A DNA stretch of 64,000 nucleotides, from contig JBBRWZ010000002.1 in the NCBI GenBank assembly GCA_038248895.1, forward strand, positions 9,847 to 73,846, in the 5' to 3' direction. Made by a program: the position numbers and the translations under genes. The number at the start of each line of letters is the position of its first letter. Positions within the stretch are counted from its first letter, which is position 1. This stretch comes from Candidatus Limnocylindria bacterium (GTDB lineage Bacteria; Chloroflexota; Limnocylindria; QHBO01). The notes under the pieces were generated by a model. It saw only the letters and a program-made list of their open reading frames with translations. It was not told the origin of the DNA and made no database searches. Below are positions 1 through 64,000 of the stretch, piece by piece.

Positions 1-1944
1 CGGCTGCGAACCGAGCGGCTGCCGGCGACCTTCGACCCCCTCGAGAGCGACACGCAGTTCGCCGAGTACACCGTCAGCCGCGGCGATGCCGTCGCCGCCA
101 TGGCCCGCGCCGACCTTGTCGTGGAGGGCACGTATCGGGTCGGCCACCAGGAGCAGCTCTACATCGAGAACCAGGCGATGATCGCCGTGCCGGGGGCGAA
201 CGGCGGCGTCACCGTCCACGGCTCGCTGCAGTGCCCGTACTACATCCACAAGGCCATGAAGCGGGCGCTCGACATTGGCGACGAGCTCGCGGTCGTGGTG
301 CAGGCGGAGACCGGCGGCGGCTTCGGCGGCAAGGAGGAATACCCGAGCATCATCGCCCTCCATGCCGCCCTGCTGGCACTGAAGTGTCACAAGCCGGTCC
401 GGATGATCTACGACCGCCACGAGGACATCAGCGCCACCACCAAGCGCCATCCGGCGCAGGTCCGCTATCGGTCCGGGATCGATGCGGCGGGCAACCTGGT
501 GGCACAGGAGATCGAGGTGATCATGGACGGCGGGGCGTACTGCACGCTGACCCCGGTCGTGCTCTCGCGTGGCGTGCTGCATGCCGGCGGCCCGTATCGG
601 TGCGACGACGTGCGCATCACCGGGCGTGCCATGGCCACCAACACCCCGCCCAACGGCGCCTTCCGCGGTTTCGGCGCTCCGCAGACCGAGTTCGCGGCGG
701 AGATGCAGGTCAACCGGATTGCCGAGGCGCTGGACGTGAGCCCGCTCGACCTGCGCCGCCGCTGGGTGTACCGCGAGGGTGACACGACCCCGACGGGACA
801 GGTGCTGCATGAATCGGTGGCCGGCATCGACGTCCTCGAGGCGGCCGCCGAGGCGGCGACCTTCGACCGCTCGCTGGCGCAGACGCGCGCCATGCGCGAG
901 GCCCGGACCGATGGCGCCCGCCAGGCGTCCGGCATCGGCCTGGCGCTCGCCTGGCACGGAGCCGGCTTCACGGGCAGCGGCGAGGCCCGGATGGGGTCGG
1001 TCGCCTCCGTGGAGCTGACCGCCGAGGGCCGGATCCGAATCCTCACCGCGTCAACGGAGATGGGTCAGGGGACGAAGACGATCTTCCCGCAGCTCGTCGC
1101 CGAGGCGCTCGGCGTCGAGATCGATGCGGTCGAGCTGGCGCCGCAGGACACGTCGATTGTTCCCGACTCCGGCCCGACCGTGGCATCGCGCACCGCGATG
1201 GTCGTCGGCGGGCTCATCATCCACGCCGCCCGCAAGCTGCGCGCCCAGGTGGAGTCGTCCACCGGGCGCCCATTCCCCGACGCCTACCGCGAGGCGGGAC
1301 CGCTGCGCGTGGACGAGCGGTTCACGCCGTACCCCGGCGAGCCGTTCGACGACAAGAGATACACCGGCGACGCATACCCGGCCTTCGGGTGGGCGGCGTG
1401 CGTCGTGCGGGTCGACGTGGACCTCGACACGGGCGAGGTGGCGGTCCGCGACTGCGTCGCCGCCGATGACCTCGGCCGCGCCATCCATCCCGTTCTCGCC
1501 GAGGGCCAGGTGGAGGGCGGCACGCTCCAGGCGATCGGATACGCGACGATCGAGGAGATGAAGCTCGTCGACGGTCGCTACCTCAACGACCGGCTGGCGA
1601 CGTACCTCATCCCCACCGCCCTCGACGCCCCGCACATCCGCTCCATCCTCGTCGAGGCGCCCTACTCCGGCGCCCCGCACGGCGCCAAGGGCATCGGTGA
1701 GCTGCCGATGGACGTCGGCGCGCCCGCGGTGGTCGCCGCCATCCACGATGCGACCGGGGTCTGGATCCACGATCTGCCGGCGACGCCCGAGCGGATCCTC
1801 GCGGCCCTCACCGGGGGCGATGCCCCGCAGCCACCGGGCATCTCGATGGAAGAGCCACCGCGCGATGCCGCTCCGCTGGAGGACCTGCCGCGAGGCGGGG
1901 ACGAGATTCCGCTCCGCGCGCCGGCGCCGGAGGCTGATTCATGA
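1..1944 (+). CDS. Xanthine dehydrogenase / aldehyde oxidase family molybdopterin-binding large subunit (5' end outside window)
   Basis: Frame 1 is open from nt 1 (33 sense codons before the first ATG at 100), so the gene starts upstream of the window. The translation carries segments typical of XDH/CO-DH large subunits (GGGFGGKE, FRGFGAPQ, STEMGQGTKT, GIGELPM). Its stop overlaps the next start (ATGA, 1941-1944). Confidence 0.9.
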   Translation, partial: RLRTERLPATFDPLESDTQFAEYTVSRGDAVAAMARADLVVEGTYRVGHQEQLYIENQAMIAVPGANGGVTVHGSLQCPYYIHKAMKRALDIGDELAVVVQAETGGGFGGKEEYPSIIALHAALLALKCHKPVRMIYDRHEDISATTKRHPAQVRYRSGIDAAGNLVAQEIEVIMDGGAYCTLTPVVLSRGVLHAGGPYRCDDVRITGRAMATNTPPNGAFRGFGAPQTEFAAEMQVNRIAEALDVSPLDLRRRWVYREGDTTPTGQVLHESVAGIDVLEAAAEAATFDRSLAQTRAMREARTDGARQASGIGLALAWHGAGFTGSGEARMGSVASVELTAEGRIRILTASTEMGQGTKTIFPQLVAEALGVEIDAVELAPQDTSIVPDSGPTVASRTAMVVGGLIIHAARKLRAQVESSTGRPFPDAYREAGPLRVDERFTPYPGEPFDDKRYTGDAYPAFGWAACVVRVDVDLDTGEVAVRDCVAADDLGRAIHPVLAEGQVEGGTLQAIGYATIEEMKLVDGRYLNDRLATYLIPTALDAPHIRSILVEAPYSGAPHGAKGIGELPMDVGAPAVVAAIHDATGVWIHDLPATPERILAALTGGDAPQPPGISMEEPPRDAAPLEDLPRGGDEIPLRAPAPEADS

Positions 1945-2417
1945 GCTTCGCCTTCACCGTCAACGGCGCCCCGGTCGAGGTCGAGGCGGCGGGCAGCCGC
2001 CGCCTCCTTGACGTCCTGCGCGAGGACCTGGGCCTGACCGGGACGAAGGAGGGCTGCGGCGAGGGCGAGTGTGGCGCCTGCAGCGTGCTCCTCGATGGCG
2101 CTGTGGTTGACGCGTGCCTGGTACCGGTCAGCCAGGCGGAGGGCACGGCGCTGCGGACGGTCGAGGGCCTGGCGCCGGACGGGACGCTCGACGCGCTCCA
2201 GGCCGCGTTCCTGGAGGCCGGCGGGGCACAGTGCGGGATCTGCACCCCGGGGATGCTCATGGCCGGCACTGCATTCCTGGCCAGTGGCGTCGAGCCGACC
2301 GATGAGCACATCCGCGAGGCGATCGCCGGCAACCTCTGCCGCTGCACCGGCTACACGAAGATCATCGACGCGATCGCGCTCGCCGCGGAGCGCGGCGCCG
2401 GGCGACGCGACCCATGA
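1941..2417 (+). CDS. [2Fe-2S]-binding small subunit of the XDH/CO-DH family
   Basis: 158 aa. Cysteine clusters CGEGECGACSV, CGICTPG and CRCTGY match the two [2Fe-2S] sites of CoxS-type subunits. ATGA overlaps occur at both ends. Confidence 0.93.
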   Translation: MSFAFTVNGAPVEVEAAGSRRLLDVLREDLGLTGTKEGCGEGECGACSVLLDGAVVDACLVPVSQAEGTALRTVEGLAPDGTLDALQAAFLEAGGAQCGICTPGMLMAGTAFLASGVEPTDEHIREAIAGNLCRCTGYTKIIDAIALAAERGAGRRDP

Positions 2418-3277
2418 CCGCCATCGAGCCGCCACTCACCGCGCCCGGCTCGCTCGCCGATGCGTTCGCGCTCCTCGCCGAGGACCGCTGGCGGCCGATC
2501 GCCGGCGGGACGGACCTGATGGTCCAGCTGACCGGCGAGATCGGCCCGCCCCCCGACCGCCTGCTCGACCTCTGGGCGGTCGACGAGCTGCGGGGCATCG
2601 AGCACGACGGCTCGGCGCTCATCCTGGGCGCGTTGACCACCTACACCGATCTCCGCCGCTCACCCGTCGTCGCCGAGTTCCTGCCCGCCCTCGCCGAGGC
2701 CGCCGCCACCATCGGTGCGGCGCAGATCCAGAATCGAGGCACCATGGGGGGCAATATCGCCAACGCCTCTCCGGCAGGCGACACGCTGCCCATCTGGCTC
2801 GTCACCGACGCCGAGATCGTGGTCGCCTCGCTGCGCGGCGAGCGCTCCGTGCCGGCGGCCGAGTTCTGGCCGGCGTACCGGCGCACGGCGCTCGCCGACG
2901 ATGAGCTCGTCATCCGCGTCCGCGTCCCGCTGCCGGCGAATCGGCAGCTCCGCTTCCGCAAGGTCGGCACACGGCGTGCGCAGGCGATCAGCAAGGTCGT
3001 GATGGCGCTCGCCTGGCAGGCAACTGCAACCCAGCCGACGACGTGGACCGATGTGCGCGTGGCGCTCGGCTCGATGGCCGCCACCCCGGTGCGCGCCCTG
3101 GCCACCGAGGCCGTGCTCGCGGGCGCGACGATCGATGCGTCCATCGCCGATCAGGCCGTCGCCGCCCTCGCCGCGGAGCTGACGCCCATCGATGACGTGC
3201 GCTCCACGGCCGCCTATCGGAGCCTGGTCGCGGGGCGGGTGCTGCATCGGCTGATCAGGGACGAGGGCGGTTGGTGA
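2414..3277 (+). CDS. FAD-binding subunit of the XDH/CO-DH family (CoxM/XdhA-like)
   Basis: 287 aa. Carries FAD-binding-domain motifs of molybdopterin dehydrogenases (IAGGTDLMVQL, RNRGTMGGNIANASPAGD). Third gene of an overlapping L-S-M operon. Confidence 0.9.
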   Translation: MTAIEPPLTAPGSLADAFALLAEDRWRPIAGGTDLMVQLTGEIGPPPDRLLDLWAVDELRGIEHDGSALILGALTTYTDLRRSPVVAEFLPALAEAAATIGAAQIQNRGTMGGNIANASPAGDTLPIWLVTDAEIVVASLRGERSVPAAEFWPAYRRTALADDELVIRVRVPLPANRQLRFRKVGTRRAQAISKVVMALAWQATATQPTTWTDVRVALGSMAATPVRALATEAVLAGATIDASIADQAVAALAAELTPIDDVRSTAAYRSLVAGRVLHRLIRDEGGW

Positions 3278-3894
3278 GCCCGATCCGGCGGCCGGAGCGC
3301 GCCGAGGTGTCGGTCTTCTCGTCTCAGGCGGCCTTTATCGCGTGGATGGAGGAGCATCACGCCGCGATCCCCGAGCTCTGGGTCGGCTACTACCGCAAGG
3401 CGACCGGCAAGACATCCGTCACCTACCCCGAGGCGGTCGACGTTGGGCTCATGTTCGGCTGGATTGACGGCCTCACCTTTCGCGTCGACGACGAGGTGCA
3501 TACCAATCGCTTCACCCCGCGCCGCCGTGGGAGCACGTGGAGCACCGCCAACGTCAACCGCATGGCGGAGCTCGTGGCCGCCGGCGACGCGCGGCCGGCC
3601 GGGATCGCCGCCTTCGAGGCGCGCACCGCGGACAACACCGGCATCTACTCGTACGAGACGGCGCCGCGCGAGCTCCCCGCGGCCGAGGCAGCCAAGGTCC
3701 GCGCCAATGGTGCCGCGTGGGCGTTCTGGCAGGCGCAGACCGCCGGCTATCGGCGCGTCGCCACCCACTGGGTGCTGTCCGCCAAGCGGCCGGAGACGCG
3801 CCAGCGGCGGCTCGCAACCCTCATCGAGGACTGCGCCGCGGAACGCTGGATGAAGCAGTACGCCTATGGCCGCGCTCGCGACAAGCGTTCCTGA
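3271..3894 (+). CDS. YdeI/OmpD-associated family protein (function unknown)
   Basis: 207 aa. The N-terminal half resembles the YdeI family (FSSQAAFIAWMEEHH, ELWVGYYRK, GWIDG, TPRRRGSTWS). The start is TTG 3271 or GTG 3274; the latter forms a GTGA overlap with the upstream stop. Confidence 0.7.
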   Translation: MVSPIRRPERAEVSVFSSQAAFIAWMEEHHAAIPELWVGYYRKATGKTSVTYPEAVDVGLMFGWIDGLTFRVDDEVHTNRFTPRRRGSTWSTANVNRMAELVAAGDARPAGIAAFEARTADNTGIYSYETAPRELPAAEAAKVRANGAAWAFWQAQTAGYRRVATHWVLSAKRPETRQRRLATLIEDCAAERWMKQYAYGRARDKRS

Positions 3895-3912
3895 CCGCCC
3901 CGTGGAACGGCT

Positions 3913-4419
3913 ATGCTCCGCCGGCAAACGCCGACCACAGCGGAGAGCGCAGTGAATTGGATCCAGTTCGTGGTGCAGTGGGTGCACGTGCTGCTGGGCA
4001 TCACGTGGTTCGGCTACACCATCGCGATGTACTACCTGGTGGGCCCGGCAATCGCGGAGATGCCCGCTGACGGACAGCGGATGCTCAACGCTCGCCTGGG
4101 GGACATCGGCGAGCGCGTCTTTCCCATTGTCGGCGGGCTCGTCCTGCTGCTGGGCATCGTCCGCGGCACACTCCTCGGCCACATCCAGTCGCTGGACGCG
4201 CTGACATCCGCGTACGGCATCACGTGGGTCGTCGCGCTGGTCGCCACCATTGCGCTCTTCGTCACCGGCGCTCGGCTCATCGGTCCGGCGTTCGCGCAGA
4301 TGCGCACCGCGACTGACATCGGTGCCGCCAACGCGCGGCTGCGGTACCTCGGTCGCATCGACCTCGCGCTGTTCGGCGTCGTCTTCACCTGCATGGTGCT
4401 GATGCGCTTCGGCCTGTAG
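3913..4419 (+). CDS. Small integral membrane protein, unknown function (about 4 TM helices)
   Basis: Has GC3-rich codons and four hydrophobic segments. The first helix carries WVHVLLGITWFGY (H-x3-G-x2-W-x-G). An alternative start is GTG 3952, preceded by GGAG (3942-3945) with a 6-nt spacer. Confidence 0.6.
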   Translation: MLRRQTPTTAESAVNWIQFVVQWVHVLLGITWFGYTIAMYYLVGPAIAEMPADGQRMLNARLGDIGERVFPIVGGLVLLLGIVRGTLLGHIQSLDALTSAYGITWVVALVATIALFVTGARLIGPAFAQMRTATDIGAANARLRYLGRIDLALFGVVFTCMVLMRFGL

Positions 4420-4449
4420 CCGCGCAGCGCCACGCGGCACAATGGACGC

Positions 4450-6033
4450 ATGACCGAAACGCCTCCCGGAGTCACGCTCACCGCCCAGGCCGACCACGTC
4501 GACGAGGTGCTCACGCCGGAGGCGCTCTCCTTCGTGGCGCAGCTCCATCGGTCCTTCGCGCCCAGGCGGCGTCGCCTGCTGGAAGATCGTGCCCGGCGGC
4601 AGGCGCGCCTCGATGCCGGCGAGCTGCCCGACTTCCTGCCGAACCCCATCGAGAGCCGCGATCCGGAGTGGCGCGTCGCCGCCGCGCCAGCCGACTTCGA
4701 CGACCGCCGGGTCGAGATCACCGGTCCGGCCGAGCCGAAGATGATGATCAACGCGCTGAACTCCGGCGCATCGGTCTTCATGTGCGACTTCGAGGACGCC
4801 CTCTCCCCCACCTGGGCCAACATCGTCACCGGTCACTGGGCCGTGAGCCGTGCCGTGCGGCGCGAGCTCAGCCACGAGACCGAAGCGAAGGCCTACACGC
4901 TCAACGCCGAGATCGCGACGCTCTGCATCCGACCGCGCGGCTGGCATCTGCCGGAAGCGCATGTGCTCGTGGACGGCGAGCCGATCAGCGCCAGCATCTT
5001 CGACTTCGGCATCTGGTTCTTCCACAACGCCGCCGAGCTGCTGGCCCGCGGCAGTGGCCCGTACCTCTACCTGCCGAAGCTGGAGAGCCACCTCGAGGCA
5101 GAGCTCTGGAACGAGGTCTTCGTCGCCGCGCAGCAGGCCCTCGACGTGCCGCAGGGCTCGGTGCGCGCCACCGTGCTCATCGAGACGATCCTCGCCGCGT
5201 TCGAGATGGACGAGATCCTGTACGAGCTGCGCGACCACGCGGCGGGGTTGAACGCCGGACGCTGGGACTACATCTTCAGCATGATCAAGAAGTTCCGCGG
5301 CCGCGACGACAAGGTGCTCCCGGACCGCGCGCTGGTGACGATGAGGGTCCCCTTCATGCGCGCCTACACCGAGCTGCTTGTCCAGACCTGCCACCGTCGC
5401 GGCGCGCACGCGATCGGCGGCATGGCGGCGTTCATCCCCTCACGCCGCGACGCCGACGCGAACGAGCGCGCCCTGGCCGCGGTACGCGACGACAAGGAGC
5501 GCGAGTCGCGTGACGGCTTCGATGGCACCTGGGTCGCGCACCCGGACCTCGTGCCGCTGGCGCGCGAGGTGTTCGACCGCGTCCTCGCGGAGCGGCCGAA
5601 CCAGAAGGACCGCCTCCGGCCCGAAGTCGCGGTCACCGCGACCGAGCTGCTCGACACGCACATCCCCGGTGCTCGCGTCAGCGAGGCTGGCGTGCGGGCC
5701 AACATCTCGGTTGGGCTCGCGTATCTGGCCTCGTGGCTCAGCGGCAACGGGGCGGCCGCCATCAACAACCTGATGGAGGACGCCGCCACGGCCGAGATCA
5801 GCCGCTCCCAGCTCTGGCAGTGGCGCGTCAACCGCACGTTGCTCGACGATGGGGCGGCGTTCACGGCGGACCGATACGCAGCAGTCCGCGACGAGGAGCT
5901 CGCCACGCTCCGGTCGACCACCCCCGACGCCCCGTGGGATGCTGCCGCTGCGCTCCTCGACGATCTCGTCCTGTCCGCCGAGTTCGCCGAGTTCCTCACC
6001 CTGGGCGCGTACGAGAGCCTTCTCTCCGCCTGA
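4450..6033 (+). CDS. aceB: Malate synthase A
   Basis: 527 aa, with end-to-end resemblance to malate synthase A ([63 protein letters not shown]). Confidence 0.93.
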
Positions 6034-6085
6034 CGGGGTGGCCGCCCCGTTGGCCCATGCCCGCAACGTCGCCACGCCGCCACGA

Positions 6086-6267
6086 CGTTCGATAAATCGA
6101 ACGAAATGCGCCGCTGGCGGATCGGAGGCTGGATTTGACCGATATATCGAACACGGGTGAGCGTGAGGTGCGCCGGCGCGTGGGTCTCACGCTCACGGGC
6201 GACCGATACATCGAACGAATCGAACGCGCCGGGGCCTTCGTGGGCGGATCGTTCGATATATCGGCGC
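6086..6267. promoter_or_regulatory. Nested dyad-symmetric array: four AT-rich 14-bp palindromes (consensus TTCGATATATCGAA) around an 11-bp perfect inverted repeat
   Basis: The four sites are TTCGATAAATCGAA 6088-6101, ACCGATATATCGAA 6138-6151, ACCGATACATCGAA 6202-6215 and TTCGATATATCGGC 6252-6265. The inverted repeat is GTGAGCGTGAG 6157-6167 / CTCACGCTCAC 6186-6196. All elements are symmetric about 6176/6177. The region is locally AT-rich within a GC-rich genome and lies in the 407-nt gap between aceB and the zinc-ribbon gene. Confidence 0.55.
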
Positions 6268-6440
6268 CATGCGGGCGGATCCTGTCGAAATTGACAGGCG
6301 ACGCCCGGCGATGCATGTGGTACGCTCACGCCACAACGCCCGGAAAGCCGGGCTATAGCACGCGGCACAACGACACTCCTCTCAACGGATTCGGCGAGAC
6401 AGGATCGCTGGAGCCGCTCGAGTCAAGGAGTGTTTTTCAC

Positions 6441-6785
6441 TTGTACACCTATACCGATAAGACCCTGACGTGCGTCGACTGTAACCAGGAGTTCACGTTC
6501 ACCGCGACGGACCAGCAGTTCTACGCAGACCGTCAGTTCAGCGAGCCGCGCCGGTGCGCGGCGTGCCGCGCCGCCAAGAAGGCTGCGCGTGGCGAGACCG
6601 GCGGCAGCTACAGCAGCGGCGGCGGCGGTGGGTACCGCAGCGGCGGCGGCGGGGGCGGCTACGGCGGCCAGCGCGAGATGTTCAGCGCGACGTGCGACAA
6701 CTGCGGCCGCGAGGCCCAGGTGCCGTTCCGGCCCAGCGGCTCCAAGCCGGTCTACTGCGCGGACTGCTTCGCCACGCGGCGCTAG
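6441..6785 (+). CDS. Double zinc-ribbon protein (CxxC...CxxC, Gly/Tyr/Arg-rich linker, CxxC-x17-CxxC)
   Basis: Start is TTG 6441, preceded by AAGGAG (6425-6430) with a 10-nt spacer. First module is CVDC-x24-CAAC. The linker is GGSYSSGGGGGYRSGGGGGGYGG. Second module is CDNC-x17-CADC. The tracked ORF from 6135 runs through the AT-rich palindromes and is treated as a spurious extension. Confidence 0.75.
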   Translation: MYTYTDKTLTCVDCNQEFTFTATDQQFYADRQFSEPRRCAACRAAKKAARGETGGSYSSGGGGGYRSGGGGGGYGGQREMFSATCDNCGREAQVPFRPSGSKPVYCADCFATRR

Positions 6786-6811
6786 CCTTCCCGCTTTCCG
6801 CGGAAACCGAT

Positions 6812-6845
6812 ACGAAGCCCGGCGGGTCCGCCCGCCGGGCTTCGT
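6812..6845. terminator. Bidirectional intrinsic-terminator-like hairpin between convergent genes
   Basis: Perfect 15-bp stem ACGAAGCCCGGCGGG / CCCGCCGGGCTTCGT with loop TCCG. It starts 27 nt after the zinc-ribbon stop and ends 1 nt before the stop of the minus-strand gene. On the minus strand it is followed by TATCGGTTTCC. Confidence 0.7.
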
Positions 6846-6846
6846 G

Positions 6847-7242
6847 CTATGCGTCGGCCGCCGACCCCGTCGGTTGGCGCTCTTCCCAGGGGCTCGCCCA
6901 TGGATAGCGGCGGCTCGTCGCCTCGAGGACCTGCAGTAGCTCCGCGCGTGCCGCGTCGAGTGCCGATTGAATCCGCCGCAGCTCGTCCGGATCCACGTCG
7001 CTGCGCGCCTCCTCCGCCTTGATCGCACCGGCGACGCGCCGGTAGGCCTGGATGCCGTCATTCGCCGAACGTGTGATCTGGTTCGTCGCCTCGCGCAGCA
7101 GCCGCATCCGCTCCGCCTCCACCTGCTCGGTGGCGAGCTGGCGGTCGAGCGCCTGGTTCAGCTCGTCGATGTGTGCCGTGGCGCGCTGCAGGACGCGAAG
7201 GTCCGATGTTCGACGGCCGAGGCGCGTGGTTGGAGGATTCAC
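6847..7242 (-). CDS. Hypothetical protein, predicted coiled coil
   Basis: 131 aa. The GTG start at 7242 is preceded by AGGAG (7253-7249) with a 6-nt spacer, and the gene ends at the strong hairpin. The sequence is heptad-like and rich in E/R/A/L/Q. I recognise no family. Confidence 0.6.
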   Translation of the reverse strand: MNPPTTRLGRRTSDLRVLQRATAHIDELNQALDRQLATEQVEAERMRLLREATNQITRSANDGIQAYRRVAGAIKAEEARSDVDPDELRRIQSALDAARAELLQVLEATSRRYPWASPWEERQPTGSAADA

Positions 7243-7324
7243 TCAGCTCTCCTGGGGTCGCGACAGCCGGTCGGCACGCACGACGGGGCGCGCATTATAC
7301 CCCCAATCGGGGCGCCAGGGTCGG

Positions 7325-8137
7325 CTAACCGCCTGAGGACTCGGCCGGGGCGATGTACTCCAGCCCGGTTCCCTGCTCGGGGTCGAGCCGCAGCGTCGAG
7401 CCCTCGACGCGCGCGCTGAAGCCGCCGTCGACGACGTCGGTCACCGTCCCCTCCGCGGACATCGGCGCGCCCGAGGGACACGGCGCGAGGATGACGGTCA
7501 CGCCGGTGGCGACGACGACACCGTCTTGCAGCGACCAGCTGCCGCTGAACGAGGCACATGGCGCAGCACCGCCGAACGAGCCGTCGTCGCTGAACGAGAG
7601 CGTGGCGCGATCAAAGTCGTTGGCGGACATGGCGGTGTCGCCCCGGATGACCGTCGAGAGCTGCCAGACGGTCCCGACCAGTGGCGCGTCGCCGCCCGGC
7701 GGCTGCGGTTCGAAGGCGAGGCGTACGCCATCGGCGGCGAGGATGAGCCGCGCCCCGTCGCGCACCGCACGCGTGACGGCGCCGAGCGCGGTGAGATAGT
7801 CCGTCTCGAGCGTCATCCGCGCTCGCTCGCAGGCCATCTCGGTCGATCCGAGGCCGGTGAACGCGGCGTGGTCGGCACCGATCTCCACCGAGCCGAAGTA
7901 GCCGTTGCACCCGGCGTTGCCGGTGACATCGGCGCCGTCGATCGTCAGCGTCACGGCGGACCCATCGGGGATGGTCAGCGGTTCGCCGCGCGCCGTGCCC
8001 TCGACCAGGCGCCACGTGCCGTCGATCGGTGCGCCGGACGGGAGCAGCGAACAGGCGCCGATGAAGATGAGGACCGACAGGGCGCCAGCGCGATGCATGC
8101 GGGGTGGACGCCGTCGACTTCCCGGCGGTTCCGTCAC
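7325..8137 (-). CDS. Tandem META-domain (HslJ-like) lipoprotein
   Basis: Lipobox LIFIGAC, followed by two repeats of the META pattern (W.L....G.......TL...DG...G.AGCN.Y.G). GTG 8137 forms a GTGA overlap with the upstream stop. An alternative start is ATG 8098 (MHRAGALSVLIFIGAC). Confidence 0.8.
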   Translation of the reverse strand: MTEPPGSRRRPPRMHRAGALSVLIFIGACSLLPSGAPIDGTWRLVEGTARGEPLTIPDGSAVTLTIDGADVTGNAGCNGYFGSVEIGADHAAFTGLGSTEMACERARMTLETDYLTALGAVTRAVRDGARLILAADGVRLAFEPQPPGGDAPLVGTVWQLSTVIRGDTAMSANDFDRATLSFSDDGSFGGAAPCASFSGSWSLQDGVVVATGVTVILAPCPSGAPMSAEGTVTDVVDGGFSARVEGSTLRLDPEQGTGLEYIAPAESSGG

Positions 8138-9519
8138 GGGCCGAGGCGCCGCTCGAGAAAGCGTCCGCGGGGCGCCCGTTCATCGGTGCCGAGCTCGCGA
8201 CCGCGCAGGACGACTCGCTCGGGCCGACCGGCGAGCCGCATGCCCTCGTATGGCGTGTAGTCGCTGGTATGGTGCAGATCGGCCTGGCGCAAGGTGCGAT
8301 GCGACGCCGGGTCAAGCACGACGAGGTCGGCGTCGAGGCCCACCTCGATCTTCCCCTTGGCGGCGAGGCCGAAGAGCCTGGACGGCGCCTCGGCCAGCAC
8401 CTCCACCAGCCGTTCCATCGAGATCCGACCGGCGGCCACCCCGGTCGACCACACCACGCTCAGCAGCGTCTCGATCCCCGGCCCGCCGTTGCTGATCTCG
8501 GGGAACGGCGGGGCTGGAATCGCCTTCTCGACGGCGACCCGATCGGGCACGTGGTCGGACGCGACCACATCCAGCGTGCCGTCCCGCAGGCCCGCCCACA
8601 GGGCGTCGACATCGGTCTGCGCGCGCAGCGGAGGTGAGATGACCCGTTTGATCACCTCTGCCTCATCCGGGTCGTCATACAGCGCATCGGTCAGCGTGAG
8701 GTACTGCGGGCACGTCTCCGCGTACACCGGCTCACCACGTGCCTTGGCCTCGGCGACCGCCTCCAGCGACTGCTCGCAGCTGAGATGCACGACGTACACG
8801 GCCGCCTCGGCGCGACGAGCCAGCTCGATGGCGTGGCGCGTTGCCGCCGCCTCCGCCTCGGGGGGGCGCGTGAGCATGTGATGACGGCAGCCCGTCTCGC
8901 CCCGCGCGAGCGCCGTGGCGACCAGGCCGTCGACCTGGGCGGGGTCCTCGCAATGGAGCTGCAGCATCCCGCCGTGACGCGCGGCAACGCGCATCACCCG
9001 CTCCAGCCGCTCGTCGGGCAGCCGGAAGTCGTAGACCATGAACGCCTTGAACGTGGGCACGCCGCGCTCGATCAGCTCGGGGAGCTCTTCCTCCGCGCGA
9101 CGCTGTTGACCGGTGACCACCGCCGAGAGGCCAACGTCCACCGCCGACTGACCCGCGGATCGCTCCCGGAACTCGTCCAGCCCGGCCAGCAGCGAGGCAG
9201 CGCCCGCGTCGCTGATCCCGGTGCCGGGGTTGTTGAAGCTCAGGACGGTCGTGGTGCCGCCAACGGCGGCCGCCACCGTGTCGCGCAGGAAGCGGGACGG
9301 CGCCTCCGGCGTCGGCAGGCGCAGATGGGTATGGACGTCGATGACGCCGGGAAGGATGAGCCGGTCGGTCGCGTCGATGGTGCGAACGGCACCCCGGGCC
9401 GCGAGGCCGTGACCGATGGCGACGATCTGCTCGCCACGGATGGCGACGTCGGCGCGCCGCGCCCCCGCCGCCGTCACGACAGTGCCGCCGGTGACGACGA
9501 GGTCGTACGGCTCCGTCAC
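8134..9519 (-). CDS. D-hydantoinase/dihydropyrimidinase-family cyclic amidohydrolase (candidate allantoinase in this context)
   Basis: 461 aa. Carries VIDVHTHL (metal His pair), TFKAFMVY (carbamylated-Lys region), YVVHLSC, ETCPQYL and ASDH. By eye the alignment fits the hydantoinase type better than the AllB type. Confidence 0.88.
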   Translation of the reverse strand: MTEPYDLVVTGGTVVTAAGARRADVAIRGEQIVAIGHGLAARGAVRTIDATDRLILPGVIDVHTHLRLPTPEAPSRFLRDTVAAAVGGTTTVLSFNNPGTGISDAGAASLLAGLDEFRERSAGQSAVDVGLSAVVTGQQRRAEEELPELIERGVPTFKAFMVYDFRLPDERLERVMRVAARHGGMLQLHCEDPAQVDGLVATALARGETGCRHHMLTRPPEAEAAATRHAIELARRAEAAVYVVHLSCEQSLEAVAEAKARGEPVYAETCPQYLTLTDALYDDPDEAEVIKRVISPPLRAQTDVDALWAGLRDGTLDVVASDHVPDRVAVEKAIPAPPFPEISNGGPGIETLLSVVWSTGVAAGRISMERLVEVLAEAPSRLFGLAAKGKIEVGLDADLVVLDPASHRTLRQADLHHTSDYTPYEGMRLAGRPERVVLRGRELGTDERAPRGRFLERRLGP

Positions 9520-10643
9520 GGCGCGGGTCGGATGTGGTCGCGCCGCACCCCGGCGACGTCGACCACGCCGAGGATGGCGAGGGCCCGCCGAAGCTCGTCG
9601 CCGATGATCTCGAAGGCGCGATCCGCGCCCGCCTCCCCGGCTGCCGCGAGCGCATAGAGGAACGGCCGTGCGGTGAACACCGCCCGGGCTCCCAGCACGA
9701 GTGCCACGGCGACGTCGCTCCCCCGCCGCACCCCACCGTCGGCGTAGACCTCTGCTCGCCCCTCGGTCGCGTCGACGATCTCCCCGAGCACCTCGGGGGC
9801 CGTCACGGTCCCGTCGAGCTGCCGCCCGCCGTGATTCGACACCCAGATGGCGCGAGCGCCGTGCTGAATCGCGCGATCCACGTCAAGGGGCGACAGAATC
9901 CCCTTCAGCACGAGCGGCAGCGAGGTCCAGCCGGCGATGGTCGCGACGTCCTGCCAGCGCAGCGGGGGCTTGCGATCGAGGTAGGCGACGAACGTGTCGT
10001 CCCCGCCGGCCGCATCGGGCGGAAGGTGCGCCTGGACCGATGCCGGGATGGAGAACCGGGTTCGCAGGTCGCGCTCACGGTACCCTGCGACCGGCAGGTC
10101 GACAGTGAGCACCACGGCACCGAAGCCAGCCGCCTCCGCTCGCTCGACGAGCTCACGTGCGAACGCGAGGTCGTGCTCGACGTACAGCTGGAACCAGCGC
10201 GGCGCGCCCGTGTCGCCGGCGGCGGCGCCCACCTCCTCGATCGAACGCGTCGATGCCGTGCTGAGGACGAACGGCGCGCCGGCCCGGGCGGCCGCGCGCG
10301 CCAGTGCCAGCTCGCCGTCCGGGTGGGCCATCCCCTGCAGCGCTGCCGGCGCAACGCCGATCGGCAGCGCCGCCGAGGCACCGAGCAGGCTCGTCGTCAG
10401 CTCGGGATGGCGCGCTCCGGCGAGGACGCGCGGCACGAGCCGCCAGCGCGACCATGACGCGAGATTATCGGCCAGGCTTCGCTCGTCGCCGGCACCCGAG
10501 GCGTAGTAGCCGTATGCCGTCGGCGCCAGCCGCTCCCGCGCGAGCGATTCGAAGTCGTGGAGGTTGAAGACGTCATCGAGTGACGCCGGAACATCGGGGA
10601 CGGCGAAACCGAATGGCGATCGCCTCGCCTGCTTGCGAGCCAT
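9516..10643 (-). CDS. FMN-dependent alpha-hydroxy-acid oxidase/dehydrogenase (glycolate oxidase / LldD family)
   Basis: 375 aa. Has the SNHGGRQLD motif and a TIM-barrel FMN-dehydrogenase pattern throughout. It shares a 4-nt overlap with the downstream amidohydrolase. Confidence 0.9.
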   Translation of the reverse strand: MARKQARRSPFGFAVPDVPASLDDVFNLHDFESLARERLAPTAYGYYASGAGDERSLADNLASWSRWRLVPRVLAGARHPELTTSLLGASAALPIGVAPAALQGMAHPDGELALARAAARAGAPFVLSTASTRSIEEVGAAAGDTGAPRWFQLYVEHDLAFARELVERAEAAGFGAVVLTVDLPVAGYRERDLRTRFSIPASVQAHLPPDAAGGDDTFVAYLDRKPPLRWQDVATIAGWTSLPLVLKGILSPLDVDRAIQHGARAIWVSNHGGRQLDGTVTAPEVLGEIVDATEGRAEVYADGGVRRGSDVAVALVLGARAVFTARPFLYALAAAGEAGADRAFEIIGDELRRALAILGVVDVAGVRRDHIRPAP

Positions 10644-10718
10644 GCGGCGCAGTCTGCCACGCGCGGCGTTCCGGGTCAGCGGGCGCTGCCGCGCCGCGGC
10701 GCATGCCGGGCCGTGATC

Positions 10719-10955
10719 TCAGCGCGGCCCACCGTCGGAGTGGATCTCGTAGCGGCGGTCGGTGGCGGGAGCCGCTCCCTTGCCGTCGGCCATGGCGCGT
10801 CCGATCGCATCCGCATCGTGCCCGCGTCGATCGGCCACGGCGACGGCGACGACGATGGCCGCCACCACGATGCCGATCGCTGCCAGCGGATGGACGACCT
10901 GGACGACGATCAGGACGATGCCTGCGACGATGATCGCCGCGATGAGCCAGAGCAT
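10719..10955 (-). CDS. Small membrane protein (2 TM), unknown function
   Basis: ATG 10955 is preceded by GGAGG (10967-10963) with a 7-nt spacer. The product begins MLWLIAAIIVAGIVLIVVQVV...IGIVVAAIVVAVAVA, followed by a polar tail. Confidence 0.55.
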   Translation of the reverse strand: MLWLIAAIIVAGIVLIVVQVVHPLAAIGIVVAAIVVAVAVADRRGHDADAIGRAMADGKGAAPATDRRYEIHSDGGPR

Positions 10956-11006
10956 GTGCGGACCTCCCCTGCGTCGCGCGAGCATGCTCCGCAACCGGAC
11001 CGGTGT

Positions 11007-11417
11007 CTAGCCCGCGCTGATCTCGATCGGCTGGGCACCCTCCCACAGGACGCGGCGCCCCATCTCGGCGAGCTGCTCGTGTCCGCTCGTGATGGTGGCG
11101 AAGTGATTGCCGGGCAGCGGACCCATCTTCGAGCTGAAGGCGCAGGCGCCGTACGGGAAGAGGATCTCGCATTCGCTCAGCTCGCCGGTATAGATGAGCA
11201 GCTGGCCGGGAGCAGGATGCGCGGTCTGGTTCTCGTACCCCACGTCCGGCCGGCGGTCGCCGAACGGAATCCAGGTCGACTCGCCGCTCCAGCGGCAGTG
11301 GATGAGCCGCGAGCTGAGGGGCAGCCAGCTGCGAAGGGCCGCCCGCGTGCGCGGGGCGGCCTCTTCCCAGGAGGCGGTATAGACGAGGTCACACACGCGG
11401 ATCGTGATGTCAGGCAT
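11007..11417 (-). CDS. DUF3830-like (cyclophilin-fold) protein, unknown function
   Basis: 136 aa. Size and sequence pattern (…LIHCRWSGESTW…, …LLIYTGELSECEILFPYG…) recall the DUF3830 family. This assignment is from memory and was not searched. Confidence 0.55.
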   Translation of the reverse strand: MPDITIRVCDLVYTASWEEAAPRTRAALRSWLPLSSRLIHCRWSGESTWIPFGDRRPDVGYENQTAHPAPGQLLIYTGELSECEILFPYGACAFSSKMGPLPGNHFATITSGHEQLAEMGRRVLWEGAQPIEISAG

Positions 11418-12009
11418 GCGGGTCAGGATACGGTGCCACGTCGGTGGCTCGGAACGCGGCGCCGTGGCCGGGGACGATGATGTCAGCCACCGCCATGACG
11501 CGACGGCGGCTCAGTGCGAGCAGCTCGGAGTCCACCGCGAATGGGTCCTCGGCGGGGCCGCTGACATCCCACCACAGGTGCGTCAGCGCGACGACGCCGA
11601 GGGCCGTCCCGGCGAGCGTCGTGATGTCCTCCCTGGTGTGGCCGGGCGTGCGGATGAGACGGATCGCCGGCGTCAGCTCGTGGCCCTCGGCGTCGCGATC
11701 GGTCCAGTTGAAGCCCTGGTAGATCGCCCAGTGGTCGTGGACGCGGGCACCGGGGAAGAGCGCCACGTTCATCGTGTGGTCGGGGTGGTGGTGGCTGAGG
11801 ATCACGTCGGTCACCGCGTCGGGCTCCAGGCCCAGGGCACGCAAGGGGTCGAGGATGTCCGCCTGGCGGTGCGCCATGCCGGGGTCGACGACCGCGACGA
11901 CGTCACCGGAGCGGAGCAGGCTGCAGCTGCTCACCACGCCGGGTGGCGTGAGCGAGCCCTCGAGAAGCACGTCCAGACGGGCGTCGCGGGCCGTGGGCGC
12001 ATCGGTCAT
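11410..12009 (-). CDS. MBL-fold metallo-hydrolase
   Basis: 199 aa. Has the HxHxDH motif (LSHHHPDH), later His/Asp ligands (TPGHT, VPGHG), and an 8-nt overlap with the downstream gene. Confidence 0.85.
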   Translation of the reverse strand: MTDAPTARDARLDVLLEGSLTPPGVVSSCSLLRSGDVVAVVDPGMAHRQADILDPLRALGLEPDAVTDVILSHHHPDHTMNVALFPGARVHDHWAIYQGFNWTDRDAEGHELTPAIRLIRTPGHTREDITTLAGTALGVVALTHLWWDVSGPAEDPFAVDSELLALSRRRVMAVADIIVPGHGAAFRATDVAPYPDPHA

Positions 12010-12032
12010 GATGCGGAGCCTAGCAGGAGCGA

Positions 12033-12383
12033 ATGAGCATGGCCGCCGCGCGACCCACCATCAGCACGCACGTCCTCGACACCGAGCGCGGGATCCCCGC
12101 CCGCGGCCTTGCGGTTGCCGTCTTCCGCATCACCGATGACGGCGGCTCTGAGCTCATCACCGAGGTCGACACCGATGGCGACGGACGGGTGGCCGACCTT
12201 CTCGACGGCGACGAGCTCGAGGTCGCCGACTACCAGATCCTGTTCGACGTCGCCTCGTACCGCGGGGAGGACTCGTTCTTTCAGGGTTGCGCCGTCGGGA
12301 TCCGGATCGACGATCCGGATCGCTCCTACCACGTTCCGCTCCTGCTCGCGCCCTTTGGCCTGACGACGTACCGGGGCAGCTGA
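12033..12383 (+). CDS. uraH: 5-hydroxyisourate hydrolase (transthyretin-like)
   Basis: About 115 aa. Carries ISTHVLD, YHVPLLL and the C-terminal YRGS signature of HIUases. The likely true start is ATG 12039, 9 nt after AGGAG at 12025-12029. Confidence 0.92.
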   Translation: MSMAAARPTISTHVLDTERGIPARGLAVAVFRITDDGGSELITEVDTDGDGRVADLLDGDELEVADYQILFDVASYRGEDSFFQGCAVGIRIDDPDRSYHVPLLLAPFGLTTYRGS

Positions 12384-12391
12384 CCGAGGTC

Positions 12392-13447
12392 GTGACCGTC
12401 CCCGCACCCATCATCACGGTTCGGGATCTCGAGCCGGACGACCACGACTGGGCCGATGCCCTCATCGCCGCCCACCAGGGATCGCGGATGACAGCCCGTC
12501 TCGGCGAGCTGCTCGATCCGCTGCTGCTGCCCGGCCTCGTCGCCGAGGTCGACGGCGCGCGGGTGGGGCTGATGACGGTCCACGAGTCGCCGGATGCCGG
12601 GCTGGAGGTGCTGACGCTCCACGCGTCGCCGCGCGGCACCGGAGCCGGGAGCGTCCTGCTCGAGACCGCCCTCCAGGTCGCCGGCGCATCGGGGCATCCA
12701 CGGCTGTGGCTGGTGACGACCAACGACAACGTGGACGCCATCGGCTTCTACCTGCGTCACGGGCTGCGCGTGGCGGCCGTGCACGCCGGCGCGGTGGACG
12801 CGGACCGCGCCCTGAAGCCGGAGATTCCGGCCGCGAACCCCGACAACGGGCTGCCGATTCGCGACCTCGTCGAGCTGGAGCGGGCCGTCACCGGTGTCGA
12901 CGATGTCCTGCCACGGGTCGCATTGCCCGCGATCGAGGATCTCGACGCCCTGCCGCCGGAAGCATTCGCCCACGAGATGGCGCCCCTGTTCGAGGGCGCG
13001 CCCCGCTTCCTCGCCCACCTCGCCACCGCGCGACCCTTCGGCTCCGACGCCGATCTCCTCAGCGTGGCGGCCCGCGTCGCGCGCGAGCTGACAGACGCGG
13101 AGGCGCGCGAGCTCGTCGATGCGCACCCACGGATCGGCGCCGCGCCGGTGACCGTGTCGCCACTCAGCCATGCCGAGCAGGGCTACGACGCCGATGACCC
13201 GTACGCGGACCGCGAGGCCGCGCGGGTCACCGAGGAGCTGAGCTGGCTCAACGAGGCGTATGAGCGCGTGCATGGCTTCCGCTACGCGGTCTTCGTCGCG
13301 GGCCGTTCCCGCGCTGACATCGTGCCGCTCCTCGAAGTGGGGCTGCGCAACGAGACTGATGCCGAGCTGCGGCGCGGCGTCGACGAGTGCATCGACATCG
13401 CCGCCGACCGCCTGGCCCGGTTGCGCGGTCGTGGTGCCGCCGCCTGA
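12392..13447 (+). CDS. uraD: GNAT acetyltransferase domain fused to OHCU decarboxylase
   Basis: The N-terminal ~185 aa carry GNAT motifs (PRGTGAGSVLLE, NDNVDAIGFYLRHGLR). The C-terminal ~165 aa are OHCU-decarboxylase-like (MAPLFEGAP, LVDAHPRIGA, YERVHGFRYAVFVAGRS). The start is taken as GTG 12392, just after the uraH stop. The tracked ATG 12287 would overlap uraH out of frame. Confidence 0.8.
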   Translation: MTVPAPIITVRDLEPDDHDWADALIAAHQGSRMTARLGELLDPLLLPGLVAEVDGARVGLMTVHESPDAGLEVLTLHASPRGTGAGSVLLETALQVAGASGHPRLWLVTTNDNVDAIGFYLRHGLRVAAVHAGAVDADRALKPEIPAANPDNGLPIRDLVELERAVTGVDDVLPRVALPAIEDLDALPPEAFAHEMAPLFEGAPRFLAHLATARPFGSDADLLSVAARVARELTDAEARELVDAHPRIGAAPVTVSPLSHAEQGYDADDPYADREAARVTEELSWLNEAYERVHGFRYAVFVAGRSRADIVPLLEVGLRNETDAELRRGVDECIDIAADRLARLRGRGAAA

Positions 13448-13649
13448 CACCGGACCGTGCCGTGCATCGGCCCGAGGTGTCATGGCCCGGCGACCAACCA
13501 GGCGCTCAACCCACTCGGTGCCGCCCGTGGGTCACGAGGACACCCATTTTAGCCCCATCACGCACCGTTCGGGCGCCAGGATGGGGGTTGCGCCCGCCAT
13601 CGGTTGCGCAGCGCCAACGGCTGCGCGGACGTGACGTAGGATCGGTCGC

Positions 13650-14579
13650 ATGCAGCACGAGATCGAGTACGGAAAGGCGGACGTCAGGGTCTACCGGACG
13701 CATGCCGCGCCGCTGACCGGTGTGACCCAAATCCCGGAGTCTCCCTTCGCGGGGCGCGACAACATCCTCACCGCCGCCGAGATCGAGGTTGTCGTGCACG
13801 GCGACGAGTTCTGGCCGGCCTACGAGCACGGCGACAACCGGAACGTCGTCGCCACCGACACGATGAAGAACTTCATCCACGCCGCCTCGCTGCGTGCCGA
13901 GGCGCGGACGCTGGAAGGGTGGCTGCACGAGGTCGGGAGCGCCTTTCTGGAGACCTACCCGCGAATGGCGTCGCTGACGGTCCTCGGTCGCGACCTCCCG
14001 TTCCCCGCGGCGGTGGTGCCGGCGGCCGACGGTGACGGCTTCACCGCCTCCGATCGCCTCTTCGCCCGGGATCGCGGCGAGCACGGAACGGCACGCCTCG
14101 AGCTCGAGCGCGAAGCGGCGGGCGACGCACGGATCACCGATCTCGCCTGCGGCCGCACCGGTCTCCAGCTCATCAAGGTCACCGGCTCCGCGTTCGCCGA
14201 CTTCGCCCGTGACGAGCACACGACGCTGCCCGAGCGGCCGGACCGCCCCCTCTACATCTGGGCCGATATCGGCTGGCGCTACACCGATGCGTCCGACGCC
14301 CTGGGCCGAGATGCCGCCCGCTACGTGGCCGCCGAGCAAGTGTCGGACCTCGCCGCGACCGTCTTCCACGAGTTCGTGTCGCTCTCCATCCAGCACCTCG
14401 TCCACGAGATAGGCAACCGGATGCTCGAGCGCTGGCCGCAGCTGGCCGAGGTCAGCTTCGATGCCCAGAACCGGCTGTGGGACGAGGTTGCGACATCGGA
14501 CGACGATCCCGCGGTGCGCACCTACGCCGATCCTCGGCCGCCATTCGGGCACATCGGCCTGGTGCTGCGGCGCGACTGA
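13650..14579 (+). CDS. Urate oxidase (cofactor-independent uricase)
   Basis: 309 aa. Has the YGKADVRVYR N-terminus, VVATDTMKNFIH, and a tunnelling-fold duplication typical of uricase. AGGA lies 8 nt upstream of the ATG. Confidence 0.92.
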   Translation: MQHEIEYGKADVRVYRTHAAPLTGVTQIPESPFAGRDNILTAAEIEVVVHGDEFWPAYEHGDNRNVVATDTMKNFIHAASLRAEARTLEGWLHEVGSAFLETYPRMASLTVLGRDLPFPAAVVPAADGDGFTASDRLFARDRGEHGTARLELEREAAGDARITDLACGRTGLQLIKVTGSAFADFARDEHTTLPERPDRPLYIWADIGWRYTDASDALGRDAARYVAAEQVSDLAATVFHEFVSLSIQHLVHEIGNRMLERWPQLAEVSFDAQNRLWDEVATSDDDPAVRTYADPRPPFGHIGLVLRRD

Positions 14580-14583
14580 CGCG

Positions 14584-15048
14584 TCAGCGTCCCAGGCGGA
14601 GGCGCATCCGCGGCAGGGTCCGCCCCTCCTCGGCGGCCGATGGCGTGCGGGCGATCTCGACGGCGCCCATCTGCTCGTAGAACGGCTGAGCATGGGGGTC
14701 GGCGTCCCACAGGAGGGCGCGAGCATGGTGCGAGTGGGCCACGTCCACCGCATGCTCGAACAGCACTCCCCCCCACCCTGCCCCAATGTGGTCCGGCTCG
14801 ACCCACAGATCCTCCAGCTCGGCCTCGTCACCCTGCGCCGACACGCGATGCCAGCCCACGATCGAGCCACCCACCTCGAGCACGTGCACCTCGTCGCGCT
14901 CGATCTCGACCGGCGTCAGCACCAGCATCGGCGCCACGCGCTCGAGGAAGGCGGCGTCGTACGGCCAGTGCGCCTTGGACCGATGCGCCAGGGCACGGAG
15001 CTCGTCCGCCTCGACGGGACGGGCCGGACGGATTCGGTGCTCAGTCAC
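14584..15048 (-). CDS. GNAT family N-acetyltransferase
   Basis: 154 aa. Carries LWVEPDHIGAGWGGVLFEHA and PHAQPFYEQMG (GNAT motifs A/B). Convergent with uricase across a 4-nt gap. Confidence 0.85.
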   Translation of the reverse strand: MTEHRIRPARPVEADELRALAHRSKAHWPYDAAFLERVAPMLVLTPVEIERDEVHVLEVGGSIVGWHRVSAQGDEAELEDLWVEPDHIGAGWGGVLFEHAVDVAHSHHARALLWDADPHAQPFYEQMGAVEIARTPSAAEEGRTLPRMRLRLGR

Positions 15049-15210
15049 CGTCGTCGGGGCCGAGCATGCTCGGCCCGTCGATCGCGGGGCAGCGATTCAG
15101 CCGCATCACGTTGTGCGAGGCGCGCCCGGGGTTCGACGAGGCGCCGACAACGGCCCACGTTCGGAACGACTGGAGGATGTGTCTCGCCACCGCCAGGTCG
15201 CTCCAGTCCG

Positions 15211-15789
15211 TCACCGGCCGCGTGCCAGCTCCTGGAGGGCGGCCTTGATACGCGTGTCGAGCTCACCATCGGTGCCGGCGACCGCGCCAGCGGCCCGGCG
15301 GGCCTCGGTGGCGGTGTAGCCCAGGGACTCGAGGGCCGCGACGATGTCCGAATCGGTCGTCCCCGGCGCCCCGCCCGCGGCGATCCCGGCCGCATGCACC
15401 TTCTCCTGCAGCTCGAGGATGATCCGCTGCGCGGTCTTGCGTCCAACGCCGCTCACCGAGGTGAAGAGGTCAACGTCGTCACCGATGATGCCCAGCTGGA
15501 GCTTCGTCACCGGGTGGGCGCTCACGATCGCCAGCGCGAGCCGCGGCCCCACCTGGCTGACGGTCATGAGCAGCTCGAAGAAGGCCAGCTCCTCGGTGGT
15601 CGCGAAGCCGAACAGCGCCTGCTGCTCCTCGCGGACGAGGTGGTGGGTGTAGACGTGCGCCTCGCGCTGGGCGTGCAGCTTTCCGAGCAGCGCGGGACCG
15701 GCCACGACGCGGTAGCCGACGCCACCCACCTCGACGAGCGCATGGTCGAGACCGATGTGCACCACCGTCCCACGCAGCGATCCGATCAC
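15211..15789 (-). CDS. ruvA: Holliday junction DNA helicase subunit RuvA
   Basis: 192 aa. Begins MIGSLRGTV, and carries GVGYRV, the HhH motif region (VSGVGRKTAQRIILEL) and a C-terminal domain III. Confidence 0.95.
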   Translation of the reverse strand: MIGSLRGTVVHIGLDHALVEVGGVGYRVVAGPALLGKLHAQREAHVYTHHLVREEQQALFGFATTEELAFFELLMTVSQVGPRLALAIVSAHPVTKLQLGIIGDDVDLFTSVSGVGRKTAQRIILELQEKVHAAGIAAGGAPGTTDSDIVAALESLGYTATEARRAAGAVAGTDGELDTRIKAALQELARGR

Positions 15790-16280
15790 CGGGCGACGGC
15801 CCGGGCGGTCGCGACGCTGCGATACGCCACCCCGATCGCCGCCGCCAGCGCATCGGTGGCGTCATCGGGCACGCCGCGAAGGTTGACGTTGAGCAGCCGC
15901 TCCACCATCTCCGCCACCTGCCGCTTGTCCGCGTTGCCGCTGCCGCAGACCGCCATCTTGATCTCGTTCGGCGTCGGCTCGTCGATGGGCAGGTGTGCCT
16001 CGGCGGCCGCGAGCAATGCCACTCCGCGTGCCTGCCCCACGGTCATGGCGGTCTGCACGTTGCGCTGGAAGAAGAGGCGCTCCACCGCGACAACGTCCGG
16101 TCGATGCTCGGCGACGAGCGCGCGCAGCGCGCGATGCAGCTCGACGAGGCGGGCAGCATCGGTCTGGTCGGACGGAGTGCGCACCACACCCGCATCGACC
16201 ATGCGCAGCCGGCCGCCTTCGAGCGCCATGACCCCGTAGCCGCAGATGGCCGTACCTGGGTCGATGCCGAGCGCGATCAC
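15786..16280 (-). CDS. ruvC: Crossover junction endodeoxyribonuclease RuvC
   Basis: 164 aa. Carries LGIDPG, VERLFFQRN and GSGNADKRQV. It has a 4-nt overlap with ruvA. Confidence 0.95.
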   Translation of the reverse strand: MIALGIDPGTAICGYGVMALEGGRLRMVDAGVVRTPSDQTDAARLVELHRALRALVAEHRPDVVAVERLFFQRNVQTAMTVGQARGVALLAAAEAHLPIDEPTPNEIKMAVCGSGNADKRQVAEMVERLLNVNLRGVPDDATDALAAAIGVAYRSVATARAVAR

Positions 16281-16305
16281 GCCGCCATCCTAGGCGCTGC
16301 GCGCG

Positions 16306-17064
16306 TCAGACGACGGAGGCTTCGAGCGCCTCCAGCAGCTCGGCGGTGATGTCGAAGTTGGCGTAGACGTGCTGGACGTCGTCGAGGTCCTCGAGGCGCT
16401 CGACGAAGTTGAGAACCGCCCGGGCGGTCTTCTCGTCGGCGAGCTCGACCTTCGTCGTCGGCTCCATGCTGAGCTCGGCCGAGTCGGCCTCGTAGCCGGC
16501 GGCGGCGAGCGTGCTGCGCACCCGCTCGAGCGCGGTCGGATCGGTGTAGACGACGACGGCGCCCGCGTCAGGCGTGTCGACGTCGGCCGCCCCGGCGTCG
16601 ATGGCGGTGAGGCTCAGCTCGTCAGGATCGCGTCCGTCGAGCGGAATGCTGATCACGCCCCGGTGCTCGAACTGCCACGCCACCGGGGCCAGCGAGCCGC
16701 CGGCCTTGTTGAAGGCGCTGCGGATGTCCGACGCGGTGCGATTTCGGTTGTCGGTCATGGCCGCGACGATGATGGCGACATTGCTGGGGCCGATACCCTC
16801 GTACGTGATCTCCTCGTACTGCTCCGCGTCGGCACCGCTGCCGCCGGCACGCTCGATGGCACGCTTGATGTTGTCGGCGGGCATGGAATTGGTCTTCGCG
16901 GTGTCCACCGCCATGCGGAGCCGGTAGTTGGCGTCCACGTCGCCGCCGCCCTGGCGCGCAGCGGTGATGATCTCGCGGGTCAGCTTCGTGAACAGCGCGC
17001 CGCGCTTGGCGTCGTTCGCGCCCTTCTGTCGCTTGATCTGCGACCACTTGCTGTGGCCGGACAT
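16306..17064 (-). CDS. yebC: YebC/PmpR family DNA-binding transcriptional regulator
   Basis: 252 aa. Has the MSGHSKWSQIKRQKG N-terminus and conserved family blocks throughout. Confidence 0.95.
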   Translation of the reverse strand: MSGHSKWSQIKRQKGANDAKRGALFTKLTREIITAARQGGGDVDANYRLRMAVDTAKTNSMPADNIKRAIERAGGSGADAEQYEEITYEGIGPSNVAIIVAAMTDNRNRTASDIRSAFNKAGGSLAPVAWQFEHRGVISIPLDGRDPDELSLTAIDAGAADVDTPDAGAVVVYTDPTALERVRSTLAAAGYEADSAELSMEPTTKVELADEKTARAVLNFVERLEDLDDVQHVYANFDITAELLEALEASVV

Positions 17065-17181
17065 GAACCCTCCAGGTGCTGGTACGGAGCGGGAGCGTTC
17101 ATTCTAGCAACGGTCCCCGGATGCTCCCACCCGCGGCCGGGAACGTGCACGATAATGATCGTCCATCTCCGAGGAGCATCG

Positions 17182-19257
17182 ATGCCGCCGACCACCCCCG
17201 ACAAGATCAGGAACGTCGCCCTCATCTCCCACGGTGGCGCCGGCAAGACGAGTCTCGCCGAGGCGATGCTCTTCGATGCCGGCGCGATCGGCCGCCTGGG
17301 GAGCGTGGACGCCGGCACCGCCACGCTCGACCACGACCCGGATGAGCAGAAGCGGAAGCAGAGCATCAATCTCGCGGTCGCCTCGCTCGACCACCAGGGA
17401 ACGCGGATCACGATCATCGACGCGCCCGGCTACGCCGACTACGCGTCGGACGTCGTCCAGGCCTTGGCCGCCGTCGACGCGGCGATCGTGCTGGTGGACG
17501 CGAGCGCCGGCGTGGAGGTCGGCACCGAGGAGGTGTGGCGCATGGCTGACGAGCGCCACCTGCCGCGGTTCGTGTTCGTCAACAAGATGGACCGCGACAA
17601 CGCCAACTACGACGGCGTGCTCGAGCAGCTGAAGGCGAAGTTCGGCCCCAAGATTGCCCCGGTCTACCTCCCGATCGGCGCCGCCGACACGTTCCGCGGC
17701 TACGTTGATGTCATCGAGGAGCATGCCTCGATCTACGAGAACGGCATACCGAAGGAGGTCCCCATCCCGCCGGAGCTCGAGGGGATCGAGCACTCCCGGC
17801 GCGACGCGCTCGTCGAGGCCGCGGCCGAGGCGTCCGACGAGCTGATGGAGAAGTACCTCGAGGGGCAGCCATTCACCGACGCCGAGATCGAGGCGGCGCT
17901 GCACAAGGGGACGCGGGAGGGCAGCGTCGTGCCGGTCTTCGTCGGCAGCGCGCTGAAGAACATCGGCGTCCGCGAGCTGCTGAGCATGATCGTCAAGCAC
18001 ATCCCCTCGCCCGCCGAGCTCGGCGCGCGCGAGACCGCCGACGGTGGCCGCGTCGAGCCGGACCCGTCGGCACCGTTCGTGGCCCAGGTCTTCAAGACCG
18101 CCGCAGACCCCTTCGTGGGACGGCTCACCTATCTCCGTGTCTATGCCGGAACGCTCTCCGGCCAGGGCCACCTGTGGAACGTGAACCGCAAGACGGACGA
18201 GCGCTTCGGCAACCTGCTCGGCCTGCTCGGCAAGGACCAGGAGACGCTCCCCGCCATCGGTCCGGGCGCCATCGCCGCCCTCGCCAAGCTGACGAGCACG
18301 CACACCGGCGACACGCTCGTCGGGGACAAGGCGCAGACGACGCAGATGCCGCCACTCGTCTTTCCCAACCCCACGCTCCAGGTCGCCGTCGAACCGGAGT
18401 CGAAGGCGGACCTGGACAAGCTCGGCCAGGCCCTGCACCGCCTCGAGGAGGAGGAGCCGGCGATCAGGATTCACCGTGAGGAGGGCACCGGCGAGACGAT
18501 CCTGACCGCCATGGGCGACTCCCAGGTGGACGTCATCGTCGACCGTCTCAAGCGCAAGTTCGGCGCATCGGTCCGTACCGCAACCCCGCGGGTCCCCTAT
18601 CGCGAGACGATCCGCAGCTCCGCGCGGATCGACAACAAGTTCAAGCGCCAGACCGGTGGCCACGGCCAGTATGGCCACGTGGTGGTCGAGTTCGAGTCGG
18701 CCGAGATGGGGACCGGCTTCGACTTCGGAAACCGCATCGTCGGTGGTGTCGTCCCGCGCCAGTACATCCCCGCGGTCGAGAAGGGCCTCGCCGAGGCGAT
18801 GGCCGAGGGCGTGCTCGCGGGCTATCCGGTCGTGGACCTCAAGGCGACCCTCGTCGACGGCTCGTACCATCCCGTCGACAGCTCCGAGATGGCCTTCAAG
18901 ATCGCCGCCTCACAGGCGCTCAAGCGCGCCTTCGAGCAGGCGGACCCGGTGCTCCTCGAGCCGGTCCTCGAGGTCGAGGTCATCGTCCCCGACGAGTACA
19001 TGGGGGACGTCATGGGGCAGCTCACCGCAAAGCGTGGTCACGTGCTGGGGATGGACTCGGATGGCGGTCTGCAGCATCTCCGCGCCCACGTGCCGCAGGC
19101 CGAGATGTTCCATTACGCCACCGAGCTGCGCAGCATCACCCAGGGACGCGGCCGCTTCACGTGGCGCGTCGACCACTATGCCGAGGTGCCGCACCAGATC
19201 GCGGAGAAGGTCATCGCCGAGCACGCGGGATCCGACGGGACGAGCGACCGGCACTGA
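17182..19257 (+). CDS. Elongation factor G paralogue (EF-G2-like translational GTPase), not in an str operon
   Basis: ATG 17182 is preceded by GAGGAG (17171-17176). G motifs are AHGGAGKTS-like (ISHGGAGKTS), DAPGYADY and NKMD. Domains II-V are recognisable. The tracked ORF from 16369 is a spurious antisense extension over yebC. Confidence 0.9.
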   Translation: MPPTTPDKIRNVALISHGGAGKTSLAEAMLFDAGAIGRLGSVDAGTATLDHDPDEQKRKQSINLAVASLDHQGTRITIIDAPGYADYASDVVQALAAVDAAIVLVDASAGVEVGTEEVWRMADERHLPRFVFVNKMDRDNANYDGVLEQLKAKFGPKIAPVYLPIGAADTFRGYVDVIEEHASIYENGIPKEVPIPPELEGIEHSRRDALVEAAAEASDELMEKYLEGQPFTDAEIEAALHKGTREGSVVPVFVGSALKNIGVRELLSMIVKHIPSPAELGARETADGGRVEPDPSAPFVAQVFKTAADPFVGRLTYLRVYAGTLSGQGHLWNVNRKTDERFGNLLGLLGKDQETLPAIGPGAIAALAKLTSTHTGDTLVGDKAQTTQMPPLVFPNPTLQVAVEPESKADLDKLGQALHRLEEEEPAIRIHREEGTGETILTAMGDSQVDVIVDRLKRKFGASVRTATPRVPYRETIRSSARIDNKFKRQTGGHGQYGHVVVEFESAEMGTGFDFGNRIVGGVVPRQYIPAVEKGLAEAMAEGVLAGYPVVDLKATLVDGSYHPVDSSEMAFKIAASQALKRAFEQADPVLLEPVLEVEVIVPDEYMGDVMGQLTAKRGHVLGMDSDGGLQHLRAHVPQAEMFHYATELRSITQGRGRFTWRVDHYAEVPHQIAEKVIAEHAGSDGTSDRH

Positions 19258-19448
19258 CCCGGCGACCCATCACCGGTTCGGCGCCCGACGACGTGGTGTA
19301 GCGGCCTTCCGCTGATGGACCAGCGCCGGCGGAGCGTGGCGCACGCCGCTGCGGTCACGTCACGCAACCCCATCGCCGACGCATCGGCGATACGGCGCGC
19401 GGCAACCGGCCCATGCGCATTTCCGACCGTCCGTCAGCGGCACCGACC

Positions 19449-20723
19449 TCAGCCGGCGTCGACCGCGGCGAGAGCGCGCTTCCCGCGACGCAGGATGAGC
19501 CAGCGGCCGTGGAGCAGCCGCGCGGCGTCGGGCGCTGCCTCTCCGTCCGTCACGCGCTCGTTGTTGACGTACGCGCCGCCATCCGCCACGGTCCGGCGCG
19601 CCTGCCCGCGGCTCGGCGCCAGCGCAGTCGCCACGAGGAGATCGATCACCGACGGCAGCGGGGCCGATACCGAAGTGCGCGGCAGGTCGGCCACCGCCGC
19701 CTCGAGCGTCCCCGCGTCGATGCTCGTGAGGTCGCCGCTGCCGAACAGCGCCTCGCTGGCCGCGATGGCCGCCTCCGCAGCCGCGTCACCGTGGACGAGC
19801 GCCGTCAGCTCGGTGGCGAGCACGCGCTGCGCCACGCGTCGCTCCGGCGCCGCGGCGATGCCACGTTCGAGATCCTCGATCTCGGCGCGCGGTCGAAAGC
19901 TGAAGGCCCGCAGCAGCGGGCCGACGTCGGCATCGGCCTGGTTGAGGAAGTACTGGTAGAACGCGTACGGCGACGTCATCTCGGGGTCGAGCCAGAGCGT
20001 CGACCCGGCGGTCTTGCCGTACTTCGTCCCGTCGGCCTTGGTGATGAGCGGCGTGGCGAGCGCATGCGCCTCGGCACCCTCCACGCGCCGAATGAGGTCG
20101 ACGCCGGCGGTGAGGTTGCCCCACTGGTCTGAGCCGCCGGTCTGGAGGACGCAGCCGTGGCGCCGGTAGAGCTCGAGGAAGTCGTTGGCCTGCAGGATCT
20201 GGTACGTGAACTCGGTGAAGCTGATCCCCGCCTCCAGCCGCGTCGCGACCACCTCCTTGGCGATCATGCGGCTCACGGTGAAGTGCTTGCCGATGTCGCG
20301 CAGGAAGACGAGCACCGGCATCGGTCCGGTCCAGTCGAGGTTGTTGGCCAGCACGGCGGAGTTGTCCCCGTCGAAGCGCAGCACGCCCGCCACCTGGGCG
20401 CGAATCCGATCCACCCAGCCGTGCACGACGGCCTCGTCGTTGAGCGCCCGCTCCTCGGACTTGCCGGACGGATCGCCGACGAGCCCCGTCGCGCCGCCCA
20501 CCAGGCCGATCACACGGTGGCCGGCATCCTGGAAGCGCCGCAGCAGAACCAGCTGGACGAGGTTGCCGAACTGCAGCGAGGGAGCCGTCGGATCGAAGCC
20601 GCAGTAGAGGGTGACCGGCCCGGCATCGATCCGCGCGCGGAGCGCATCGAGATCGGTGGCATCGGCCACCATCCCGCGCCATGCGAGATCGTCAAGAAGA
20701 TGCGAGCGCGGTGCGGGGTCCAT
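19449..20723 (-). CDS. tyrS: Tyrosyl-tRNA synthetase (atypical HIGH motif)
   Basis: 424 aa. Carries [15 protein letters not shown] at the HIGH position, a KMSKS equivalent (KYGKT), and a C-terminal S4-like domain. Confidence 0.92.
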
Positions 20724-20769
20724 GGGCGCAGCGAGTATACGGCGACGACCGTGCTACCCTTCCGCCCGC

Positions 20770-23571
20770 ATGTCCCGTCGCCCGCCTCCCGGCACCCGAT
20801 CCGCGCGCGGCCCGGCGCCGCGCGGCCCCCGTCCGGCGGTGCGACGCCCGGTGCGGCATGGCATCGCTCTCCTTCCGGCCATCGTCATGTCTGTCTTCGG
20901 GATCCTCGCGGTGGCGCTCTTCGCCGGCGGGATGATGGTCTACGCGCGCTACACCGCCGACCTGCCGAACGTGGCCGAGCTCGAGAACTTCGATCTGGCG
21001 CAGGGATCCACGGTCGTCTCCGCCGACGGCGTGGAGCTGGCGACGTTCGCCATCGAGGACCGTCGCAACCTGGCCTTCGACGAGATCCCCGAGATCCTGC
21101 GCGACGCGCAGGTGGCTGCCGAGGATCGAACGTTCTGGACCAACCCGTGCGTCGACTTCCGCGGCATCGTCCGCGCCTTCGTGCAGAACGTCACCAGCGG
21201 CAGCACGGTGTCGGGCGCGTCGACGATCTGCCAGCAGCTGGTCCGTGCCCGCCTCTTCGACGCCGAGCTCATGGCGGACCCGAGTCGCGAGGTGGAGCGC
21301 AAGGTCAAGGAGGCGGTGCTCGCGCTCCGCGTCGCCGACGCCTACCCGGGCCAGGCGGGCAAGGAGCAGATCCTCACCATGTACCTCAACCAGTTCTACT
21401 ACGGCAACAATGCCTACGGCGTCTGGGCGGCGGCCCACGCCTACTTCGCCAAGGACATCACGATCGACGACGAGGCGAATCGCCTCTCCGTGAGCGAGGC
21501 GGCGCTGCTGGCCGGCCTGGTGCGCTCGCCATCGCGGCTCGACCCGACGAAGGAGGCGGTGGAGCAGCCCGGCCCGAATGGCAGCAGCATCCTGGTCGTC
21601 CCAGATGACGCGCAGGCGATCAAGGTGCGCGGCTTCGTGCTCGACAACATGCTCGCCTCCGGCTACATCACGCAGGCGGAGCACGATGCGGCACAGGCGG
21701 AGCAGGTCGTGCTGGCTCCGCCCGCGGACGATCGGTTCAAGGCACCCCACTTCGTCTACGCCGTTCGCCGCGCCGCCGCCGACCTGCTCGGCGGCGAGCA
21801 GCCGCTCGACTCGGAGGGGCTGAAGATCGTCACCACGCTCGACTATGACGGGTACCAGGTGCCGGCCCAGAAATGGGCCATGGTGGCGTACGACATGGAC
21901 CGGCTCAGCAACGAGGAGCTGGCCGCGAAGTACGGCGAGGCCGCCCTGAGCTGGATCGGCCAGCTCCAGGGCCGCAACATCAACAACGCCGCCCTGGTGA
22001 GCCTCAACTACCGCACCGGGGCGGTGATCGCCTACGTCGGCAGCGCGAACTACTACGGCGAGGCGACGCCTGAGCACCAGCCGAATTTCGACGTCGTGGG
22101 GCAGGCGTATCGCCAGTCCGGCTCCGCCTTCAAGCCGATCACCTACGCCACCGGCTTCGAGCGCGGCGTCCTGACGCCGTCGACGATGCTCATGGACGTG
22201 CAGACCGAGATCGTCCCGGGCACCGGCTTCGCGCCGCCCAATGCCGATGAGCGTCAGCGTGGCCCGGTGCGTGTGCGGGACGCCCTCAAATACTCGATGA
22301 ACATCCCCATCGCCAAGGCGCAGCAGCTGATCGGTACCGAGAACGTGGTGGCACAGGCTGAACGCCTGGGGCTCAACTGGGACCCGCAGCAGGATCCGAA
22401 CGTCCCGTCGCTGACGCTCGGCACGATCGGCGTCCATCAGCTCGACCTCGCCGGCGCGTACGGCGCCATTGCCAACGGCGGCATCTACCGTGCGCCCTAC
22501 CTCATCGAGCGGATCGAGGACAGCAGCGGCAACGTCATCTACGACCATGCCACCGATGCGCCGGACCCGCAGCAGGTCCTCTCGCCGCAGTCCGCCTACC
22601 TCGTCACCGACATCCTGGCCGACAACACCGATCCGGCGAACAACGCGATCTGGGGCGAGCGGTTCCAGCTTCCCGGCCCGGACGGGACGCGGCGGCCGGC
22701 AACGCTGAAGACGGGCACCACCAACGACTTCAAGGACCTCCAGGCCTTTGGCTACCTTGCCGCCGACGCGGATCAGTCGCTACCCGACGGGGCCGTTGTC
22801 ACCGGTATGTGGGTCGGCAACAGTGACTTCTCCGCCATCAAGGATGTCTTCGCCGCCGATGGGCCGACCTACATCTGGCACGACTACATGGCCGAGGTGG
22901 CGGAGCTGAACCAGCTGCCGGTGCGGGACTTCCCTCGTCCGGACGGCATCGTCGAGGCCGATGTCGACGCGATCAGCGGCCAGCTTCCCGGCGACCACAC
23001 CGTGAGCACGGTGCACGAGGTCTACGCCAGCGGCAACGTGCCGACGCAGCAGGACCCGCTGCATCGCGAGCTGCGAACCGAGGCGGAGACGGGCAAGATC
23101 TGGCAGGACGGCTGCGGCGACTTCGCGACGCTTCCGCCGTCCGGCTCGCCCGATCCGAGCGCCTCGCCGCCGCCGCCGCAGGCGGAGGAGAAGGTCTACC
23201 TCGACCTCTCCAACGTCGAGGACGCGCAGGAGACGTGGGCCGCGTCCAACGACGCGTGGATCGAGCGCTACCGCGGCAACGAGAGCTCGATCGATCGCAG
23301 CCCGCTCGGCCGCCTCGATGCGCCGCTCGCGCCGTCCGAGACCTGCACGCCGGGCGAGGTGCCGACCTCGACCCCGTCGCCCACGCCGAGCCCCACGCCG
23401 AGCCCGACACCGACCGCATCGCCCACACCGACGCCGGCGCCCGTCACACCGCCCCCCGCCACGCCGCTCCCAACGCCCGCCACCCCGACGCCGCTGCCTC
23501 CGCCGCCGACCCCGACACCGAGCCCCACGCCGAGCCCCACGCCGAGCCCCACGCCGGCGCCGCTCACCTGA
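20770..23571 (+). CDS. Class A penicillin-binding protein (bifunctional glycosyltransferase/transpeptidase) with Pro/Thr/Ser-rich C-terminal tail
   Basis: Start ATG 20770 gives a basic tail plus a TM helix. GT51 motifs are EDRTFWTN and GASTICQQL. Transpeptidase motifs are SGSAFKP (SxxK), YSMN (SxN) and KTGTT. Confidence 0.9.
23361..23568 (+). repeat. Low-complexity Pro/Thr/Ser-coding tract, including three perfect tandem copies of AGCCCCACGCCG (23521-23556)
   Basis: Read directly from the sequence. It encodes ...[24 protein letters not shown]...[21 protein letters not shown] at the C-terminus of the PBP. Confidence 0.9.
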
Positions 23572-23575
23572 TCGC

Positions 23576-26005
23576 TCAGAGCTCGGCGACGGTGGTCCCG
23601 TCGCCGCCCTCCTCGCGGCGCCCGGTCCGGCTGCCACGAACGCGGGGATGCTCCGCCAACCGGTCGCGGATGGCTCGCCGCAGCGCGCCGGTTCCGGCGC
23701 CATGGATGATGCGAACCTCGTCGAGACCGGCCAGCAGCACCTCGTCGAGATAGCTGTCCAGCTGCTCGAGGGCAGCCTCGACGCGCTCACCGCGCAGATC
23801 GAGCTGCGGCGAAATCCGTTCCGCCGCGCGTCGGCGCAGCTCGTCGGCCGCGAGATCGCGGGGCGCGGGTCCGCCCACCGGCTCGTCGACGACCTCGACG
23901 TCGTCGGACGGCACGACGATGCGCATCCCCTCCGTCTCGAGGGTGACGCGCCCGGTCCGCCCGCTGATCTCGGCAACGCGGCCGACGCTACCGAGCGTCC
24001 GGCTGCGACCCCAGAGGCCGACCCGCGGCTGCGTGGCTCCGCCGGGCTCCGCGGTGGGTTCCACGGCCATTCCGCTGTCCGCAGCCGCGGCGGCGGTCGC
24101 GCTCCTGGCTCGCTCGGTGCGGCGGGCCAGGTCGTCGAGCGCCGTTCCCGCGCCGCCGCGCGGTCGACCGCGGCCGAGGTTGCGCTGGCGCGTCACTTCG
24201 CGTCGGATGTCGGCAACCTCGCGCTCGGCGTGGGCGAGCATCTCATCGGCACTGCGCCGAGCTTCGGCGAGCATCGCCGTTGCTTCGGCGCGAGCACGGG
24301 TGACGCCGGTCCGGGCGCGGTCGCGCTCCGTTTGCGCCGCCGCCTCGGCGCCACGCGCGCGTTCCAGCGCCTCGGTGCGTGCCGCCTCGGCCTCCTCGAT
24401 GCGCGCCAGCGTCGCCTCCATGCTCGCCGCCTCGGCCGAGATCCTTGACCGGGCGTCGTCAAGAATCGCGGACGGCAGGCCCAGCCGCTCAGCGATCGCG
24501 AACGCCTGGCTCTTCCCGGGCAGCCCGATCGTCAGTCGGTACGTGGGGCGCAGCGTGCGGACGTCGAACTCGACGGCGGCATTCGTGACGCCCGGATGTG
24601 TTTCGGCGAACGACTTGAGCTCGGCGTAGTGGGTCGTGGCGACCACCCAGGCGCCACGGTCGAGCAGGTGGGCGACCACCGCCATCGCCAACCCCGATCC
24701 CTCGGCCGGGTCTGTGCCGGCACCCACCTCATCGAGGAGGACCAGCGAGCCGGCGTCGGCGGCATCGACGAAGCGGACGACGTTGCGGAGGTGGCTGGAG
24801 AAGGTGGAGAGTGACTGGGCGATGCTCTGCTCGTCGCCGATGTCGGCCATCACCCGGCCGAAGACCGGCAGCCGCGCACCGGCCGCCGCGGGTACGCGCA
24901 GGCCCGCCTGGTGCATGAGCGACAGCAGGCCCAGCGTCTTCAGGCTCACGGTCTTGCCGCCGGTGTTCGGACCGGTCACGACGATCGCCCGGTAGCCGAA
25001 ACGGTCGCCGAGGCGGACGTCGATCGGCACCGCCGCGTCGCCGAGGAGTGGGTGTCGCGCCGACAGCAGCTCCGCCGCGTCGGTGGCCGGATCAGGTCGG
25101 ACGGCATCCTGCTGGCGCGCCAACCGCGCGCGGGCCATCCACAGGTCGGCGCGGGCCAATGCGTCCAGCGCATCGCCGATCGCCGCCGCTTGCCCCTCCA
25201 CCGCACGCGACAATTCGTCAAGGACGCGCTCCACCTCACGCTCCTCGTCGAGCAGAGCCTGGGTCCACGTGTTGTTGAGCTCGACCACGCCGATCGGCTC
25301 GATGAACAGCGTCGCGCCGGAGGCGCTCTGGTCATGGACGATCCCCTTTACGCGGCCCTTCGCCTCGGCGCGGATGGGGATGACATACCGATTGGCGCGC
25401 ACCGTGACGATCGGCTCGCCCACGAGACCCTGCAGCTCGGTCGAGCGCAGCATCGCGTTCAGCCGCTCGCGGACCCGGCCCTGCGCGGTCCGCAGCCGGC
25501 GGCGGATGGCTCCCAGCTCGGCCGAGGCCCCGTCGAGCACGGCACCGCCGTCGTCAACGCTGCGTTCGATTCGCTCGCGGAGCACGGGGATGTCGCGCAG
25601 CGCGGCGGCCAGCTCGACGAGGTGCCGTCCACGCCAGCCGGCGAGGCGACCCCCCAGCGCCCCCGCCGCCCGCAGCGTCTCGGCGACGTCGAGCAGCTCA
25701 CCGGTCGTGAGACGACCCCCGCGCCGGGCACGCCCGAGCGGCCCGCGGACGTCGCGGGCGCCGCCGATGCTCGCCTGCGCCTGCTCTTCGATGAGGCGCA
25801 CCGCCTCATCCGTCTGCTCCTGCAGCAGCGCGACATGGGCAGCGTCCGCCAGCGGCAGCGTCTCGGCGGCCAGCTCCTGCGATGGCGCGAACGAGGTCAG
25901 GGCAGCCAACTGCTCGACGATGGCATCGAACTCGAGCGCGCGCCGGGTCGCCGCGGCAGCGGCCGCGCCCGGCTCGATCTCAGCGGGAGACGTGGGGGTC
26001 GCCAT
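23576..26005 (-). CDS. mutS2: Endonuclease MutS2 (MutS domain + C-terminal Smr domain)
   Basis: Start ATG 26005 (MATPTSPAEIE...). Walker A is GPNTGGKTV. The C-terminus has an Smr domain (LDLRGERVEAAL...IIHGAGTGALR). The tracked extension to 26203 overlaps mpg and is rejected. Confidence 0.92.
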   Translation of the reverse strand: MATPTSPAEIEPGAAAAAATRRALEFDAIVEQLAALTSFAPSQELAAETLPLADAAHVALLQEQTDEAVRLIEEQAQASIGGARDVRGPLGRARRGGRLTTGELLDVAETLRAAGALGGRLAGWRGRHLVELAAALRDIPVLRERIERSVDDGGAVLDGASAELGAIRRRLRTAQGRVRERLNAMLRSTELQGLVGEPIVTVRANRYVIPIRAEAKGRVKGIVHDQSASGATLFIEPIGVVELNNTWTQALLDEEREVERVLDELSRAVEGQAAAIGDALDALARADLWMARARLARQQDAVRPDPATDAAELLSARHPLLGDAAVPIDVRLGDRFGYRAIVVTGPNTGGKTVSLKTLGLLSLMHQAGLRVPAAAGARLPVFGRVMADIGDEQSIAQSLSTFSSHLRNVVRFVDAADAGSLVLLDEVGAGTDPAEGSGLAMAVVAHLLDRGAWVVATTHYAELKSFAETHPGVTNAAVEFDVRTLRPTYRLTIGLPGKSQAFAIAERLGLPSAILDDARSRISAEAASMEATLARIEEAEAARTEALERARGAEAAAQTERDRARTGVTRARAEATAMLAEARRSADEMLAHAEREVADIRREVTRQRNLGRGRPRGGAGTALDDLARRTERARSATAAAAADSGMAVEPTAEPGGATQPRVGLWGRSRTLGSVGRVAEISGRTGRVTLETEGMRIVVPSDDVEVVDEPVGGPAPRDLAADELRRRAAERISPQLDLRGERVEAALEQLDSYLDEVLLAGLDEVRIIHGAGTGALRRAIRDRLAEHPRVRGSRTGRREEGGDGTTVAEL

Positions 26006-26600
26006 CGATCCACATCCGATACGGGCGAGCAGCCCAATCCCCGGCGTAGGCGACACCGATGCGCGGGCCGGTCCGGATCGGTCCGGTCGGCTCCGCGGCC
26101 GGCTCGATCCCGACCGGGGATGCGAGGAGATCGAGACCGTCGTGCTGCTGATCGAGACCGAACGCGCGGCCGAGGTTGCCCGGACCGGCCGCGAGCCGGA
26201 CATCTGCGACCGCGTCGCCGCGCCGGCGCCGTGCCAGCTCGACGCCGTCGTCGACGCTGGCCGCGCGCAACAGGACTGCCTCCGGCTTCGTGCCGGGTCC
26301 GGTGACGACGTTCGCGCACCAGTGGATCCCGTACACCAGGTAGACGTAGAGGTGGCCGGGCGGGCCGAACATCACCCCGTTCCTCGTCGTGCGGCCGCGG
26401 GAGGAGTGTGCGGCTGCGTCCTCCGGACCCTCGTACGCCTCCACTTCCACGATCGTCCCCGCCACGCGCCCCTCGGGCGTCTCGTGGACGAGGCGAGCGC
26501 CGAGGAGGGCATGCGCCACATGGAGCGCCGGCCGGTCGAACCAGGCACGATCGTCGACGTGCGCGCTCCGCAGCGGAGGCGCACTGCCGCCGGCGATCAC
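25980..26600 (-). CDS. mpg: DNA-3-methyladenine glycosylase (Mpg/AAG family)
   Basis: Carries family blocks VEVEAYEGPEDAAAHS, GPPGHLYVYLVYGIHWCANVV and GPGNLGRAFG. Start GTG 26600 forms a GTGA overlap with the cvpA stop. The 3' end overlaps the mutS2 start by 26 nt. Confidence 0.88.
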   Translation of the reverse strand: MIAGGSAPPLRSAHVDDRAWFDRPALHVAHALLGARLVHETPEGRVAGTIVEVEAYEGPEDAAAHSSRGRTTRNGVMFGPPGHLYVYLVYGIHWCANVVTGPGTKPEAVLLRAASVDDGVELARRRRGDAVADVRLAAGPGNLGRAFGLDQQHDGLDLLASPVGIEPAAEPTGPIRTGPRIGVAYAGDWAARPYRMWIDGDPHVSR

Positions 26601-27175
26601 GGCCAGTGGAGGAAGCGCGCGATCTCTTCGGGAACGAACGGCCGGACGACGAAGCCCACCGTCGGGATGATGGTCGAGCGGAAGAAGTCGACAAGGACCG
26701 AGCCGTTGAGAGCGTCGTAGTAGCCGCGCAGCCATCCGACCTGGCTCGAGATCAGGCCCTCGCCCTCGACGTTGCCACGGAAGAGCGAGTCGAAGACGAT
26801 GAGCTGCAGGAGGATGAACGTCGCTGCGAAGAGCACGCCCAGGATGGCGCCGGCGATCTCGTCCAGCTGCTTCACGATCGGCAGGCGCGTCGTTCGGTAG
26901 AAGGCACGGACGATGAACCAGCCGGCGATGGTGAGGCCGATGAAGAGGACGATGAAGATGTAGAACTCGCGCAGCTCGGGCGTGAACGCCTTCCAGAAAC
27001 CGAGCAGATCGGTCATCGGTCCCTTCAGCTGGGACGCCACGATGAATGCCACCACGACCGCCAGCCAGCTGAAGAGGTAGCGGATCGCGCCCTGGGTGAA
27101 GCCGGCGAACGCGCCGCCGGCCAGGGCCACGATGATCAGCAGGTCGATGAAGTTCAGCTCGCCGAGGATCTCCAC
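26597..27175 (-). CDS. cvpA: CvpA family membrane protein
   Basis: 192 aa with 4 TM helices. The N-terminus (NFIDLLIIVALAGGAFAGFTQG) is typical of the colicin V production protein family. Confidence 0.85.
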   Translation of the reverse strand: MEILGELNFIDLLIIVALAGGAFAGFTQGAIRYLFSWLAVVVAFIVASQLKGPMTDLLGFWKAFTPELREFYIFIVLFIGLTIAGWFIVRAFYRTTRLPIVKQLDEIAGAILGVLFAATFILLQLIVFDSLFRGNVEGEGLISSQVGWLRGYYDALNGSVLVDFFRSTIIPTVGFVVRPFVPEEIARFLHWP

Positions 27176-27272
27176 GTGGTGCTCTCCGGGTGCGGGTGGC
27201 GCCGATCCTCAGCGGATGGGCGCGCGACAGCGTAACAGGCGTCTCGATCGCCGGACAAGGTAGCCGTACGTC

Positions 27273-29705
27273 CTACCGGATCTCCGCCCCGAGATGGTGC
27301 CGCAGCGAGCCGCGCACCTTGTTCAGCGCCTTCTCGATGGCCTTCTCGTCGCCGCTCGTCGCTGGCTGAAAGCGCAGCGCCACCGCGTACGAGACGCGCC
27401 CGTCCCCCACCTGCGGGCCGCGGTACGCGTCGAAGAGGCGCGCCTCCACGAGCGTCGGACCGGCCGCGCTGCGCACGATGCGCAGCAGGTCGCCAACCGG
27501 CGTATCGTCGGTCACCACCACGGCCACGTCACGGTCGACCGGCTGGGCGGCGGGCACCGGCCGGGGTGTGCGTTCCACCGCGAGCGCCAGGAGGTGCGGC
27601 AGGTCGATGGCGGCGAGGACGGGACGGCCGGCCAGCCCCCACGCCGCGGCGATGGTGGGATGCACCTCGCCGACGCTGCCGTAATCGGTGCCGGCAGCGT
27701 CCACCAGGCGGCCGGCACGGCCGGGATGCAGGTGGGCGTGGCGCTCCGACGCCGCCTCGGCACGGTACCAGGGGGGTGGCGCGCCCAGCGACGCGTGGAG
27801 CGCATCGATGACGCCCTTCACGTCGGCCACGTCAGCCTCCCGATCCGCGACGTCCAGCGCGCGCGGCATGCCGGCGCCATGCAGGCCGATCACGACGTGC
27901 CACAGCTCCCCACGCCCGGTCCCGGCGGACTCGACGCCGGGGCGCGTCCAGCCGGGCCGGTAGGCGTACGTCTTCCCGATCTCGAAGAGCCGTGCGCCGG
28001 CTCGGCGCTGGCGTGCGTTCTCGGCCAGCGCGCCGAGCATCGACGGGTAGAGCGCCGGTCGCAGCAACGTGTGCGACTCGCTGACCGGGTTGGCGACGTG
28101 CACCACCTCGGGGTCGTCGGGCTCGTACCCGCTCCGTCGCAGCTCCTCGCGTCCGATCAGGGCGTGCGTGACGACCTCGTCGAGCCCGAGCCCGGTCAGC
28201 GTGCGGCGCACCTGCTGGCGACCCGCCGTGGGATCACGGCGAAATGGCGGCAGGGCGGGACTCGGCAGCCGCCCGGGGATGCGGTCGTAGCCGTGGGCTC
28301 GCGCGACCTCCTCGGCGACGTCCTCCGGTCCGGTGGCGTCGAGACGCCAGGGCGGAACCGTCACGTCCACGAGGCCGTCCACCACCGACGCCACGTCGAA
28401 GCCGAGCGGCCGCAGCAGGGCGGTCACCGCGGCGGCGTCGAAGTTGATGCCGATGAGCCGCCCAAGGCGCGCCAGGTCGACCCGCACGACGCGGGGCACC
28501 GGCGGCGTCGGGTCGGAGTCGACGATCCCGGCCGCGACGCGTGCGCCGCTCAGCTGCTGCAGCAGGTGCGCCGCGCGGTCAGCCGCCAGCCGTGGCAGCT
28601 CACCGCCGATGCCCTTCTCGTGCCGCATGCTCGCCTCGGAGCGGAGTCCCAGGCGCCGGGCGGTGTTGCGCACCGTCGGACCGTGGAAGACGGCCGACTC
28701 GAGGATGACCGTGGTGGTCGCGTCGCCGACCTCGGTCGCGGCACCGCCCATGATGCCGGCGATGCCGATCGCGTGATCGCGGTCGGCGATGACGAGCATC
28801 CGCTCGTCGAGGATGCGGTCCGCATGGTCGATGGTCTCCAGCCGCTCACCGGGGAAGGCGCGGCGGACGACGATCTCGCCACCCGGCACGGCGCTCGCGT
28901 CATACGCGTGCTGCGGCTGCCCGAGCTCGTGCATCACGTAGTTCGTGACGTCGACCACGACGCTGATCGGCCGCATCCCCGCCGCGACCAGACGGCGCTG
29001 CATCCAATCCGGCGACGGTCCGTTCGATACCCCCGCGAGCCAGCGCGCGGTGAATCGCGGGCACAGCAACGGCTCGTCGATACGCAGTGACACGTACGAC
29101 GCGGCGGGCTCGTCAGACTCCACGACCTCGACGGCCGGCCAGCGCACCGTGCCGCGGGTCAGCGCCGCGACCTCACGTGCGAGCCCGACCATCGACAGGG
29201 CATCGCCGCGGTTCGGCTTGACGTCCACGTCGAGCACCGCCTCCCCGAACAGCCGCCGCAGGTCGGCGCCGAGCTCGTGCTCCGCGCCGGTGCCGAGGAT
29301 GTGGATGCCATCGGCGTCGCTGCCGAGACCGAGCTCCACCGCGCTGCACAGCATCCCGTCGCTGACGACGCCGCGGATCTTGCTGCGGTCGATGCGGCGA
29401 TCGCCGGGCAGAACCGCGCCGACGCGCGCCACCGGGACCAGCTGCCCCACGGCAAGGTTCTGCGCCCCGCAGACGATCGCGACCGGCTCGCCGGCGCCGA
29501 TGTCGACGCTCGTCAGCCACAGGCTGTCCGCATTCGGATGGCGATCGACCGTGAGCATTCGCCCGACGACGACATCGGTCCAGTCGGCTCCGGTGATCTC
29601 GATGCCGGACACCTCCATCCCACGCAGCGTCAGCTGCTCGGCGAGGTCCTCGAGGGACATCGGGATGTCGACGTACTCACGCAGCCAGGAGATCGGCACC
29701 CGCAT
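27273..29705 (-). CDS. pheT: Phenylalanyl-tRNA synthetase beta subunit
   Basis: 810 aa. Begins MRVPISWLREY, and has a tRNA-binding domain, B3/4, B5 and FDX-ACB domains in the canonical order. Confidence 0.95.
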   Translation of the reverse strand: MRVPISWLREYVDIPMSLEDLAEQLTLRGMEVSGIEITGADWTDVVVGRMLTVDRHPNADSLWLTSVDIGAGEPVAIVCGAQNLAVGQLVPVARVGAVLPGDRRIDRSKIRGVVSDGMLCSAVELGLGSDADGIHILGTGAEHELGADLRRLFGEAVLDVDVKPNRGDALSMVGLAREVAALTRGTVRWPAVEVVESDEPAASYVSLRIDEPLLCPRFTARWLAGVSNGPSPDWMQRRLVAAGMRPISVVVDVTNYVMHELGQPQHAYDASAVPGGEIVVRRAFPGERLETIDHADRILDERMLVIADRDHAIGIAGIMGGAATEVGDATTTVILESAVFHGPTVRNTARRLGLRSEASMRHEKGIGGELPRLAADRAAHLLQQLSGARVAAGIVDSDPTPPVPRVVRVDLARLGRLIGINFDAAAVTALLRPLGFDVASVVDGLVDVTVPPWRLDATGPEDVAEEVARAHGYDRIPGRLPSPALPPFRRDPTAGRQQVRRTLTGLGLDEVVTHALIGREELRRSGYEPDDPEVVHVANPVSESHTLLRPALYPSMLGALAENARQRRAGARLFEIGKTYAYRPGWTRPGVESAGTGRGELWHVVIGLHGAGMPRALDVADREADVADVKGVIDALHASLGAPPPWYRAEAASERHAHLHPGRAGRLVDAAGTDYGSVGEVHPTIAAAWGLAGRPVLAAIDLPHLLALAVERTPRPVPAAQPVDRDVAVVVTDDTPVGDLLRIVRSAAGPTLVEARLFDAYRGPQVGDGRVSYAVALRFQPATSGDEKAIEKALNKVRGSLRHHLGAEIR

Positions 29706-29707
29706 CG

Positions 29708-30787
29708 TCAGCGCCCGCCTGCGAACTGCTCGAGGAACCGCAGGTCGGCCGCCATGAGGAGCCGCAGGTCGGGAAGCTCGTGCCGCAGCATCGTGAGCCG
29801 ATCGAGGCCCATCCCGAACGCGTAGCCCTGGTACCGATCCGGATCGAGACCACCGGCGCGCAGCACGTGCGGATGCACCATGCCGGCGCCCAGGATCGTC
29901 ATCCAGCCGCTCTGCCGACAGGCCGGGCAGCCCGCGCCGCCGCAGACGAGACAGCCGATGTCAAAGGCGACCGATGGCTCGGTGAACGGGTAGTAGCCGG
30001 GCCGGAACCGGGTCCGCGTGTCGCGGCCGTAGAGGGCACGCGCGAACTCCTCGAGCATCCCCTTGAGGTCGGCGAGCGAGGTCGCCTCATCGACGACGAG
30101 CCCCTCGATCTGCCAGAACTCGAAGCTGTGGCTGGCGTCGACCGCCTCGTGGCGAAAGCAGCGTCCGGGCATGATCACCCGGATCGGCGGCTCGAGCGCA
30201 CGCATGGCGCGCACCTGCACCGGGCTGGTGTGCGTCCGCAGGACCGTCCCATCCAGCGCGGGGACCGGCGGGTCGCTGCCCGGCTCCGCGACGTACAGGG
30301 TGTCCCACAGGTCACGCGACGGATGGTCCGGCGGGATGTTCAGGGCTTCGAAGTTCATGGCATCGGTCTCGATCTCCGGTCCCTCGAACACCTCGAAGCC
30401 GAAGGCGTGGAAGATCTCGCGGAAATCACGCTCGACCGCCATCAGCGGGTGGAGGTGGCCGACGTTCATCGGCCGCCCGGGCGCCGTCATGTCGATGCGC
30501 TCCGCCGCGAGCCGCCGCTCGAGCGCGTAGCCGGCCACCGCCTCCAGCCTGGCGGCGATCCCCGCCTCGATCTCGGCGCGCACCGCGTTCGCCTGCTGCC
30601 CCAGCGCGGGACGCTCCTCCGGCGGCACCGAGCTGAGCCGCCGCAGCAGCGCCGTGAGCAGTCCTGAGCGGCCGAGCAGATCGGCGCGGACCTCGTCGAT
30701 CGCCGCGGCGTCGGCCGCGCCGTCGATGGCGGTGCGGGCCTCGTCACGGAGGCTGGTCAGCTGGCTGCCAAGGTCATCGGTCGTCAT
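29708..30787 (-). CDS. pheS: Phenylalanyl-tRNA synthetase alpha subunit
   Basis: 359 aa with class II motifs (HPLM, FRHEAVDASHSFEFWQIEG, GLDRLTML). It sits immediately upstream of pheT with a 2-nt gap. Confidence 0.95.
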   Translation of the reverse strand: MTTDDLGSQLTSLRDEARTAIDGAADAAAIDEVRADLLGRSGLLTALLRRLSSVPPEERPALGQQANAVRAEIEAGIAARLEAVAGYALERRLAAERIDMTAPGRPMNVGHLHPLMAVERDFREIFHAFGFEVFEGPEIETDAMNFEALNIPPDHPSRDLWDTLYVAEPGSDPPVPALDGTVLRTHTSPVQVRAMRALEPPIRVIMPGRCFRHEAVDASHSFEFWQIEGLVVDEATSLADLKGMLEEFARALYGRDTRTRFRPGYYPFTEPSVAFDIGCLVCGGAGCPACRQSGWMTILGAGMVHPHVLRAGGLDPDRYQGYAFGMGLDRLTMLRHELPDLRLLMAADLRFLEQFAGGR

Positions 30788-30810
30788 CGGTCAATCCGCA
30801 TCATCGGTCC

Positions 30811-30849
30811 AAAGCGAACGGCCCCGCTCCGAAAACCGGAGCAGGGCCG
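30811..30849 (-). terminator. Terminator/attenuator-like hairpin between rplT and pheS
   Basis: The minus-strand RNA reads CGGCCCuGCUCCG-GUUUU-CGGAGCgGGGCCG (12 bp, one mismatch), followed by UUCGCUUUGG. It lies 24 nt upstream of the pheS start. Confidence 0.45.
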
Positions 30850-30876
30850 TGGGTGCCGGCGCGACGCAGGCGCCGG

Positions 30877-31236
30877 CTAGCCGGTAAAGGAGGCCTTTGA
30901 CTGGGCGACGAGCGCCTCGAAGGCGGCGGGCTCGCGAATCGCGAGGTCGGAGAGGATCTTCCGGTCGACCTCGACGCCCGCGGCCTTCAGCCCGGCGATG
31001 AAGCGCCCGTAGGGCAGCCCGTGCTGCCGCGTCGCGGCGTTGATGCGCTGGATCCAGAGCCGGCGCATGTCACGCTTCCGGTCGCGACGGTCGCGGTACG
31101 CATAGACGAGCGCGTGGAACAGTGCCTCGCGCGCCGGGCGGACCAGCTTGGAGCGGGTGCCACGACGACCCTCCGCCTGCTTCAGGAGGCGCTTGTGGCG
31201 CTTGTGGGCGGCGACGCCGCGCTTGACTCGTGCCAT
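30877..31236 (-). CDS. rplT: 50S ribosomal protein L20
   Basis: 119 aa. Begins [19 protein letters not shown] and is conserved along the full length. Confidence 0.97.
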
Positions 31237-31248
31237 GGGTGCTCGTGC

Positions 31249-31446
31249 CTACTCGTACGGCATGAGGCGCTTCAGCTGCGCCTCGTGCGTCTTGCTGACG
31301 ATCGCCTTGCCCGCGTAGCGACGCGTGCGGCGGCTCGACTTGATCTCCAGGTGATGGCCGCGCCACGCCTTGGGACGGACCCACTTGCCGGAGCCGGTCT
31401 TCTTGAAGCGCTTGGCCGTTCCCTTGTGGGTCTTGATCTTCGGCAC
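31249..31446 (-). CDS. rpmI: 50S ribosomal protein L35
   Basis: 65 aa, beginning MPKIKTHKGTAKRFKKTGSGK. Confidence 0.95.
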   Translation of the reverse strand: MPKIKTHKGTAKRFKKTGSGKWVRPKAWRGHHLEIKSSRRTRRYAGKAIVSKTHEAQLKRLMPYE

Positions 31447-31451
31447 GTTAC

Positions 31452-32132
31452 CTATCCCTGCTCTGCCGGTGCCTGGCTCGCCTCGGGCACCGGCTGCTCC
31501 GCTGCCGCTGCCGGCTCCGGTGCCTGTCCCTTGGCCGCGACCGCGGCGCCGATGGTGTTGTCATCCGATGCGGACGGGGCGCTGTCCGCGTCCTCGCCGC
31601 TCTCGCTCTTCTTCTCGGCCCGCTTGTCGAGCGGCGCCATGACGATGTACATGTTCCGACCCTCCATCAGCGGCTGGCGCTCGACGGTGCCGTGCTCGGC
31701 GAGGATCTCCCCCGCCTTGAGGAGCAGGTCGCGCCCCAGCTGTGGATGGGTCATCTCCCGGCCGCGGAACTGGACGTTGACCTTGACCCGGTCGCCCTCG
31801 TCGAGGAACTCACCGGCGCGGCGCGTCTTGGTCCTGAGGTCGTTGACGTCGATCTTGACCCGGAGCCGGATCTCCTTGAACGTCTGTGACTTCTGCTTCT
31901 TCTTCTGCTCGCGCTCGCGCTTCTGCAGCTCGTACTTGTACTGGCCGTAGTCGAGGATGCGGCAGACGGGTGGGACCGCGGTGGGCGCCACCTCGACGAG
32001 GTCGAGCCCCTTCTCCTGGGCCAGGGCATACGCCTCGGGGGTCGGCATCACGCCGAGCTGCTGGCCTTGATCATCGATCACCCGCACCTCTCGGATACGG
32101 ATCATCTCGTTGAGCCGGAGATCCCGTGCTAT
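31452..32132 (-). CDS. infC: Translation initiation factor IF-3 (probable non-canonical ATA start)
   Basis: IF-3 N- and C-domains are recognisable (IREVRVIDDQGQQLGV, KEIRLRVKIDVNDL), with an acidic/Ala-Pro-rich C-terminal tail. The first ATG (32105) would truncate the conserved N-terminus. In-frame ATA 32132-32130 lies 10 nt after AAGGAG (32148-32143) and restores ...LRLNEMIRIREVRV. Confidence 0.88.
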   Translation of the reverse strand: MARDLRLNEMIRIREVRVIDDQGQQLGVMPTPEAYALAQEKGLDLVEVAPTAVPPVCRILDYGQYKYELQKREREQKKKQKSQTFKEIRLRVKIDVNDLRTKTRRAGEFLDEGDRVKVNVQFRGREMTHPQLGRDLLLKAGEILAEHGTVERQPLMEGRNMYIVMAPLDKRAEKKSESGEDADSAPSASDDNTIGAAVAAKGQAPEPAAAAEQPVPEASQAPAEQG

Positions 32133-32148
32133 TGCTCTACCACTCCTT

Positions 32149-32184
32149 CAACAAACGAGCCACCAGCCCTCAGGGACGGGTGGC
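32149..32184 (-). terminator. Terminator/attenuator-like hairpin directly upstream of the infC Shine-Dalgarno
   Basis: The minus-strand RNA reads GCCACC-cgu-CCC-uga-GGG-cu-GGUGGC, followed by UCGUUUGUUG and then AAGGAG. It sits 67 nt after the VOC-gene stop. Confidence 0.45.
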
Positions 32185-32250
32185 CCACAGATAGCGCGAA
32201 ACGCCGGAGGATGGTACCCGATGCGCCTCGCGCGGTCAACGCAACGACAC

Positions 32251-32616
32251 TCACCGCGGCCAGTCGTAGAAGATCGCGACCTGGCGTCCGTCGGGGTCCG
32301 CGACGCGGAAGGACCGACTCCCCTCCCAGCGGTCGCCGGATGGCGCTGCCACGAGCGCGAACCCGCGCCGCGCCAGCTCCTGGGCCCACGCGTCGACCTC
32401 GCCGGCGGTATCGACCTTGAAACCGATCTGGATGCCGTCCCTCGTCGCCTGCGCGGCACGGCGCAGCGAAAGCTCGAAGCCGTTCAGCTCGAGGTCGGCA
32501 CCGCCGTCGTCGGCGGCGAGGGTGCGGAACCCGAAGGCGGAGGCGTAAAACTCGGCGCACGCCGCGGGGTTCGTCGATCGTAGCGCCAGCTGGCCGATGG
32601 CGCGCATCTTCCTCAT
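32251..32616 (-). CDS. VOC (glyoxalase/bleomycin-resistance/dioxygenase) family protein
   Basis: About 121 aa. Begins MRKMRAIGQLALRSTNPAACAEFYASAFGF, with a paired beta-alpha-beta-beta-beta pattern and ...FRVADPDGRQVAIF. Inserted between thrS and infC. Confidence 0.8.
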   Translation of the reverse strand: MRKMRAIGQLALRSTNPAACAEFYASAFGFRTLAADDGGADLELNGFELSLRRAAQATRDGIQIGFKVDTAGEVDAWAQELARRGFALVAAPSGDRWEGSRSFRVADPDGRQVAIFYDWPR

Positions 32617-32695
32617 GGCCCGTCGACCGCGCTCGCCAGCCTGCAGCTCTCCGCTCGCAGCGACGGCCGCGAGTCCATCCACGCGTGCGACCTCA

Positions 32696-32831
32696 CTGGT
32701 CGGTATTGGGTACGCAATGGCCTGAACCGACCTTCGGGGTCGACATCAGCACCCAAAGCGGACCCATCCTCGCCGATACCGACCGGCCAGGCCGATCCAG
32801 GACCCTGAGGCACCGATACCGACCTGCCAGG
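32696..32831. repeat. Three copies of a GGTCGGTAT/ATACCGACC element in the thrS-VOC spacer (two direct 20-mers plus one inverted copy)
   Basis: The direct copies are GCCGATACCGACCGGCCAGG (32772-32791) and ACCGATACCGACCTGCCAGG (32812-32831), an 18/20 match. The inverted copy is CTGGTCGGTAT (32696-32706). Confidence 0.7.
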
Positions 32832-32896
32832 TTGCCTGAGCCGCGGGAGGCGCAACCTCGCGCCCAATTCCTCACGCCGCAGCGCAGGGCCACCGC

Positions 32897-34717
32897 TCAC
32901 GCGCCCGAGCCGCTCCCGTCGTCGAATGGCCACAGCTCGCGCGCGGCATTGCGCGCAACGAGGCCGGCCACGAACGCGTCGAGCGGCACGCCCTGCTCCT
33001 GCTCCCCGGTACGCAGGCGCGGCGAGACGGCACGCGCGTCGCGATCGCGGTCGCCGACGACGACCATCACCGGGACGCGCTGCTCCTGGGCGTCGCGGAG
33101 CTTCGCCTGCATCCGTTCGGACCGATCATCGACCTCGGCGCGCAGGCCCGCCGCGGCAAGCGCGTCGCGCACCTCGCCGGCATAGTCGAGGTGGCGGTCC
33201 GCGATCGGCACCACCGTGACCTGGGTCGGCGCCAGCCAGAACGGAAATGCGCCGGCGAAGTGCTCGACGAGGATGCCGGTGAAGCGCTCGAACGAGCCGT
33301 AGATCGCGTAGTGCACGACGGCGGGCCGCTCGAACCCACCGTCCGCGGTCCGATACTCGAGGTCGAAGCGCTGCGGCAGCTGGTAGTCGAGCTGCACCGT
33401 GGCCATCTGCCACTCGCGGCCGAGGGCGTCCTCGATGAAGATGTCGATCTTGGGTGCGTAGAAGGCCCCGCCGCCGGGATCGACGGTGAACTCGATGCCG
33501 GAGGAGCGCAGTGCCTCGCCGAGCTTGCCTTCGGCAGCGTCCCAGAACTCATCGGTGCCGAGGCGCTTCTCTGGGCGCGTGGCAAGCTTGAACGAGGGCT
33601 CGAAGCCGAATGGCGCGTACTGGCGACGGACGAGCGTCAGCGCCAGGTTGATCTCGTCGATCACCTGGTCGTCGCGACAGAGGACGTGGGAGTCGTCCTG
33701 GACGAGCTGCCTGACCCGGAAGAGGCCGGCCAGGGCGCCGGTTCGCTCCTTGCGATACAGCTGCGAATAGTCGGCGAGCCGCATCGGCAGATCGCGGTAC
33801 GAGCGTGCCCGCGTGCGGTAGATGAGCATCGTCTCGGGACAGTTCATCGGCTTGAGTCCGGAGACGTGGTCCGAGTCGTCGAGGACGAACATGTTGTCCT
33901 GGTAGTTGCCCCAATGGCCGGACGTCTCCCAGAGCTCCCTGCGGACGACCGCGGGCGTCCGCACCTCGTCGAAACCGCCGCTGGCACGCACGTCGCGCGA
34001 CCACGCCTCGAGGACGCGCCAGAGCCGCATTCCCTTCGGATGCCAGAACGGCGCCGCCGGCGACTCGGGATGGAAGCTGAAGAGGTCCAGGTCGCGACCG
34101 AGCTTGCGATGGTCGCGCTTCTTCGCCTCCTCGACCCGCCACAGGTACTGGTCCAGCTCCTCCTGCGTGTTCCACGCCGTCCCGTAGATGCGCTGCAGCA
34201 TCGGTCGGTGCTCGTCGCCCCGCCAGTAGGCGCCCGCGACGTTGAGCAGCTTGAACGCGCCGAGCTCGCCGGTCGACGCGAGATGCCCGCCGCGGCACAG
34301 ATCCTCGAATGTGCCGTGGCGGTAGAAGCTGACCGTCGGCCCAGCGCCCTCAGGCAGCTCGTTGACGATCTCGACCTTGTACGGCTGGCCCCGCTCGGTG
34401 AGCAGCGCCACCGCCTCGGCCCGCGGCAGATCCTGCGAGTGCTCGAATTCGAGGCCGGCCGCCTGCTGCTCGCGCATCTTGGCCTCGATCGTCTCGAGGT
34501 CGGCGGGCGCGAGCGGCCGCGGCAGGTCGAGGTCGTAGTAGAAGCCGTCCCGAATGGCGGGGCCGATGCCCAGCTTGGCGGCCGGGAAGAGCTCCACAAC
34601 GGCGGCGGCCATCATGTGCGCCGCGCTGTGCCGCATCGCGCTCAGCGGGTCCGCCGCCGGACCCGCGTCCAGCAGCTCGCTCGCCTCGGATCTGGTCTCG
34701 TCGCTGTCGATCACCAT
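32897..34717 (-). CDS. thrS: Threonyl-tRNA synthetase lacking the N-terminal TGS domain
   Basis: Start ATG 34717 gives 606 aa. The alignment begins at the second additional/editing domain (MRHSAAHMMAAAV..., GPAIRDGFYYDLDL). It is followed by the class II core (KRDHRKLG, FRVRQLVQDDSH) and the anticodon-binding domain. The ORF cannot extend more than 41 codons upstream. Confidence 0.92.
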   Translation of the reverse strand: MVIDSDETRSEASELLDAGPAADPLSAMRHSAAHMMAAAVVELFPAAKLGIGPAIRDGFYYDLDLPRPLAPADLETIEAKMREQQAAGLEFEHSQDLPRAEAVALLTERGQPYKVEIVNELPEGAGPTVSFYRHGTFEDLCRGGHLASTGELGAFKLLNVAGAYWRGDEHRPMLQRIYGTAWNTQEELDQYLWRVEEAKKRDHRKLGRDLDLFSFHPESPAAPFWHPKGMRLWRVLEAWSRDVRASGGFDEVRTPAVVRRELWETSGHWGNYQDNMFVLDDSDHVSGLKPMNCPETMLIYRTRARSYRDLPMRLADYSQLYRKERTGALAGLFRVRQLVQDDSHVLCRDDQVIDEINLALTLVRRQYAPFGFEPSFKLATRPEKRLGTDEFWDAAEGKLGEALRSSGIEFTVDPGGGAFYAPKIDIFIEDALGREWQMATVQLDYQLPQRFDLEYRTADGGFERPAVVHYAIYGSFERFTGILVEHFAGAFPFWLAPTQVTVVPIADRHLDYAGEVRDALAAAGLRAEVDDRSERMQAKLRDAQEQRVPVMVVVGDRDRDARAVSPRLRTGEQEQGVPLDAFVAGLVARNAARELWPFDDGSGSGA

Positions 34718-34873
34718 GGGTCCGCAAGCGTACCGCGTCGGCGCCGCGCGCGGGGGCTTGACTCTCCGGCCGCCCGAGCGTTCAGACTCGCCGGCGATGG
34801 ACGAGCTGCCGCGGATCGGTCGCATCGCCAAGCTGTGCACGCCTGGGCGGAGACGGCGCCGTTGACGCCGGCC

Positions 34874-35374
34874 TCAGAGCGTCTTGAACTGCTCGAACGG
34901 CTGCCGGCAATCGGCGCAGTGGTGGATGCTGCGGCACAGCGTCGGGCCGAAGGCATTTTCCATGGTGGTGTTGCGTGACCCGCAGTACGGACATGGCGCG
35001 GCGGCAAGGACGAGGAGCTCGTCAAGCCCGGAGACCGATGGCGCCGCCACCGGCGGCGCGAAGCCGCTCGCGCGCAGCCGGTCGCGACCGGCGGCGCTGA
35101 TCCGGTCGCTCGTCCATGGCGGATCGAACGTCACCACCACCTCGACCCGCGGCGCCAGTGCCAGCGCGCCGACCCGCTCCCCGATCTGCTGCCGCATCAC
35201 CTCGATGGCGGGGCAGCCCACGAAGGTTGGAAGCAAATCGACGTGGACGCGCTCCGCGTCGACGTCGACCGCGCCGATGACGCCGAGATCGACCACCGAG
35301 ATGGCAGGGATCTCAGGGTCTGGGATCCCGGCCAGCGCGTCCCAGACGCGTTGCTCGGCCGCCGCGATCACCAC
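34874..35374 (-). CDS. paaD: 1,2-phenylacetyl-CoA epoxidase subunit PaaD (DUF59 + C-terminal Cys4)
   Basis: 166 aa. Carries IPDPEIPAISVVDLGV and TFVGCPA, with a C-terminal CPYCGS...CADCRQPFE. Confidence 0.88.
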   Translation of the reverse strand: MVIAAAEQRVWDALAGIPDPEIPAISVVDLGVIGAVDVDAERVHVDLLPTFVGCPAIEVMRQQIGERVGALALAPRVEVVVTFDPPWTSDRISAAGRDRLRASGFAPPVAAPSVSGLDELLVLAAAPCPYCGSRNTTMENAFGPTLCRSIHHCADCRQPFEQFKTL

Positions 35375-36132
35375 GTCGCACCCACCTCGGAACGCGACAC
35401 CATCGTCATCTCACCGTGGAGCCACGCCCAATCCGCCCCGTGTGACGAGCGTGCGTCGGGTGGCGGCGTCGGACTCGGGACCGCGAGCCGTCGCGATTCG
35501 AGCGGTCCGGTGATCGCCTCAAGCCACCGCTCGCGGATCGTGCGCATCGGCTCGGGGAGGATGCCCGCGCCCACCAGAACGTCCTCGGCGGCTAGCGGCG
35601 CGAGGACGCTGGCGGCGTCTGCGGCGAGTCGCGCGAAGGCTGCCTCGAGCCGCTCGCGGGTCGCGTCGTCCCCCTCGGCGAGGCGGCGCACCCAGGCATC
35701 GACGTGCATCAGGTGGTACCGCTCCTCGCGACGCATCTTGGCCGCGAGCTGGGCGAGGGGTGCATGGGACGACCGGGCGAGCGCCTCGAGCCGTGCCGCG
35801 TCGGCGGTCTCGTACAGGTAGCGACGGGCCATCGTGAAGGCCCAATCGGTCCGCGGGTGGTCGAGCAGGCGGGCGTGGCGATAGGCGTCCGGCTCGCGGC
35901 CGTAGGCGATGGCGTCCGCATCGGTCCCGGTTAGCTCGGCGAGCAGGCCATAGAGCGCAGCGGCGTGGCCGATCTCATCCTGGCTGATGGAGCTCATCGC
36001 CACGTCCTCCTCGAGCATCGGCGCGATGCCGGTCCACTCGGAGTCCCAGTAGCCGATGACGAGCTCGTCATCGGCCAGCGCCAGCAGCAGCTCGCCGAGC
36101 GCGTCGCGCGTCGCCGCGTCGAGCTCGCTCAC
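35368..36132 (-). CDS. paaC: 1,2-phenylacetyl-CoA epoxidase subunit PaaC
   Basis: 254 aa with PaaC-like blocks (LALADDELVIGYWDSEW, SISQDEIGHAAALY). It overlaps both neighbours. Confidence 0.88.
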   Translation of the reverse strand: MSELDAATRDALGELLLALADDELVIGYWDSEWTGIAPMLEEDVAMSSISQDEIGHAAALYGLLAELTGTDADAIAYGREPDAYRHARLLDHPRTDWAFTMARRYLYETADAARLEALARSSHAPLAQLAAKMRREERYHLMHVDAWVRRLAEGDDATRERLEAAFARLAADAASVLAPLAAEDVLVGAGILPEPMRTIRERWLEAITGPLESRRLAVPSPTPPPDARSSHGADWAWLHGEMTMVSRSEVGATW

Positions 36133-36437
36133 GGTTCGTCGGCGCGCGTCACGCGTGCCTTCGCCGCCTCGAGCTTGTGCTTGATGATGTACCCGCCCGG
36201 CCGCTTGAACGACCGATCGAACGGTGGCTGCAGCAGGTCCGGATCGTCGAGCTCGGCGATCGCGTCGCGCGGCACGACCCAGATGCGATGGCTCTCCTGC
36301 CGGCGACCGTAGAACTCGCGGGCATAGTGCACGGCCAGCTCGGCATCGGGTGCGTTGACACTCCCGCCGTGGACCATCGGGTCCCCCTCCGACTCCTGGC
36401 GGAACACTTCCCAGATGCGTTCGCCGCGGTCGCTCAC
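36129..36437 (-). CDS. paaB: 1,2-phenylacetyl-CoA epoxidase subunit PaaB
   Basis: Start GTG 36437, 10 nt after the paaA stop. The product (WEVFRQ...HGGSVNAPDAELAVHYAREFYGRR...IWVV) matches the ~95-aa PaaB family. The tracked ATG 36506 would overlap paaA. Confidence 0.85.
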   Translation of the reverse strand: MSDRGERIWEVFRQESEGDPMVHGGSVNAPDAELAVHYAREFYGRRQESHRIWVVPRDAIAELDDPDLLQPPFDRSFKRPGGYIIKHKLEAAKARVTRADEP

Positions 36438-36447
36438 GCCGTGCGCG

Positions 36448-37407
36448 TCAGGCGGCCGCGGCCGCGCCACCGAGTAGCGCATCACGCACCCACTGGGTGG
36501 CAGCAAAGTTCACCCGTCGGAACTCGAGACGCTCCTGGGACGCGGGCCCGTGGCCGGTGACGACCGCCTTCAGCTCGCTCCAGTCCGGCTCGGTGTACCG
36601 CCATCGGCCTGTCGCATCGTCGTCCTGGAGCGCATCGTCCGGAAGGCTGAGGCCCAGCTCGCGAATCCGGGGCACGTAGATCGAGAGGAACTCCTGCCGC
36701 AGCTGCTCGTTGCCCTTGGCCTTGATCCGCCAGTGAAGATCCTTGTCGCGGGCCGGGTCGGTGGGCGGGCCGTGCATCTGCATCAGCGGACCCCACCAAC
36801 GATCGAGCGCCTCCTGGACGAGTGCGCGCTGCCCATCGGTCCCGTTCATGAGCGTCAGCACCACGTCGCGCCCGTGCATGATGTGGACCGATTCTTCCCA
36901 GCAGATCTTCTTCATGGTGCGCGCGTACGGCGCGTAGGACGAGTCGCGCAGCGCCTGCTGGCTCACGATCGCGGCCGCGTCGACGAGCCACGCGATGATG
37001 CCCACATCGGCCCATGACCGGGTGGGGTAATGGAAGACGTTGTGGAACTTCGTCCGGCCGGCGAGCAGGTCGGCGAGCATCGCCGAACGTGACTTGCCGA
37101 GATCCTCCGCGACGCGGTAGAGCAGCTGGGCGTGACCCACCTCGTCCTGGATCTTGCTCGTCAGCGCCAGCTTGCGGCGCAGGTTTGGGGCACGCAGCAG
37201 CCAGTCACGCTCCGGCAGGACGCCCATCAGCTCGCTGTTGGCATGCATCTCCACGAACTTGAGCACCGCCGCGCGGTACTCGTCGGGCATCCAGTCGTCC
37301 GCCTCGACCTTGCCGCCACTCCCGACATGGGCGTAGAACGCGTCCGCGTCGCCGGGGCCGTACGGCGCGGGTCCGGAGAGCGGCTGGATCGTGTCGCTGT
37401 CGTCCAT
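36448..37407 (-). CDS. paaA: 1,2-phenylacetyl-CoA epoxidase catalytic subunit PaaA (di-iron)
   Basis: About 319 aa from ATG 37407. Ferritin-like di-iron motifs are present (QDEVGHAQLLY, EESVHIMHG). Confidence 0.9.
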   Translation of the reverse strand: MDDSDTIQPLSGPAPYGPGDADAFYAHVGSGGKVEADDWMPDEYRAAVLKFVEMHANSELMGVLPERDWLLRAPNLRRKLALTSKIQDEVGHAQLLYRVAEDLGKSRSAMLADLLAGRTKFHNVFHYPTRSWADVGIIAWLVDAAAIVSQQALRDSSYAPYARTMKKICWEESVHIMHGRDVVLTLMNGTDGQRALVQEALDRWWGPLMQMHGPPTDPARDKDLHWRIKAKGNEQLRQEFLSIYVPRIRELGLSLPDDALQDDDATGRWRYTEPDWSELKAVVTGHGPASQERLEFRRVNFAATQWVRDALLGGAAAAA

Positions 37408-37468
37408 GAGGCGTCCCACGATACTGCAAGACCGATACGCGAGCCACCGCACGCGGCTCTGGAACCGA

Positions 37469-37711
37469 TCAGTCGTGCGGAGCGCGCTTCAGCGGCCGAT
37501 GCCAGCGCCGGTACGCCTCGGCGGCGGTGCAGCCCACGTCGAGGACGTCACCATCCGTGCGCACGTCGGGACGCGGAACGTAGAGGTCGACGGGCACCGC
37601 GCTCGAGGTCCGCACCAGCAGGTAGTCCGCGAAGACCGCGTCGACGGTGCCGATCCGGCGGCGTCCACTGCCCGTGACCGGCGCGCCAACGCGCGCTTCG
37701 CCATCGCTCAT
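37469..37711 (-). CDS. Small hypothetical protein (PRC-barrel/DUF2171-like, tentative)
   Basis: 80 aa. Its ATGA overlap with the upstream lipid-kinase stop supports translation. The pattern G.V..V..DYLLV......VDLYVP recalls small PRC-barrel proteins. The family assignment is weak. Confidence 0.5.
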   Translation of the reverse strand: MSDGEARVGAPVTGSGRRRIGTVDAVFADYLLVRTSSAVPVDLYVPRPDVRTDGDVLDVGCTAAEAYRRWHRPLKRAPHD

Positions 37712-38628
37712 CCATGCACCGTACCCGATGCCCGCGGCGCGGCGACGGCCACGGCCACCGCGCCCGGCTCAACGGTCACTTCCAGCGGCACCGCCCCGAA
37801 CGGCTCACCGTCGAGGTGAATGAGGGCCGCGTCGCCATCGATGTGCAGCTTGCTGAACGGAGCCACCGACACCGCCGGGTGACCGATATGGCGTCCGCGG
37901 TAGAGGCCGGGCAGCTGGCGCAGGGCGGCGAGCTTCGCGATGTCCCCGACCACGCACAGGTCCAACTGCGCGTCGTCGAGGCGCGACGCCGGGCTGATGC
38001 GCATGCCGCCGCCGTACCACGGGCCGTTGGCGAAGGCCGCGAAGAGCACCGGGCCATCGATGCGCCGGTCGTCGTCGAGGGTCATGCGCAGTGTCGCATT
38101 GCGCCCGCGCCGCAGCTCGTCGAGCGTGGTCAGCAGGTAACCGGCGCGGCCCCGCTGCCACCAGCCGCGCGCCACAGCCATGCGCGCCGCGATGGCGGCG
38201 TCGAACCCAACCCCGCCCGCGACGAGGAATCGCCGCTCGCGACCATCGGAGCACGCGAGGCCGGCGTCGATGACGCGCACTGCGCCGCGCAGGGCGACCG
38301 CCAGGGCGGCGACCGGTTCGCGCGGCAGGCCCAGGGCGCGTGCCAGGTCGTTGCCGTTACCGCCCGGCACGATCCCGAGCACGGGTGGAGTGGCGACGCC
38401 GCGCAGGCCGTTGGCCGCAGCCTGCACCGTGCCCTCGCCCCCGACCACGATCAGCCGCTCCACGCCCCGCGCGGCGGCCTCGTGCGCGATGCGCTCGGTG
38501 TCGGCAGCCGACGCTCCCGATGTCAGGCTGCCCCCGGCGTCGGCCACCGCGGCCCGCAGCCGCGCGGCGGCGCGTTCCGCACGGCCCGACCCGGCGGTTG
38601 GATTGACGACGACCAGGAAGCGGTCCAT
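37708..38628 (-). CDS. Diacylglycerol kinase-family lipid kinase (YegS/DagK-like)
   Basis: Start ATG 38628 (MDRFLVVVNPTAGSG). Carries GGEGTV (a GGDGT variant) and PGGNGNDLARALG. Confidence 0.88.
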   Translation of the reverse strand: MDRFLVVVNPTAGSGRAERAAARLRAAVADAGGSLTSGASAADTERIAHEAAARGVERLIVVGGEGTVQAAANGLRGVATPPVLGIVPGGNGNDLARALGLPREPVAALAVALRGAVRVIDAGLACSDGRERRFLVAGGVGFDAAIAARMAVARGWWQRGRAGYLLTTLDELRRGRNATLRMTLDDDRRIDGPVLFAAFANGPWYGGGMRISPASRLDDAQLDLCVVGDIAKLAALRQLPGLYRGRHIGHPAVSVAPFSKLHIDGDAALIHLDGEPFGAVPLEVTVEPGAVAVAVAAPRASGTVHG

Positions 38629-38678
38629 TGCGCGACCGATTCTGCGTTCTGCTGTCAACGCCGTATCCTGTTGGACCG

Positions 38679-39572
38679 ATGACGACGCTGCTCCGCCGCG
38701 CTCTTCGCGGCGCCGCCTGGGCCGTCGCGCTGCTCGCGGGCGTGGTTCTCGTCCAGGTCGTCCGGCTCCGTGGCGTCCGGCTCCTGCCCGGCTACCCCGG
38801 CTTCTGGATCAGCCACACCGTCCTGCCGTCGCGCGGCGCGCCCAGCGGTGACGCGCTGCGGTTTGTCGTCTTCGGCGATTCGACGACCGTTGGCGTCGGC
38901 GTCGACCGTCCCGAGGACTCGCTCCCCCATCGACTCGCCTGGCACATCGCCGATGCCTCGGGATTGCCGGTGCGCGTGATCAGCTTCGGCTGGGCTGGAG
39001 CGCGCATGCACGCGGTCCCGACCGATCAGATCCCACGCGCCATGCGTCCGCGCGACGCCGGCGCGGCGTCGTGGCTCGCCACCGCCGACATTGTCGCCAT
39101 CGTGGTTGGCGCCAACGACGCCACGCACCGCACGCGGCCCGCGGCGTTCCGGCGCGATCTCCGCGCCTCTTTGGCGGCGATTCGCGACGCGGTTCCGGCA
39201 GCGGACGTGGTCGTCGCCGGCATTCCGCGCCTGCGCGGCGTCCTCCGCCATCTCGAGCCACTGATCACGCTGGCCGATATCGGAGCGGCACCGTTGCGTC
39301 GCGTCCAGCGCCGCGAAGCGGCGCGAGCGGGAGTCACGTTCGCGGACCTGGCGCGCGACCTCCTCCCGCGCCTCATCGGGCGGGTGGATCGTCGAACAGC
39401 GCTCGCGTCCGACCGCTTCCATCCCGGACCGGCGGTCTACGCCGCCTGGGCGGAGGTCATTGCCGATGCGCTGCGCGCAGCAGACGTGGCTACGATGCGA
39501 CCTCGGGCGGCGGCACCTGGAGCATCGGCATTGCTCGTTCCTGACCCTCCCAGCGACGGAAGCGACGACTGA
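38679..39572 (+). CDS. Membrane-anchored SGNH/GDSL hydrolase
   Basis: Has an N-terminal TM helix (AAWAVALLAGVVLVQVV) and SGNH blocks I (VVFGDSTTVG), III (VGANDATH) and V (SDRFHPG). Its 3' end overlaps the convergent glycosyltransferase by 83 nt. Confidence 0.85.
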   Translation: MTTLLRRALRGAAWAVALLAGVVLVQVVRLRGVRLLPGYPGFWISHTVLPSRGAPSGDALRFVVFGDSTTVGVGVDRPEDSLPHRLAWHIADASGLPVRVISFGWAGARMHAVPTDQIPRAMRPRDAGAASWLATADIVAIVVGANDATHRTRPAAFRRDLRASLAAIRDAVPAADVVVAGIPRLRGVLRHLEPLITLADIGAAPLRRVQRREAARAGVTFADLARDLLPRLIGRVDRRTALASDRFHPGPAVYAAWAEVIADALRAADVATMRPRAAAPGASALLVPDPPSDGSDD

Positions 39573-41460
39573 GGCCGGCCAGGTCGGACCGAAGCAGATC
39601 GGTCAGCCGGACGCGCTCGATGCCGGCGACGGCATAGTCGCCCACGAAGATGGCGCGCGCCAGGTCTCCAGCGGCGGGGTCCTGCCCGCTCGCGAACTCG
39701 AACGCGTAGTGAAGCTCACCGGTCGGCGCCTCACGCACCGAGCGGACGGTGGCCCACAGCGAGATGGGGCGCTCGGCGAGCCCGAACGTGACGAGATGTC
39801 GGTCGCGCTCGGCGAGGCGTTCCCGCGTGGCGAGGAGCGTTCCCCCCACCGACACGTCCTGGATGCCGGCCGCGACCCCGTCGACCGAGCCGGGGACGTC
39901 GACGGCGAAGCGGACGCCCGCCCGCCGCTCACCGGCAAAGCGCAGCGAGCGCACGCGACGGATGGCGAGCCAGACGAGGCCCGCGTTGATCGTCAGCCAG
40001 CCGAACGCGCCCCACGCCGCCCACGGCTCGCGATACGTGATCGGCAACACACCGAGCCGAGCGAGGGCGAAGACGACGGCGGCGACGAACGACAGGGCAA
40101 GCACCGCGCGCAGGGGAGCCGGCGCCGGCACGCGACCGCGCGCATCGCCGGTTCGACCCTTGGGCGTGACCTCGAAGCGCGGCACGCGGCTGGTGAGAAG
40201 GGTCAGCGTGGCGCGCAGGTTGGGCGCCATCCGCACCAGCTCGAAGAGCACGGAGAGGACCGGGCGGTAAGCGCCGCGACCGAGCCGGTACAGCGCCAGC
40301 TGCTGCAGCCCGTACGTGGCACCGAAGGCGAGCGCGAAGGTGCGGCCATCGGCCAGGATCGGGATCTGGCCGGTGAGCAGGACCGCGATCGGCAGCAGCA
40401 GGAAGCCCAGCGTCCGCCAGGCATCGAACCACCCGAGCAGCGTCGACGCGTACGCGAGCCGCTGGGACAGCGACAGGCCATCGACGGTGAGCGGGTTCTC
40501 CGTCTTCAGCACCTGCATCGCTCCCGTCCCCCATCGGTTTCGCTGCAGCTGGTACTGGGCCGCATCGTCGGCAGCCAGACCACGCGCCAGGACCTCGTTG
40601 TGGTAGACGCTGCGCCATCCGGCGCGATGCAGGCGGATCGTGGTGTGGATGTCCTCGGTGATCGTCTCCACCGCACAGCCGCCGACGTCGCGCAGCGCGC
40701 GCGTCCGCACCACCGCATTGGTCCCGCACCAGAACGCGGCATTCCAGCGGTTCTTCCCCGGCTGGATGAGCCGATAGAAGAGCGTCTGCTCGTGGAACTG
40801 CTCGCCGAACGTCCGCCCCGAGCCGTGCTCGAAGCTGCTGATGTTGTAAAACTCCTGCGGCGTCTGGACGACGGCCAGATGCGGGTCGCGGAAGTAGCCC
40901 ATCGTGTTGCGCAGGAAGTCGGGACGAGCGACGTGGTCGGCATCGAGGATGGCGAGCAGGTCAGTCCGGACGTGGCCAAGGGCGTGGTTGACGTTGCCGG
41001 CCTTGGCGTGCTCGTGCGTTGGGCGGGCCAGGTAGTGAGCGCCCAGCTCCGCGGCCATGCGGCGCACCTCCGGCCGATCCCCGTCATCGAGGACCCATGT
41101 CTCGTGCGCGGGCTCGAGCGCCACCGCCGCGGCCACGGTCGGCAGCAGCACCTCGCGCCCTTCGTTGTAGGTCGGGATGAGCACCGCCACGCTGTGGTTC
41201 GGATCAGGCTCGAGCAGCGGTGGACGACGGTCGACGTCCCACAGGCTAAAGGTGAACAGCGCCAGCCCCAGCACAGCGTGCACTTCGAGGAAGAGCATGG
41301 GCACGGACAGGTACCACGCGGACAGGTTGAGGGTCGCCAGCGCGCGCCACGCCAGGTAGGCCACGCTGACGGCGACGGCGACGATGGCCACCAGGCGCGT
41401 CAGGGCCACCGCGTCCAGCGGCTCACGGCGCGGAAGGCCCAGGGAGCGGAGATCGATCAC
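39490..41460 (-). CDS. BcsA-like processive family-2 glycosyltransferase with C-terminal PilZ (c-di-GMP-binding) domain
   Basis: GT2 motifs are VLIPTYNE, VLDDGD, ILDADHV, VQTPQEF, ITEDIHTT and Q-R-N-R-W (QxxRW). Multiple TM helices are present. PilZ motifs are RRAGVR (RxxxR) and DVSVGG (DxSxxG). The start is taken as GTG 41460; the only upstream start is ATG 41622, whose 54 extra codons look non-coding. Confidence 0.88.
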   Translation of the reverse strand: MIDLRSLGLPRREPLDAVALTRLVAIVAVAVSVAYLAWRALATLNLSAWYLSVPMLFLEVHAVLGLALFTFSLWDVDRRPPLLEPDPNHSVAVLIPTYNEGREVLLPTVAAAVALEPAHETWVLDDGDRPEVRRMAAELGAHYLARPTHEHAKAGNVNHALGHVRTDLLAILDADHVARPDFLRNTMGYFRDPHLAVVQTPQEFYNISSFEHGSGRTFGEQFHEQTLFYRLIQPGKNRWNAAFWCGTNAVVRTRALRDVGGCAVETITEDIHTTIRLHRAGWRSVYHNEVLARGLAADDAAQYQLQRNRWGTGAMQVLKTENPLTVDGLSLSQRLAYASTLLGWFDAWRTLGFLLLPIAVLLTGQIPILADGRTFALAFGATYGLQQLALYRLGRGAYRPVLSVLFELVRMAPNLRATLTLLTSRVPRFEVTPKGRTGDARGRVPAPAPLRAVLALSFVAAVVFALARLGVLPITYREPWAAWGAFGWLTINAGLVWLAIRRVRSLRFAGERRAGVRFAVDVPGSVDGVAAGIQDVSVGGTLLATRERLAERDRHLVTFGLAERPISLWATVRSVREAPTGELHYAFEFASGQDPAAGDLARAIFVGDYAVAGIERVRLTDLLRSDLAGLSRRFRRWEGQERAMPMLQVPPPEVAS

Positions 41461-41684
41461 GCCGGTTATTGAGCCGCGCCACGGGTCATGCGGCGATGAC
41501 CCGAATCTCCCATCCGACGGCGGTACCACCGCGCATAGGACCGAAGGTGGTGCGTCGAGACACCGACTCGGCGCGTGAGCCTTGCCGAGGACCGCCCGGC
41601 TCTGGCATCCTGACTCCCTCACGCGGGAGGGCGTGTCCTCGCCTCCCCACGGTTCCCACCGCGTGCCTTGTGTGGAGCGTGCCT

Positions 41685-42953
41685 GTGCGGCGTCCGATGC
41701 TGGTCCTCGTCGCCCTGGCCCTGGCCGTCGGCCTGGCCGGGCAGGCGACGCCTGCGCGGGGCGCGGAGGTCGCGGTCAACGTCGCGATCATCGTCGGTCC
41801 CGTCGGGGCGGAGCTGACGCCGGTCTACATCGACATCGCCGAGGCCGCCGCAGCAGCCGCGGAGGCGCACGGAGCGACCGTCCGCCGCGCCTATTCGCCG
41901 GATGCCACGGCCGACAATGTTCTCGCGGCCGTCGACGGTGCGAACATCGTGGTCTACCTGGGCCACGGCGTGGGAACGCCGAACCCGTACAGCGATCACC
42001 CGAATCCGGCCACCACCAACGGCTGGGGCCTGAACGGGCCGGGGCGTCGGGGCGATCACGCCGACTCGTGGCAGGACGGCAGCCTCGCGTACTACGGCGA
42101 GGCATGGATCGCGGCCCACGCGCACCCCGCGCCGGGGTGGGTGATGATCTACTCGAATGCCTGCTACGCCGCCGGCGCCAGCGAGCAGTGGATCGGCCCC
42201 GCGACTGAGGCGGAAGCGGCCACGCGAGTCACCGCCTACAGCCACGTGCCGCTCGCCGAGCTCGGGGCCAGCGCCTACTTCGCCGTCGACTTCTTCAAGG
42301 GCGCCGCCCACATCATCGAGCGGATCCTGGCGACGCCCGACGCGACGTACGGACAGATCTTCGCCGGTGAGGCGACGTTCACGCCAGATGCGCTGACGAT
42401 GCTGGCCGACACGAAGGGCGGCGCGTCACAAGTCTGGCTGCACCGCTCCGCATACTTCGACGGCCGGCTCGACTACTGGTACGCCTTCGCCGGCGACCCG
42501 AGCGCCACGCCGTCGGCAACGATGCTCGCGGGCGTCGCGATCGGCGCGGCGCCCGGCAGCGGGCAGGTGAGCGGCGCCATCAACGGTCGCGCCTCCAGCT
42601 ACGCCGGCACCCCAGGATGGGAGGGCCGCCCGACCGTGGCGCTGCCCATCGCGGAGGGTATCGCGCCATCGGCGACGGAGCCGCCGACCGTGCTGGTCTG
42701 CGCGGATCGGTGCGCCGAGCTGCCGGTCGTCGACTCGTGCCCGTGCTACGCCGGCACGCCCGACGCTCGAGTGGCGAACCTCTCGCTCAGCGCGTGGGAG
42801 CTCATCTCGGACAAGCCGCTGGAGGAGGGGCTCATCGCGGTCAGCGTGATCCTCGATGGCTCCACGGAGACGCCTCCGGCACCGATGGCTGACAGCTCGC
42901 CCGAGGCTGGCCCGGCGACCCACCGCATCCCATTGGCCGACGCACCCTACTGA
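41685..42953 (+). CDS. Secreted two-domain protein: N-terminal putative His/Cys-dyad (clan CD caspase-fold-like) domain + C-terminal RlpA/expansin-type DPBB-like domain
   Basis: GTG 41685 lies 7 nt after GGAG (41674-41677) and gives the signal peptide VRRPMLVLVALALAVGLAGQATPARG/AE. Strand-loop motifs are IVVYLGHG (His codon 41964-41966) and VMIYSNACYAAG (Cys codon 42162-42164). The C-terminal GRASSYAG...VLVCADRCAELPVVDSCPC...ANLSLSAWELIS...GLIAVSV resembles RlpA-type double-psi beta barrels. Confidence 0.65.
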   Translation: MRRPMLVLVALALAVGLAGQATPARGAEVAVNVAIIVGPVGAELTPVYIDIAEAAAAAAEAHGATVRRAYSPDATADNVLAAVDGANIVVYLGHGVGTPNPYSDHPNPATTNGWGLNGPGRRGDHADSWQDGSLAYYGEAWIAAHAHPAPGWVMIYSNACYAAGASEQWIGPATEAEAATRVTAYSHVPLAELGASAYFAVDFFKGAAHIIERILATPDATYGQIFAGEATFTPDALTMLADTKGGASQVWLHRSAYFDGRLDYWYAFAGDPSATPSATMLAGVAIGAAPGSGQVSGAINGRASSYAGTPGWEGRPTVALPIAEGIAPSATEPPTVLVCADRCAELPVVDSCPCYAGTPDARVANLSLSAWELISDKPLEEGLIAVSVILDGSTETPPAPMADSSPEAGPATHRIPLADAPY

Positions 42954-42983
42954 GCCTTCGGCCGCCGGCCGGATCGGTGGCGA

Positions 42984-44510
42984 TCAGACGACGTTGACGC
43001 GCGCCTCGTGATAGCCGCGCGCACCATCCGGCGCGGGATCGGTGACACGCGCCTCCTGCAGCATCCCCTTGCCGTCGGTGGCGCGGACGCGCAGCGTGTG
43101 GGAGCCGCGCTCGGCCTGCCAGCGGTAGATCCACTGCACCCAGGTCTCGTCGCTGATGGCCGGGCCGAGCCCGGCTGCCTGCCAGGCACCCTCGTCGACC
43201 TGGACCTCGACGCCGGAGATGCCACGAGTCGGCGCCCACGCCACGCCCGCGACCGCCACCTCGCCGGCGGGCACGGATCCGCCGCGCGGCACATCGATGC
43301 GTGACTGGAGCAGGATCGGCCCGTTCTTCGCCCAGCCGAGCGGGATCCAGTAGCCGTCGAACGCGTCGAGCGTGGTGAGCTCGATGTTCGTCAGCCATTT
43401 CGTCGCCGATACGTAGCCGTACAGACCCGGCACGATGAGCCGCGCCGGGAAGCCGTGATCGGCGTTGAGTGGCTCGTCGTTCATGCCGACCGCGACCAGT
43501 GCACCGGCGCCCGCGTCATTGAGCCAGAGGGTCGGGAAGCCAGCCGTCCACCCGTCGAACGAACGGCCCACGAGCTGTGATGCACCGGGCTTGACGCCCG
43601 CTTCGTCGAGCAGCGCACGGAGGGGCACGCCGGTCCACTTTGCGTTGCCGACGAGATCGCCCCCGACGCGGTTGCTGACGCAGGCGATGGTGACGTAACG
43701 CTCCTCGAGCGGCCGCGCCAACAGCTCGTCGTAGGTGAGCGTCAGCTCGCGGTCGACCATCCCGTCGATGGTGAGGCTCCAGGTCGACGCGTCGAGGCGG
43801 GGCACGAGCAGCTTGGTGTCGATGCGGTAGAAGTTCTCGGTGGGGACCACCAGCGGTGAAACGCCCTGCGCCGTGATCGTGGGCGTCGGCAGCGGCTTGG
43901 CCGGCATCGTCGGCTCCGGGAGCACGACGGGCAATGACCGGCCGGACGCCGCGGGCTTGCGTTCGAGGAGATAGCGGCCCACCCCGCCACCGACCAGCGC
44001 GAGGGCCCCGAGGCCCACGGCGGTGCCGAGGAACTGGCGCCGGCCCCAGGCCGGCATCTCCGCCACGGGCCGTGCGGCGACGCCTCCCCGGCCGATGAGT
44101 CGGCGCAGCGTCCAGGCGCCGCTGCCGCCGACAACGAGCGCGGTCGCACCGGCCAGAATTGGATCCACCAGCGGGTCGCGCAGGCTGGTGACGGCGGCAG
44201 CGGCAGCGACCATGGCAATTCCGATTGCCCCGATCCGCCAGTCGCGCCGCGCGAAGAGGCCGAGCAAGGCAGCGAGCACCAGCGCCACCGCCGCCACGAA
44301 GAGGTTCAGCACGAGCTTGTCCGCGTCGCCGAACAGGTCAACGACGAACTGCTTGGCGCCCGGAGGCTGCAGGTCGATCACCAGCGCCCCGATCGCGGTG
44401 ATGAGCGACGGCGCGTTGTCGATGAGACCCGCGACCAGCTCGGACAGGCCCAGCCCGATGCCGCCGGCAACGAGGCCGGCAATGACGCCACGAGTGCGAC
44501 TCGCCTGCAT
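42984..44510 (-). CDS. Membrane-tethered molybdopterin-dependent oxidoreductase (sulfite oxidase / YedY-MsrP family)
   Basis: Start ATG 44510 gives 508 aa. About 4 N-terminal TM helices are followed by an internal twin-arginine-like segment (WGRRQFLGTAVGLGALALVGG). The Mo-domain carries YRIDT, TIACVSNRVGG and KWTGVPL, followed by an Ig-like dimerisation domain. Confidence 0.87.
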   Translation of the reverse strand: MQASRTRGVIAGLVAGGIGLGLSELVAGLIDNAPSLITAIGALVIDLQPPGAKQFVVDLFGDADKLVLNLFVAAVALVLAALLGLFARRDWRIGAIGIAMVAAAAAVTSLRDPLVDPILAGATALVVGGSGAWTLRRLIGRGGVAARPVAEMPAWGRRQFLGTAVGLGALALVGGGVGRYLLERKPAASGRSLPVVLPEPTMPAKPLPTPTITAQGVSPLVVPTENFYRIDTKLLVPRLDASTWSLTIDGMVDRELTLTYDELLARPLEERYVTIACVSNRVGGDLVGNAKWTGVPLRALLDEAGVKPGASQLVGRSFDGWTAGFPTLWLNDAGAGALVAVGMNDEPLNADHGFPARLIVPGLYGYVSATKWLTNIELTTLDAFDGYWIPLGWAKNGPILLQSRIDVPRGGSVPAGEVAVAGVAWAPTRGISGVEVQVDEGAWQAAGLGPAISDETWVQWIYRWQAERGSHTLRVRATDGKGMLQEARVTDPAPDGARGYHEARVNVV

Positions 44511-44587
44511 GCGCTCAGTCAATCGGATTGGCGTGACGAATGTGTGACGGGGCGGCGCGGGCGGTCTGCGCTCACCGCCCGCCGAGC

Positions 44588-44998
44588 CTAGTCCGCCTCG
44601 TTGGGCTCGAGGGCGAGCGCCGCCGAGTTGATGCAGTAGCGCAGCCCTGTCGGCTGGTCCGCCGCATCGTCGAACACGTGACCCAGATGGCCACCACAGC
44701 TGGCGCAGGTCACCTCGGTGCGCGTCATGAACAGCGTGCGATCGGTGTGGGTCTCCACGGCACCGTCGGCCGCCGGCTGGTAGAACGACGGCCAGCCGGT
44801 GCCGGACTCGAATTTCGTGCCGGCATCGAAGAGCTTGGCACCGCAGCCGGCGCATCGGTATGAGCCATCCGCATGCTCGTTCCAGAAGCGACCGCTGAAC
44901 GGTCGCTCGGTGCCCTTCTCACGCAGCACGCGGTACTGTTCGGGGGTGAGCTCCGCGCGCCACTCGGCGTCGGAGCGGTCCAGTTTCTGACGTGTCAT
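44588..44998 (-). CDS. msrB: Peptide-methionine (R)-S-oxide reductase MsrB
   Basis: Carries the CAGCGAKLF / [12 protein letters not shown] zinc CxxC pairs and GTGWPSF. The start is ATG 44998 (alternative 45016). Confidence 0.93.
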
Positions 44999-45052
44999 GG
45001 TGCGAGCGTACGGCATATCCGTGACAGACCGATGACGCCGTACCATCGGACG

Positions 45053-45847
45053 ATGCGCCGCCAGCTCCTGCCGTCCACCCTCCTCCGCGCCTGCGTCCTA
45101 ATGCTCAGCGTCGCGACGGCCTGCACGCTGCCGCCGATCACGACGCCGACGCCGCGCCCCACACCCACGGTCGCGCCGACGCCGAACCCAACCGCCACGC
45201 CGACGCCGACGGCACCGACACCCAGCCCCACCCCCGACCTCGGCGCGGTGCCCGCCTTCGACGCCGGGGCCACCGTGGCGACCATGACGGACGGCCTCCG
45301 CATCCGCCGTCTTCCCGGCGTCGACCGCTCGATTCTCGTGCAGCGCCTGCCCGCCGGCACGCGGCTCGAGGTCGTGCTCGGGCCATTGCCCGTCGACGGC
45401 CTCGGCTGGTATCTCGTCCGCGACATCGACGACGCGGACCCATCGTTCGGCGAGGGCTGGATCGCCGCCGGCTTCGATCCGGAGCCGTTCATCGCGGCCA
45501 CCGGCGATGGATCAACGGGGAGCTACGTCAGCTCATTCGCGCACGCCGGCGACGCCGAGTTCGGACCGCTGGCGGTGCCCGACGACCAGGTGGCAATCCG
45601 CTGGGCGGCCATCGACCCGGACGGCGTGGGCTGTGTCTTCGCGCTCGACCTGCGGACCGGAAGCGGTGACCCCGTGCCGGCAATCCGTGCCGCCGTTGGC
45701 AACGGGCCGACGCCCGGCGTCCTCGGCAGCGACTACTTCACTGACCAGCCGGCGTTGCGGGGCCAGCTGTTCGCCACCGTGCGGAGTGACTGCGCATGGG
45801 CGATCACGGTGGTCCGCGTTCTGCCGTCACCCAGCGGCTCACCATGA
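45053..45847 (+). CDS. Lipoprotein with Pro/Thr-rich linker and SH3b-like domain
   Basis: ATG 45053. The signal/lipobox is [24 protein letters not shown]. The linker is [31 protein letters not shown]. The SH3-like segment is GLRIRRLPG...[21 protein letters not shown]. Confidence 0.7.
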
Positions 45848-45879
45848 CGCGCGGCCGAGGTGATCCCGGAGAACCGCGG

Positions 45880-45895
45880 CGTGGCACCCGCCACG
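45880..45895. terminator. Short hairpin between convergent genes
   Basis: CGTGGC-ACCC-GCCACG (6-bp stem), followed by TTCAGTTGAGG on the plus strand. It abuts the DUF3090 stop. Support is weak. Confidence 0.3.
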
Positions 45896-45896
45896 T

Positions 45897-46427
45897 TCAG
45901 TTGAGGTGGCTGTTCATGCGAGGGCAGAGGTGGCCACGCTCATCGATCGCCTGGTCGCAGAAGGGGCACGTTGGGCGTCCCGCGGCGACGAGGTCGCTGG
46001 CGCGTCGCACGAAGTCGCGGGCTGGCCCCATCGGCAGGCTGACGCGGAACACGTCCGGACCATCGGGCATGTCATCGGCGACCTCCACGTAGTCGCCCGA
46101 CTCGCTCACCGGCTGAGCCTCCAGGACGATGCGCCCGGCGTCGGCATCCCACGCGAGCGCCATGACGCCGGCGCGGAACGCCTCGACCAGCGGCTCGTCG
46201 AGCGGGTCGTCATCCCGGGCTGGCGGTGCGGCTGCGTCGTCGTCGAGCGCGCTGACGAGGTCGTCCATGCGCGCGGCGAGCGCCGCCACCTGCGTCTTCT
46301 CTACGATGAGGCTCACGATGGCCGCGCCCTGGCGTGCCTGGAGGTAGAAGGTGCGATCCCCGGGCGCGCCGATGGTGCCGGCGATGAAGCGATCCGGGTC
46401 CGTGAAGCGGAAGAGTCTGCGGGCCAT
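45897..46427 (-). CDS. DUF3090 family protein
   Basis: Begins MARRLFRFTDPDRFIAGTIGAPGDRTFYLQA and ends ...GRPTCPFCDQAIDERGHLCPRMNSH, matching the DUF3090 pattern as I remember it. An alternative start is 46436. Confidence 0.8.
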   Translation of the reverse strand: MARRLFRFTDPDRFIAGTIGAPGDRTFYLQARQGAAIVSLIVEKTQVAALAARMDDLVSALDDDAAAPPARDDDPLDEPLVEAFRAGVMALAWDADAGRIVLEAQPVSESGDYVEVADDMPDGPDVFRVSLPMGPARDFVRRASDLVAAGRPTCPFCDQAIDERGHLCPRMNSHLN

Positions 46428-46571
46428 GCGCCCCATCCTACCCAGTCGTGTCGCGCCTGACACGGGGACGGGATCGGAGATGTGCCCGATCCCCGATCCC
46501 GCTTCCCGATCTACGAGCCGGGCTTCGCCGTCCTTGCTCCGGCGATGTGCCCGCCCGGCTCGATCGAGGGC

Positions 46572-46601
46572 AGCGTACGCCGTGGTGGCGACGCCTGTCA
46601 A
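46572..46601 (-). promoter_or_regulatory. Sigma-70-like promoter candidate upstream of the DUF3090 gene
   Basis: On the minus strand, TTGACA (46601-46596) is followed by an 18-nt spacer and TACGCT (46577-46572). The -35 is part of the inverted repeat GTCAA-N7-TTGAC. Confidence 0.4.
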
Positions 46602-46653
46602 CGGGTATTTGACTGAACCGGCGAACCGCGTGGCGCACCGGCCCCAACCAGGG

Positions 46654-47952
46654 TCAGGCCAGGGTGAGGGCGCGGCTCGAGAGCTCGTAGGCGCCGCGAT
46701 GGTCGCCGGCAGCGGCGCGGAGATCCGCCCACTCGCGGAGCACCTCGCGGAGGCGCCCGTCGAGCTGCGCGTCGCGTGCCACGTCGGACGCGATCGCGAA
46801 CCGGTCCTCGGCGGCGGCGAGGTCGCCGTCGTCGCGGAGGATGCGGGCCTCCGTCAGCGTCGCGGCCAGCTCGACCAGCCGGTTGCCGCTCGCGCGGGCG
46901 CGCACGATGGCGGCTGCCGCCAGCGACCGGGCAGCAGTGGGGTCGCCGCCGCGGAAGGCCACCTGCGCCTCCGTCTCCAGGATGGCGGCCAGGATCCGCT
47001 CGTCGCCGGCCTGCTCTGCCTGGCGATGCGCCGCGGCCGCGTACTCGCGCGCCCGATCCATGTCTCCGGCCGCGAGATAGGCAAGCGCGAGATCATTTTC
47101 GATGGAGGCCGATTCGAGCTCGGAGCCGGCCGCGCGGAAGAGGCCGAGTGCCTGCGTCCCACTCCGGATGGCCGCCTCCAGGTCGCCTGTCTCACGGTAG
47201 GTGATGGCGAGGTTGAAGAGGTACGTCGCGCGGCGTCGATCGTCGAGGTCGCCGGCGAAGCCGCGCGCCTCCTCGAGGTAGCGGAGGGCGCGCTCGTGAT
47301 CGCCGGAGCGTGACTCGACCGCGGAGATGGCGGTGAGCAGGCGCATCTCGAACTCGGGCTCGACGAGGAGTCCGGCACGCACGCCGTCGAGCAGCGCGGT
47401 CAGCATGGTGCGCGCCTCCGCCTCCGCATCCGACTGGTAGAGGCCATAGGCGAGCCAGTAGCGGGCCAGCGCGGCGTCTTCTGCACGACCGATCTCCTCG
47501 TAGCGGCGCGCCGCCTCGGAGGCGGCCAGCACCGCTTCGCGGCCACGACCCAGGCGTGCCTCCGCCTCAGCCACGCCACGCAGCAGGTCGGCGCGGCCGG
47601 CGTCCTCCCCGGCGACAGCGAGCAGCGCGCGGTAGCCGTCGGCCGCGACCTGCCACTCGCCGGCGGCGAGCTGCAGGTCCACCTCGAGCCGGCTCCACGC
47701 GGGATGCCGCTCGTCGATGAAGTGTGATGCGGGCAGTCCGAGGCGCTCGCAGAGGTAGCGCAGCGCAACCATGCTCGGCCGGGCGATCCCCGTCTCGAGC
47801 GCGCTGACGTACGCCTTGGTATATCGATCGCCGGCCAGCTGCTGCTGTGTCAGGCCGACGCGATGGCGCGCCTCCCTGATGCGAGCACCGATCCGGTGGG
47901 CGAGCGCCACGTCCTGTTCCGTCGCTCGCGCGACCGATTTCGTCCTCGGCAT
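46654..47952 (-). CDS. XRE-family HTH transcriptional regulator with large TPR-repeat domain
   Basis: 432 aa. The N-terminal HTH is IREARHRVGLTQQQLAGDRYTKAYVSALETGIARPSMVALRYLCERLGL. The remaining ~350 aa consist of repeated Ala/Leu/Arg-rich TPR-like helical pairs. Confidence 0.88.
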   Translation of the reverse strand: MPRTKSVARATEQDVALAHRIGARIREARHRVGLTQQQLAGDRYTKAYVSALETGIARPSMVALRYLCERLGLPASHFIDERHPAWSRLEVDLQLAAGEWQVAADGYRALLAVAGEDAGRADLLRGVAEAEARLGRGREAVLAASEAARRYEEIGRAEDAALARYWLAYGLYQSDAEAEARTMLTALLDGVRAGLLVEPEFEMRLLTAISAVESRSGDHERALRYLEEARGFAGDLDDRRRATYLFNLAITYRETGDLEAAIRSGTQALGLFRAAGSELESASIENDLALAYLAAGDMDRAREYAAAAHRQAEQAGDERILAAILETEAQVAFRGGDPTAARSLAAAAIVRARASGNRLVELAATLTEARILRDDGDLAAAEDRFAIASDVARDAQLDGRLREVLREWADLRAAAGDHRGAYELSSRALTLA

Positions 47953-47960
47953 GCACGGGA

Positions 47961-47990
47961 GTGTACACCGCGCGGCAAGTCAATCTTGAC
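47961..47990. promoter_or_regulatory. Two palindromes in the regulator/small-ORF divergent spacer: GTGTACAC and GTCAA-TC-TTGAC
   Basis: GTGTACAC occupies 47961-47968 and GTCAATCTTGAC occupies 47979-47990. On the minus strand, TACACT (47965-47960) ends 7 nt before the regulator ATG. Confidence 0.4.
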
Positions 47991-48124
47991 GGGAGGCAAC
48001 ACCAAACGTACGGGGTGATGAGGGCGGGCTTGGTACTGTCGACCCATTGTTCCCGGGGACCGATGGCGCGAGCGTGGGAGTCCAAGCCACCCGACGGGGG
48101 TGGCACGTACGACGGAGACCTGCA

Positions 48125-48244
48125 ATGCGCGCATCCCGGATCCTTCGATCCATCCTGCTCGCGGGCACGGTTGCCGCGGTCGGCCTCATGTCGATCGCCT
48201 CCTCGGTCCTGGGCGTTACCACCGGAGGCGGCTTCCCTCACTGA
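48125..48244 (+). CDS. 39-aa small exported peptide candidate (signal-peptide-like N-terminus, polar C-terminal tail)
   Basis: ATG 48125 lies 7 nt after GGAG (48114-48117). About 80% of third codon positions are G/C, like neighbouring genes. The product is MRASRILRSILLAGTVAAVGLMSIASSVLGVTTGGGFPH. A strong hairpin follows 30 nt downstream. Confidence 0.5.
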   Translation: MRASRILRSILLAGTVAAVGLMSIASSVLGVTTGGGFPH

Positions 48245-48274
48245 GGCACCGCACACCGATCCCGCACCCTAGCC

Positions 48275-48300
48275 GAAGCCACGCCGCCCAGCGTGGCTTC
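48275..48300. terminator. Bidirectional terminator-like hairpin between the small ORF and ligD
   Basis: Perfect 10-bp stem GAAGCCACGC / GCGTGGCTTC with loop CGCCCA, followed by TTCCTC on the plus strand. It lies 23 nt from the ligD stop. Confidence 0.65.
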
Positions 48301-48323
48301 TTCCTCGTCCGGGAGTCGGCAGG

Positions 48324-50987
48324 TCAGATGCTGGGCAGCTCCTGCTCGCGTGTCAGCACCGCGGCGAACAGGTCCCCGGTCTCGGCGAGGCGTGCCGGCA
48401 GGGTGCGAATGGTCCAGCGGTCGGGGCGCAGCGCGGGGTCGTCGAGCTCGTCCCAGCGAATCGGTGCCGACACCGGAGCGCCGGCAGCCGGCCGCGGCGA
48501 GTACGGAGCGACCAGCGTCTTGTTGATCGCGTTCTGCGTGAAGTCAAGCCGGGCGCGTCCACGCCGCGCCCGCTTCGCCCACTCCCAGCTCACGAGATCC
48601 GGGACGATTGCCCCCACCGCGCGGCTGAGCCCCTCCACCCAGTCCCGCGTCTCGTCGAAGGCATAGCGCGGCGCGATCGGCACCCAGACCTGGATCCCCC
48701 GCTTGCCGGTCACCTTGGGCACGCCCACGACGCCGAGGTGGTCGAGCGCCGTGCGGTACAGCCGCGCGAGGGCGAGCACCTCCTCCCAGGTGGTGGCGTC
48801 ACCGGGGTCGATGTCGATGAGGGCGTACGTCGGGCGATCGGGCGCATCGATCCGACTCGTCCACGGATGCAGCTCGATGGCAGCCTCCTGCGCCAGCCAG
48901 GCGAGCGTCGCCGGCTCGGTGACGACCACGTAGTCCTTCGGACCCTCGTCGTGATGCACGTAGCGCCAGCGGTCGACCCAGGCGGGGGCGTGGGCGGGCA
49001 GGTCCTTCTGCCAGAACCCCTTCGCATCGGTTCCGTTCGGGAAGCGCTGCACGGTGGTCCCGCGTCCGGCCAGGTATGGCACCAGGGTGGGACCGATGGT
49101 CGCGTGGTAGCGCAGCAGGTCACGCTTCGTCACCGGCTCCTCGCCGGGGCGTGCCGGTGCCAAGACCTTGTCGAGATTGGTGACCCGCACCTCGCGCCCG
49201 GCGATCAGCCATGGCCCATCGCGGTTCATGGCGTCGAGAGCTCCGATCGCCGCACCGAGTGCATCAGCCGCGTCGTGTGCCGTGGGGACGCTACCCCGCG
49301 ACGAGGACCGCGACGGGCGACGGGCGGCCCGTGCCGCAGCACGGACGGCCGCGCCGGAATCCACCGCCGTCTCGCGCCGCACCGCGCGCGCCGCATTCCC
49401 GATCTCGAGACCCTTGTAGGCAGCCTGCCGCAGCAGCCCGTCGCTCGTCCACTCGGCGAACTCGACCCGGATGACGAGCCGCGGCTCGACCCAGTGCGCT
49501 CCCTTCAACCGCGGGACCGGGTCCAGCGGCGGCTCGTCGCACGCCAGCGTGTCGAGGCGCTCCCGGAGCATGCGGCGGGTGCGCGTGTCGATTCCCGAGC
49601 CGACCTGGCCGGCGTGCACCAGCCGATCGCCGTCGTGGACAGCCAGGATGAGCGAGCCGAGCTCACGATGCGTCCCCTGCCCCGCCAGCCAGCCGGCGAT
49701 CACCACCTCCTGCTCGCGCCGCAGCTTGATCTTGAGCCAGCTCTTCGAGCGGCGCCCCGGCTCGTAGCGCGAGCTGCGCAGCTTCGCCACCACCCCCTCC
49801 AGCTCCTGCTCGCGTGCCGCGTCGACGAACGCCTCGCCGTCCGCGATCACGTGCGACCCGAAGCGGACCATGGGATGGTCGCGCAGGACCGACCGGAGAA
49901 GCCGCTTGCGGTGCTCGAGCGGAACGTCGAGCAACGAACGACCGTCGTGATGCAGCAGGTCGAAGACCTGGTAGACGATGGGAATCCCGGCCCGCTCCGC
50001 GTTCGACGCCCGCGGGTGGTCACCGGCTGACCCGGGCCCGTGGAGCCCGCGCAGGCCGGACACGTCCTGCAGCAGGCTGAAGCTCGGGCGACCCCGGTCA
50101 TCGACCGCGATCACCTCCCCGTCCACGATCGCATCGCGGGCGGTGATCCACCCCCGGGCCTCCGCCAGCGTGGGAAAGTAGCGGGCGGCATCCTGGCGGT
50201 TGCGTGTCCAGAGGCGGATGTCGTTGCCATGCACCACCGCCTCGACCCGGTAGCCGTCCCACTTGACCTCGTACAGCCAATCGGGATGGCTGAACGGCCC
50301 GCTGCCGAGCGTCGCCTTCATCGGCTGGACGAATTCGGGCAGCAGCTCCGCACGCGCGCGTGCCAGGTCGATCTCCGCCTCGGCTGCCGGCGCGTTGGCG
50401 TCCCAGCGCGCCGGCTCGCCGGCCTGCACCTCGGGGTTGGTGCGACCGGATTTGACCGACGTCGGGTGCGCCTCCGCATTCCAGCCCGCGACCGCGGACT
50501 CGTCGCGCTTGTGGATGAGCAGCCACTTCTCGCGGTCGTCGGCGTCGCCGTGCCGGCCGCTCGTGCGCAGAATGGTGAAGCGCCCCGTGAGCCGCTCCCC
50601 GTGGAGGCGAAACTTGATCTCGCCCTTCCGCAGGGCTGCCGCCGGGTCGGGGGTCTCCTCCTCCGGCTCCCACGTTCCCCAGTCCCAGACGATGACGTCG
50701 CCGGCACCGTATTCCCCGCGACCGATGCTGCCCTCGAAATCGAGATACTCGATCGGGTGGTCCTCGGTCCGCATGGCCAGCCGCTTCTCATCGGGGTCGA
50801 CGGTCGGCCCCTTTGGCACGGCCCAGCTGACGAGCACGCCACCGATCTCGAGCCTGAAGTCGTAATGCAGTGCCGTCGCCCGGTGGCGCTGCACCGTGAA
50901 GCGGCGGCCGTCGCCGGCCGACTCCGCCCCCGACGGCTCTGCTGTTCGCGCGAAGTCACGCTTGGACCGATAGACCTCGAGCGGCAT
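48324..50987 (-). CDS. ligD: Multidomain ATP-dependent DNA ligase LigD (phosphoesterase-ligase-polymerase order)
   Basis: 887 aa. The PE domain carries RFTVQRHRATALHYDFRLE. The ligase adenylation motif is EVKWDGYR. The C-terminal primase-polymerase domain carries TKRDLLRYHATIGPTLVPYL and FDLDP-like IDIDP. Confidence 0.93.
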   Translation of the reverse strand: MPLEVYRSKRDFARTAEPSGAESAGDGRRFTVQRHRATALHYDFRLEIGGVLVSWAVPKGPTVDPDEKRLAMRTEDHPIEYLDFEGSIGRGEYGAGDVIVWDWGTWEPEEETPDPAAALRKGEIKFRLHGERLTGRFTILRTSGRHGDADDREKWLLIHKRDESAVAGWNAEAHPTSVKSGRTNPEVQAGEPARWDANAPAAEAEIDLARARAELLPEFVQPMKATLGSGPFSHPDWLYEVKWDGYRVEAVVHGNDIRLWTRNRQDAARYFPTLAEARGWITARDAIVDGEVIAVDDRGRPSFSLLQDVSGLRGLHGPGSAGDHPRASNAERAGIPIVYQVFDLLHHDGRSLLDVPLEHRKRLLRSVLRDHPMVRFGSHVIADGEAFVDAAREQELEGVVAKLRSSRYEPGRRSKSWLKIKLRREQEVVIAGWLAGQGTHRELGSLILAVHDGDRLVHAGQVGSGIDTRTRRMLRERLDTLACDEPPLDPVPRLKGAHWVEPRLVIRVEFAEWTSDGLLRQAAYKGLEIGNAARAVRRETAVDSGAAVRAAARAARRPSRSSSRGSVPTAHDAADALGAAIGALDAMNRDGPWLIAGREVRVTNLDKVLAPARPGEEPVTKRDLLRYHATIGPTLVPYLAGRGTTVQRFPNGTDAKGFWQKDLPAHAPAWVDRWRYVHHDEGPKDYVVVTEPATLAWLAQEAAIELHPWTSRIDAPDRPTYALIDIDPGDATTWEEVLALARLYRTALDHLGVVGVPKVTGKRGIQVWVPIAPRYAFDETRDWVEGLSRAVGAIVPDLVSWEWAKRARRGRARLDFTQNAINKTLVAPYSPRPAAGAPVSAPIRWDELDDPALRPDRWTIRTLPARLAETGDLFAAVLTREQELPSI

Positions 50988-51082
50988 CGGTCAGGCAGGG
51001 ATCACGGCTGCGGGGCGCCGGCGGAGCTGCATGCCCCTACGATAGCGGCGCCCATGCCAGCGACACGCCCGCGCCGCCACTG

Positions 51083-51679
51083 ATGGAGATCGAGGAGCTG
51101 CTCGCCGACCCGATGGCGCAGCTCGCTGCGTGGGTCGCCGACGCGCGGCACGCCGGCAGTCGGTTGCCCGAGGCTTTTGCCCTCGCCACCGCCAGCCCCG
51201 ACGGCGCGCCATCGGTGCGCATGCTCCTCGCGCGGGGCATGGATCGTCGCGGCATCGCCTTCTTCACGAACCGGGAGAGTCGGAAGGGCCTCGAGCTCGC
51301 GGCGAACCCGCGTGGCGCCGCGACGTTCCACTGGCCGGAGCTGGAGCGCCAGGCTCGCGTGGCAGGCGGAGTGCAGGTGCTCGACGACGTGGAATCGAGC
51401 GCCTACTTCGCGACTCGCCCGCGCGGCAGCCGGATCTCGGCCTGGGCGTCCGCCCAGGGCGCACCGATCCCCGACCGACGCGCGCTGGAGACGAGCTGGT
51501 CGGCCACCGAAGCGCGCTTCCCCGGCGACGAGATCCCACTCCCGCCCTTCTGGGGTGGCTACCGCCTCCTGCCGGAGACGGTTGAGTTCTGGCAGGGGCG
51601 GCCAAGCCGCCTCCACGATCGCATCGAGTACGAGCGCACCACCGGCGACGCGTGGCGGCGGCGGCGGTTGCAGCCGTGA
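51083..51679 (+). CDS. pdxH: Pyridoxamine 5'-phosphate oxidase
   Basis: 198 aa. Carries RMLLARGMDRRGIAFFTN, ESRKG, FWGGYRL, EFWQGRPSRLHDR and a C-terminal RLQP-type ending. Confidence 0.93.
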   Translation: MEIEELLADPMAQLAAWVADARHAGSRLPEAFALATASPDGAPSVRMLLARGMDRRGIAFFTNRESRKGLELAANPRGAATFHWPELERQARVAGGVQVLDDVESSAYFATRPRGSRISAWASAQGAPIPDRRALETSWSATEARFPGDEIPLPPFWGGYRLLPETVEFWQGRPSRLHDRIEYERTTGDAWRRRRLQP

Positions 51680-52572
51680 GCGGCCACGTCATCGTCGTCG
51701 GCTCCATCAACGTCGACTTCGTGGTGCGTGCCGATCGTCTGCCGCGCCCCGGCGAGACGGTGAGCGGCGGTCGCCTCGAGGTGCATCGGGGCGGCAAGGG
51801 TGCCAACCAGGCCGTGGCCGCGGCACGCGCCGGCGCGAAGGTCGCATTCGTCGGCGCGGCGGGCAGGGATGCGTACGGCGACGCGGCGATCGGGGCGCTC
51901 CGCGATGAGGGCATCGACGTCAGCGGCATCCGCCGCACGGGCACGCCGACCGGCGCGGCGATCATCGCCGTCGGGCCGCGCGGCGAGAACCAGATCGTCG
52001 TCGCGCCCGGTGCCAATGCCGATGTCGACGTCGCCCAGCTCACCGACGAGCTGCTCCATGGCGCGACGGTGCTGCTCACCGGCTTCGAGGTACCGCCCCT
52101 GGTCGTCCTCGGCGCGGCGAAGCGCGGCACGGACGCGGGGTTGCAGGTCATCGTCAACCCCGCACCCGCGCGACCCCTGCCGGGCGAGCTCCTCGCGCTC
52201 GACCTGATCCTCACGCCGAACGAGCACGAGCTGATCGTCGCCATCGGCAACGACGACCCCGCCGCGGCGCTCACCGAGCTCGGGGGCCGCACCGCCGGCC
52301 CCGTGATCGTGACCCAGGGCGCTGCCGGCGCCCTGCTCGCCGCGAACGGACGGCGGCAGCGGTTCGACGGTCGCCCGGCGCACGATGTCGTCGACACGAC
52401 CGGCGCCGGTGACGCGTTCAACGGGGTGCTGGCCGCATGGCTGGCGCGCGGCGCCACGCTCGACGAGGCGATCGCGGCCGCGAATGTCGCCGGTTCGCTC
52501 GCCATCGGGCAGCCGGGTGCGCAGGATGGGATGCCGGACCGCGCAGCGATCGAGGCCGCCCTCGGCGACTAG
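51676..52572 (+). CDS. rbsK: Ribokinase (PfkB family)
   Basis: GTG 51676 forms a GTGA overlap with the pdxH stop. Carries VVGSINVDF, GGKGANQAVAAARAG and DTTGAGDAFNG. Confidence 0.87.
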   Translation: MSGHVIVVGSINVDFVVRADRLPRPGETVSGGRLEVHRGGKGANQAVAAARAGAKVAFVGAAGRDAYGDAAIGALRDEGIDVSGIRRTGTPTGAAIIAVGPRGENQIVVAPGANADVDVAQLTDELLHGATVLLTGFEVPPLVVLGAAKRGTDAGLQVIVNPAPARPLPGELLALDLILTPNEHELIVAIGNDDPAAALTELGGRTAGPVIVTQGAAGALLAANGRRQRFDGRPAHDVVDTTGAGDAFNGVLAAWLARGATLDEAIAAANVAGSLAIGQPGAQDGMPDRAAIEAALGD

Positions 52573-52629
52573 TGCCAATCAGTCGCATGCCATAGCATCG
52601 GGGGTGGCACCGCGAAAAGGACAGCATCC

Positions 52630-53514
52630 GTGACACTCCCCAACGATTCCAATCCCAAGCTGGCGCAGTACGCCCACCCCGAGCGGCTCGTCACCACCGA
52701 CTGGCTCGCCGAGCACCTCGACGACGCCGGCCTGGCCGTGGTCGAGTCGGACGAGGACATCCTCCTCTACGAGACCGGCCACATCCCGGGCGCGGTCAAG
52801 GTCGATTGGCACACCGAGCTCAACGACCCCGTCACCCGCGACTACCTGGATGGTGAGCGGTTTGCGGCGCTCATGCGCGACAAGGGCATCGGCCGCGACA
52901 CGACCGTCGTCTTCTACGGCGACAAGAGCAACTGGTGGGCGGCGTATGCGCTCTGGGTCTTCAGCCTCTTCGGCCATCCCGACGTGCGCCTCCTCGACGG
53001 CGGTCGCGCGAAGTGGGAGGCGGAGGGACGACCGATGACGACCGATCGGGCCAATCGGCCGGCCGCGGACTACCCGGTCGTCGAGCGTCAGGATGCGGCC
53101 ATCCGCGCCTTCCGCGACGACGTGCTCGCCCACCTCGGCCGGCCGCTCATCGACGTCCGCTCCCCCGACGAGTACGCGGGACGGCTGCTCCACATGGCGA
53201 ATTACCCGCAGGAAGGTGCGCTGCGCGGCGGCCATATCCCCGGCGCGAAGAGCGTCCCGTGGGCGAAGGCCGCCAACGAGGACGGCACCTTCAAATCGCG
53301 CGACGAGCTCGCGGCGCTGTACGAGGGCGATGCCGAGCTCGATGCCGGCGACGACGTGGTCGTCTACTGCCGCATCGGCGAACGATCGAGCCACACCTGG
53401 TTCGCGCTGACTCACCTCCTTGGCTACGAGCAGGTCCGCAACTACGACGGATCGTGGACCGAGTGGGGCAACAGCGTGCGGGTCCCGATCGAGCGGGACG
53501 CCGAACCGGCGTGA
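52630..53514 (+). CDS. Thiosulfate/3-mercaptopyruvate sulfurtransferase (tandem rhodanese domains)
   Basis: 294 aa with two rhodanese domains. The active-site loop is [14 protein letters not shown]. Confidence 0.9.
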
Positions 53515-53948
53515 CCCAGCTCGACCTGCCGGAGGCGCTCGCCGAGATCGTCGACACCTTCGCCACCTCGCCCCCGCGCGACCGCCTCGAGCTCCTGCTC
53601 GAGTACGCGCAGATGCTGCCGGCGATGCCGGAGCGCTACGCGGCGCATCGGGAGCTGCTCGAGGCGGTGCCCGAGTGCCAATCGCCACTGTTCGTGGCGA
53701 GCGAGGTGGACGCGGAGGGCCGAGTCCACCTCTTCATGGACGCCCCGCCGGAAGCGCCGACGACGCGGGGCTTCGCGGGCATCTTTCACATCGGTCTCGA
53801 CGGCGCGACCGCCGCGCAGGTGCTCGCGGTGCCAGCCGAGGTGACGACCCGGATGGCGCTCGCCGAGGTCGTCAGCCCGCTCCGCATGCGCGGCGCGTCG
53901 GCACTGCTCGGTCGTGTCCAGCGCCAGGTCCGGGACGCTTCCGCCTGA
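53511..53948 (+). CDS. SufE-like sulfur acceptor protein
   Basis: GTG 53511 forms a GTGA overlap with the rhodanese stop. 145 aa, with a SufE pattern that includes the conserved Cys in [10 protein letters not shown]. Confidence 0.85.
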
Positions 53949-54022
53949 CCGATGCCGCCGACCGCGCGGTGATGCACCGATCCGCATGCATTGCACTCGC
54001 GCCGCCATCCCCGGATCAGGCG

Positions 54023-56869
54023 TCACCACTCGACGAGCTTCCAGATCTCCGGCTGCATGGTGCTCGGCTCGCCGATCTCCGCGAAGAGGGTCACCGCGCG
54101 GCGGAGCTCCTCCATCGCCTCGGCGTCGCGTCCGGCGGCACGGAGCAGATCGGCAAGGTTGTTCCGCAGCGCCGCCTCGCGATGCAGATCGCCGCGTGCC
54201 GCGCAGAGGCGCAGTGCCGCGGCAGTGAGCTCGATCGCCGGCCCCACCGATCCGGCCTCGCGCTCGACGAGGGCGAGGTTGTTCAACGCGGCGATGCGGG
54301 CCGGTCCTGATGGAGGTGCGACGTCGAGTGCCACGCGCAGGTGGTCCCGCGCCGCATCGAGATTCCCGGCGGCACGCTCGGCCATGGCGAGGACGTTGTG
54401 GGCCTGGGCAAGGACGTCGGTGGCCCCGGCCTCGGTCGCGGCCTGCGCCGCCGCGGCGGCCAATGCGCGGGCGACACCGGCATCTCCGCGTCGCAGGCCA
54501 ATGAGGGCACGGTCGGCGAGAATCGAGCCGCGTTCGGCGTGGTCGCCCATCTCGAGCGACGCCAGCGCCGCACCCAGGTGCGCGTCGGCGACGAGCCACG
54601 CCCCGCGACGGAGGTGGACGTCCCCAAGCCGCCGCTCCAGGCGTGCCAGGTCGCGGCCGGCGGCGCGGGCGGACGCCGCCTCGTACGTCGCGACCGCCGC
54701 CGCGTAGCGGCCGAGCCGGGTCTGGAGCTCACCGATCCGCTCGCGGATTCGGCGCGGGTCACCGGGCTCGAGGGCGAGCGCCGCCTCGTAGTGCTCGAGG
54801 GCCTCGACATTGGCGAAGAGCCGTTCCGCCTCGGCAGCGGCCACGAGCAGCTGGTCGACCGCCCGCTCGTCGTCGCCCGCCTCGCGGAAGTGGGTGGCAA
54901 CGACCCCCGCCATCGACCGCGCCCCGCGCCGCCGGACGACGCCGGCGAGGGCCTCTGCCACCCGACGGTGGAGCAGCCGGCCGCGGCCGGGACCGATCGC
55001 GGCGACGACCACGTCGCGCGTCGTCTCGTGGTCGACGTCATACGAGGCATCGGACGCGGACGCGCGCAGCAGGCCGCGCGCCACGAGCTCGTCGAGCGCC
55101 GTTGCGACCTCCTCGCTGCTACGTCCGCTGACAGCGCGAACCAGGTCCGGCTCGAATGGCTGACCGATGATCGCCGCGGCGTCGAGGACCTGGCGCGCCG
55201 GTGGCGACGCCTCCTCGATGCGGGCGCGTACGAGGTCGGCAAGATCGCCCGGCACGCCCTCCAGCAGCGCCCCCCCGCCTGCGAGGTCGCCGTGCCTGAT
55301 GCGGCCAAGGTACGAGGCGACGATCGCCGGATTGCCGCCACTGCGTGCCATGAGCTGCGTCGCGAGATCGCCACCGTCGTCACCCAGCGGCCCTGCGGCG
55401 ACGAGGCGCCGGACGCCGTCCGCGGAGAGCGGCGCGAGGCGAAGCTCGACGAGCGATTCGACGCGTGCCGCCGCCCGTCGCAGCGGCGCGAGGCGCCGGG
55501 CCCCGGGATCGTCGGAGCGGGCCAGGAGGACAATCGCGAGGCATCGGTCCGGGAGCCGGCGCACCACGTAGGCGAGGACCGCCAGCGAGGCGTCGTCGAC
55601 CCACTGCGCATCGTCGACGAGGACTCCCCCGCCGGCGCCGACGGCGCGTTCGACTGCCTTGGCGAGGCCGGCGATGAACTGCACCGATCCGGCCTCATCG
55701 GTCCCGATGGCGGCGGCGGTACCACCGGGGAGGAGACGCTCGGCGGCACGGTCCGCGGCATCGACGGGCGCGGTCCCTGCAGCCTCGGGACGACTCGCGC
55801 TGAGCAGCTCGGCGACGAGGGCGAAGGGAAGCGTCCGCTCCCCCGGGTGTGCGCGGAGAGCGCGGAACGTGAGGCCGGATGCCGTCAGCGCCGCGCCGAG
55901 CTCGGCAGCGAAGCGCGTCCGTCCGATCCCGGCGGGACCCTCGATTACGACGAGGCGGCCCGCCGTGCTCGCCGTCCGGCAGGCGTCGACCGCCAGGCGC
56001 AGCGCAGCGCCGCGCTCCACGAGCGGCAGTCGATCGGCCGGAGGCGCGGCGATCGGGACCGTCGCCCCAGTCGGGATCGGCATTGACTGCCGGTCACCGG
56101 CGGCAATCCGTTCGTAGAGCTGCGTCGTCTCGGGCAGCGGCTCGACCCCGAGCTCATCGGCGAGCACCCGGACGCACGAGCGGTACTGTCGCATCGCCTC
56201 ACTGCGCTCGCCGCGCAGGGTGTGCAGCTCCATCAGCCGCCGGTGGGCCGGTTCGTGGAGCGGATCGAGGGCCACCCAGCGACGCGCATGCTCGAGCAGC
56301 ACGGTCCCGCCGTCACGGGCCGACGGATCGGGGCGTGACAGCCGATCGAGCAGCTGCGCGAGCGTCGCCTGGCGAGTCTCGGCCACCGACGCCAGCCAAT
56401 CGTCGAACTCGGGACTGTCGCGGAGGCCGAAGCCGGCGAGCAGCGGACCGCGATGCAGCGCTGCGGCGCGCTCCAGGCGTCGGCGGCACGACGGGCAGGG
56501 TGGGCCGGGATCGGCATGCCGTGCGACCTGGTCGAGGAGCCGATCCACCTCCCGGACGTCAACGTGCACCCCGAGGCCGTCGACAGCGAGAAGGCGCCCG
56601 CTCGCCGCCGGCCACGCCCCGCCCAGCCCCGCGCGCGTCACCGACAGCGTCCGACGCAGCGCGGACCCGGCGTGCACGTCGTCGAGCTCCGGCCAGAGCA
56701 GCGTCTGCACCTGGTCACGCGACTGCGGCCCGGCGCCGAGCGCGAGCACGGCGAGGAGCGCAACCGCCTTCCGGGTATCGAACTGGACGGGTGTCCCGTC
56801 GAGGTCCACGAGGGGCGTCCCGAGCAGCCGCAGCCGAAGGTCCGGAACGTGGACGCGGTTGCTGGTCAT
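54023..56869 (-). CDS. SARP/AfsR-like regulator: winged-helix + BTAD + P-loop NTPase (degenerate Walker A) + C-terminal TPR
   Basis: Start ATG 56869 gives 948 aa. The N-terminal OmpR-type DNA-binding region is LRLRLLGTPLVDLDG...LLWPE. The BTAD region is HEPAHRRLMELHTLRGERSEAMRQYRSCVRVLADELGVEP. The NTPase P-loop is GPAGIGRT. The C-terminus carries TPR repeats. Confidence 0.88.
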   Translation of the reverse strand: MTSNRVHVPDLRLRLLGTPLVDLDGTPVQFDTRKAVALLAVLALGAGPQSRDQVQTLLWPELDDVHAGSALRRTLSVTRAGLGGAWPAASGRLLAVDGLGVHVDVREVDRLLDQVARHADPGPPCPSCRRRLERAAALHRGPLLAGFGLRDSPEFDDWLASVAETRQATLAQLLDRLSRPDPSARDGGTVLLEHARRWVALDPLHEPAHRRLMELHTLRGERSEAMRQYRSCVRVLADELGVEPLPETTQLYERIAAGDRQSMPIPTGATVPIAAPPADRLPLVERGAALRLAVDACRTASTAGRLVVIEGPAGIGRTRFAAELGAALTASGLTFRALRAHPGERTLPFALVAELLSASRPEAAGTAPVDAADRAAERLLPGGTAAAIGTDEAGSVQFIAGLAKAVERAVGAGGGVLVDDAQWVDDASLAVLAYVVRRLPDRCLAIVLLARSDDPGARRLAPLRRAAARVESLVELRLAPLSADGVRRLVAAGPLGDDGGDLATQLMARSGGNPAIVASYLGRIRHGDLAGGGALLEGVPGDLADLVRARIEEASPPARQVLDAAAIIGQPFEPDLVRAVSGRSSEEVATALDELVARGLLRASASDASYDVDHETTRDVVVAAIGPGRGRLLHRRVAEALAGVVRRRGARSMAGVVATHFREAGDDERAVDQLLVAAAEAERLFANVEALEHYEAALALEPGDPRRIRERIGELQTRLGRYAAAVATYEAASARAAGRDLARLERRLGDVHLRRGAWLVADAHLGAALASLEMGDHAERGSILADRALIGLRRGDAGVARALAAAAAQAATEAGATDVLAQAHNVLAMAERAAGNLDAARDHLRVALDVAPPSGPARIAALNNLALVEREAGSVGPAIELTAAALRLCAARGDLHREAALRNNLADLLRAAGRDAEAMEELRRAVTLFAEIGEPSTMQPEIWKLVEW

Positions 56870-56959
56870 GATCACCAACAGCGTGGCGGATCGGTTCGCG
56901 CTCCGCAATTGACCGATCATCGGAGACCGTAACGATCACCGAACGCCGCACCGCGTAGC

Positions 56960-58207
56960 ATGCTGCGGGTGACCTCCCTACCGCAGCGAACGACCCCGTC
57001 GCGCCGCGGCGCCCCGCTCGTGCTGAGCCTCGCCCTGATCGGCGTCCTCCTGGGGGTCGGCTCGGTGGCGGTCCTGTGGGCCACCGCAACGGACCAGGTG
57101 CCCGGACTGCTCCTTTATCTCGCCGTCTTCGGAGTCCTGCTCGTCACGTACCCGCTGCTGGGAGCGCTCATTGCCGTGCGCCGTCCGGCGGAGCCGTTCG
57201 GATGGATCTTTCTCGCCGTCGGGCTGGGCCTTGGCATCAGCGTCTTCGGCAGCGCCTACCTCGAGCTGTCGTTCGCGACGCCGCGACCGCTGCCGCTGGC
57301 CGCATGGTTCGGCTGGTTCCCAGAGTGGCTCTCGGTGGCGTCGATCATCGGCGGCATCGTCTCGCTGCTGCTCCTCTACCCGACCGGCCGTCTTCCGTCC
57401 CCCGGATGGCGCCGCTTCGCCATCGCCGGCGCCGTCGTCATCACGATCCAGACCATTGCCACCGCGCTGGCGGTCGAGGTCGTCGGCACCAAGCCGCACC
57501 TGGCGGCGAGCCCGATGCTTGCCCTTCCGGAATCGGTCCGCGCCGTCGCCGACGTCGCCGCCGCCATCGGGACCCCGGCCATCTTCGTCATCGCGATCGC
57601 CAGCCTCGTGGCGATCTGGCGCCGCTTCCGCCGCTCGAGCGGCGTGGAGCGTCAACAGCTGAAGTGGCTCGCGTGGGTGGCGATCCCCATGGTCATCGGC
57701 TTCCTCGTCGCGCCGCCGTATCCGATTGCCGGCTGGGACGTGGTCGCCTCCATCGGCTGGGCGGTGGGGATCATCGGTCTGGCGGCAATTCCGCTGGTCA
57801 CCACGATCGCGATCCTGCGGCACGGGCTGTGGGAGATCGACACCATCATCAATCGAACGCTCGTCTACGGCGCCCTCAGCGCGGTGCTGGCCGCGATGTA
57901 CGCTGCCACCGTGCTGGCGCTGCAGGGTCTCCTCGACCAGGTCGCGCCGGACGACACGCTCGCGGTCGCGGCGTCGACGCTCCTCGTGGTCGCTGCCTTC
58001 GGACCTGTTCGGCGACGGATCCAGCATGCCGTTGACCGACGCTTCTATCGGTCCCGGTACGACGCCGGCCGGGTCATCGCGGCGTTCAGCGCCCAGCTGC
58101 GCGACGACCTCGACCCCGATGCGGTGGCTTCGCTGACGCTGCGCACCGCGCGACAGACGGTGCAGCCGCGCAGCACGAGCCTCTGGCTGCGCCCCACTGA
58201 CCGATGA
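56960..58207 (+). CDS. Polytopic membrane protein resembling the N-terminal sensor module of actinobacterial-type histidine kinases, but without kinase domains (paralogue 1)
   Basis: 415 aa with about 8-10 TM helices. Conserved blocks are LLYPTGRLPSPGWRR, GVERQQLKW, AILRHGLWEIDTIINRTLVYG and FGPVRRRIQHAVDRRFYRSRYDA...TVQPRSTSLWLRP. It ends 4 aa after WLRP. Confidence 0.75.
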   Translation: MLRVTSLPQRTTPSRRGAPLVLSLALIGVLLGVGSVAVLWATATDQVPGLLLYLAVFGVLLVTYPLLGALIAVRRPAEPFGWIFLAVGLGLGISVFGSAYLELSFATPRPLPLAAWFGWFPEWLSVASIIGGIVSLLLLYPTGRLPSPGWRRFAIAGAVVITIQTIATALAVEVVGTKPHLAASPMLALPESVRAVADVAAAIGTPAIFVIAIASLVAIWRRFRRSSGVERQQLKWLAWVAIPMVIGFLVAPPYPIAGWDVVASIGWAVGIIGLAAIPLVTTIAILRHGLWEIDTIINRTLVYGALSAVLAAMYAATVLALQGLLDQVAPDDTLAVAASTLLVVAAFGPVRRRIQHAVDRRFYRSRYDAGRVIAAFSAQLRDDLDPDAVASLTLRTARQTVQPRSTSLWLRPTDR

Positions 58208-59400
58208 GACATCTCGATGATCGGAGCGCGCGCATTGCCGGCCGGGTCGCCCTCGTCGCCTGTCTCGGGCTCGCCGTGCCAGCGGTCGGGTTCCTCTTCG
58301 TGCCACCCCGTGCAGGGGCCCCGGGCGCGGAGGTCACAGCGTTCCAGGCGATCGCCGACGGGACCCTGGTGCTCCTGACGCCGACGATGGGTTACCTCAT
58401 CCTCCTCCGACAGCCACACAGCCGGATCGGATGGTTGTTCATCGCCTTTCCCGGACTCCTCGCCCTCGGGTTCATGGGCGATGGCCTGGCGCGCCACCTG
58501 CCCGCCTCGCCGGCGCTGGGACTCGTGACGACGCTCCTGGCCGCCTTGAGCAACGCGTGGTTCCTGACCATCTTCATGCTTGTCCTTCTCTTCCCCACCG
58601 GGCAGCTCACGCACCCACGCTGGCGTCGGCTGCTCGTTGTGCTGGTCGTCCAGGTGATTGCGCTTGGCGCCATCCAGGTCGTCAGCGTCCTCCCCTACCC
58701 CGACCTCCCCGATCTGCGGAATCCCATCGCGGTCCCCGCGTGGCGGGAAACGCTCGACGTCCTGAACGCGGTGGTCGGCCTCTCCTTCGTTCCCACCGCC
58801 ATCGCCGCGATCGCGCAGCTGGCGGGACGCATGCGCGTAGCGCGCGGGGTCGAGCGCCAGCAGCTCAAGTGGTTCGTCCTCGCCGCGAGCGTCAGCGCCG
58901 GGCTGCTCGCCGCGGCGGCGCTGACGATCCCGGTCCCATCGATTTCCAACATCCTCTGGCCACTCGCGCTCACATCGCTCCTCCTCCTCCCCGTGACCAC
59001 GGCATTCGCGATTCTCCGTCACGGCCTCTTCGACATCGACCTCGTCATCAACCGCACCCTCGTCTACGGCTCGCTCTCGGTGATGCTGGCGGCGACGTAC
59101 AGCGCGGCGGTGCTCGTCCTTTCACTCCTGGTCACGCCGCTCACCGGGAACAGCCAGGTCGCCGTCGCCGTGGCGACGCTCGTCACGGTCGCGCTCTTCG
59201 GTCCGCTGCGGCGTCGCGTACAGGCGGGTGTCGACCGACGCTTCTACCGGTCCCGCTACGACGCCGCCCGCGTCGTGGCGCGCTTCGGCAGCCGATTGCG
59301 CGATGAGGTGGAACTCGACATGGTGGCCGGAACACTTATCGGCGCCGTCAGCGAGACGGTGCAACCAACATCGGTCCGGGTTTGGCTGCGGCCGTCGTAA
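58204..59400 (+). CDS. Paralogous kinase-less sensor-like membrane protein (paralogue 2)
   Basis: 398 aa, sharing an ATGA overlap with paralogue 1. It has the same blocks (LLFPTGQLTHPRWRR, GVERQQLKW, AILRHGLFDIDLVINRTLVYG, FGPLRRRVQAGVDRRFYRSRYDA...TVQPTSVRVWLRPS). Confidence 0.75.
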   Translation: MRHLDDRSARIAGRVALVACLGLAVPAVGFLFVPPRAGAPGAEVTAFQAIADGTLVLLTPTMGYLILLRQPHSRIGWLFIAFPGLLALGFMGDGLARHLPASPALGLVTTLLAALSNAWFLTIFMLVLLFPTGQLTHPRWRRLLVVLVVQVIALGAIQVVSVLPYPDLPDLRNPIAVPAWRETLDVLNAVVGLSFVPTAIAAIAQLAGRMRVARGVERQQLKWFVLAASVSAGLLAAAALTIPVPSISNILWPLALTSLLLLPVTTAFAILRHGLFDIDLVINRTLVYGSLSVMLAATYSAAVLVLSLLVTPLTGNSQVAVAVATLVTVALFGPLRRRVQAGVDRRFYRSRYDAARVVARFGSRLRDEVELDMVAGTLIGAVSETVQPTSVRVWLRPS

Positions 59401-59484
59401 CGATCCGGGAACGCCCAGCGCCTACAACGGTCTCGACAGGACCGATGACGTGCTCATCAGCAACGCCGCCCTGACACGGAGACC

Positions 59485-59994
59485 ATGATGCCCAGGGTTA
59501 CCCGTTTCCTCGCTCTCCTCCTGGCCGCCGCCGTCATGACGGCCTGCAGCGCCGCCGGTGCCACCGCCAGCCCGACCGCTACCGCCGTCGAGAGCACATC
59601 GGCCGCCAGCGGCGATACCATTACCGTCACCGGCCGCGACTATGCATTCGACGGCCTACCGGACACCGTACCGGTGGGGACGCAGCTCGCCTTCACGAAC
59701 GCGTCGACCGACGAGGTGCACCTCCTGGTGGTGGTCCGCAAGAACGACGACGTGTCGCGAACGCTCGAGGACCTGTTGAAGAACGGGACCGAGGAGGAGC
59801 AGCAGACGATGACGACCGAAGCCGGCGAGCTCGAGGCGATGCCCGGGGGCGACGCCGACGGCACGATCACCCTCGATGAGCCGGGTGAGTACCTGGCCCT
59901 GTGTCCGATCCCGGTAGGCTCGATGGCCTCGCCGGACGAGACCGCCGTGCCCCACTTCATGAAGGGCATGTACCAGTCCTTCACGGTCGAGTAG
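59485..59994 (+). CDS. Lipoprotein with cupredoxin-like domain (putative)
   Basis: The lipobox is LLLAAAVMTAC. The pattern TITVTGRDYAFDG...VPVGTQLAFTNASTDEVHLLVV...PGEYLALCPIP...HFMKGMYQSFTV resembles small blue-copper/cupredoxin-like proteins (H...C...H...M). GGAG sits at 59478-59481. The start is ATG 59485 or 59488. Confidence 0.6.
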   Translation: MMPRVTRFLALLLAAAVMTACSAAGATASPTATAVESTSAASGDTITVTGRDYAFDGLPDTVPVGTQLAFTNASTDEVHLLVVVRKNDDVSRTLEDLLKNGTEEEQQTMTTEAGELEAMPGGDADGTITLDEPGEYLALCPIPVGSMASPDETAVPHFMKGMYQSFTVE

Positions 59995-60035
59995 ACGGTG
60001 ACGGGCGGCGCGCGCGAGCAGGGATCGCGACGGTG

Positions 60036-61613
60036 ATGGTGCTCGGACAGGTCTGGCGACGCGTTGCCAACCGCCGCGTCGCGGATGCCGGGGCGCCGCT
60101 CGAGGCCATCGTCGAAGCCCCGCTCGAGGCTGCGCCGGCGGTCGAGATCCCGGAGAAGGATCCCCTGCTCCCGTATCTCGCCGCCGCGTCGGGGCCGGTG
60201 GACCTCGAGACCCTCGCCCTCGACACCCCGGCCGTCGCCCGGCTGCGCGCGGCCGGGGTCCGGCTCGTGGTGCCACTGGTGAGCTCCGGCGAACTGATCG
60301 GGACCCTCAACCTGGGACCGCGACTCTCGGAGCAGGACTACTCCTCGGACGACCGGCGCCTCCTCGACTCGCTCGCCGCGCAGGCGGCGCCGGCCCTGCG
60401 CGTGGCGCAGCTCGTGCGGCAGCAGGAGGCGGAGGCGCGCGAGCGACAGCGGATCGAGCAGGAGCTCCAGGTGGCGCAGCTCATCCAGCAGCACTTCCTC
60501 CCCGTCGATCTCCCCCAGCCGAGCGGCTGGAGCGTCGAGGCCTTCTACCGGCCGGCGCGCGCCGTCGGCGGCGACTTCTACGACGTCGTCGAGCGCCCCG
60601 ACGGGACGCTCGCCTTTGCCGTCGGGGACGTGACGGACAAGGGCGTTCCCGCGGCGATGGTCATGGCCGCCACGCGATCGTTGCTTCGTGCCGCGGGCGA
60701 GTCGCTGCGTGACCCCGGGGCGATCCTCGCCCAGGTCAACACGCTCCTCCACGGCGACATCCCGTCGCGGATGTTCGTCACCTGCCTCTATGGGATCCTC
60801 GACCCGCGGACCGGCGAGCTGCGCTTTGCCAACGCGGGACACAACCTGCCGTTCCTCCGCGGCGCTGATGGCACCGTCGAGCTGCGCGCCACGGGGATGC
60901 CGCTCGGCCTCCTGCCGGGGATGCGCTACGACGAGACGCGGGCGCGGATGGAGCCCGGCACGCAGCTGCTGCTGCACAGCGACGGCATCGCCGAGGCGCA
61001 CGATCCCGCCCGTCAGATGTTCGGCATCCCGCGCCTGGAGCAGGTGGTCGATGGCGCAGCCGAGCGGCGCGGCGGCCTCATCGGTGCCGTTCTCGCCGAG
61101 CTCGAGCAGTTCACGGGACCGGGCTGGGAGCAGGAGGACGACATCACGCTCGTCGCGCTCAGCTGGGACGGGTCGCAGCCGGCGACGGTCCTGCTCGAGA
61201 CCGAGATCCCGTCAGCGCCGGGCAACGAACGCCGCGCGATGCGCGCGGTCGCCGATGCCGTCGCCGGCGCCGGCCTCACGAAGCCGCAGCTCGACAGGCT
61301 CGGCACCGCCGTCGCCGAGGCGACGATGAACGCCATCGAGCACGGCAACCACAACAATCCGGAGTTGGCAATCTCGCTGCGGGTCTTCCGCGACGGCGAC
61401 GTCCTCACCGTGCAGATCGTCGACGTCGGCGGGCCCGACAGCATCCCGATCACCGAGACGCCCGACATCGAGGCGAAGCTGCGCGGCGAGCAGAAGCCAC
61501 GCGGCTGGGGGCTGTTCCTGATCCAGCAGCTCGTGGACGGGATGCGCGAGACGACCATCGACGGCCGTCACGCGGTGGAGCTCATCGTGCGCATCGCGAG
61601 GGAGCCGGCATGA
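60036..61613 (+). CDS. Fusion protein: partial GAF-like region + PP2C (SpoIIE/RsbU-type) phosphatase + RsbW/SpoIIAB-type HATPase kinase domain
   Basis: PP2C motifs are GGDFYD, VGDVTDKGVPAA, HSDGI and DDITLVAL. The C-terminal GHKL N-box is EATMNAIEHGN and the G-box is RGWGLFLIQQLVD. The start is ATG 60036 (GTG 60033 is possible). The tracked start 59901 overlaps the upstream gene and is Arg-rich junk. Confidence 0.88.
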   Translation: MVLGQVWRRVANRRVADAGAPLEAIVEAPLEAAPAVEIPEKDPLLPYLAAASGPVDLETLALDTPAVARLRAAGVRLVVPLVSSGELIGTLNLGPRLSEQDYSSDDRRLLDSLAAQAAPALRVAQLVRQQEAEARERQRIEQELQVAQLIQQHFLPVDLPQPSGWSVEAFYRPARAVGGDFYDVVERPDGTLAFAVGDVTDKGVPAAMVMAATRSLLRAAGESLRDPGAILAQVNTLLHGDIPSRMFVTCLYGILDPRTGELRFANAGHNLPFLRGADGTVELRATGMPLGLLPGMRYDETRARMEPGTQLLLHSDGIAEAHDPARQMFGIPRLEQVVDGAAERRGGLIGAVLAELEQFTGPGWEQEDDITLVALSWDGSQPATVLLETEIPSAPGNERRAMRAVADAVAGAGLTKPQLDRLGTAVAEATMNAIEHGNHNNPELAISLRVFRDGDVLTVQIVDVGGPDSIPITETPDIEAKLRGEQKPRGWGLFLIQQLVDGMRETTIDGRHAVELIVRIAREPA

Positions 61614-61990
61614 CCGATCCAACGACCGATCCGACGACCGCGCAGGTGGCCGCTCCCTTCCGCGCCACGCTGCGGGCCGGCACCGCCCTCGACGTCCTCG
61701 ACCTCAGCGGGGAGCTCGACGGCGCCGCCGCCGAGGCACTCACCAGCGCATTCGACGCGTCCCGCGCGCCGGTAGTGCTGCTGAACTTCGAGCGCGTTGG
61801 CTACATGAACAGCACCGGCATCGCGATCGTTGTCGAGCTCCTGGCCCGCGCGCAGGCCGACGGGCGGCGGATCGCCGCCTGCAACCTCTCCGCGCACTAC
61901 CTCCAGATCTTCGAGATCACCCGGCTCTCCGACTTCATCACCATCCACCCGAACGAGGCAGCAGCGCTGGCCGCATCTGCGGCGAGCTGA
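61610..61990 (+). CDS. STAS-domain anti-sigma-factor antagonist-like protein 1
   Basis: 126 aa, sharing an ATGA overlap with the upstream fusion gene. Carries LDLSGELDG and the phosphorylatable loop GYMNSTGIA. Confidence 0.88.
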   Translation: MTDPTTDPTTAQVAAPFRATLRAGTALDVLDLSGELDGAAAEALTSAFDASRAPVVLLNFERVGYMNSTGIAIVVELLARAQADGRRIAACNLSAHYLQIFEITRLSDFITIHPNEAAALAASAAS

Positions 61991-62003
61991 GGAGACCACG
62001 ATC

Positions 62004-62336
62004 ATGGACGTCCGCCACCCTACCGATCGCGTCAGCATCATCGACATCTCCGGCGAGCTGACCGGAGCGAGCGAGGACGCGCTCATGGACGCGTACCGGC
62101 TCGCGAGCCGTCCCGGGACGCGGGCCATCGCCCTGAACTTCGCGGACCTCGACTACATGAACAGCACCGGCATCGGTCTCCTCGTCACACTCCTCGTCCG
62201 GGCGAATCGCCAGCGCGAGCGGCTCCTCGCCTACGGCCTCACCGAGCATTACCGCGAGATCTTCTCGCTCACCCGGCTCGACGAGGCGATCAGCATCGTC
62301 GAGAGCGAGGCTGACGTCCTCGCCGCGGCCGCCTGA
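62004..62336 (+). CDS. STAS-domain anti-sigma-factor antagonist-like protein 2
   Basis: ATG 62004 lies 9 nt after GAGGAG (61989-61994). 110 aa. Carries IDISGELTG and DYMNSTGIG. Confidence 0.88.
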   Translation: MDVRHPTDRVSIIDISGELTGASEDALMDAYRLASRPGTRAIALNFADLDYMNSTGIGLLVTLLVRANRQRERLLAYGLTEHYREIFSLTRLDEAISIVESEADVLAAAA

Positions 62337-62374
62337 CCGATGCCATCGCGGATCATCTGTCCCACACCGTCCGC

Positions 62375-63811
62375 GTGACGCCCGGCAATCACCTCGACGC
62401 CGTCGTCGTCGGTGCCGGCCCGAACGGGCTCGCCGCTGCGATCGCGCTCCAGCGCGCCGGACGGCAGGTCCACGTCATCGAGGCGGACGAGCGCATCGGT
62501 GGCGGCTGCCGGACGGCCGACCTGACACTCCCCGGCTTTCATCACGACGTCTGCAGCGCGGTCCACCCGCTCGGCCGCAGCTCCCCCTTCTTCGCTTCCC
62601 TGCCCCTCGAGCGCCACGGCCTGCACTGGATCGAGTCGCCGGTCGAGATGGCGCACCCGCTCGACGGTGGACGCGCCGCGCTCGTCCTGCGCGATGTCGA
62701 CGCCACCGCCAATGGCCTCGGCCGGGACGCCGGGCGCTACCGGGCCCTGGTCGGCCAGCCATCACGGGCATGGGCCACCATCGCGCGCGACCTGCTGGGC
62801 CCGCTCCGCCCGTTCCGTGCCCTGCGGCACCCGCTGACATCGGTGGGCCTCGCGGCCCGCGGCATCCTCCCCACCGCGGCCCTGGTACGGGCATTCCGCA
62901 CCGAGGAGGCGCGCGCCATCCTGGCCGGCGTCAGCGCGCATTCGATGCTGCCGCTCGACGCCCTTGCGACGGGGATGTTCGGAACGACCCTGCTCGCGAG
63001 CGCCCATGCCGTCGGCTGGCCGATCCCCGCCGGTGGCAGCCAGGCGATCGTCGATGCGCTCGCTGCACACCTCGTGGAGCTCGGCGGCTCGATCGAAACC
63101 GGGATGCGGATCGAGCGCATGGGGCAACTGCCCTCTCACCGTGCCGCGTTGCTCGACGTCACGCCACGCCAGCTCCTCGCCATCGCCGGCGACCGCATCC
63201 GCGGGGCGTATGCGGCACAGCTGCGCCGCTTCCGCTACGGGCCGGGTGTCTTCAAGCTCGACCTCGCCCTCGACGGCCCGGTGCCGTGGACGAACCCGCG
63301 CGTCGGCGACGCGATCACCGTCCACGTCGGCGGCACGTACGAGGAGATCGCCACCTCGGAACACGCGGTCCACCGCGGCCGCGTCAGCGACCGTCCCTTC
63401 GTGCTGGTCGCCCAGCCGTCGCGCTTCGACCCGACGCGGGCGCCGGCCGGGAAGCACACGCTGTGGGCGTACTGTCACGTACCGCCGGGCGCGGAGACCG
63501 ACATGACGGAGCCGATCCTGCGCCAGATCGAGCGCTTCGCGCCGGGCTTCAGGGATTTGATCATCGGTCGCCACGCCATCGGTCCGGCCGCCATGGAGGC
63601 GTACAACGCGAATTATGTCGGCGGCGACATCAACGGCGGCCTCCAGTCGCTCGCCCAGTTCGTGACCCGCCCCGCCGTCCGCCTCGACCCGTACTCGACC
63701 CCGGATCCGGGGATCTTCATCTGCTCCTCGTCGACCCCGCCGGGCGGTGGCGTTCATGGGCTGTGCGGCGCGCACGCCGCCGCGAGCGCGCTGCGTGATG
63801 TGCTCGCCTGA
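62375..63811 (+). CDS. NAD(P)/FAD-dependent oxidoreductase of the phytoene desaturase (CrtI/CrtD-like) family
   Basis: GTG start. 478 aa. The dinucleotide-binding motif is VVVGAGPNGLAAAIAL...VIEADERIGGG. The C-terminus carries GGGVHG, typical of this family. Confidence 0.87.
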   Translation: MTPGNHLDAVVVGAGPNGLAAAIALQRAGRQVHVIEADERIGGGCRTADLTLPGFHHDVCSAVHPLGRSSPFFASLPLERHGLHWIESPVEMAHPLDGGRAALVLRDVDATANGLGRDAGRYRALVGQPSRAWATIARDLLGPLRPFRALRHPLTSVGLAARGILPTAALVRAFRTEEARAILAGVSAHSMLPLDALATGMFGTTLLASAHAVGWPIPAGGSQAIVDALAAHLVELGGSIETGMRIERMGQLPSHRAALLDVTPRQLLAIAGDRIRGAYAAQLRRFRYGPGVFKLDLALDGPVPWTNPRVGDAITVHVGGTYEEIATSEHAVHRGRVSDRPFVLVAQPSRFDPTRAPAGKHTLWAYCHVPPGAETDMTEPILRQIERFAPGFRDLIIGRHAIGPAAMEAYNANYVGGDINGGLQSLAQFVTRPAVRLDPYSTPDPGIFICSSSTPPGGGVHGLCGAHAAASALRDVLA

Positions 63812-63862
63812 CGGCCGCCGTGCCGTAACGATTGCGGGACGCGCCATCGCCACCATCGGTCC

Positions 63863-64000
63863 ATGAGCAGTCGCATGGAGCCGACACCGATGCAGTCCGA
63901 ACCGTCCGCACCTCCCGAGACGCCCGCCGGTCGCCGCCGCGATACCGATGCTTGGGCACGACCTATCACGCGGCTGCACGTCGCCGCACGGACCGATGGC
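63863..64000 (+). CDS. Possible start of a CDS running off the window (unknown product)
   Basis: From ATG 63863, 46 sense codons stay open to the window end (MSSRMEPTPMQSEPSAPPETPAGRRRDTDAWARPITRLHVAARTDG). There is no clear SD and no family is recognised. Confidence 0.3.
   Translation, partial: MSSRMEPTPMQSEPSAPPETPAGRRRDTDAWARPITRLHVAARTDG

What the first reader, a model, noticed from the sequence alone, without database searches (positions are those of the whole stretch)
6086..6267. 180-bp nested dyad: four AT-rich palindromes placed symmetrically around an 11-bp perfect inverted repeat
Seen in sequence: within the 407-nt aceB/zinc-ribbon spacer, everything is symmetric about position 6176/6177.
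- GTGAGCGTGAG (6157-6167) pairs with CTCACGCTCAC (6186-6196).
- At +/-32 bp lie ACCGATATATCGAA (6138-6151) and ACCGATACATCGAA (6202-6215).
- At +/-82 bp lie CGATAAATCGAACGA (6090-6104) and its near-complement TCGTTCGATATATCG (6249-6263), a 14/15 match.

Each 14-mer is itself palindromic (consensus TTCGATATATCGAA). Centre-to-centre spacings are 50, 64 and 50 bp. An extra half-site, CGAATCGAAC, follows the third copy. Such AT-rich symmetric sequence is highly unusual against the ~70% GC background.

Inference: this is either a multi-operator region for a dimeric or tetrameric regulator, with the spacing suggesting looping. Alternatively, if transcribed, it is a long three-stem RNA structure.
Basis: seen in the sequence. 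Interest (0 to 1): 0.6.

Follow-up and report, generated by a model that had tools for sequence, protein, structure and literature searches.

The report
Four-box dispersed palindromic repeat element
The 180-bp "nested dyad" after the malate synthase gene is not a control region for its neighbours: it is one copy of a 186-bp four-box repeat scattered through this uncultured soil/sediment Chloroflexota (Limnocylindria) genome and its relatives, probably the docking array of a partner DNA-binding, nuclease-like protein whose gene the same repeats bracket in related genomes.

Summary
There are four CGAT-NN-ATCG palindromes at 50/64/50 bp and a perfect 11-bp central inverted repeat, at window 6084-6269.

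It is not unique, however. The window's genome (2.3 Mb MAG) holds at least 28 copies of the same 186-bp unit. All are intergenic and all are in register without indels. A second family (boxes CGATGAATCG, spacing 50/62/50) has about 16-25 loci.

The family is confined to one family of Candidatus Limnocylindria. The aceB to zinc-ribbon spacer of three relatives lacks it.

Neither the nested dyad nor the three-hairpin fold shows covariation within copies. The perfect central repeat is peculiar to this copy.

Instead, the outer bases of all eight half-sites change together from genome to genome. This holds even at one orthologous site, atpA-atpG. That pattern points to a sequence-specific dimeric protein.

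In at least 8 related genomes, a ~228-aa XRE-HTH protein with a PD-(D/E)XK-like C-terminal domain is bracketed by, or abuts, these elements. Its paralogues go with different box types. RAYT transposases are absent.

Best reading: a REPIN/RAYT-like pairing of repeat and partner gene, built on a different protein. Binding and mobility are inferred, not shown.

The parts
6084..6269 (+). One full copy of the 186-bp four-box repeat element (family A). The orientation is set by the asymmetric boxes 2 and 3.
   Evidence: nhmmer and Infernal profile match: E 5.9e-43 and E 1.9e-36. It aligns in register with 25 other copies (A1).
6087..6102 (.). Box 1, GTTCGATAAATCGAAC (core CGATAAATCG 6090-6099).
   Evidence: The CGA and TCG core columns are invariant in 26 copies.
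6137..6152 (.). Box 2, GACCGATATATCGAAC (core 6140-6149), 50 bp after box 1.
6157..6196 (.). Central segment with arms GTGAGCGTGAG and CTCACGCTCAC. The family consensus is GCACGAG...CTCACGCTC, which is mostly not self-complementary.
   Evidence: Match is 11/11 here but 4-8/11 in the other 26 copies. Invariant columns G78, A83, T104, C105, G108 and C109.
6201..6216 (.). Box 3, GACCGATACATCGAAC (core 6204-6213), 64 bp after box 2.
6251..6266 (.). Box 4, GTTCGATATATCGGCG (core 6254-6263), 50 bp after box 3.
6060..6083 (+). Short C-rich tandem repeat (period 8, about 3 copies, CCGCCACG) abutting the left end. It is a weak example of the left-end tandem repeats seen at 16 of 28 copies.
   Evidence: TRF. 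Enrichment against a 3.6% background gives P = 1.7e-16.
6034..6049 (+). GC hairpin CGGGGTGG/CCGCCCCG directly after the aceB stop codon (6031-6033). It is not part of the repeat and is probably the aceB 3' hairpin.
   Evidence: I21.
4450..6033 (+). Malate synthase A gene (aceB), the upstream neighbour. The element starts 50 nt after its stop codon.
   Evidence: Pfam MS_TIM-barrel 6.9e-110. Orthologues in relatives.
6316..6440 (+). Conserved promoter-like TGTGGTACGCT plus a ~110-nt leader of the zinc-ribbon gene. It lies outside the repeat and is conserved in relatives that lack the repeat.
   Evidence: Alignment with G002, G004 and G009.
6441..6785 (+). Double treble-clef zinc-ribbon protein gene, the downstream neighbour.
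   Evidence: Pfam zf_Tbcl and zf_Tbcl_2.

Best explanation
**What it is**
The segment is one copy of a lineage-specific, non-coding, 186-bp dispersed repeat.
- It has four 16-bp palindromic boxes (G-NN-CGAT-NN-ATCG-NN-C) at a fixed 50/64/50 spacing, plus a conserved central motif.
- It lies where it does because the element landed or persisted in the aceB to zinc-ribbon spacer of this lineage, not because those genes need it.

**How it most likely works**
- The boxes are double-stranded-DNA recognition sites for dimers of a family-specific partner protein.
- That partner is ~228 aa, with an XRE-type helix-turn-helix and then a PD-(D/E)XK-like nuclease-fold domain.
- In related genomes the partner gene is bracketed by the same elements. 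Each paralogue goes with its own box 'dialect' or family.
- The relationship therefore works like REPIN/RAYT: many non-autonomous repeats plus one single-copy partner gene that recognises, maintains and probably spreads or homogenises them. The enzyme, however, is unrelated.

**Shown versus inferred**
- Shown:
  - the repeat family and its rigid architecture;
  - no support for an RNA or hairpin structure from covariation;
  - concerted change of all half-sites between genomes;
  - bracketing of the partner gene;
  - gain, loss and decay at orthologous sites.
- Inferred: that the protein binds the boxes, that its nuclease domain is active, and that it moves or converts the elements.

**What the confidence covers**
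The stated confidence is for the partner-binding mechanism. That the segment is a member of a dispersed repeat family is near certain (above 0.95).
For: **Repeat family**
- 28 full copies are in register in the window's genome. Mean column identity is 74% and median pairwise identity 62%, with the CGA/TCG cores invariant.
- A second family with 50/62/50 spacing is also present.
- Among 41 genomes searched (the window's own plus relatives), 18 have it, all but a few weak hits within one family.
- More than 105 loci in public genomes carry it, nearly all named Candidatus Limnocylindria or Chloroflexota.
- 97 of 111 foreign copies have no net length change.

**DNA recognition rather than RNA**
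- No covariation within copies.
- The only strong mutual information links the outer dinucleotides of all eight half-sites.
- Palindromic symmetry at those positions is kept between genomes (0.5-0.68 observed against about 0.3 expected) but not within this genome.
- Copies at the same atpA-atpG site in 5 genomes each carry their own genome's dialect.

**Partner gene**
- It is bracketed on both sides in L098, L027, L063/G006, L043, G001:C19, G008:C38 and G002:C120, with box 1 of the downstream copy overlapping the stop codon (box 2 at +47 in six genomes).
- It abuts a TTCGAT-dialect (family A) element in G004:C8 and G005:C218.
- Orthologues at 50% identity or more occur in 6 of 10 element-bearing genomes and 0 of 6 element-free genomes of the family (Fisher P = 0.026).
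- Recognition-helix variants track dialects.
- In the window's own genome, paralogue C13:38106-38843 is bracketed by two arrays of three ATGAC-N6-GTCAT boxes at 52-bp spacing. A further four-box array lies at C7:8016-8188.

**Protein**
- Pfam HTH_31 and HTH_3, plus a weak REase_MTES_1575 hit.
- AlphaFold model with pLDDT 79 and alpha-beta-beta-beta-alpha-beta topology, carrying invariant E112, D123 and E136.
- Foldseek hits to HipB and C-protein HTH domains, and to NucS/EndoMS and the R2 restriction-like endonuclease.

**Turnover**
- The element is absent from the orthologous spacer in G002, G004 and G009.
- An orthologous copy is retained in G005 at 91% identity, while a decayed copy sits at C26.
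Against: - No family-A partner gene is present in the window's own assembly. There are only paralogues at 42% identity or less.
- G009 and G015 have elements but no detectable partner, although these MAGs are 80-83% complete. Such genes usually lie on 1-2 kb contigs, and the source metagenome holds a 989-nt contig at the organism's depth with partial likeness.
- The nuclease assignment rests on weak scores: Pfam E = 0.015, Foldseek E about 2e-3, TM about 0.3. The canonical lysine of (D/E)XK is not conserved.
- No near-identical copies exist (maximum 88%) and there are no target-site duplications. Recent mobility is therefore not shown.
- The helix-to-dialect correspondence is confounded by phylogeny, and L089 is an exception.
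- Nothing here demonstrates binding.
Confidence: 0.58

Rival explanations
1. Host-serving architectural or regulatory array. The four-box units are dispersed docking sites for a domesticated XRE-type regulator or nucleoid protein. They would act as gene-end insulators, roadblock terminators or chromosome-structuring sites, and would be kept by purifying selection rather than by copying.
For: - Box spacing is strict, with no indels, while the sequence between boxes drifts.
- Many copies start 20-55 nt after a stop codon.
- One position, atpA-atpG, is retained in 5 genomes, with the boxes updated to each genome's dialect.
- The orthologous copy in G005 is as conserved as the flanking genes.
Against: - Copies decay (C26) and are present or absent at orthologous loci.
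- There is no consistent orientation or gene class.
- The partner carries a nuclease-like domain and is bracketed by the repeats, which is typical of selfish repeat and partner pairs.
- Several parallel families per genome are hard to explain by a single host function.
Confidence: 0.2
2. An ordinary MITE: a non-autonomous element mobilised in trans by a conventional (DDE or other) transposase that was not identified. The XRE-nuclease gene would be only a frequent passenger or insertion target.
For: - Palindromic termini.
- Intergenic location.
- Presence/absence polymorphism and decayed copies.
- Contigs often break at copies.
Against: - No target-site duplication of any length from 2 to 10 bp.
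- No transposase recurs next to copies in 105 foreign loci.
- No near-identical copies exist.
- The fixed geometry of element, gene and element in six or more genomes, with dialect-matched paralogues, argues for a specific partnership.
Confidence: 0.1
3. A structured RNA or single-strand DNA element: a long nested hairpin or three hairpins, acting as an sRNA, mRNA stabiliser, terminator or hairpin substrate of a single-strand transposase.
For: - The window copy folds to -91.5 kcal/mol, z = -4.47.
- Some copies lie inside operons and so must be transcribed (atpA-atpG).
- Family B has GACGCC...GGCGTC stems between its boxes.
Against: - No covariation for either structure in 26 copies.
- In this genome, boxes 2 and 3 are asymmetric and cannot form more than a 3-4 bp stem.
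- The central arms are non-complementary in most copies.
- Either orientation occurs relative to flanking genes.
- No Rfam hit.
- No Y1/HUH transposase in 25 genomes.
Confidence: 0.05
4. One reading: a local multi-operator with looping that controls aceB and/or the zinc-ribbon gene.
For: - Four dyad sites lie about 50-230 bp upstream of the conserved zinc-ribbon promoter region.
Against: - The same unit occurs at 28 or more unrelated loci, including convergent gene ends.
- Relatives keep the promoter and leader without the unit.
- No promoter-like site lies inside it.
Confidence: 0.03

Closest known systems
REP/REPIN elements with their RAYT (REP-associated tyrosine transposase) genes (PMC3116915, PMC3337134, PMC5581495)
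   Same: - Many short palindromic, intergenic, non-coding repeats.
- A small partner gene flanked by the repeats.
- Several distinct repeat families per genome, each tied to its own partner paralogue.
- Apparent vertical persistence and co-evolution.

These features are as listed in PMC3337134.
   Different: - The partner is not an IS200-like HUH/Y1 transposase. PF01797 is absent from all 25 genomes searched, the window's own included.
- Instead it is an XRE-HTH plus a PD-(D/E)XK-like protein.
- The unit is a 186-bp array of four 16-bp dyads at fixed spacing, not a REP doublet hairpin.
- No hairpin covariation is seen, which suggests double-strand rather than single-strand recognition.
Bacterial MITE-type foldback repeats (Correia/NEMIS of Neisseria, ERIC/IRU of enterobacteria, BIMEs); named from my own knowledge.
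   Same: - Length of 100-200 bp.
- Overall dyad symmetry.
- Intergenic and intra-operon locations.
- Presence/absence polymorphism between related genomes.
- Lineage restriction.
   Different: - No target-site duplications (Correia elements duplicate TA).
- Conservation is concentrated in four phased boxes rather than along the arms.
- Box sequence changes in concert between genomes.
- A dedicated bracketed partner gene is present.
Controller (C) proteins and HipB-type XRE repressors binding tandem dyad operators (structural neighbours 1y7y, 2b5a, 4pu4)
   Same: The partner's N-terminal domain has this fold. Such proteins bind 14-20-bp palindromes as dimers, often at two adjacent operators and cooperatively.
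   Different: Those operators are single-locus and autoregulatory. Here the sites number in the dozens and are dispersed, and the HTH is fused to a nuclease-like domain.
NucS/EndoMS and the R2 restriction-like endonuclease (PD-(D/E)XK fold)
   Same: They are the best structural neighbours of the partner's C-terminal domain. The alpha-beta-beta-beta-alpha-beta core carries acidic residues at the expected strands.
   Different: Scores are low (E about 2e-3 to 3e-2). The signature lysine is not conserved, and no activity is known.

Membership tests
REP/REPIN-RAYT system | High-copy, short, palindromic, extragenic repeats. | tested here: met
   28 family-A copies and about 16-25 family-B loci, all intergenic by my gene calls.
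REP/REPIN-RAYT system | The partner gene is a RAYT (HUH/Y1 transposase, Pfam Y1_Tnp PF01797). | tested here: not met
   0 of 25 genomes match PF01797, while the control genomes do ring.
REP/REPIN-RAYT system | A single-copy partner gene flanked by its repeats, with each partner paralogue tied to one repeat type. | tested here: met
   - Bracketing in L098, L027, L063/G006, L043, G001:C19, G008:C38 and G002:C120.
- Abutting in G004:C8 and G005:C218.
- Own paralogue C13 is bracketed by a different box type.
- The family-A partner is not assembled in the window's genome.
REP/REPIN-RAYT system | The repeat doublet forms a hairpin maintained by compensatory change. | tested here: not met
   Pairing equals that of shuffled controls for both candidate structures.
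MITE (miniature inverted-repeat transposable element) | Target-site duplication flanking the copies. | tested here: not met
   A scan of all boundary offsets and lengths from 2 to 10 bp found no excess over cross-copy controls.
MITE (miniature inverted-repeat transposable element) | An autonomous parent element with the same ends that encodes a transposase. | tested here: inconclusive
   - Element-gene-element units exist, but the gene is an XRE-HTH/nuclease-like protein of unknown activity.
- No known transposase recurs beside copies.
MITE (miniature inverted-repeat transposable element) | Presence/absence polymorphism at orthologous sites. | tested here: met
   - The aceB to zinc-ribbon spacer is empty in G002, G004 and G009.
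- G005:C16 has a copy where G000:C26 has a decayed one.
Structured non-coding RNA family | Covariation supporting a conserved secondary structure; a fixed strand relative to transcription; a known Rfam model. | tested here: not met
   no covariation; both orientations; no Rfam match. Transcription itself could not be tested: no RNA run covers this organism.
Local operator array (classical regulon sites) | Sites at a consistent position and orientation upstream of regulated promoters, conserved with the target gene in relatives. | tested here: not met
   All flanking-gene configurations occur, including convergent ends. The unit is absent from the orthologous spacer while the promoter and leader are conserved.
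PD-(D/E)XK nuclease superfamily (for the partner's C-terminal domain) | An alpha-beta-beta-beta-alpha-beta core with D on strand 2 and (D/E)-X-K on strand 3. | tested here: inconclusive
   - Topology and invariant E112, D123 and E136 fit.
- Foldseek hits NucS/EndoMS and R2 RLE at E 2e-3 to 3e-2.
- Pfam REase_MTES_1575 scores E = 0.015, below the cut-off.
- The K position is E, D or I.

The most novel reading that the evidence does not exclude
Limnocylindria may carry a second, independently evolved kind of 'repeat population plus single-copy partner' system, analogous to REPIN/RAYT.

- Several co-existing families of phased multi-box elements (50/64/50, 50/62/50, 52/52/52) would each be recognised on double-stranded DNA by its own XRE-HTH/PD-(D/E)XK paralogue.
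- That paralogue would copy, home or gene-convert the elements and co-evolve with them.
- The locus-specific tandem repeats piled up at the elements' left ends would then be scars of repeated staggered cleavage and fill-in by the nuclease.
Probability: 0.3. Interest if true: 0.8.

Novelty: new variant of a known kind. Interest (0 to 1): 0.55.

Why it matters
**Annotation**
The segment should not be read as an aceB or zinc-ribbon operator or riboswitch. It is a repeat that also breaks assemblies of these MAGs.

**Biology**
- REPIN/RAYT is so far the one well-described case of a long-lived, vertically inherited repeat population tied to a single-copy partner gene.
- A look-alike relationship built on an unrelated HTH-nuclease protein would show that this lifestyle evolved more than once.
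- The features that make it distinctive:
  - it appears to act on double-stranded, phased dyad boxes;
  - it has several co-evolving families per genome.
- It also offers a natural data set of protein-DNA specificity 'dialects'.

**Side clue**
The strong one-sided association with in-situ tandem-repeat expansion may be a clue to how short tandem repeats arise next to protein-bound or cleaved DNA.

Tried and rejected
- **RAYT/IS200-type partner.** PF01797 is absent from 25 genomes.
- **Target-site duplications.** None at any offset or length.
- **Recurrent transposase next to copies.** Clustering all ORFs within 2.5 kb of 105 foreign loci gave none. The largest cluster was response-regulator receiver (REC) domains. 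The sigma-54 activator flanked by copies in L098 has no orthologue in the window's genome.
- **Nested-dyad and three-hairpin RNA/DNA structures.** No covariation.
- **Known RNA families.** None.
- **Sigma-70 promoter or intrinsic terminator inside the element.** None.
- **Plasmid origin.** No blastn match.
- **Transcription.** Only the source sediment metagenome holds this organism. The one RNA run shares only conserved gene fragments.
- **Family-A partner gene in the window's assembly.** Not found. Only paralogues C13, C69, C37 and C49 are present. Synteny with the G001 partner locus is also not assembled.
- **Literature.** No paper on repeats in Limnocylindria. MTES_1575 appears only in domain surveys.

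Full report
**1. Observation**

- The sequence at window 6084-6269 is as described.
- Four palindromic boxes have cores at 6090, 6140, 6204 and 6254, so the spacing is 50/64/50. The perfect 11-bp inverted repeat is at 6157-6167 and 6186-6196. The repeat finder returns the same families.
- The motif TTCGATATATCGAA with up to 3 mismatches occurs only at these four places in the 64-kb window. Shuffles give 0.36 expected, and 0 of 100 shuffles reach 4.
- The neighbours are malate synthase A (4450-6033) and a double treble-clef zinc-ribbon protein (6441-6785).

**2. It is a dispersed repeat, not a unique control region**

- The window is C2:9847-73846 of a 2.3-Mb, 70.6% GC MAG in 129 contigs.
- Genome-wide, the motif occurs 112 times at up to 3 mismatches, almost always as quartets spaced 50/64/50.
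- I extracted 28 loci. A profile search gives 28 full copies above 80 bits, plus weaker and decayed ones.
- All full copies stack without gaps over 186 bp:
  - mean column identity is 74%;
  - median pairwise identity is 62% and the maximum 88%;
  - the CGA and TCG cores and a few central positions are invariant.
- The consensus is dyad-symmetric about its centre, with 59.6% complementarity. Boxes 2 and 3 are direct copies of one another, which gives the unit a polarity.
- A second family has boxes CGATGAATCG/CGATTCATCG in alternating orientation and 50/62/50 spacing. It has 16 strong loci and about 25 in total.

**3. Distribution**

- A sequence-only covariance model (R1) finds the element in 6 of 7 other genomes of the genus and in several other genera of the same family. 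In other families of the class it gives only occasional marginal hits.
Nearly all are titled Candidatus Limnocylindria, Chloroflexota or 'Chloroflexia' MAGs from soil catalogues.
- No paper on such repeats in this class was found.

**4. Context**

- By a GC3-based gene call, all copies are intergenic. They occur in tandem, divergent and convergent gene configurations and in either orientation. Many begin 20-55 nt after a stop codon.
- There is no target-site duplication.
- In element orientation, the left end abuts locus-specific, mostly C-rich short tandem repeats in 16 of 28 copies. The background for random intergenic positions is 3.6%, giving P = 1.7e-16. The right end shows this in 4 of 28.
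- These tandem repeats differ in copy number between orthologous copies of the window's genome (G000) and G005.

**5. Orthologous sites**

- aceB followed by the zinc-ribbon gene is syntenic in G002, G004 and G009. None of them has the element.
- The zinc-ribbon promoter-like TGTGGTACGCT and the ~110-nt leader (window 6316-6440) are conserved there.
- The nearest relative, G005, is 80-88% identical at the nucleotide level. Comparison with it shows three outcomes:
  - it shares orthologous copies, for example C34 with G005:C18 at about 91% identity;
  - one G005 copy corresponds to a decayed remnant at G000:C26;
  - several element-bearing spacers are rearranged.
- Copies are therefore gained, lost and decayed on the timescale of species divergence.

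**6. RNA or hairpin readings**

- The window copy folds well as RNA (-91.5 kcal/mol, z = -4.47). The minimum-energy fold has three hairpins.
- Across 26 copies, the nested dyad pairs in 66.4% of cells against 67.2% in column shuffles, with 465 of 500 shuffles at least as high. The three-hairpin fold pairs in 66.4% against 66.6%. My own left/right cross-copy test agrees.
- The perfect central repeat is unique to this copy: 11/11 here against 4-8/11 in the others.
- There is no Rfam match at gathering or E ≤ 1 thresholds.
- No RNA data exist for this organism.

**7. What does covary**

- In 121 copies from many genomes, the only strong mutual information links the two bases outside each CGAT core, in all eight half-sites at once.
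- Genomes have 'dialects': TT/AA here, and CT/AG, GC/GC, GG/CC or AC/GT elsewhere.
- Palindromic symmetry at these positions holds between genomes, at 0.5-0.68 observed against about 0.3 expected. It does not hold within this genome.
- An element sits at the same place in five genomes, starting at the atpA stop codon and ending just before atpG. In each it carries that genome's dialect.
- This is what recognition by one sequence-specific dimeric protein per family would produce, with specificity drifting between lineages. The alternative is copy turnover or gene conversion within genomes.

**8. Partner gene**

How it was found:
- Clustering ORFs near 105 foreign copies gave no transposase. It did give a four-member cluster of a ~228-aa protein.
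- Notes from earlier agents of this scan had proposed an XRE-HTH/PD-(D/E)XK partner. I treated that as a lead and tested it.

Position relative to the elements:
- The gene is bracketed on both sides by four-box elements in L098, L027, L063 (the same as G006:C6), L043, G001:C19, G008:C38 and G002:C120. The G002:C120 case has family-B-type boxes.
- The geometry is fixed. Box 1 of the downstream copy overlaps the stop codon, so box 2 sits at +47 in six genomes.
- The gene abuts a TTCGAT-dialect element in G004:C8 and G005:C218.

Distribution:
- Orthologues at 50% identity or more occur in 6 of 10 element-bearing genomes and 0 of 6 element-free genomes of the family (P = 0.026).
- Recognition-helix variants go with dialects...STLNR with CT, STVRR with GC, STLRR with GG, STERR with TT, and STVGR with family B. 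There is one exception.

The window's own genome:
- It lacks the family-A orthologue.
- It has paralogues at C13, C69, C37 and C49.
- The C13 paralogue is bracketed by two arrays of three ATGAC-N6-GTCAT boxes at exactly 52-bp spacing. A four-box array of the same kind lies at C7:8016-8188. The pattern occurs 74 times against 9 for the reversed control.
- Homologues in public data are named only 'XRE-family/helix-turn-helix' proteins of Limnocylindria and mostly lie on 1-2 kb contigs. This fits genes flanked by assembly-breaking repeats.
- The source metagenome has a 989-nt contig at this organism's depth with partial likeness to G005's partner gene.

**9. The protein**

- The N-terminal domain matches Pfam HTH_31 and HTH_3. 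Residues 107-157 give a sub-threshold REase_MTES_1575 hit at E = 0.015.
- The AlphaFold2 model, built from a 7-sequence alignment, has mean pLDDT 79. It shows a five-helix HTH domain followed by an alpha-beta-beta-beta-alpha-beta core.
- Foldseek matches the N-terminal domain to HipB and C-protein repressors. It matches the C-terminal domain to NucS/EndoMS and to the restriction-like endonuclease of R2 elements, at E 2e-3 to 3e-2.
- Invariant E112, D123 and E136 sit where PD-(D/E)XK acids are expected. The lysine position is not conserved, so catalytic competence is open.
- RAYT (PF01797) is absent from all 25 genomes searched, the window's own included.

**10. Conclusion**

- The finding is real, but it is one member of an undescribed four-box repeat family.
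- The best-supported mechanism is dialect-specific binding of the boxes by a bracketed XRE-HTH/nuclease-like partner. In logic this is REPIN/RAYT-like (features per PMC3337134), but it fails the defining RAYT test.
- Binding, cleavage and mobility are inferred.
- A host-serving architectural role remains possible, about 0.2. A conventional MITE with an unknown transposase also remains possible, about 0.1.
- An effect on aceB or the zinc-ribbon gene is at most incidental.

Noticed in passing
window 6316-6440: The promoter-like TGTGGTACGCT and a ~110-nt leader of the double zinc-ribbon gene are conserved in G002, G004 and G009. The leader includes the hairpin GCCCGGAAAGCCGGGC (6338-6353) and repeated ACAACG motifs. 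No Rfam family matches. It may be a conserved 5' UTR element of this widespread but uncharacterised gene.
   Followed up: partly
G000 contigs C10:38768-38953, C27:5594-5778, C97:5393-5576, C95:3212-3394, C8:7221-7405, C8:11498-11679, C4:8201-8385 and others (outside the window): A second four-box family (B). Its boxes CGATGAATCG/CGATTCATCG alternate in orientation, with 50/62/50 spacing and GACGCC...GGCGTC stems between boxes. It has 16 strong loci and about 25 in total. A matching partner paralogue bracketed by such boxes exists in G002:C120.
   Followed up: partly
G000 C13:37949-38068 and 38934-39053; C7:8016-8188 (outside the window): A third box type (ATGAC-N6-GTCAT / ACGAC-N6-GTCGT) at exactly 52-bp phasing. 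It brackets the genome's own XRE-HTH/nuclease-like paralogue (C13:38106-38843) and recurs as a four-box array on C7.
   Followed up: partly
left flanks of 16 of 28 family-A copies, e.g. G000 C39:7008-7100, C1:30952-31040, C6:54601-54660; window 6060-6083 (weak): Locus-specific short tandem repeats (period about 8-12 or 18-20) abut the box-1 end far more often than chance (P = 1.7e-16). Their copy number varies between orthologues in G005. The mechanism is unexplained.
   Followed up: partly
L015:2970-3150, L040:3530-3715, L049:5130-5312, L078:1-200, L095:2480-2690: In five other Limnocylindria genomes an element fills the atpA-atpG intercistronic gap. It starts at the atpA stop codon, so it must be co-transcribed with the ATP synthase operon. 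The window's genome instead has an acidic low-complexity C-terminal extension of atpA (C42:4711-5015).
   Followed up: partly
window 6052: The independent Logan contig of the source metagenome lacks one base here relative to the MAG contig. This is an intergenic homopolymer-type difference.
   Followed up: no
window 56913-56923: An earlier first-reader note flags a CCGATCATCGG palindrome in another spacer of this window. Its half-site resembles the repeat boxes (CCGAT), but it is a single site with different spacing.
   Followed up: no
G000 C37:18600-18900 (outside the window): Upstream of another partner-type paralogue (C37:18898-19689) lies a ~200-bp tandem duplication. It is rich in palindromes such as CTCCGATACCGA/TCGGTATCGGAG and CCGACCGAAATCGGTC. 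This may be yet another box family.
   Followed up: no

What the first reader, a model, noticed from the sequence alone, without database searches (positions are those of the whole stretch)
38679..42953. Orphan PilZ-containing BcsA-like synthase flanked by a membrane SGNH hydrolase and a secreted DPBB protein, with no BcsB or other bcs genes
Seen in sequence:
- The glycosyltransferase has the full processive GT2 signature (DDG, DAD, TED, QRNRW). It also has a C-terminal PilZ domain with both c-di-GMP-binding motifs (RRAGVR, DVSVGG).
- No BcsB/C/Z-like gene, GGDEF/EAL gene or export component lies nearby.
- Instead, a TM-anchored SGNH hydrolase converges on it. A secreted two-domain protein (putative His/Cys peptidase-like domain + RlpA/expansin-type DPBB-like domain) is divergently transcribed across a 224-nt spacer.

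Established: PilZ-BcsA couples c-di-GMP to beta-glucan synthesis. SGNH enzymes often O-acetylate or de-acetylate polysaccharides. DPBB domains bind or cleave glycan chains.

Inference: a minimal c-di-GMP-gated exopolysaccharide module for a monoderm envelope, with an unusual accessory set.
Basis: partly seen in the sequence, partly recalled or inferred. Interest (0 to 1): 0.6.

Follow-up and report, generated by a model that had tools for sequence, protein, structure and literature searches.

The report
Stand-alone PilZ-bearing BcsA-like glucan synthase
A soil Chloroflexota (Limnocylindria) genome carries a single-gene, BcsB-independent cellulose-synthase-like enzyme with a c-di-GMP-sensing PilZ domain, a kind already known from Gram-positive bacteria, and its two odd neighbours turn out to be an independent gene pair rather than dedicated helpers.

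Summary
Window 39490-41460(-) encodes a 656-aa BcsA-family synthase. All catalytic, gating-loop and PilZ motifs are present and conserved across the family. The AlphaFold model superposes on solved BcsA over its full length. It is flanked by a TM-anchored SGNH hydrolase and a secreted two-domain protein (P3).

BcsB was absent from all 16 carrier genomes searched, GH8/BcsZ from all 9 genomes searched and Omp85 from all 6. The host is a Limnocylindria MAG, not an actinobacterium.

The "minimal module with unusual accessory set" reading is not supported:
- The synthase is a patchy single-gene trait (20 of 151 class genomes, 3 of 5 in its own genus).
- A same-genus genome has 79 nt where the window has the 2,065-nt synthase segment.
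- Five synthase-less genomes keep Mo-enzyme–P3–SGNH–lipid kinase intact.
- A sister clade and actinobacterial relatives carry the synthase among unrelated genes, without P3 or SGNH.
- P3 has its own conserved promoter-like element, also present without the synthase.
- P3's DPBB-like domain is missing in the closest relatives.

Best reading: a self-sufficient, probably c-di-GMP-gated β-glucan synthase-translocase for a monoderm. Its closest functional precedent is Romboutsia RiGT2. It is a new member of a known kind, of modest interest.

The parts
39490..41460 (-). BcsA-family processive GT2 synthase with a C-terminal PilZ domain, 656 aa. It has 2 N-terminal TM helices, a GT-A domain, interface helices, 4 further TM helices, a PilZ beta-barrel and a C-terminal helix.
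   Evidence: - Pfam, NCBIfam and PDB sequence hits.
- It is an exact called gene in the public collection.
- AF2 model: pLDDT 85.7, pTM 0.86.
- Foldseek top hits are BcsA 9b8v_E, 4p00_A and 4hg6_A, at E 3e-39 to 9e-32 and TMq 0.74-0.79.
40501..41193 (-). GT-A catalytic domain (residues ~90-320) carrying LDDG, HAKAGN, DAD, QTPQ, FWCGT, TED and QRNRW.
   Evidence: Pfam Glyco_tranf_2_3 covers residues 90-312. The motifs are conserved in 70 of 72 family members.
39643..39924 (-). PilZ domain (residues ~513-606) with RRAGVR (RxxxR) and DVSVGG ([D/N]hSxxG).
   Evidence: - Pfam PilZ scores 23.6 bits against a 22.5 cut-off.
- The AF2 model shows a six-strand barrel at 518-589 followed by a helix, at pLDDT ~90.
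- The motif residues are invariant in 39 homologues.
39473..41537 (.). The 2,065-nt segment (synthase gene plus 77 nt upstream) that is replaced by 79 nt in a same-genus genome lacking the synthase.
   Evidence: blastn of L084 (G066) against the window. Homology runs to 39472 and resumes at 41538.
38679..39572 (+). Membrane-anchored SGNH/GDSL hydrolase, 297 aa, with one N-terminal TM or signal-anchor helix. All four SGNH blocks are intact (GDS, G, GxND, DxxH).
   Evidence: Pfam Lipase_GDSL_2 at 1e-20. The blocks are conserved in 27 orthologues.
39490..39572 (.). 83-nt antisense overlap of the 3' ends of the SGNH and synthase ORFs.
   Evidence: - ORF coordinates.
- SGNH tail length after the DxxH block varies from 21 to 71 aa among orthologues.
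- The synthase tail after residue 643 has pLDDT below 50.
41685..42953 (+). Secreted protein P3 (422 aa), an uncharacterised family. It has a signal peptide, an N-terminal alpha/beta domain with invariant GHG and NAC motifs after consecutive strands, a linker, and a C-terminal DPBB-like barrel.
   Evidence: - No Pfam or NCBIfam hit above threshold.
- Alignment A1.
- AF2 model at pLDDT 70.9.
- Foldseek hits to DPBB designs at prob 0.77-1.0 and E 0.03-0.19, i.e. not significant.
- Sub-threshold DPBB_1 and Peptidase_C25/C50 hits.
- 901 representative clusters carry the N-terminal domain.
41582..41611 (+). Conserved promoter-like element of P3: TTGCCG, 18-nt spacer, TGG-CATCCT.
   Evidence: Alignment of 24 P3 upstream regions. 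The TG and the -10 A2, T3 and T6 positions are invariant or at least 90% conserved. The element is present in most of the 24 upstream regions, including 4 of the 5 synthase-less genomes with the intact block (L082-L085). That it acts as a promoter is inferred.

Best explanation
The central gene encodes a self-sufficient synthase-translocase of the BcsA family.

Proposed mechanism:
- A cytoplasmic GT-A domain polymerises UDP-glucose.
- It threads the nascent beta-glucan through its own six-helix membrane channel.
- The linkage is most probably beta-1,4 and cellulose-like, but this is unproven.
- The C-terminal PilZ domain holds the gating loop (FEVTPK) shut until c-di-GMP, made by some of the genome's eight GGDEF proteins, binds RxxxR/[D/N]hSxxG.

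Because the cell has no outer membrane, no BcsB, BcsC or BcsZ-type partners are needed. The polymer emerges directly at the wall.

The gene is an accessory, single-gene trait in Limnocylindria. The tree and identity gradients fit vertical inheritance with frequent loss.

The SGNH hydrolase and the secreted protein P3 beside it are a separate, older pair of envelope proteins with their own promoter-like element. They are most plausibly wall- or envelope-remodelling enzymes. They share a variable slot between a conserved Mo-oxidoreductase gene and a lipid-kinase gene. They are not dedicated subunits of the synthase.

Shown: domain architecture, motif conservation, absence of bcs partners, phylogenetic distribution and gene order.
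Inferred: substrate and product, c-di-GMP gating, and the functions of SGNH and P3.
For: Synthase identity:
- Pfam, NCBIfam and PDB sequence matches.
- The AF2 model (pLDDT 85.7) superposes on solved BcsA, including the PilZ domain.
- Every catalytic, gating-loop and PilZ motif is conserved across 72 or 39 family members.

c-di-GMP input:
- The genome has 8 GGDEF genes.
- No other PilZ was detected at genome-level E <= 1e-3.

Partner independence:
- BcsB is absent from the window's genome and from 15 other carrier genomes. Controls hit in E. coli and B. subtilis.
- GH8 is absent in 9 genomes.
- Omp85 is absent in 6 genomes, while all seven diderm controls hit.
- Neighbours in clade B are HflX, MiaA, MiaB, a PHP-domain protein, a YmdB-like phosphoesterase and RNase Y. 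That reading comes from inspection of the representative sequences, not from an HMM scan.
- Neighbours in Actinomycetota are unrelated (PadR, an AMP-ligase, methyltransferases, TetR).

Precedent: RiGT2 of Romboutsia ilealis is a stand-alone GT2+PilZ synthase without bcsB and is active on its own in yeast (PMC10374906).

Independence of the flanking genes:
- The synthase is found in 20 of 151 class genomes, 9 of 35 genera, and 3 of 5 in its own genus.
- Full-length P3 orthologues occur in 16 genomes, 6 of which lack the synthase.
- Five synthase-less loci keep Mo-enzyme–P3–SGNH–kinase.
- There is a clean 2,065-nt versus 79-nt indel against a congener.
- Gene-order variants map to a few subclades of the synthase tree.
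- The P3 promoter-like element is conserved with or without the synthase.
- P3 lacks its DPBB-like domain in L001-L003 and G066.
Against: - Within clade A the synthase always lies within ~3 kb of SGNH and/or P3. This holds despite at least three or four local rearrangements: Mo|SYN|P3|SGNH, Mo|P3|SYN|SGNH, SYN|SGNH|P3, and after the kinase. Selection for proximity would produce the same pattern.
- SGNH enzymes do modify exopolysaccharides in other systems.
- The PilZ Pfam score is only just above threshold.
- In RiGT2 a motif-bearing PilZ showed no c-di-GMP binding or activation, so gating is not guaranteed.
- The window's genome is 83% complete, so absence of BcsB in that one genome is soft. 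The 15 other genomes mitigate this.
- A non-homologous functional substitute for BcsB cannot be excluded by HMM searches.
Confidence: 0.68

Rival explanations
1. Synthase, SGNH hydrolase and P3 form one functional exopolysaccharide module. SGNH (de)acetylates the nascent glucan at the outer face of the membrane. P3 binds or trims the chain through its DPBB-like domain. Together they replace BcsB/Z/C in a monoderm.
For: - Of 32 informative clade-A loci, 30 have SGNH and 28 have P3 within ~3 kb of the synthase. The trio stays together through several rearrangements.
- SYN and SGNH are convergent neighbours in the window subclade, L026, L021, the four P3-less loci and L015.
- The SGNH catalytic blocks are intact and the domain is predicted to face outward.
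- The DPBB-like fold has weak support.
Against: - The pair persists unchanged in 5 synthase-less genomes.
- The synthase works in other contexts in 33 clade-B loci and 10 more distant loci (8 Actinomycetota, 1 Dehalococcoidia, 1 unclassified Chloroflexota), with no P3 or SGNH orthologue nearby. Clade-B genomes have only distant paralogues of the P3 N-terminal domain, whether or not they carry the synthase.
- Four clade-A loci lack P3 and two lack SGNH.
- The DPBB-like domain is missing in the window's closest relatives.
- P3 has its own promoter-like element.
- The surrounding block is syntenic housekeeping DNA, so adjacency has little weight.
- None of the neighbours examined (lipid kinase, Mo-enzyme) is an MBOAT-type acyltransferase, which known glucan O-acetylation systems pair with the SGNH-like component. 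That MBOAT pairing is from own knowledge and was not searched genome-wide here.
Confidence: 0.17
2. The enzyme is a stand-alone synthase, but its PilZ domain is a structural or autoinhibitory element that does not respond to c-di-GMP, as reported for RiGT2. Control would then be transcriptional or by another ligand.
For: - RiGT2 keeps RxxxR and [D/N]xSxxG yet showed no c-di-GMP binding (ITC, SPR) and no activation, while deleting PilZ abolished activity (PMC10374906).
- The PilZ Pfam score here is marginal (23.6 against 22.5).
Against: - The six motif residues are invariant across 39 sequences down to 50% identity, while the rest of the domain varies.
- The genome invests in 8 GGDEF proteins and has no other detectable PilZ receptor.
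- The RiGT2 binding tests used an isolated, GFP-fused PilZ made in yeast, a caveat the authors raise themselves.
Confidence: 0.2
3. The product is not cellulose but another beta-glucan, for example a mixed-linkage (1,3;1,4) glucan as made by RiGT2 or BgsA, or a beta-1,3 glucan.
For: - The protein scores well below the NCBIfam equivalog cut-off for cellulose synthase (TIGR03030: 367 against 699 bits).
- A BcsB-less, PilZ-bearing relative makes mixed-linkage glucan.
- Sequence motifs do not discriminate linkage.
Against: - The closest solved and annotated relatives are all cellulose synthases.
- The acceptor-site motifs (QTPQ, FWCGT, QRxRW) are BcsA-like.
Confidence: 0.35

Closest known systems
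RiGT2, the stand-alone GT2+PilZ (1,3;1,4)-beta-glucan synthase of the Gram-positive Romboutsia ilealis (PMC10374906)
   Same: - Similar size (~640-660 aa).
- Fewer N-terminal TM helices than BcsA.
- D, D, D and QxxRW motifs, a gating loop, and a C-terminal PilZ with both motifs.
- No bcsB clustered with the gene.
- Monoderm host.
- A single polypeptide is sufficient for synthesis, shown for RiGT2 and inferred here.
   Different: - Different phylum (Chloroflexota versus Bacillota).
- No direct sequence comparison could be made here.
- The product here is unknown.
- RiGT2 did not respond to c-di-GMP in vitro, whereas here the binding residues are invariant across the family.
BcsA of the BcsA-BcsB cellulose synthase (Cereibacter sphaeroides 4HG6/4P00; E. 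coli 9B8V/9FMV)
   Same: - Same fold over the full length (TMq 0.74-0.79).
- 26-28% identity.
- All catalytic motifs, the FxVTxK gating loop, the PilZ RxxxR/[D/N]hSxxG motifs, and an acidic residue aligned to the E. coli 'GLAtE' Glu.
   Different: - No BcsB in any of the 16 carrier genomes searched, and no BcsZ in any of the 9 genomes searched.
- BcsC was not searched for directly. Omp85 is absent from the 6 genomes searched, which makes an outer-membrane exporter unlikely.
- Two rather than four TM helices before the GT domain. The alignment starts at residue ~69 of 4HG6 and ~201 of the E. coli protein.
- Below the TIGR03030 equivalog cut-off.
CslA-GlxA(-DtpA/CslZ) glucan system of Streptomyces, and clostridial Ccs acetyl-cellulose operons (reviewed in PMC8892547)
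   Same: BcsA-like synthases in monoderm bacteria with non-canonical partner sets. The clostridial system includes SGNH-like and MBOAT acetylation components.
   Different: - CslA lacks PilZ and is coupled to a copper radical oxidase (own knowledge).
- The clostridial operons keep BcsB and BcsZ homologues.
- Here no partner is conserved with the synthase.
RlpA/expansin-type DPBB proteins and clan CD (C25/C11/C50-type) cysteine peptidases, as comparators for P3
   Same: - A C-terminal ~95-residue barrel with sub-threshold DPBB_1 hits, and non-significant Foldseek matches to DPBB designs.
- An N-terminal alpha/beta domain with His-Gly and Cys directly after two consecutive strands, as in clan CD.
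- Secreted.
- Paralogues are fused to Big_5, FlgD_ig and M23 domains.
   Different: - No hit reaches any curated threshold.
- No significant PDB structural match for the N-terminal domain (best E 4e-3, flavodoxin-like folds).
- Catalytic function is untested.

Membership tests
BcsA-family processive GT2 beta-glucan synthase | GT-A domain with the D, DxD, TED and QxxRW motifs | tested here: met
   LDDG(124), DAD(173), TED(268) and QRNRW(306) are present. They are conserved in 70 of 72 members. Pfam GT2 families score 1e-19 to 3e-28.
BcsA-family processive GT2 beta-glucan synthase | Integral membrane channel with interface helices and an FxVTxK gating loop | tested here: met
   - The AF2 model has helices at 15-43, 46-72, 331-363, 372-393, 400-422, 448-468 and 479-504.
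- Full-length Foldseek superposition on 4p00, 4hg6 and 9b8v.
- FEVTPK is at 429-434, with F429 and K434 invariant.
BcsA-family processive GT2 beta-glucan synthase | C-terminal PilZ domain with RxxxR and [D/N]hSxxG | tested here: met
   - Pfam PilZ scores 23.6 bits, above the 22.5 cut-off.
- R513, R517, D535, S537 and G540 are invariant.
- The beta-barrel is modelled at pLDDT ~90.
- Actual c-di-GMP binding cannot be tested here.
Cellulose synthase catalytic subunit, NCBIfam TIGR03030 equivalog | Score above the curated equivalog cut-off (699 bits) | tested here: not met
   367 bits over residues 23-548. It is a homologue but not an equivalog, so the product cannot be assumed to be cellulose.
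Canonical Bcs secretion system (types I-III) | BcsB co-subunit encoded with, or at least in the same genome as, BcsA | tested here: not met
   PF03170 is absent from G000 and from 15 other carrier genomes. Controls were positive in E. coli and B. subtilis.
Canonical Bcs secretion system (types I-III) | BcsZ (GH8) endoglucanase and an outer-membrane exporter | tested here: not met
   PF01270 is absent in 9 genomes. No Omp85 in 6 genomes. BcsC itself was not searched for.
Stand-alone (BcsB-independent) PilZ-GT2 synthases such as RiGT2 | No bcsB, a reduced N-terminal TM region, and a monoderm host | tested here: met
   The criteria are as described in PMC10374906.
Stand-alone (BcsB-independent) PilZ-GT2 synthases such as RiGT2 | Specific sequence relatedness to RiGT2, and activity of the lone polypeptide | not tested
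Activity needs an experiment.
SGNH/GDSL hydrolase | Blocks I (GDS), II (G), III (GxND) and V (DxxH) | tested here: met
   GDST(66), GWAGAR, GANDA(144) and DRFHP(245) are present and conserved in 27 orthologues. Pfam match at 1e-20.
Exopolysaccharide O-acetylation machinery (Wss/Alg/Ccs type) | SGNH-like component paired with an MBOAT acyltransferase next to the synthase | tested here: inconclusive
   The immediate neighbours are a DAGK/YegS-like kinase and a Mo-oxidoreductase. The families of the syntenic block were read by inspection. None is an MBOAT. No genome-wide MBOAT search was run.
DPBB (RlpA/expansin-like) domain, for the P3 C-terminus | Match to DPBB_1 or a double-psi beta-barrel fold | tested here: inconclusive
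   - DPBB_1 hits are sub-threshold, in 6 of 21 orthologues, best E 0.018.
- Foldseek matches to designed or VCP DPBB domains have prob 0.77-1.0 and TMt 0.5-0.68, but E 0.03-0.19.
- pLDDT of the domain is 63-94.
Clan CD cysteine peptidase, for the P3 N-terminal domain | Caspase-like alpha/beta fold with a catalytic His(-Gly) and Cys after successive strands | tested here: inconclusive
   - GHG(89-91) follows strand 84-88 and NAC(154-156) follows strand 148-153. Both are invariant.
- Peptidase_C25 scores E 0.0068-0.13 and C50 scores 0.29.
- Foldseek gives flavodoxin-like folds. Caspases appear only at prob 0.13.

The most novel reading that the evidence does not exclude
In the genome-reduced soil class Limnocylindria, this one polypeptide could be the whole c-di-GMP-to-matrix pathway. 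It would be the only PilZ receptor of the cell, making and exporting a wall-associated glucan without any partner. In that reading, its repeated retention next to the SGNH/P3 pair reflects real functional coupling: the pair opens or edits the wall so that the polymer can pass.

Some clade-B genomes additionally carry a catalytically dead paralogue that still has intact PilZ motifs. That paralogue might act as a regulatory or structural co-subunit, standing in for BcsB.
Probability: 0.15. Interest if true: 0.55.

Novelty: new member of a known kind. Interest (0 to 1): 0.3.

Why it matters
It extends BcsB-independent, PilZ-bearing glucan synthases beyond the one characterised Bacillota example. 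The family now includes an abundant, uncultured soil lineage (Limnocylindria) and related Actinomycetota.

It offers a compact single-gene candidate for testing how a BcsA-type enzyme works and is gated without BcsB.

It is also a caution on method. Adjacency inside a lineage-wide syntenic block looked like a novel accessory set, but the link dissolved once synthase-less relatives and a sister clade were examined.

Tried and rejected
- Actinobacterial origin, suggested by 71% GC, was rejected. Homologue and locus titles place the window in Chloroflexota, class Limnocylindria.
- A c-di-GMP riboswitch or other known RNA in 37500-45500: nothing found. The only hit was a chance miRNA match at E 0.86.
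- The consensus sigma-70 and terminator scan of 38400-43100 was uninformative: 0 promoters and 1 chance-level terminator. The P3 promoter-like element appeared only through comparative alignment.
- Sequence searches of PDB for SGNH and P3 gave only chance-level hits.
- Foldseek of the P3 model gave no match at E <= 1e-3.
- GC3-based ORF calling in the fetched loci mis-called the Mo-enzyme in some loci, so gene presence was taken from tblastn.
- Horizontal transfer as the source of the patchiness was considered but not favoured. Identity gradients of the synthase parallel those of its neighbours. The tree recovers family-level clades with gene-order variants mapping to subclades.
- Literature search found no paper linking Limnocylindria and cellulose synthase.

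Full report
**What is there.** The window is 70-74% GC around the locus. It lies on contig C2 of a 2.3-Mb MAG with 129 contigs, 83% complete. Homologue names and locus titles place it in Chloroflexota, class Limnocylindria, not Actinobacteria.

The finding covers three genes:
- An SGNH hydrolase at 38679-39572(+).
- A BcsA-like synthase at 39490-41460(-).
- A secreted protein, here called P3, at 41685-42953(+).

The first two exact proteins, and a 422-aa form of P3, are called genes in public collections. Outside them lie a DAGK/YegS-type lipid kinase (37708-38658, -) and a membrane-anchored molybdopterin oxidoreductase (42984-44855, -).

**The synthase.**
- Pfam finds GT2 families at up to 3e-28, Cellulose_synt at 1e-8, and PilZ just above its cut-off (23.6 against 22.5 bits).
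- NCBIfam TIGR03030 (CelA) gives 367 bits, well below the equivalog cut-off of 699.
- PDB sequence search gives E. coli BcsA at 1e-77 and R. sphaeroides BcsA at 7e-64.
- An AlphaFold2 model built on 39 homologues has pLDDT 85.7 and pTM 0.86. It shows two N-terminal TM helices, the GT-A domain, interface helices, four more TM helices, a PilZ beta-barrel (518-589) and C-terminal helices.
- Foldseek places it on BcsA structures over the full length, at E 3e-39 to 9e-32 and TMq 0.74-0.79. Plant CesA and hyaluronan synthases rank far behind.
- All functional motifs are present: LDDG, HAKAGN, DAD, QTPQ, FWCGT, TED, QRNRW, the gating loop FEVTPK, and the PilZ motifs RRAGVR and DVSVGG. They are conserved in 70 of 72 family members.
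- R512, R513, R517, D535, S537 and G540 are invariant in 39 sequences down to 50% identity. The second motif fits the refined [D/N]hSxxG definition (bioRxiv 10.1101/814665).

**Absence of partners.**
- BcsB (PF03170) is absent from the window's genome.
- It is also absent from 15 further genomes that carry this synthase family, several of them assembled into megabase contigs. The same search hits E. coli and B. subtilis controls.
- GH8/BcsZ is absent from 9 genomes.
- Omp85/BamA is absent from 6, while all diderm controls hit. This is consistent with a monoderm envelope.
- The genome has 8 GGDEF proteins. No other PilZ was detectable at genome-level E <= 1e-3.
- No known RNA family lies in the locus, including c-di-GMP riboswitches.

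**Are the neighbours accessories?** Eighty related loci were fetched and compared by tblastn and ORF clustering. A tree of the synthases was built. The loci fall into three groups.

*Clade A* (31 tree rows, 36 loci, 65-84% identity, support 100):
- The synthase sits in a block that is syntenic over ~15 kb: MsrB, threonine aldolase, Mo-enzyme, [synthase], P3, SGNH, lipid kinase, a small protein, PaaA-like genes, ThrRS.
- Within the block the synthase takes different positions. It lies between the Mo-enzyme and P3 in an 18-row subclade. It lies between P3 and SGNH in the window's subclade, L026 and L021. It lies after the kinase in L007.
- Four loci have no P3 and two have no SGNH.
- These variants map onto subclades, so few rearrangement events are needed.

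*Clade B* (34 rows, 33 loci, 58-63% identity, support 98):
- The synthase lies between HflX and MiaA/MiaB...RNase Y. These are housekeeping genes, read from the representative sequences rather than scanned against Pfam.
- No P3 or SGNH is present.

*More distant relatives* (Actinomycetota and Dehalococcoidia):
- Neighbours are unrelated: PadR, an AMP-ligase, an alpha/beta-hydrolase, methyltransferases, TetR.

**Phylogenetic profile.**
- Across 151 class genomes the synthase is present in only 20. That is 9 of 35 genera, and 3 of 5 genomes in its own genus. One copy (G075) is split into two frames.
- Full-length P3 orthologues occur in 16 genomes, six of which lack the synthase.
- The loci of five of those six were fetched with enough flank to read. 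All show Mo-enzyme–P3–SGNH–kinase intact with no synthase.
- Against the same-genus genome G066, homology runs up to window position 39472 and resumes at 41538. G066 has 79 nt in place of the 2,065 nt that hold the synthase gene and 77 nt upstream of it.
- An alignment of 24 P3 upstream regions reveals a conserved promoter-like element, TTGCCG-18 nt-TGnCATCCT (window 41582-41611). A GGGGGA Shine-Dalgarno-like box and a GTG start follow. The element is recognisable in most of the aligned regions, synthase-less genomes included (not in L081).
- So most of the 'divergent spacer' is P3's own, pre-existing control region.
- The C-terminal DPBB-like domain of P3 is missing in the window's nearest relatives (L001-L003, G066).

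The residual argument for coupling is that the trio stays close through several rearrangements. I give that reading about 0.17.

**What the neighbours are.**

SGNH:
- It has one N-terminal hydrophobic anchor.
- All four catalytic blocks are conserved in 27 orthologues.
- Its substrate is unknown.

P3:
- It belongs to an unannotated family. All homologues are 'hypothetical protein' with no Pfam domain.
- Its N-terminal domain occurs in at least 901 representative clusters. It is found fused to Big_5, FlgD_ig/CHU_C or Peptidase_M23, which points to the cell surface.
- The AF2 model is moderate (pLDDT 70.9).
- GHG and NAC motifs are invariant and sit directly after consecutive strands. Sub-threshold Pfam hits are to Peptidase_C25 and C50. 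DPBB_1 hits appear in 6 of 21 orthologues. Foldseek matches the C-terminal barrel to DPBB designs, but no match reaches E <= 1e-3.
- An envelope or peptidoglycan-remodelling role for the SGNH-P3 pair is my inference.

**Comparison with what is known.** The closest functional precedent is RiGT2 of the Gram-positive Romboutsia ilealis.
- It is a ~637-aa GT2+PilZ synthase with no bcsB and a reduced N-terminal TM region.
- It is active alone in yeast and makes (1,3;1,4)-beta-glucan.
- Its PilZ carries both motifs, but c-di-GMP neither bound nor activated it in vitro (PMC10374906).

That paper shows two things. Orphan PilZ-BcsA-like synthases in monoderms are a known kind. And neither the product nor c-di-GMP gating can be read off the motifs alone. 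Reviews of Bcs systems describe the Streptomyces CslA and the clostridial acetyl-cellulose operons as the other monoderm variants (PMC8892547). No paper links Limnocylindria with cellulose synthesis.

**Verdict.** This is a new member of a known kind. The family itself is undescribed and common in soil metagenomes: more than 120 clusters at 65% identity or above. Interest is modest (0.3).

Noticed in passing
L035:9870-12002 (+) and L039:4266-7763 (+): In two clade-B genomes a tandem paralogue sits next to the intact synthase.
- Its catalytic motifs have decayed: HAKAGN to DGKAGN/GGRAGN, FWCGT to VWSGT/VWTGS, TED to AEA/APD, QRxRW to QRRRH/QRQRR.
- Its PilZ motifs RRxxVR and DLSLSG are intact.
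- The two dead copies form their own long-branched clade (support 100).
- It may be a c-di-GMP-binding pseudo-synthase partner.
   Followed up: partly
window 41582-41611 (+): A conserved promoter-like element, TTGCCG-18 nt-TGG-CATCCT, lies upstream of P3. An SD-like GGGGGA box and a GTG start follow. It is shared by most of the 24 upstream regions aligned, including 4 of the 5 synthase-less genomes with the intact block.
   Followed up: partly
L001:868-1899, L002:6785-7879, L003:6790-7965, L084:2851-3687: The closest relatives of the window, in the same genus, have P3 without the C-terminal DPBB-like domain. The gene ends right at the Mo-enzyme gene. The window's own genome also has stand-alone paralogues of each P3 domain (G000:C48:17026-17829 and G000:C1:46018-46371).
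   Followed up: partly
G075:C2:357304-359173: In one family member the synthase is split into two adjacent frames, covering residues 17-476 and 480-640. This is either a probable pseudogene or an assembly frameshift.
   Followed up: no
whole genome G000: The genome has eight GGDEF-domain proteins. No PilZ domain other than the synthase's own was detectable at genome-level E <= 1e-3, and even that one falls below the genome-wide threshold. The synthase may therefore be the only PilZ-type c-di-GMP receptor in this small genome.
   Followed up: partly
L006-L029 type loci, e.g. L006:6468-9917: In the majority clade-A arrangement the membrane-anchored Mo-oxidoreductase (sulfite-oxidase family) and the synthase are co-oriented and only ~100 nt apart, which suggests a possible operon. 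The Mo-enzyme is nevertheless retained in synthase-less genomes.
   Followed up: partly
L021 (JAICUY010000085.1): A 7-kb contig binned into a 'Steroidobacteraceae' (Pseudomonadota) MAG carries the Limnocylindria-type P3–synthase–SGNH–PaaA arrangement. It nests inside clade A of the tree. This is probably a binning contaminant.
   Followed up: no

What the first reader, a model, noticed from the sequence alone, without database searches (positions are those of the whole stretch)
46654..48300. XRE-HTH/TPR regulator divergently paired with a 39-codon signal-peptide ORF: candidate RNPP/Rgg-style peptide signalling pair in a high-GC genome
Seen in sequence:
- The 432-aa protein has an N-terminal XRE-type HTH followed by ~350 aa of TPR-like repeats.
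- A 39-codon ORF (ATG 48125) lies 172 nt away on the opposite strand. It has GGAG 7 nt upstream and GC3-rich codons like bona fide neighbours.
- A perfect 10-bp hairpin lies 30 nt after its stop.
- The product is MRASRILRSILLAGTVAAVGLMSIASSVLGVTTGGGFPH: a basic n-region, a ~20-aa hydrophobic core and a short polar tail. That is an export signal plus a 9-13-aa C-terminal peptide.

Established: HTH+TPR receptors of the RNPP (PlcR, NprR, PrgX) and Rgg/ComR groups bind short peptides matured from the C-termini of small exported precursors. Those precursors are encoded beside the receptor, often divergently (PrgX/PrgQ, Rgg/SHP). These systems are described essentially in Firmicutes.

Inference: this pair may be an undescribed peptide-pheromone receptor/precursor module in a GC-rich lineage.
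Basis: partly seen in the sequence, partly recalled or inferred. Interest (0 to 1): 0.7.

Follow-up and report, generated by a model that had tools for sequence, protein, structure and literature searches.

The report
Conserved regulator plus exported octapeptide gene pair
A DNA-binding regulator with a peptide-binding-type repeat domain sits next to a tiny gene for an exported eight-residue peptide in every relative examined in the soil bacterial class Limnocylindria, which makes it a strong candidate for peptide signalling of a kind so far described only in Firmicutes.

Summary
The window comes from a Candidatus Limnocylindria (Chloroflexota) genome.

The 39-codon ORF alone means little, because GC-rich DNA is full of ORFs. 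Comparison with relatives shows it is a real gene:
- Every regulator relative with enough flanking DNA (145 loci, 41-100% identity) has an adjacent small ORF.
- The pairing survives changes of neighbouring genes and of gene order (upstream-divergent or downstream-convergent).
- Codon patterns show selection on the protein. Invariant residues use up to four synonymous codons, and pN/pS is 0.57 in frame against 1.07 and 1.66 out of frame.

Precursors follow one rule:
- A basic N-terminus and a hydrophobic stretch of about 20 residues.
- An AxA-type cleavage site.
- Then eight residues ending in aromatic/hydrophobic-Pro, here VTTGGGFP followed by H.

Some lineages have lost the signal peptide and keep a 12-codon ORF (M-x-x, the octapeptide, one residue). 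One locus duplicates exactly the eight core codons.

The regulator models as an HTH plus a TPR superhelix. It matches no RRNPP-specific sequence family.

Best reading: a peptide-ligand/receptor module that works like RRNPP systems. Secretion, uptake and binding are untested.

The parts
46654..47952 (-). Regulator gene, 432 aa: XRE-type HTH plus TPR superhelix (the proposed peptide receptor)
   Evidence: ORF; Pfam HTH_3 (just under its gathering cutoff) and TPR_12; AF2 model with pLDDT 88. There are 1437 relatives with E<=1e-5, and the best 120 are 66-100% identical and nearly all 426-463 aa.
47719..47919 (-). HTH DNA-binding domain (residues 12-78)
   Evidence: Helices 12-32, 36-40, 46-54 and 61-71 in the model. 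Best solved-structure sequence match is the PlcR HTH (2qfc, E=4e-6, residues 18-79). The motif RYTKAY[VI]SALE.G is the most conserved stretch across the wide family.
46663..47691 (-). TPR superhelix (residues 88-430), the proposed peptide-binding domain
   Evidence: Seventeen helices of 13-18 residues in pairs. Foldseek matches LGN/Pins, CRL2-APPBP2 and Rap-Phr complexes. Residue 160 is Glu in all 24 short-form loci and in 1 of 122 long-form loci.
47960..47965 (-). Conserved TAnACT (here TACACT) 7 nt upstream of the regulator ATG: candidate -10 element of a leaderless regulator mRNA
   Evidence: The block AGTnTACA is conserved in the alignment of 77 intergenic regions. There is no Shine-Dalgarno sequence before the regulator ATG. 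The distant clade has TATAGT 7 nt before its ATG. The promoter role is inferred.
47974..47990 (+). GGCAAG-N6-TTGAC, the most conserved intergenic block: candidate operator that includes the -35 (TTGAC) of the small-ORF promoter
   Evidence: Both hexamers are nearly invariant in 77 loci. It is the only such site in the 64-kb window, although one chance match is not unusual (38 of 100 shuffles). The operator role is inferred.
48009..48014 (+). TACGGG, 17 nt after TTGACG: weak candidate -10 of the small-ORF promoter (the conserved core is GTAC)
   Evidence: Conserved block cGAaaGTACt at fixed spacing from TTGAC. The strict sigma-70 scan finds no promoter here, so this is a tentative inference.
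48041..48053 (+). Conserved block GGGTCATTGTCC (here GACCCATTGTTCC) in the presumed 5' leader of the small ORF; function unknown
   Evidence: Conserved in 77 aligned intergenic regions. No Rfam match.
48114..48117 (+). Shine-Dalgarno GGAG, 7 nt before the ATG
   Evidence: Sequence. aaGGAG is conserved at at least 80% in the alignment. The short-form ORFs carry AAGGAG or GGGAG in most loci (GGAG or GGGAGA in a few), its 3' end 5-9 nt before the start.
48125..48244 (+). Small ORF, 39 codons plus stop: the peptide precursor
   Evidence: Conserved in 76 of 76 testable genome loci and 69 of 69 testable metagenome loci. Coding signal. In the protein database, 314 clusters match, and all that carry a name are called hypothetical protein.
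48125..48214 (+). Predicted Sec signal peptide (residues 1-30). The n-region MRASRILR has net charge +3. The hydrophobic core is followed by the cleavage-site residues V28-L29-G30.
   Evidence: Across 88 unique long precursors, position -1 is A or G in 83 and position -3 is V or A in 83. SignalP was not available, so this is a rule-based prediction.
48215..48241 (+). Predicted mature peptide VTTGGGFPH. The octapeptide core VTTGGGFP is 48215-48238 and the single tail residue His is 48239-48241.
   Evidence: The eight-residue core aligns without gaps in all loci and ends in [FWYLMIV]-P. There are 72 distinct cores. L055 duplicates exactly the 8 core codons.
48275..48300 (.). 10-bp hairpin between the small ORF and the convergent ligD gene: an intrinsic-terminator candidate that may serve both genes
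   Evidence: The same stem occurs in L001, L002 and L006. Different but equally strong stems sit at the same place in L003-L005.

Best explanation
This is a two-gene peptide-ligand/receptor module.

1. The small gene (48125-48244) encodes a 39-aa precursor with a Sec-type signal peptide.
2. Signal peptidase I cuts after V28-L29-G30. This releases the nonapeptide VTTGGGFPH outside the cell. Its first eight residues, ending in Phe-Pro, are the functional unit.
3. The peptide is taken up again and binds in the concave groove of the TPR superhelix of the cytoplasmic XRE-HTH regulator (46654-47952).
4. Binding changes how the regulator acts on the shared 172-nt control region. The candidate operator GGCAAG-N6-TTGAC there overlaps the -35 of the peptide-gene promoter and lies just upstream of the regulator's own, probably leaderless, promoter.
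5. The result is a peptide-dependent feedback loop of the kind used by PlcR-PapR, NprR-NprX and Rgg-SHP.

Shown here:
- Both genes are real.
- Their adjacency is maintained in every testable relative, through rearrangements.
- The precursor architecture and the octapeptide unit are conserved.
- The regulator fold is an HTH plus a TPR superhelix.

Inferred, not shown:
- Export and the cleavage site.
- Re-uptake.
- Binding to the TPR.
- The operator and the sign of regulation.
- Any cell-density dependence.
For: 1. Adjacency is universal and survives rearrangement.
- 76 of 76 GTDB genome loci with enough upstream DNA carry the ORF about 165-195 nt upstream and divergent.
- Among metagenome loci that include 44-55%-identical clades in unrelated neighbourhoods, 69 of 80 carry it. 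It lies either upstream-divergent or downstream-convergent.
- All 11 loci without it have a truncated flank.
- The gene on the other side varies (LigD, an NfuA-like gene, others). The small ORF is always its own transcription unit.

2. The ORF is translated and under protein-level selection.

3. One precursor rule holds across the family.
- A basic n-region and an h-region of about 20 aa.
- Position -3 is V or A and position -1 is A or G in 83 of 88 unique long precursors.
- Then eight residues ending in aromatic/hydrophobic-Pro, then a stop or usually one basic residue.

4. The octapeptide, not the signal peptide, is the retained unit.
- Lineages that lost the hydrophobic segment keep a 12-codon ORF of M-x-x, the core and one residue, with a Shine-Dalgarno sequence.
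- L055 carries an exact tandem duplication of the 8 core codons.

5. Peptide and receptor diversify together.
- There are 72 distinct cores, and each is fixed within a regulator clade.
- The HTH recognition region stays nearly invariant.
- Regulator residue 160 is Glu in 24 of 24 short-form loci and in 1 of 122 long-form loci. By my helix assignment from the TPR_1 register, it lies in a groove-facing A helix.
- The short-form regulators form a single clade in only 1 of 100 bootstrap trees.
- An Asp at core position 6 coincides with Arg283 and Arg354.

6. The fold fits a peptide receptor. The structural neighbours are TPR superhelices that bind extended peptides: LGN/Pins, CRL2-APPBP2 with a C-terminal RxxGP degron, and Rap-Phr complexes. 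The HTH is most like that of PlcR.

7. The pair meets four of the five criteria of the published RRNPP signature (small propeptide, Sec signal, 250-500 aa receptor, TPRs, adjacency; PMC10075063). The Sec-signal criterion is met only by rule-based prediction.

8. There is a precedent for the leaderless form: the 8-aa SIP peptide of the RopB system, cited in PMC10075063.
Against: - No experiment or structure shows binding, export or import.
- The regulator matches no RRNPP-specific family. RNPP_C and the Rgg models are absent from the Pfam and NCBIfam hits, which show only generic TPR and HTH models.
- In Foldseek, Rap proteins rank behind eukaryotic LGN, with TM scores of only 0.5-0.65. The fold says 'peptide-binding type of TPR', not 'RRNPP'.
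- The 12-codon forms have no export signal. In those lineages the peptide must leave by another route or act inside the cell.
- The pair is chromosomal and vertically inherited. Its peptide is nearly constant across many species (for example GGGDFP). This is unlike the fast-diverging, often mobile RRNPP pherotypes.
- The covariation signals are confounded by shared descent. The Asp/Arg association rests on one clade, and the deep tree is unresolved.
- Nine of 103 unique cores start with Cys after a lipobox-like VAAC or VMAC. These could be lipid-anchored rather than free.
- No oligopeptide importer was looked for in these genomes.
- Only one candidate operator occurs in the 64-kb window, so nothing is known of a regulon.
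Confidence: 0.6

Rival explanations
1. The small ORF is a regulated target, not the ligand. The HTH-TPR protein senses something else (another protein or a metabolite) and controls the neighbouring gene. That gene's exported octapeptide acts outside the cell or in the envelope, for example as a signal for a different receptor, a metal- or surface-active peptide, or an inhibitor.
For: - Divergent regulator/target pairs are the commonest arrangement for XRE-family regulators (general knowledge).
- The candidate operator overlaps the small-ORF promoter.
- TPR domains also bind proteins, and the fold hits are generic.
- Nothing here shows binding.
Against: - A plain target gene would not be expected to stay adjacent through a move to the other side of the regulator and into unrelated neighbourhoods, in all 145 testable loci.
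- Lineages that lost the signal peptide keep the octapeptide. This argues against a strictly extracellular role.
- The state of receptor residue 160 tracks the peptide format.
- The TPR part diverges in step with the peptide type while the HTH stays constant.
Confidence: 0.2
2. The peptide is an intracellular micropeptide partner. It binds the regulator inside the producing cell without ever being a cell-to-cell signal. In long-form lineages, the signal peptide serves to remove or tether the peptide, so that secretion capacity or membrane state sets the cytoplasmic level.
For: - The 12-codon forms with a strong Shine-Dalgarno sequence and no hydrophobic segment occur in at least two regulator clades.
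- The peptide is strongly conserved across species, and the module is a chromosomal, vertically inherited one. This is atypical for quorum-sensing pherotypes.
- From my own knowledge: PatS-HetR in cyanobacteria shows that a short leaderless peptide can bind a transcription factor.
Against: - Most lineages, apparently including the ancestral state, carry a canonical signal peptide with a conserved -3/-1 cleavage site placed exactly before the octapeptide. That is hard to explain unless release outside the cell matters.
- Leaderless RRNPP pheromones (SIP, SHP, XIP) are nevertheless exported by dedicated transporters (PMC10075063).
Confidence: 0.1
3. The small ORF is a precursor of a ribosomally synthesised, post-translationally modified peptide (RiPP). 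The TPR protein is its pathway regulator or a scaffold.
For: - The core is short and rich in Gly, Pro and aromatic residues.
- The core is duplicated in tandem in L055.
- There is a weak NCBIfam match of the TPR region to a cyclophane-RiPP TPR protein (HaaT family, E=6e-6, far below its cutoff).
Against: - No modifying enzyme is conserved next to the pair. The neighbours are LigD, an NfuA-like protein, DUF3090 and others, and they vary.
- RiPP leaders are not usually Sec signal peptides with AxA sites.
- The HaaT match is generic TPR similarity.
Confidence: 0.05
4. The ORF is not translated. Its conservation reflects a DNA or RNA element, such as promoter or operator sequence or a small RNA antisense to ligD read-through.
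For: - The region lies in a densely conserved regulatory spacer.
- GC-rich DNA produces many spurious ORFs.
Against: - Synonymous codon turnover occurs at invariant residues, and pN/pS is below 1 only in this frame.
- The start codon, the Shine-Dalgarno sequence and the ORF length are conserved.
- The amino-acid rule is kept in clades whose DNA is unalignable.
- There is no Rfam match.
Confidence: 0.03

Closest known systems
RRNPP(A) quorum-sensing systems with Sec-exported propeptides (PlcR-PapR and NprR-NprX of Bacillus; AimR-AimP of phages)
   Same: - A cytoplasmic receptor of 250-500 aa made of an N-terminal XRE-type HTH and a TPR superhelix.
- A directly adjacent small gene with a Sec-type signal peptide, in which the C-terminal few residues are the conserved unit.
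- Peptide type and receptor clade change together.
- Four of the five criteria of the published RRNPP signature are met, and the Sec-signal criterion is met by rule only (PMC10075063).
- The HTH is most similar to that of PlcR among solved structures.
   Different: - No match to RRNPP-specific sequence families.
- Found in Chloroflexota (class Limnocylindria), not Bacillota.
- The active unit begins directly at the predicted signal-peptidase site, so no further N-terminal processing by exoproteases is needed. PapR, NprX, Phr and AimP are cut out of a longer pro-region.
- The octapeptide has a fixed length with an invariant C-terminal hydrophobic-Pro.
- The gene pair is chromosomal and vertically inherited, not an accessory or mobile element.
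- Binding, import and density dependence are untested.
Rgg-SHP, ComR-XIP and RopB-SIP of streptococci (leaderless or non-Sec pheromones, divergent gene pairs)
   Same: - Divergent arrangement of the receptor gene and a tiny peptide gene that share one control region.
- The 12-codon, signal-less forms found here (for example MQHVTNGSGFPA and MRSASTGGGWPV) are comparable in size to SIP, an 8-aa leaderless peptide (cited in PMC10075063).
   Different: - SHP, XIP and SIP are hydrophobic and are exported by PptAB-type transporters. The peptides here are Gly-, Thr- and Pro-rich and polar apart from the aromatic-Pro end.
- No exporter is known or adjacent.
- The regulator lacks the Rgg C-terminal signature (no TIGR01716 match).
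PatS-HetR of heterocyst-forming cyanobacteria
   Same: From my own knowledge, not tested here:
- A very short leaderless ORF whose C-terminal few residues (RGSGR) are the active unit.
- The peptide binds a cytoplasmic transcription factor.
- It occurs outside Firmicutes.
   Different: - HetR is not an HTH-TPR protein.
- patS is not adjacent to hetR.
- There is no signal-peptide form.
Peptide-binding TPR superhelices of eukaryotes (LGN/Pins; APPBP2 C-degron receptor)
   Same: - These are the best structural matches to the model (3sf4, 4wng, 8jal).
- They bind extended peptides in the concave groove.
- APPBP2 reads a C-terminal Gly-Pro, which is reminiscent of the aromatic-Pro C-terminus here.
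   Different: - They have no DNA-binding domain and their biology is unrelated.
- The similarity is at the level of the fold class only (TM 0.5-0.6, 14-18% identity).

Membership tests
RRNPP signature (five criteria of Bernard et al. 2023, PMC10075063) | The propeptide is small (10-100 aa) | tested here: met
   39 aa in the window. The range across 146 loci is 12-45 aa.
RRNPP signature (five criteria of Bernard et al. 2023, PMC10075063) | The propeptide carries a Sec (SPI) secretion signal, or uses the alternative PptAB route | tested here: inconclusive
   The rule-based test is met for long forms. The n-region has charge +3, the uncharged core is about 20 aa, and -3 is V/A and -1 is A/G in 83 of 88 unique precursors. 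SignalP was not available. The 24 loci with 12-codon forms have no signal.
RRNPP signature (five criteria of Bernard et al. 2023, PMC10075063) | The receptor is 250-500 aa long | tested here: met
   432 aa. The full-length relatives listed are about 420-480 aa.
RRNPP signature (five criteria of Bernard et al. 2023, PMC10075063) | The receptor contains TPRs | tested here: met
   TPR_12 with E=9e-16. The model is a TPR superhelix.
RRNPP signature (five criteria of Bernard et al. 2023, PMC10075063) | The receptor and propeptide genes are direct neighbours | tested here: met
   The spacer is 172 nt in the window. The genes are adjacent in all 145 testable loci.
RRNPP family in the functional sense | The mature peptide binds in the TPR groove of the receptor and changes its activity | not testable with these tools
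   A co-fold of receptor and peptide could not be submitted. Only indirect covariation is available: residue 160 tracks the peptide format, and Arg283 and Arg354 track Asp at core position 6.
RRNPP family in the functional sense | The peptide is re-imported by an oligopeptide permease | not tested
   The seventeen window ORFs screened against Pfam include no Opp-type genes, but most of the window and the rest of the genome were not examined.
Known RRNPP sequence subfamilies (RNPP_C PF18768, Rgg C-terminal TIGR01716, NprR, PlcR, Rap, AimR) | A significant match to a subfamily-specific profile | tested here: not met
   Pfam and NCBIfam scans at E<=0.1 return only generic TPR and HTH models plus weak sub-threshold hits (NsdA family, 39.7 bits against a cutoff of 75). 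No RRNPP-specific model appears. In the PDB sequence search, RapH scores E=0.012 and ComR E=0.11, both over short stretches.
Known RRNPP structural class | The closest structural neighbours are RRNPP receptors | tested here: inconclusive
   Rap-Phr complexes (6t46, 4gyo, 8rsv) are matched at E of about 1e-6 and TM 0.5-0.65. They rank below LGN/Pins and designed TPRs. The viral library gives only generic TPR proteins.
RiPP biosynthetic cluster | A modifying enzyme is encoded with the precursor | tested here: not met
   The neighbours are LigD, DUF3090, MsrB and an NfuA-like protein, and they vary between clades.

The most novel reading that the evidence does not exclude
This is the first ribosomally encoded peptide-pheromone system with a cytoplasmic receptor outside Bacillota. 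It would be a class-wide, vertically inherited 'octapeptide ending in aromatic-Pro' code in Limnocylindria (Chloroflexota). Signal peptidase alone would release the active peptide. The signal peptide was lost more than once, leaving 12-codon leaderless pheromone genes. On this reading, peptide quorum sensing of the RRNPP type either is much older than Firmicutes or arose independently in another single-membrane (monoderm) phylum.
Probability: 0.45. Interest if true: 0.8.

Novelty: new variant of a known kind. Interest (0 to 1): 0.72.

Why it matters
Peptide signalling through cytoplasmic HTH-TPR receptors is treated in the literature as a Bacillota trait. The detection tools for it have been run on Firmicutes and their mobile elements (PMC10075063, PMC12700828).

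Limnocylindria are abundant and uncultivated soil and freshwater Chloroflexota, and almost nothing is known about their regulation. A conserved receptor/peptide pair in this class would matter in four ways:
- It would extend this mode of communication to another phylum.
- It offers an unusually simple system: an unmodified octapeptide released by signal peptidase alone. With 72 natural peptide variants matched to receptor variants, specificity could be studied directly.
- It shows natural transitions between Sec-exported and leaderless pheromone genes.
- It gives concrete synthetic peptides that might be used to influence, or help cultivate, these organisms.

If the peptide turns out to be only a regulated product, the finding is still a new, widely conserved small-protein family that databases currently list as 'hypothetical protein'.

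Tried and rejected
- Leader-peptide or uORF attenuation of a downstream gene: rejected. The small ORF is followed by a hairpin and a convergent gene in every arrangement, so nothing lies downstream of it.
- Known RNA element in the spacer or leader: no Rfam match at E<=1.
- Strict sigma-70 promoter scan of 47850-48400: no hit. The promoter assignments therefore rest only on conserved blocks.
- Further operator copies (a regulon) in the window: only the one site, and a single match is not unusual by chance.
- Downstream hairpin as a universally conserved terminator: only partly supported. In loci where an NfuA-like gene is convergent, the 'hairpin' found lies inside that gene's last codons.
- Foldseek against viral structures, to look for AimR- or Rap-like neighbours: only generic giant-virus TPR proteins.
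- Receptor-peptide covariation for Phe versus Trp at core position 7: no convincing column. The best candidates (residues 122, 151, 208) are conservative changes that are also common in Phe lineages.
- Monophyly test of short-form regulators: short forms are a single clade in 1 of 100 NJ bootstraps, but the deep branching is unresolved. The number of independent losses is 'probably two or more', not established.
- Taxonomic spread beyond Chloroflexota: every named member of the family found is Limnocylindria, Limnocylindrales or Chloroflexota.
  - A few genome records titled Steroidobacteraceae, Binatia or Angelobacter carry the same LigD/DUF3090 synteny. They are probably mis-binned contigs.
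  - A 33%-identical outlier has two 46-aa signal-peptide ORFs beside it.
  - One of two Ktedonobacteraceae-type relatives (L163) was read in all six frames and shows none. For the other (L164) only the called genes were listed, and they include no adjacent small ORF.
- Co-folding the receptor with the peptide: not possible, because fused or foreign sequences are not accepted by the structure tool.


Full report
**1. What is in the window**

- The minus strand carries a 432-aa ORF at 46654-47952. Pfam finds an HTH_3 match at residues 25-75, just under its gathering cutoff, and TPR_12 with E=9e-16.
- On the plus strand, 172 nt away, a 39-codon ORF starts at ATG 48125 and stops at 48242-48244. 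GGAG lies 7 nt upstream at 48114-48117. The product is MRASRILRSILLAGTVAAVGLMSIASSVLGVTTGGGFPH.
- A perfect 10-bp hairpin (48275-48284 / 48291-48300) starts 30 nt after the stop. It is followed by TTCTTCCTCG, which the scan scores as terminator-like on the + strand.
- Immediately beyond the hairpin, a three-domain LigD gene (48324-50987, minus strand) ends, convergent with the small ORF. A DUF3090 gene follows the regulator.
- The window is 71% G+C. The small ORF has GC3 of 0.80 in frame against 0.65 and 0.62 out of frame.

A 39-codon ORF by itself means nothing in such DNA: 69 ORFs of at least 30 aa overlap the surrounding 7 kb. Everything therefore depends on comparison with relatives.

**2. 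Organism and regulator family**

The regulator has 1437 relatives with E<=1e-5 in the protein collection. The best 120 are 66-100% identical, and nearly all are 426-463 aa. The named ones come from Candidatus Limnocylindria or Chloroflexota MAGs.

An exhaustive phmmer search of 1.84 billion representatives finds 113 clusters at E<=1e-30. These include about 30 full-length relatives at 41-55% identity. Where those carry a name, it is again Limnocylindrales or Chloroflexota.

**3. The small ORF is a real gene**

I fetched 80 genome loci.
- A homologue of the 39-aa product lies in the same upstream-divergent position in all 76 loci with enough upstream sequence. The other four are cut by the contig end (L010, L060, L079) or, for L078, begin inside the regulator gene.
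- In the codon alignment of 60 long forms, the invariant residues R8, A13, G34 and P38 are each written with four different codons.
- Summed over all pairs, pN/pS is 0.57 in frame against 1.07 and 1.66 in the two shifted frames.
- The start codon and an aaGGAG Shine-Dalgarno block are conserved.
- A profile of the peptides retrieves 314 clusters of 39-41-aa proteins. All that carry a name are called 'hypothetical protein', and none has a Pfam domain.

**4. The pairing is with the regulator, not with the neighbourhood**

In the 64-100% identity group the order is LigD, then (in some clades) an NfuA-like gene, then the small ORF on the opposite strand, then the regulator, then (in some clades) a membrane protein, then DUF3090. 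The small ORF is always a separate transcription unit, convergent with whatever lies beyond it.

I then fetched 80 metagenome loci using an alignment of the distant relatives. Clades 44-55% identical to the window regulator sit in unrelated neighbourhoods without LigD. They again have a signal-peptide mini-gene beside the regulator. Its position is one of two:
- Upstream and divergent.
- Just past the regulator's stop codon and convergent.

Sixty-nine of the 80 loci have it. Each of the 11 without it has a truncated flank on at least one side. Adjacency therefore holds in all 145 testable loci, through rearrangement and relocation.

**5. One rule for all precursors**

Across 146 precursors there are 103 unique sequences and 72 distinct cores. 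The pattern is:
- A basic N-terminus.
- About 20 uncharged residues.
- A small-x-small site. Counting eight residues back from the last Pro gives A or G at -1 in 83 of 88 unique long precursors, and V or A at -3 in 83 of 88.
- Eight residues ending in F, W, Y, L, M, I or V followed by Pro.
- A stop, one residue (usually basic), or, in one clade, three to five residues.

Examples of the eight-residue core:

| Source | Core |
|---|---|
| Window | VTTGGGFP |
| Other clades | VTGGGDFP, CSNGNGFP, VTGGGTWP, DHGPGGWP, DNGKGSWP, TTPPPPWP, GSGGPPFP |

A few sequences have seven residues before the Pro, or lack it (DGQPPIPR; DSIPGPW in L129).

SignalP was not available, so export and cleavage are predictions from the -3/-1 rule and its conservation.

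**6. Leaderless forms and a duplicated core**

Twenty-four loci have no hydrophobic segment at all. They carry a 12-codon ORF made of M-x-x, the octapeptide and one residue, for example MQHVTNGSGFPA, MRSASTGGGWPV and MSSATTGGGWPR. In most of them AAGGAG or GGGAG ends 5-9 nt before the ATG; a few have only GGAG or GGGAGA.
- These loci fall into at least two well-supported regulator clades (100 and 95 of 100 bootstraps). A long-form clade (CSNGNGFP) branches among them.
- All short-form regulators form one clade in only 1 of 100 bootstrap trees. The deep order is unresolved.
- In L055 the eight core codons are duplicated exactly in tandem, giving MQL-VTNGTGFP-VTNGTGFP-A.

Both facts point to the octapeptide, not the signal peptide, as the functional unit.

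**7. The regulator as a receptor**

The AlphaFold2 model has mean pLDDT 88 and pTM 0.75. It shows an N-terminal helical DNA-binding domain followed by paired helices that form a TPR superhelix up to residue 430.

Foldseek against the PDB returns TPR superhelices that hold extended peptides in their concave groove:
- LGN/Pins complexes rank first.
- CRL2-APPBP2 bound to a C-terminal RxxGP degron has the highest query TM score (0.61).
- Rap-Phr complexes appear from rank 29 (TM 0.5-0.65).

By sequence, the HTH is closest to that of PlcR (E=4e-6). RapH and ComR appear only weakly. No RRNPP-specific Pfam or NCBIfam model is matched.

So the fold class fits a peptide receptor, but membership of a known RRNPP subfamily is not supported.

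**8. Signs that peptide and receptor evolve together**

- The peptide type is fixed within regulator clades and changes between them.
- The HTH recognition region (RYTKAY[VI]SALE.G...PS) stays nearly invariant over the whole family, while the TPR part diverges.
- Residue 160 lies in a helix that I assign as groove-facing (helix A). The assignment uses the register of the Pfam TPR_1 match at residues 244-263 and the model's helix list. Residue 160 is Glu in all 24 short-form loci and in only 1 of 122 long-form loci.
- Asp at core position 6 coincides with Arg283, Arg354, Trp320 and Gln297.

These associations are suggestive only. The Asp-bearing group is one clade, and shared descent confounds the rest.

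**9. Control region**

An alignment of 77 intergenic regions shows conserved blocks:
- TAnACT lies 6-7 nt before the regulator ATG, with no Shine-Dalgarno sequence. This suggests a leaderless regulator mRNA. The distant clade has TATAGT 7 nt before its ATG.
- GGCAAG-N6-TTGAC (47974-47990) has a TTGAC that fits a -35 for the peptide gene, with a weak TAC-type -10 element 17 nt downstream.
- GGGTCATTGTCC lies in the presumed leader.
- The Shine-Dalgarno block precedes the small ORF.

In the convergent-type clade, TAATA[GC]TTGA overlaps the -35 of a good TTGAT-N17-TAnnnT promoter in front of the peptide gene in every locus examined. In about half of those loci it recurs between the two stop codons, and in some also about 150 nt upstream of the regulator. 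The regulator's own promoter carries a related sequence.

These are candidate operators, and nothing more can be said without experiments. The strict sigma-70 scan finds no promoter in the window spacer. There is no Rfam match, and no second operator copy in the 64 kb.

**10. Interpretation**

The best-supported reading is a peptide-ligand/receptor module that works like RRNPP systems:
1. The precursor is exported.
2. Signal peptidase releases an octapeptide, with or without a short tail.
3. The peptide is taken up again.
4. It binds in the TPR groove.
5. Binding changes the regulator's action on the shared control region.

The pair meets four of the five criteria of the published RRNPP signature; the Sec-signal criterion is met only by rule (PMC10075063). 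The 8-aa leaderless SIP peptide of RopB is a precedent for the short forms (cited in PMC10075063).

The main rival is that the small gene is simply the regulator's target. This is weakened by three observations:
- The adjacency persists through rearrangement.
- The octapeptide is retained after loss of the export signal.
- Residue 160 is associated with the peptide format.

A purely intracellular role for the peptide cannot be excluded for the short-form lineages. RiPP-precursor and untranslated-element readings have little support.

**11. Differences from known systems, and novelty**

The differences from known RRNPP systems are:
- No subfamily-specific sequence match.
- The host phylum is Chloroflexota.
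- The active unit starts right at the signal-peptidase site.
- The peptide has a fixed length of eight and an invariant hydrophobic-Pro end.
- Inheritance is chromosomal and vertical, and the peptide is nearly constant across many species.
- There are natural transitions to leaderless 12-codon genes.

The held literature treats RRNPP(A) as a Bacillota feature (PMC10075063, PMC12700828). A full-text search for RRNPP together with Chloroflexi returned one paper, which mentions each term once.

I therefore rate this a new variant of a known kind. It is of high interest, with the caveat that export, uptake, binding and any density dependence remain to be shown.

Noticed in passing
L026, L028, L040, L041, L045, L046, L054, L056-L058, L062, L065, L071, L073, L076, L080 (upstream of the regulator, about 200-300 nt before position 6001 in each locus): In these lineages the peptide gene is only 12 codons long and has no signal peptide, for example MQHVTNGSGFPA and MRSASTGGGWPV. 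Most have AAGGAG or GGGAG ending 5-9 nt before the start; a few have only GGAG or GGGAGA. Their regulators all have Glu at the position equivalent to window residue 160.
   Followed up: yes
L055, about 5700-5830 (minus strand): The 24-nt stretch encoding the octapeptide core is duplicated exactly in tandem, giving MQLVTNGTGFPVTNGTGFPA.
   Followed up: partly
L081, L085, L089, L096, L103, L120 and related loci: positions about +1353..+1376, +1620..+1660 and -147..-164 relative to the regulator start: In the clade where the peptide gene is convergent with the regulator, the 10-mer TAATA[GC]TTGA (up to two mismatches allowed) lies at the peptide promoter in every locus. In about half of them it also lies between the two stop codons on the other strand, and in some about 150 nt upstream of the regulator. 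It is a candidate multi-site operator, and the copy between the stop codons may be an antisense promoter.
   Followed up: partly
window 47953-47965, and the equivalent position in L001-L160: The regulator appears to be translated from a leaderless mRNA. A conserved TAnACT or TATAGT lies 6-7 nt before the ATG, and there is no Shine-Dalgarno sequence.
   Followed up: partly
window 54023-56920 (-): A 965-aa protein with BTAD, AAA_16 and TPR_12 domains (an AfsR/SARP-like large regulator) lies 6 kb from the finding. This is a second TPR-containing regulator in the window.
   Followed up: no
window 48324-50987 (-) and 45897-46601 (-): A three-domain LigD (phosphoesterase, ligase, primase-polymerase) and a DUF3090/TIGR03847 protein flank the pair. 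This synteny holds in nearly all relatives of 64-100% identity. Whether the regulator controls ligD is unknown.
   Followed up: partly
L161 3896-4036 and 4334-4474 (minus strand): A regulator only 33% identical to the window protein has two paralogous 46-aa signal-peptide ORFs convergent downstream (MREAFLVLVLLAVFAVALDGPAGQLVNPGTPISQHAEVIIGLPGGG and a sister). A sigma-70-family gene lies next to them. This may be a more distant system of the same kind with a longer pro-peptide.
   Followed up: partly
L056 and L057 (two contigs of one MAG, CAVZPD01): The same MAG holds two copies of the whole LigD / peptide / regulator / DUF3090 block, with peptides differing in the last residue (L against F). 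This is more likely two strains binned together than paralogues.
   Followed up: no
L012, L015, L026, L032, L039, L050, L058, L070: Records titled Steroidobacteraceae, Angelobacter or Binatia carry the typical Limnocylindria locus where the flanks allow a check (most have LigD and DUF3090, and all have a Limnocylindria-type peptide gene). These are probably mis-binned contigs or mislabelled MAGs.
   Followed up: no
L032, L035, L049, L059, L068, L017, L042, L101, L147: In these precursors the octapeptide starts with Cys directly after VAA, VMA or AMA, which gives a lipobox-like site (for example VAAC, VMAC). The mature peptide could therefore be lipid-modified and membrane-anchored rather than free.
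   Followed up: no
P0441: JGI's automatic annotation names one distant relative 'quorum sensing regulator NprR'. This is an automated label, not evidence, but it shows that pipelines already place the wider HTH-TPR group near RRNPP.
   Followed up: no
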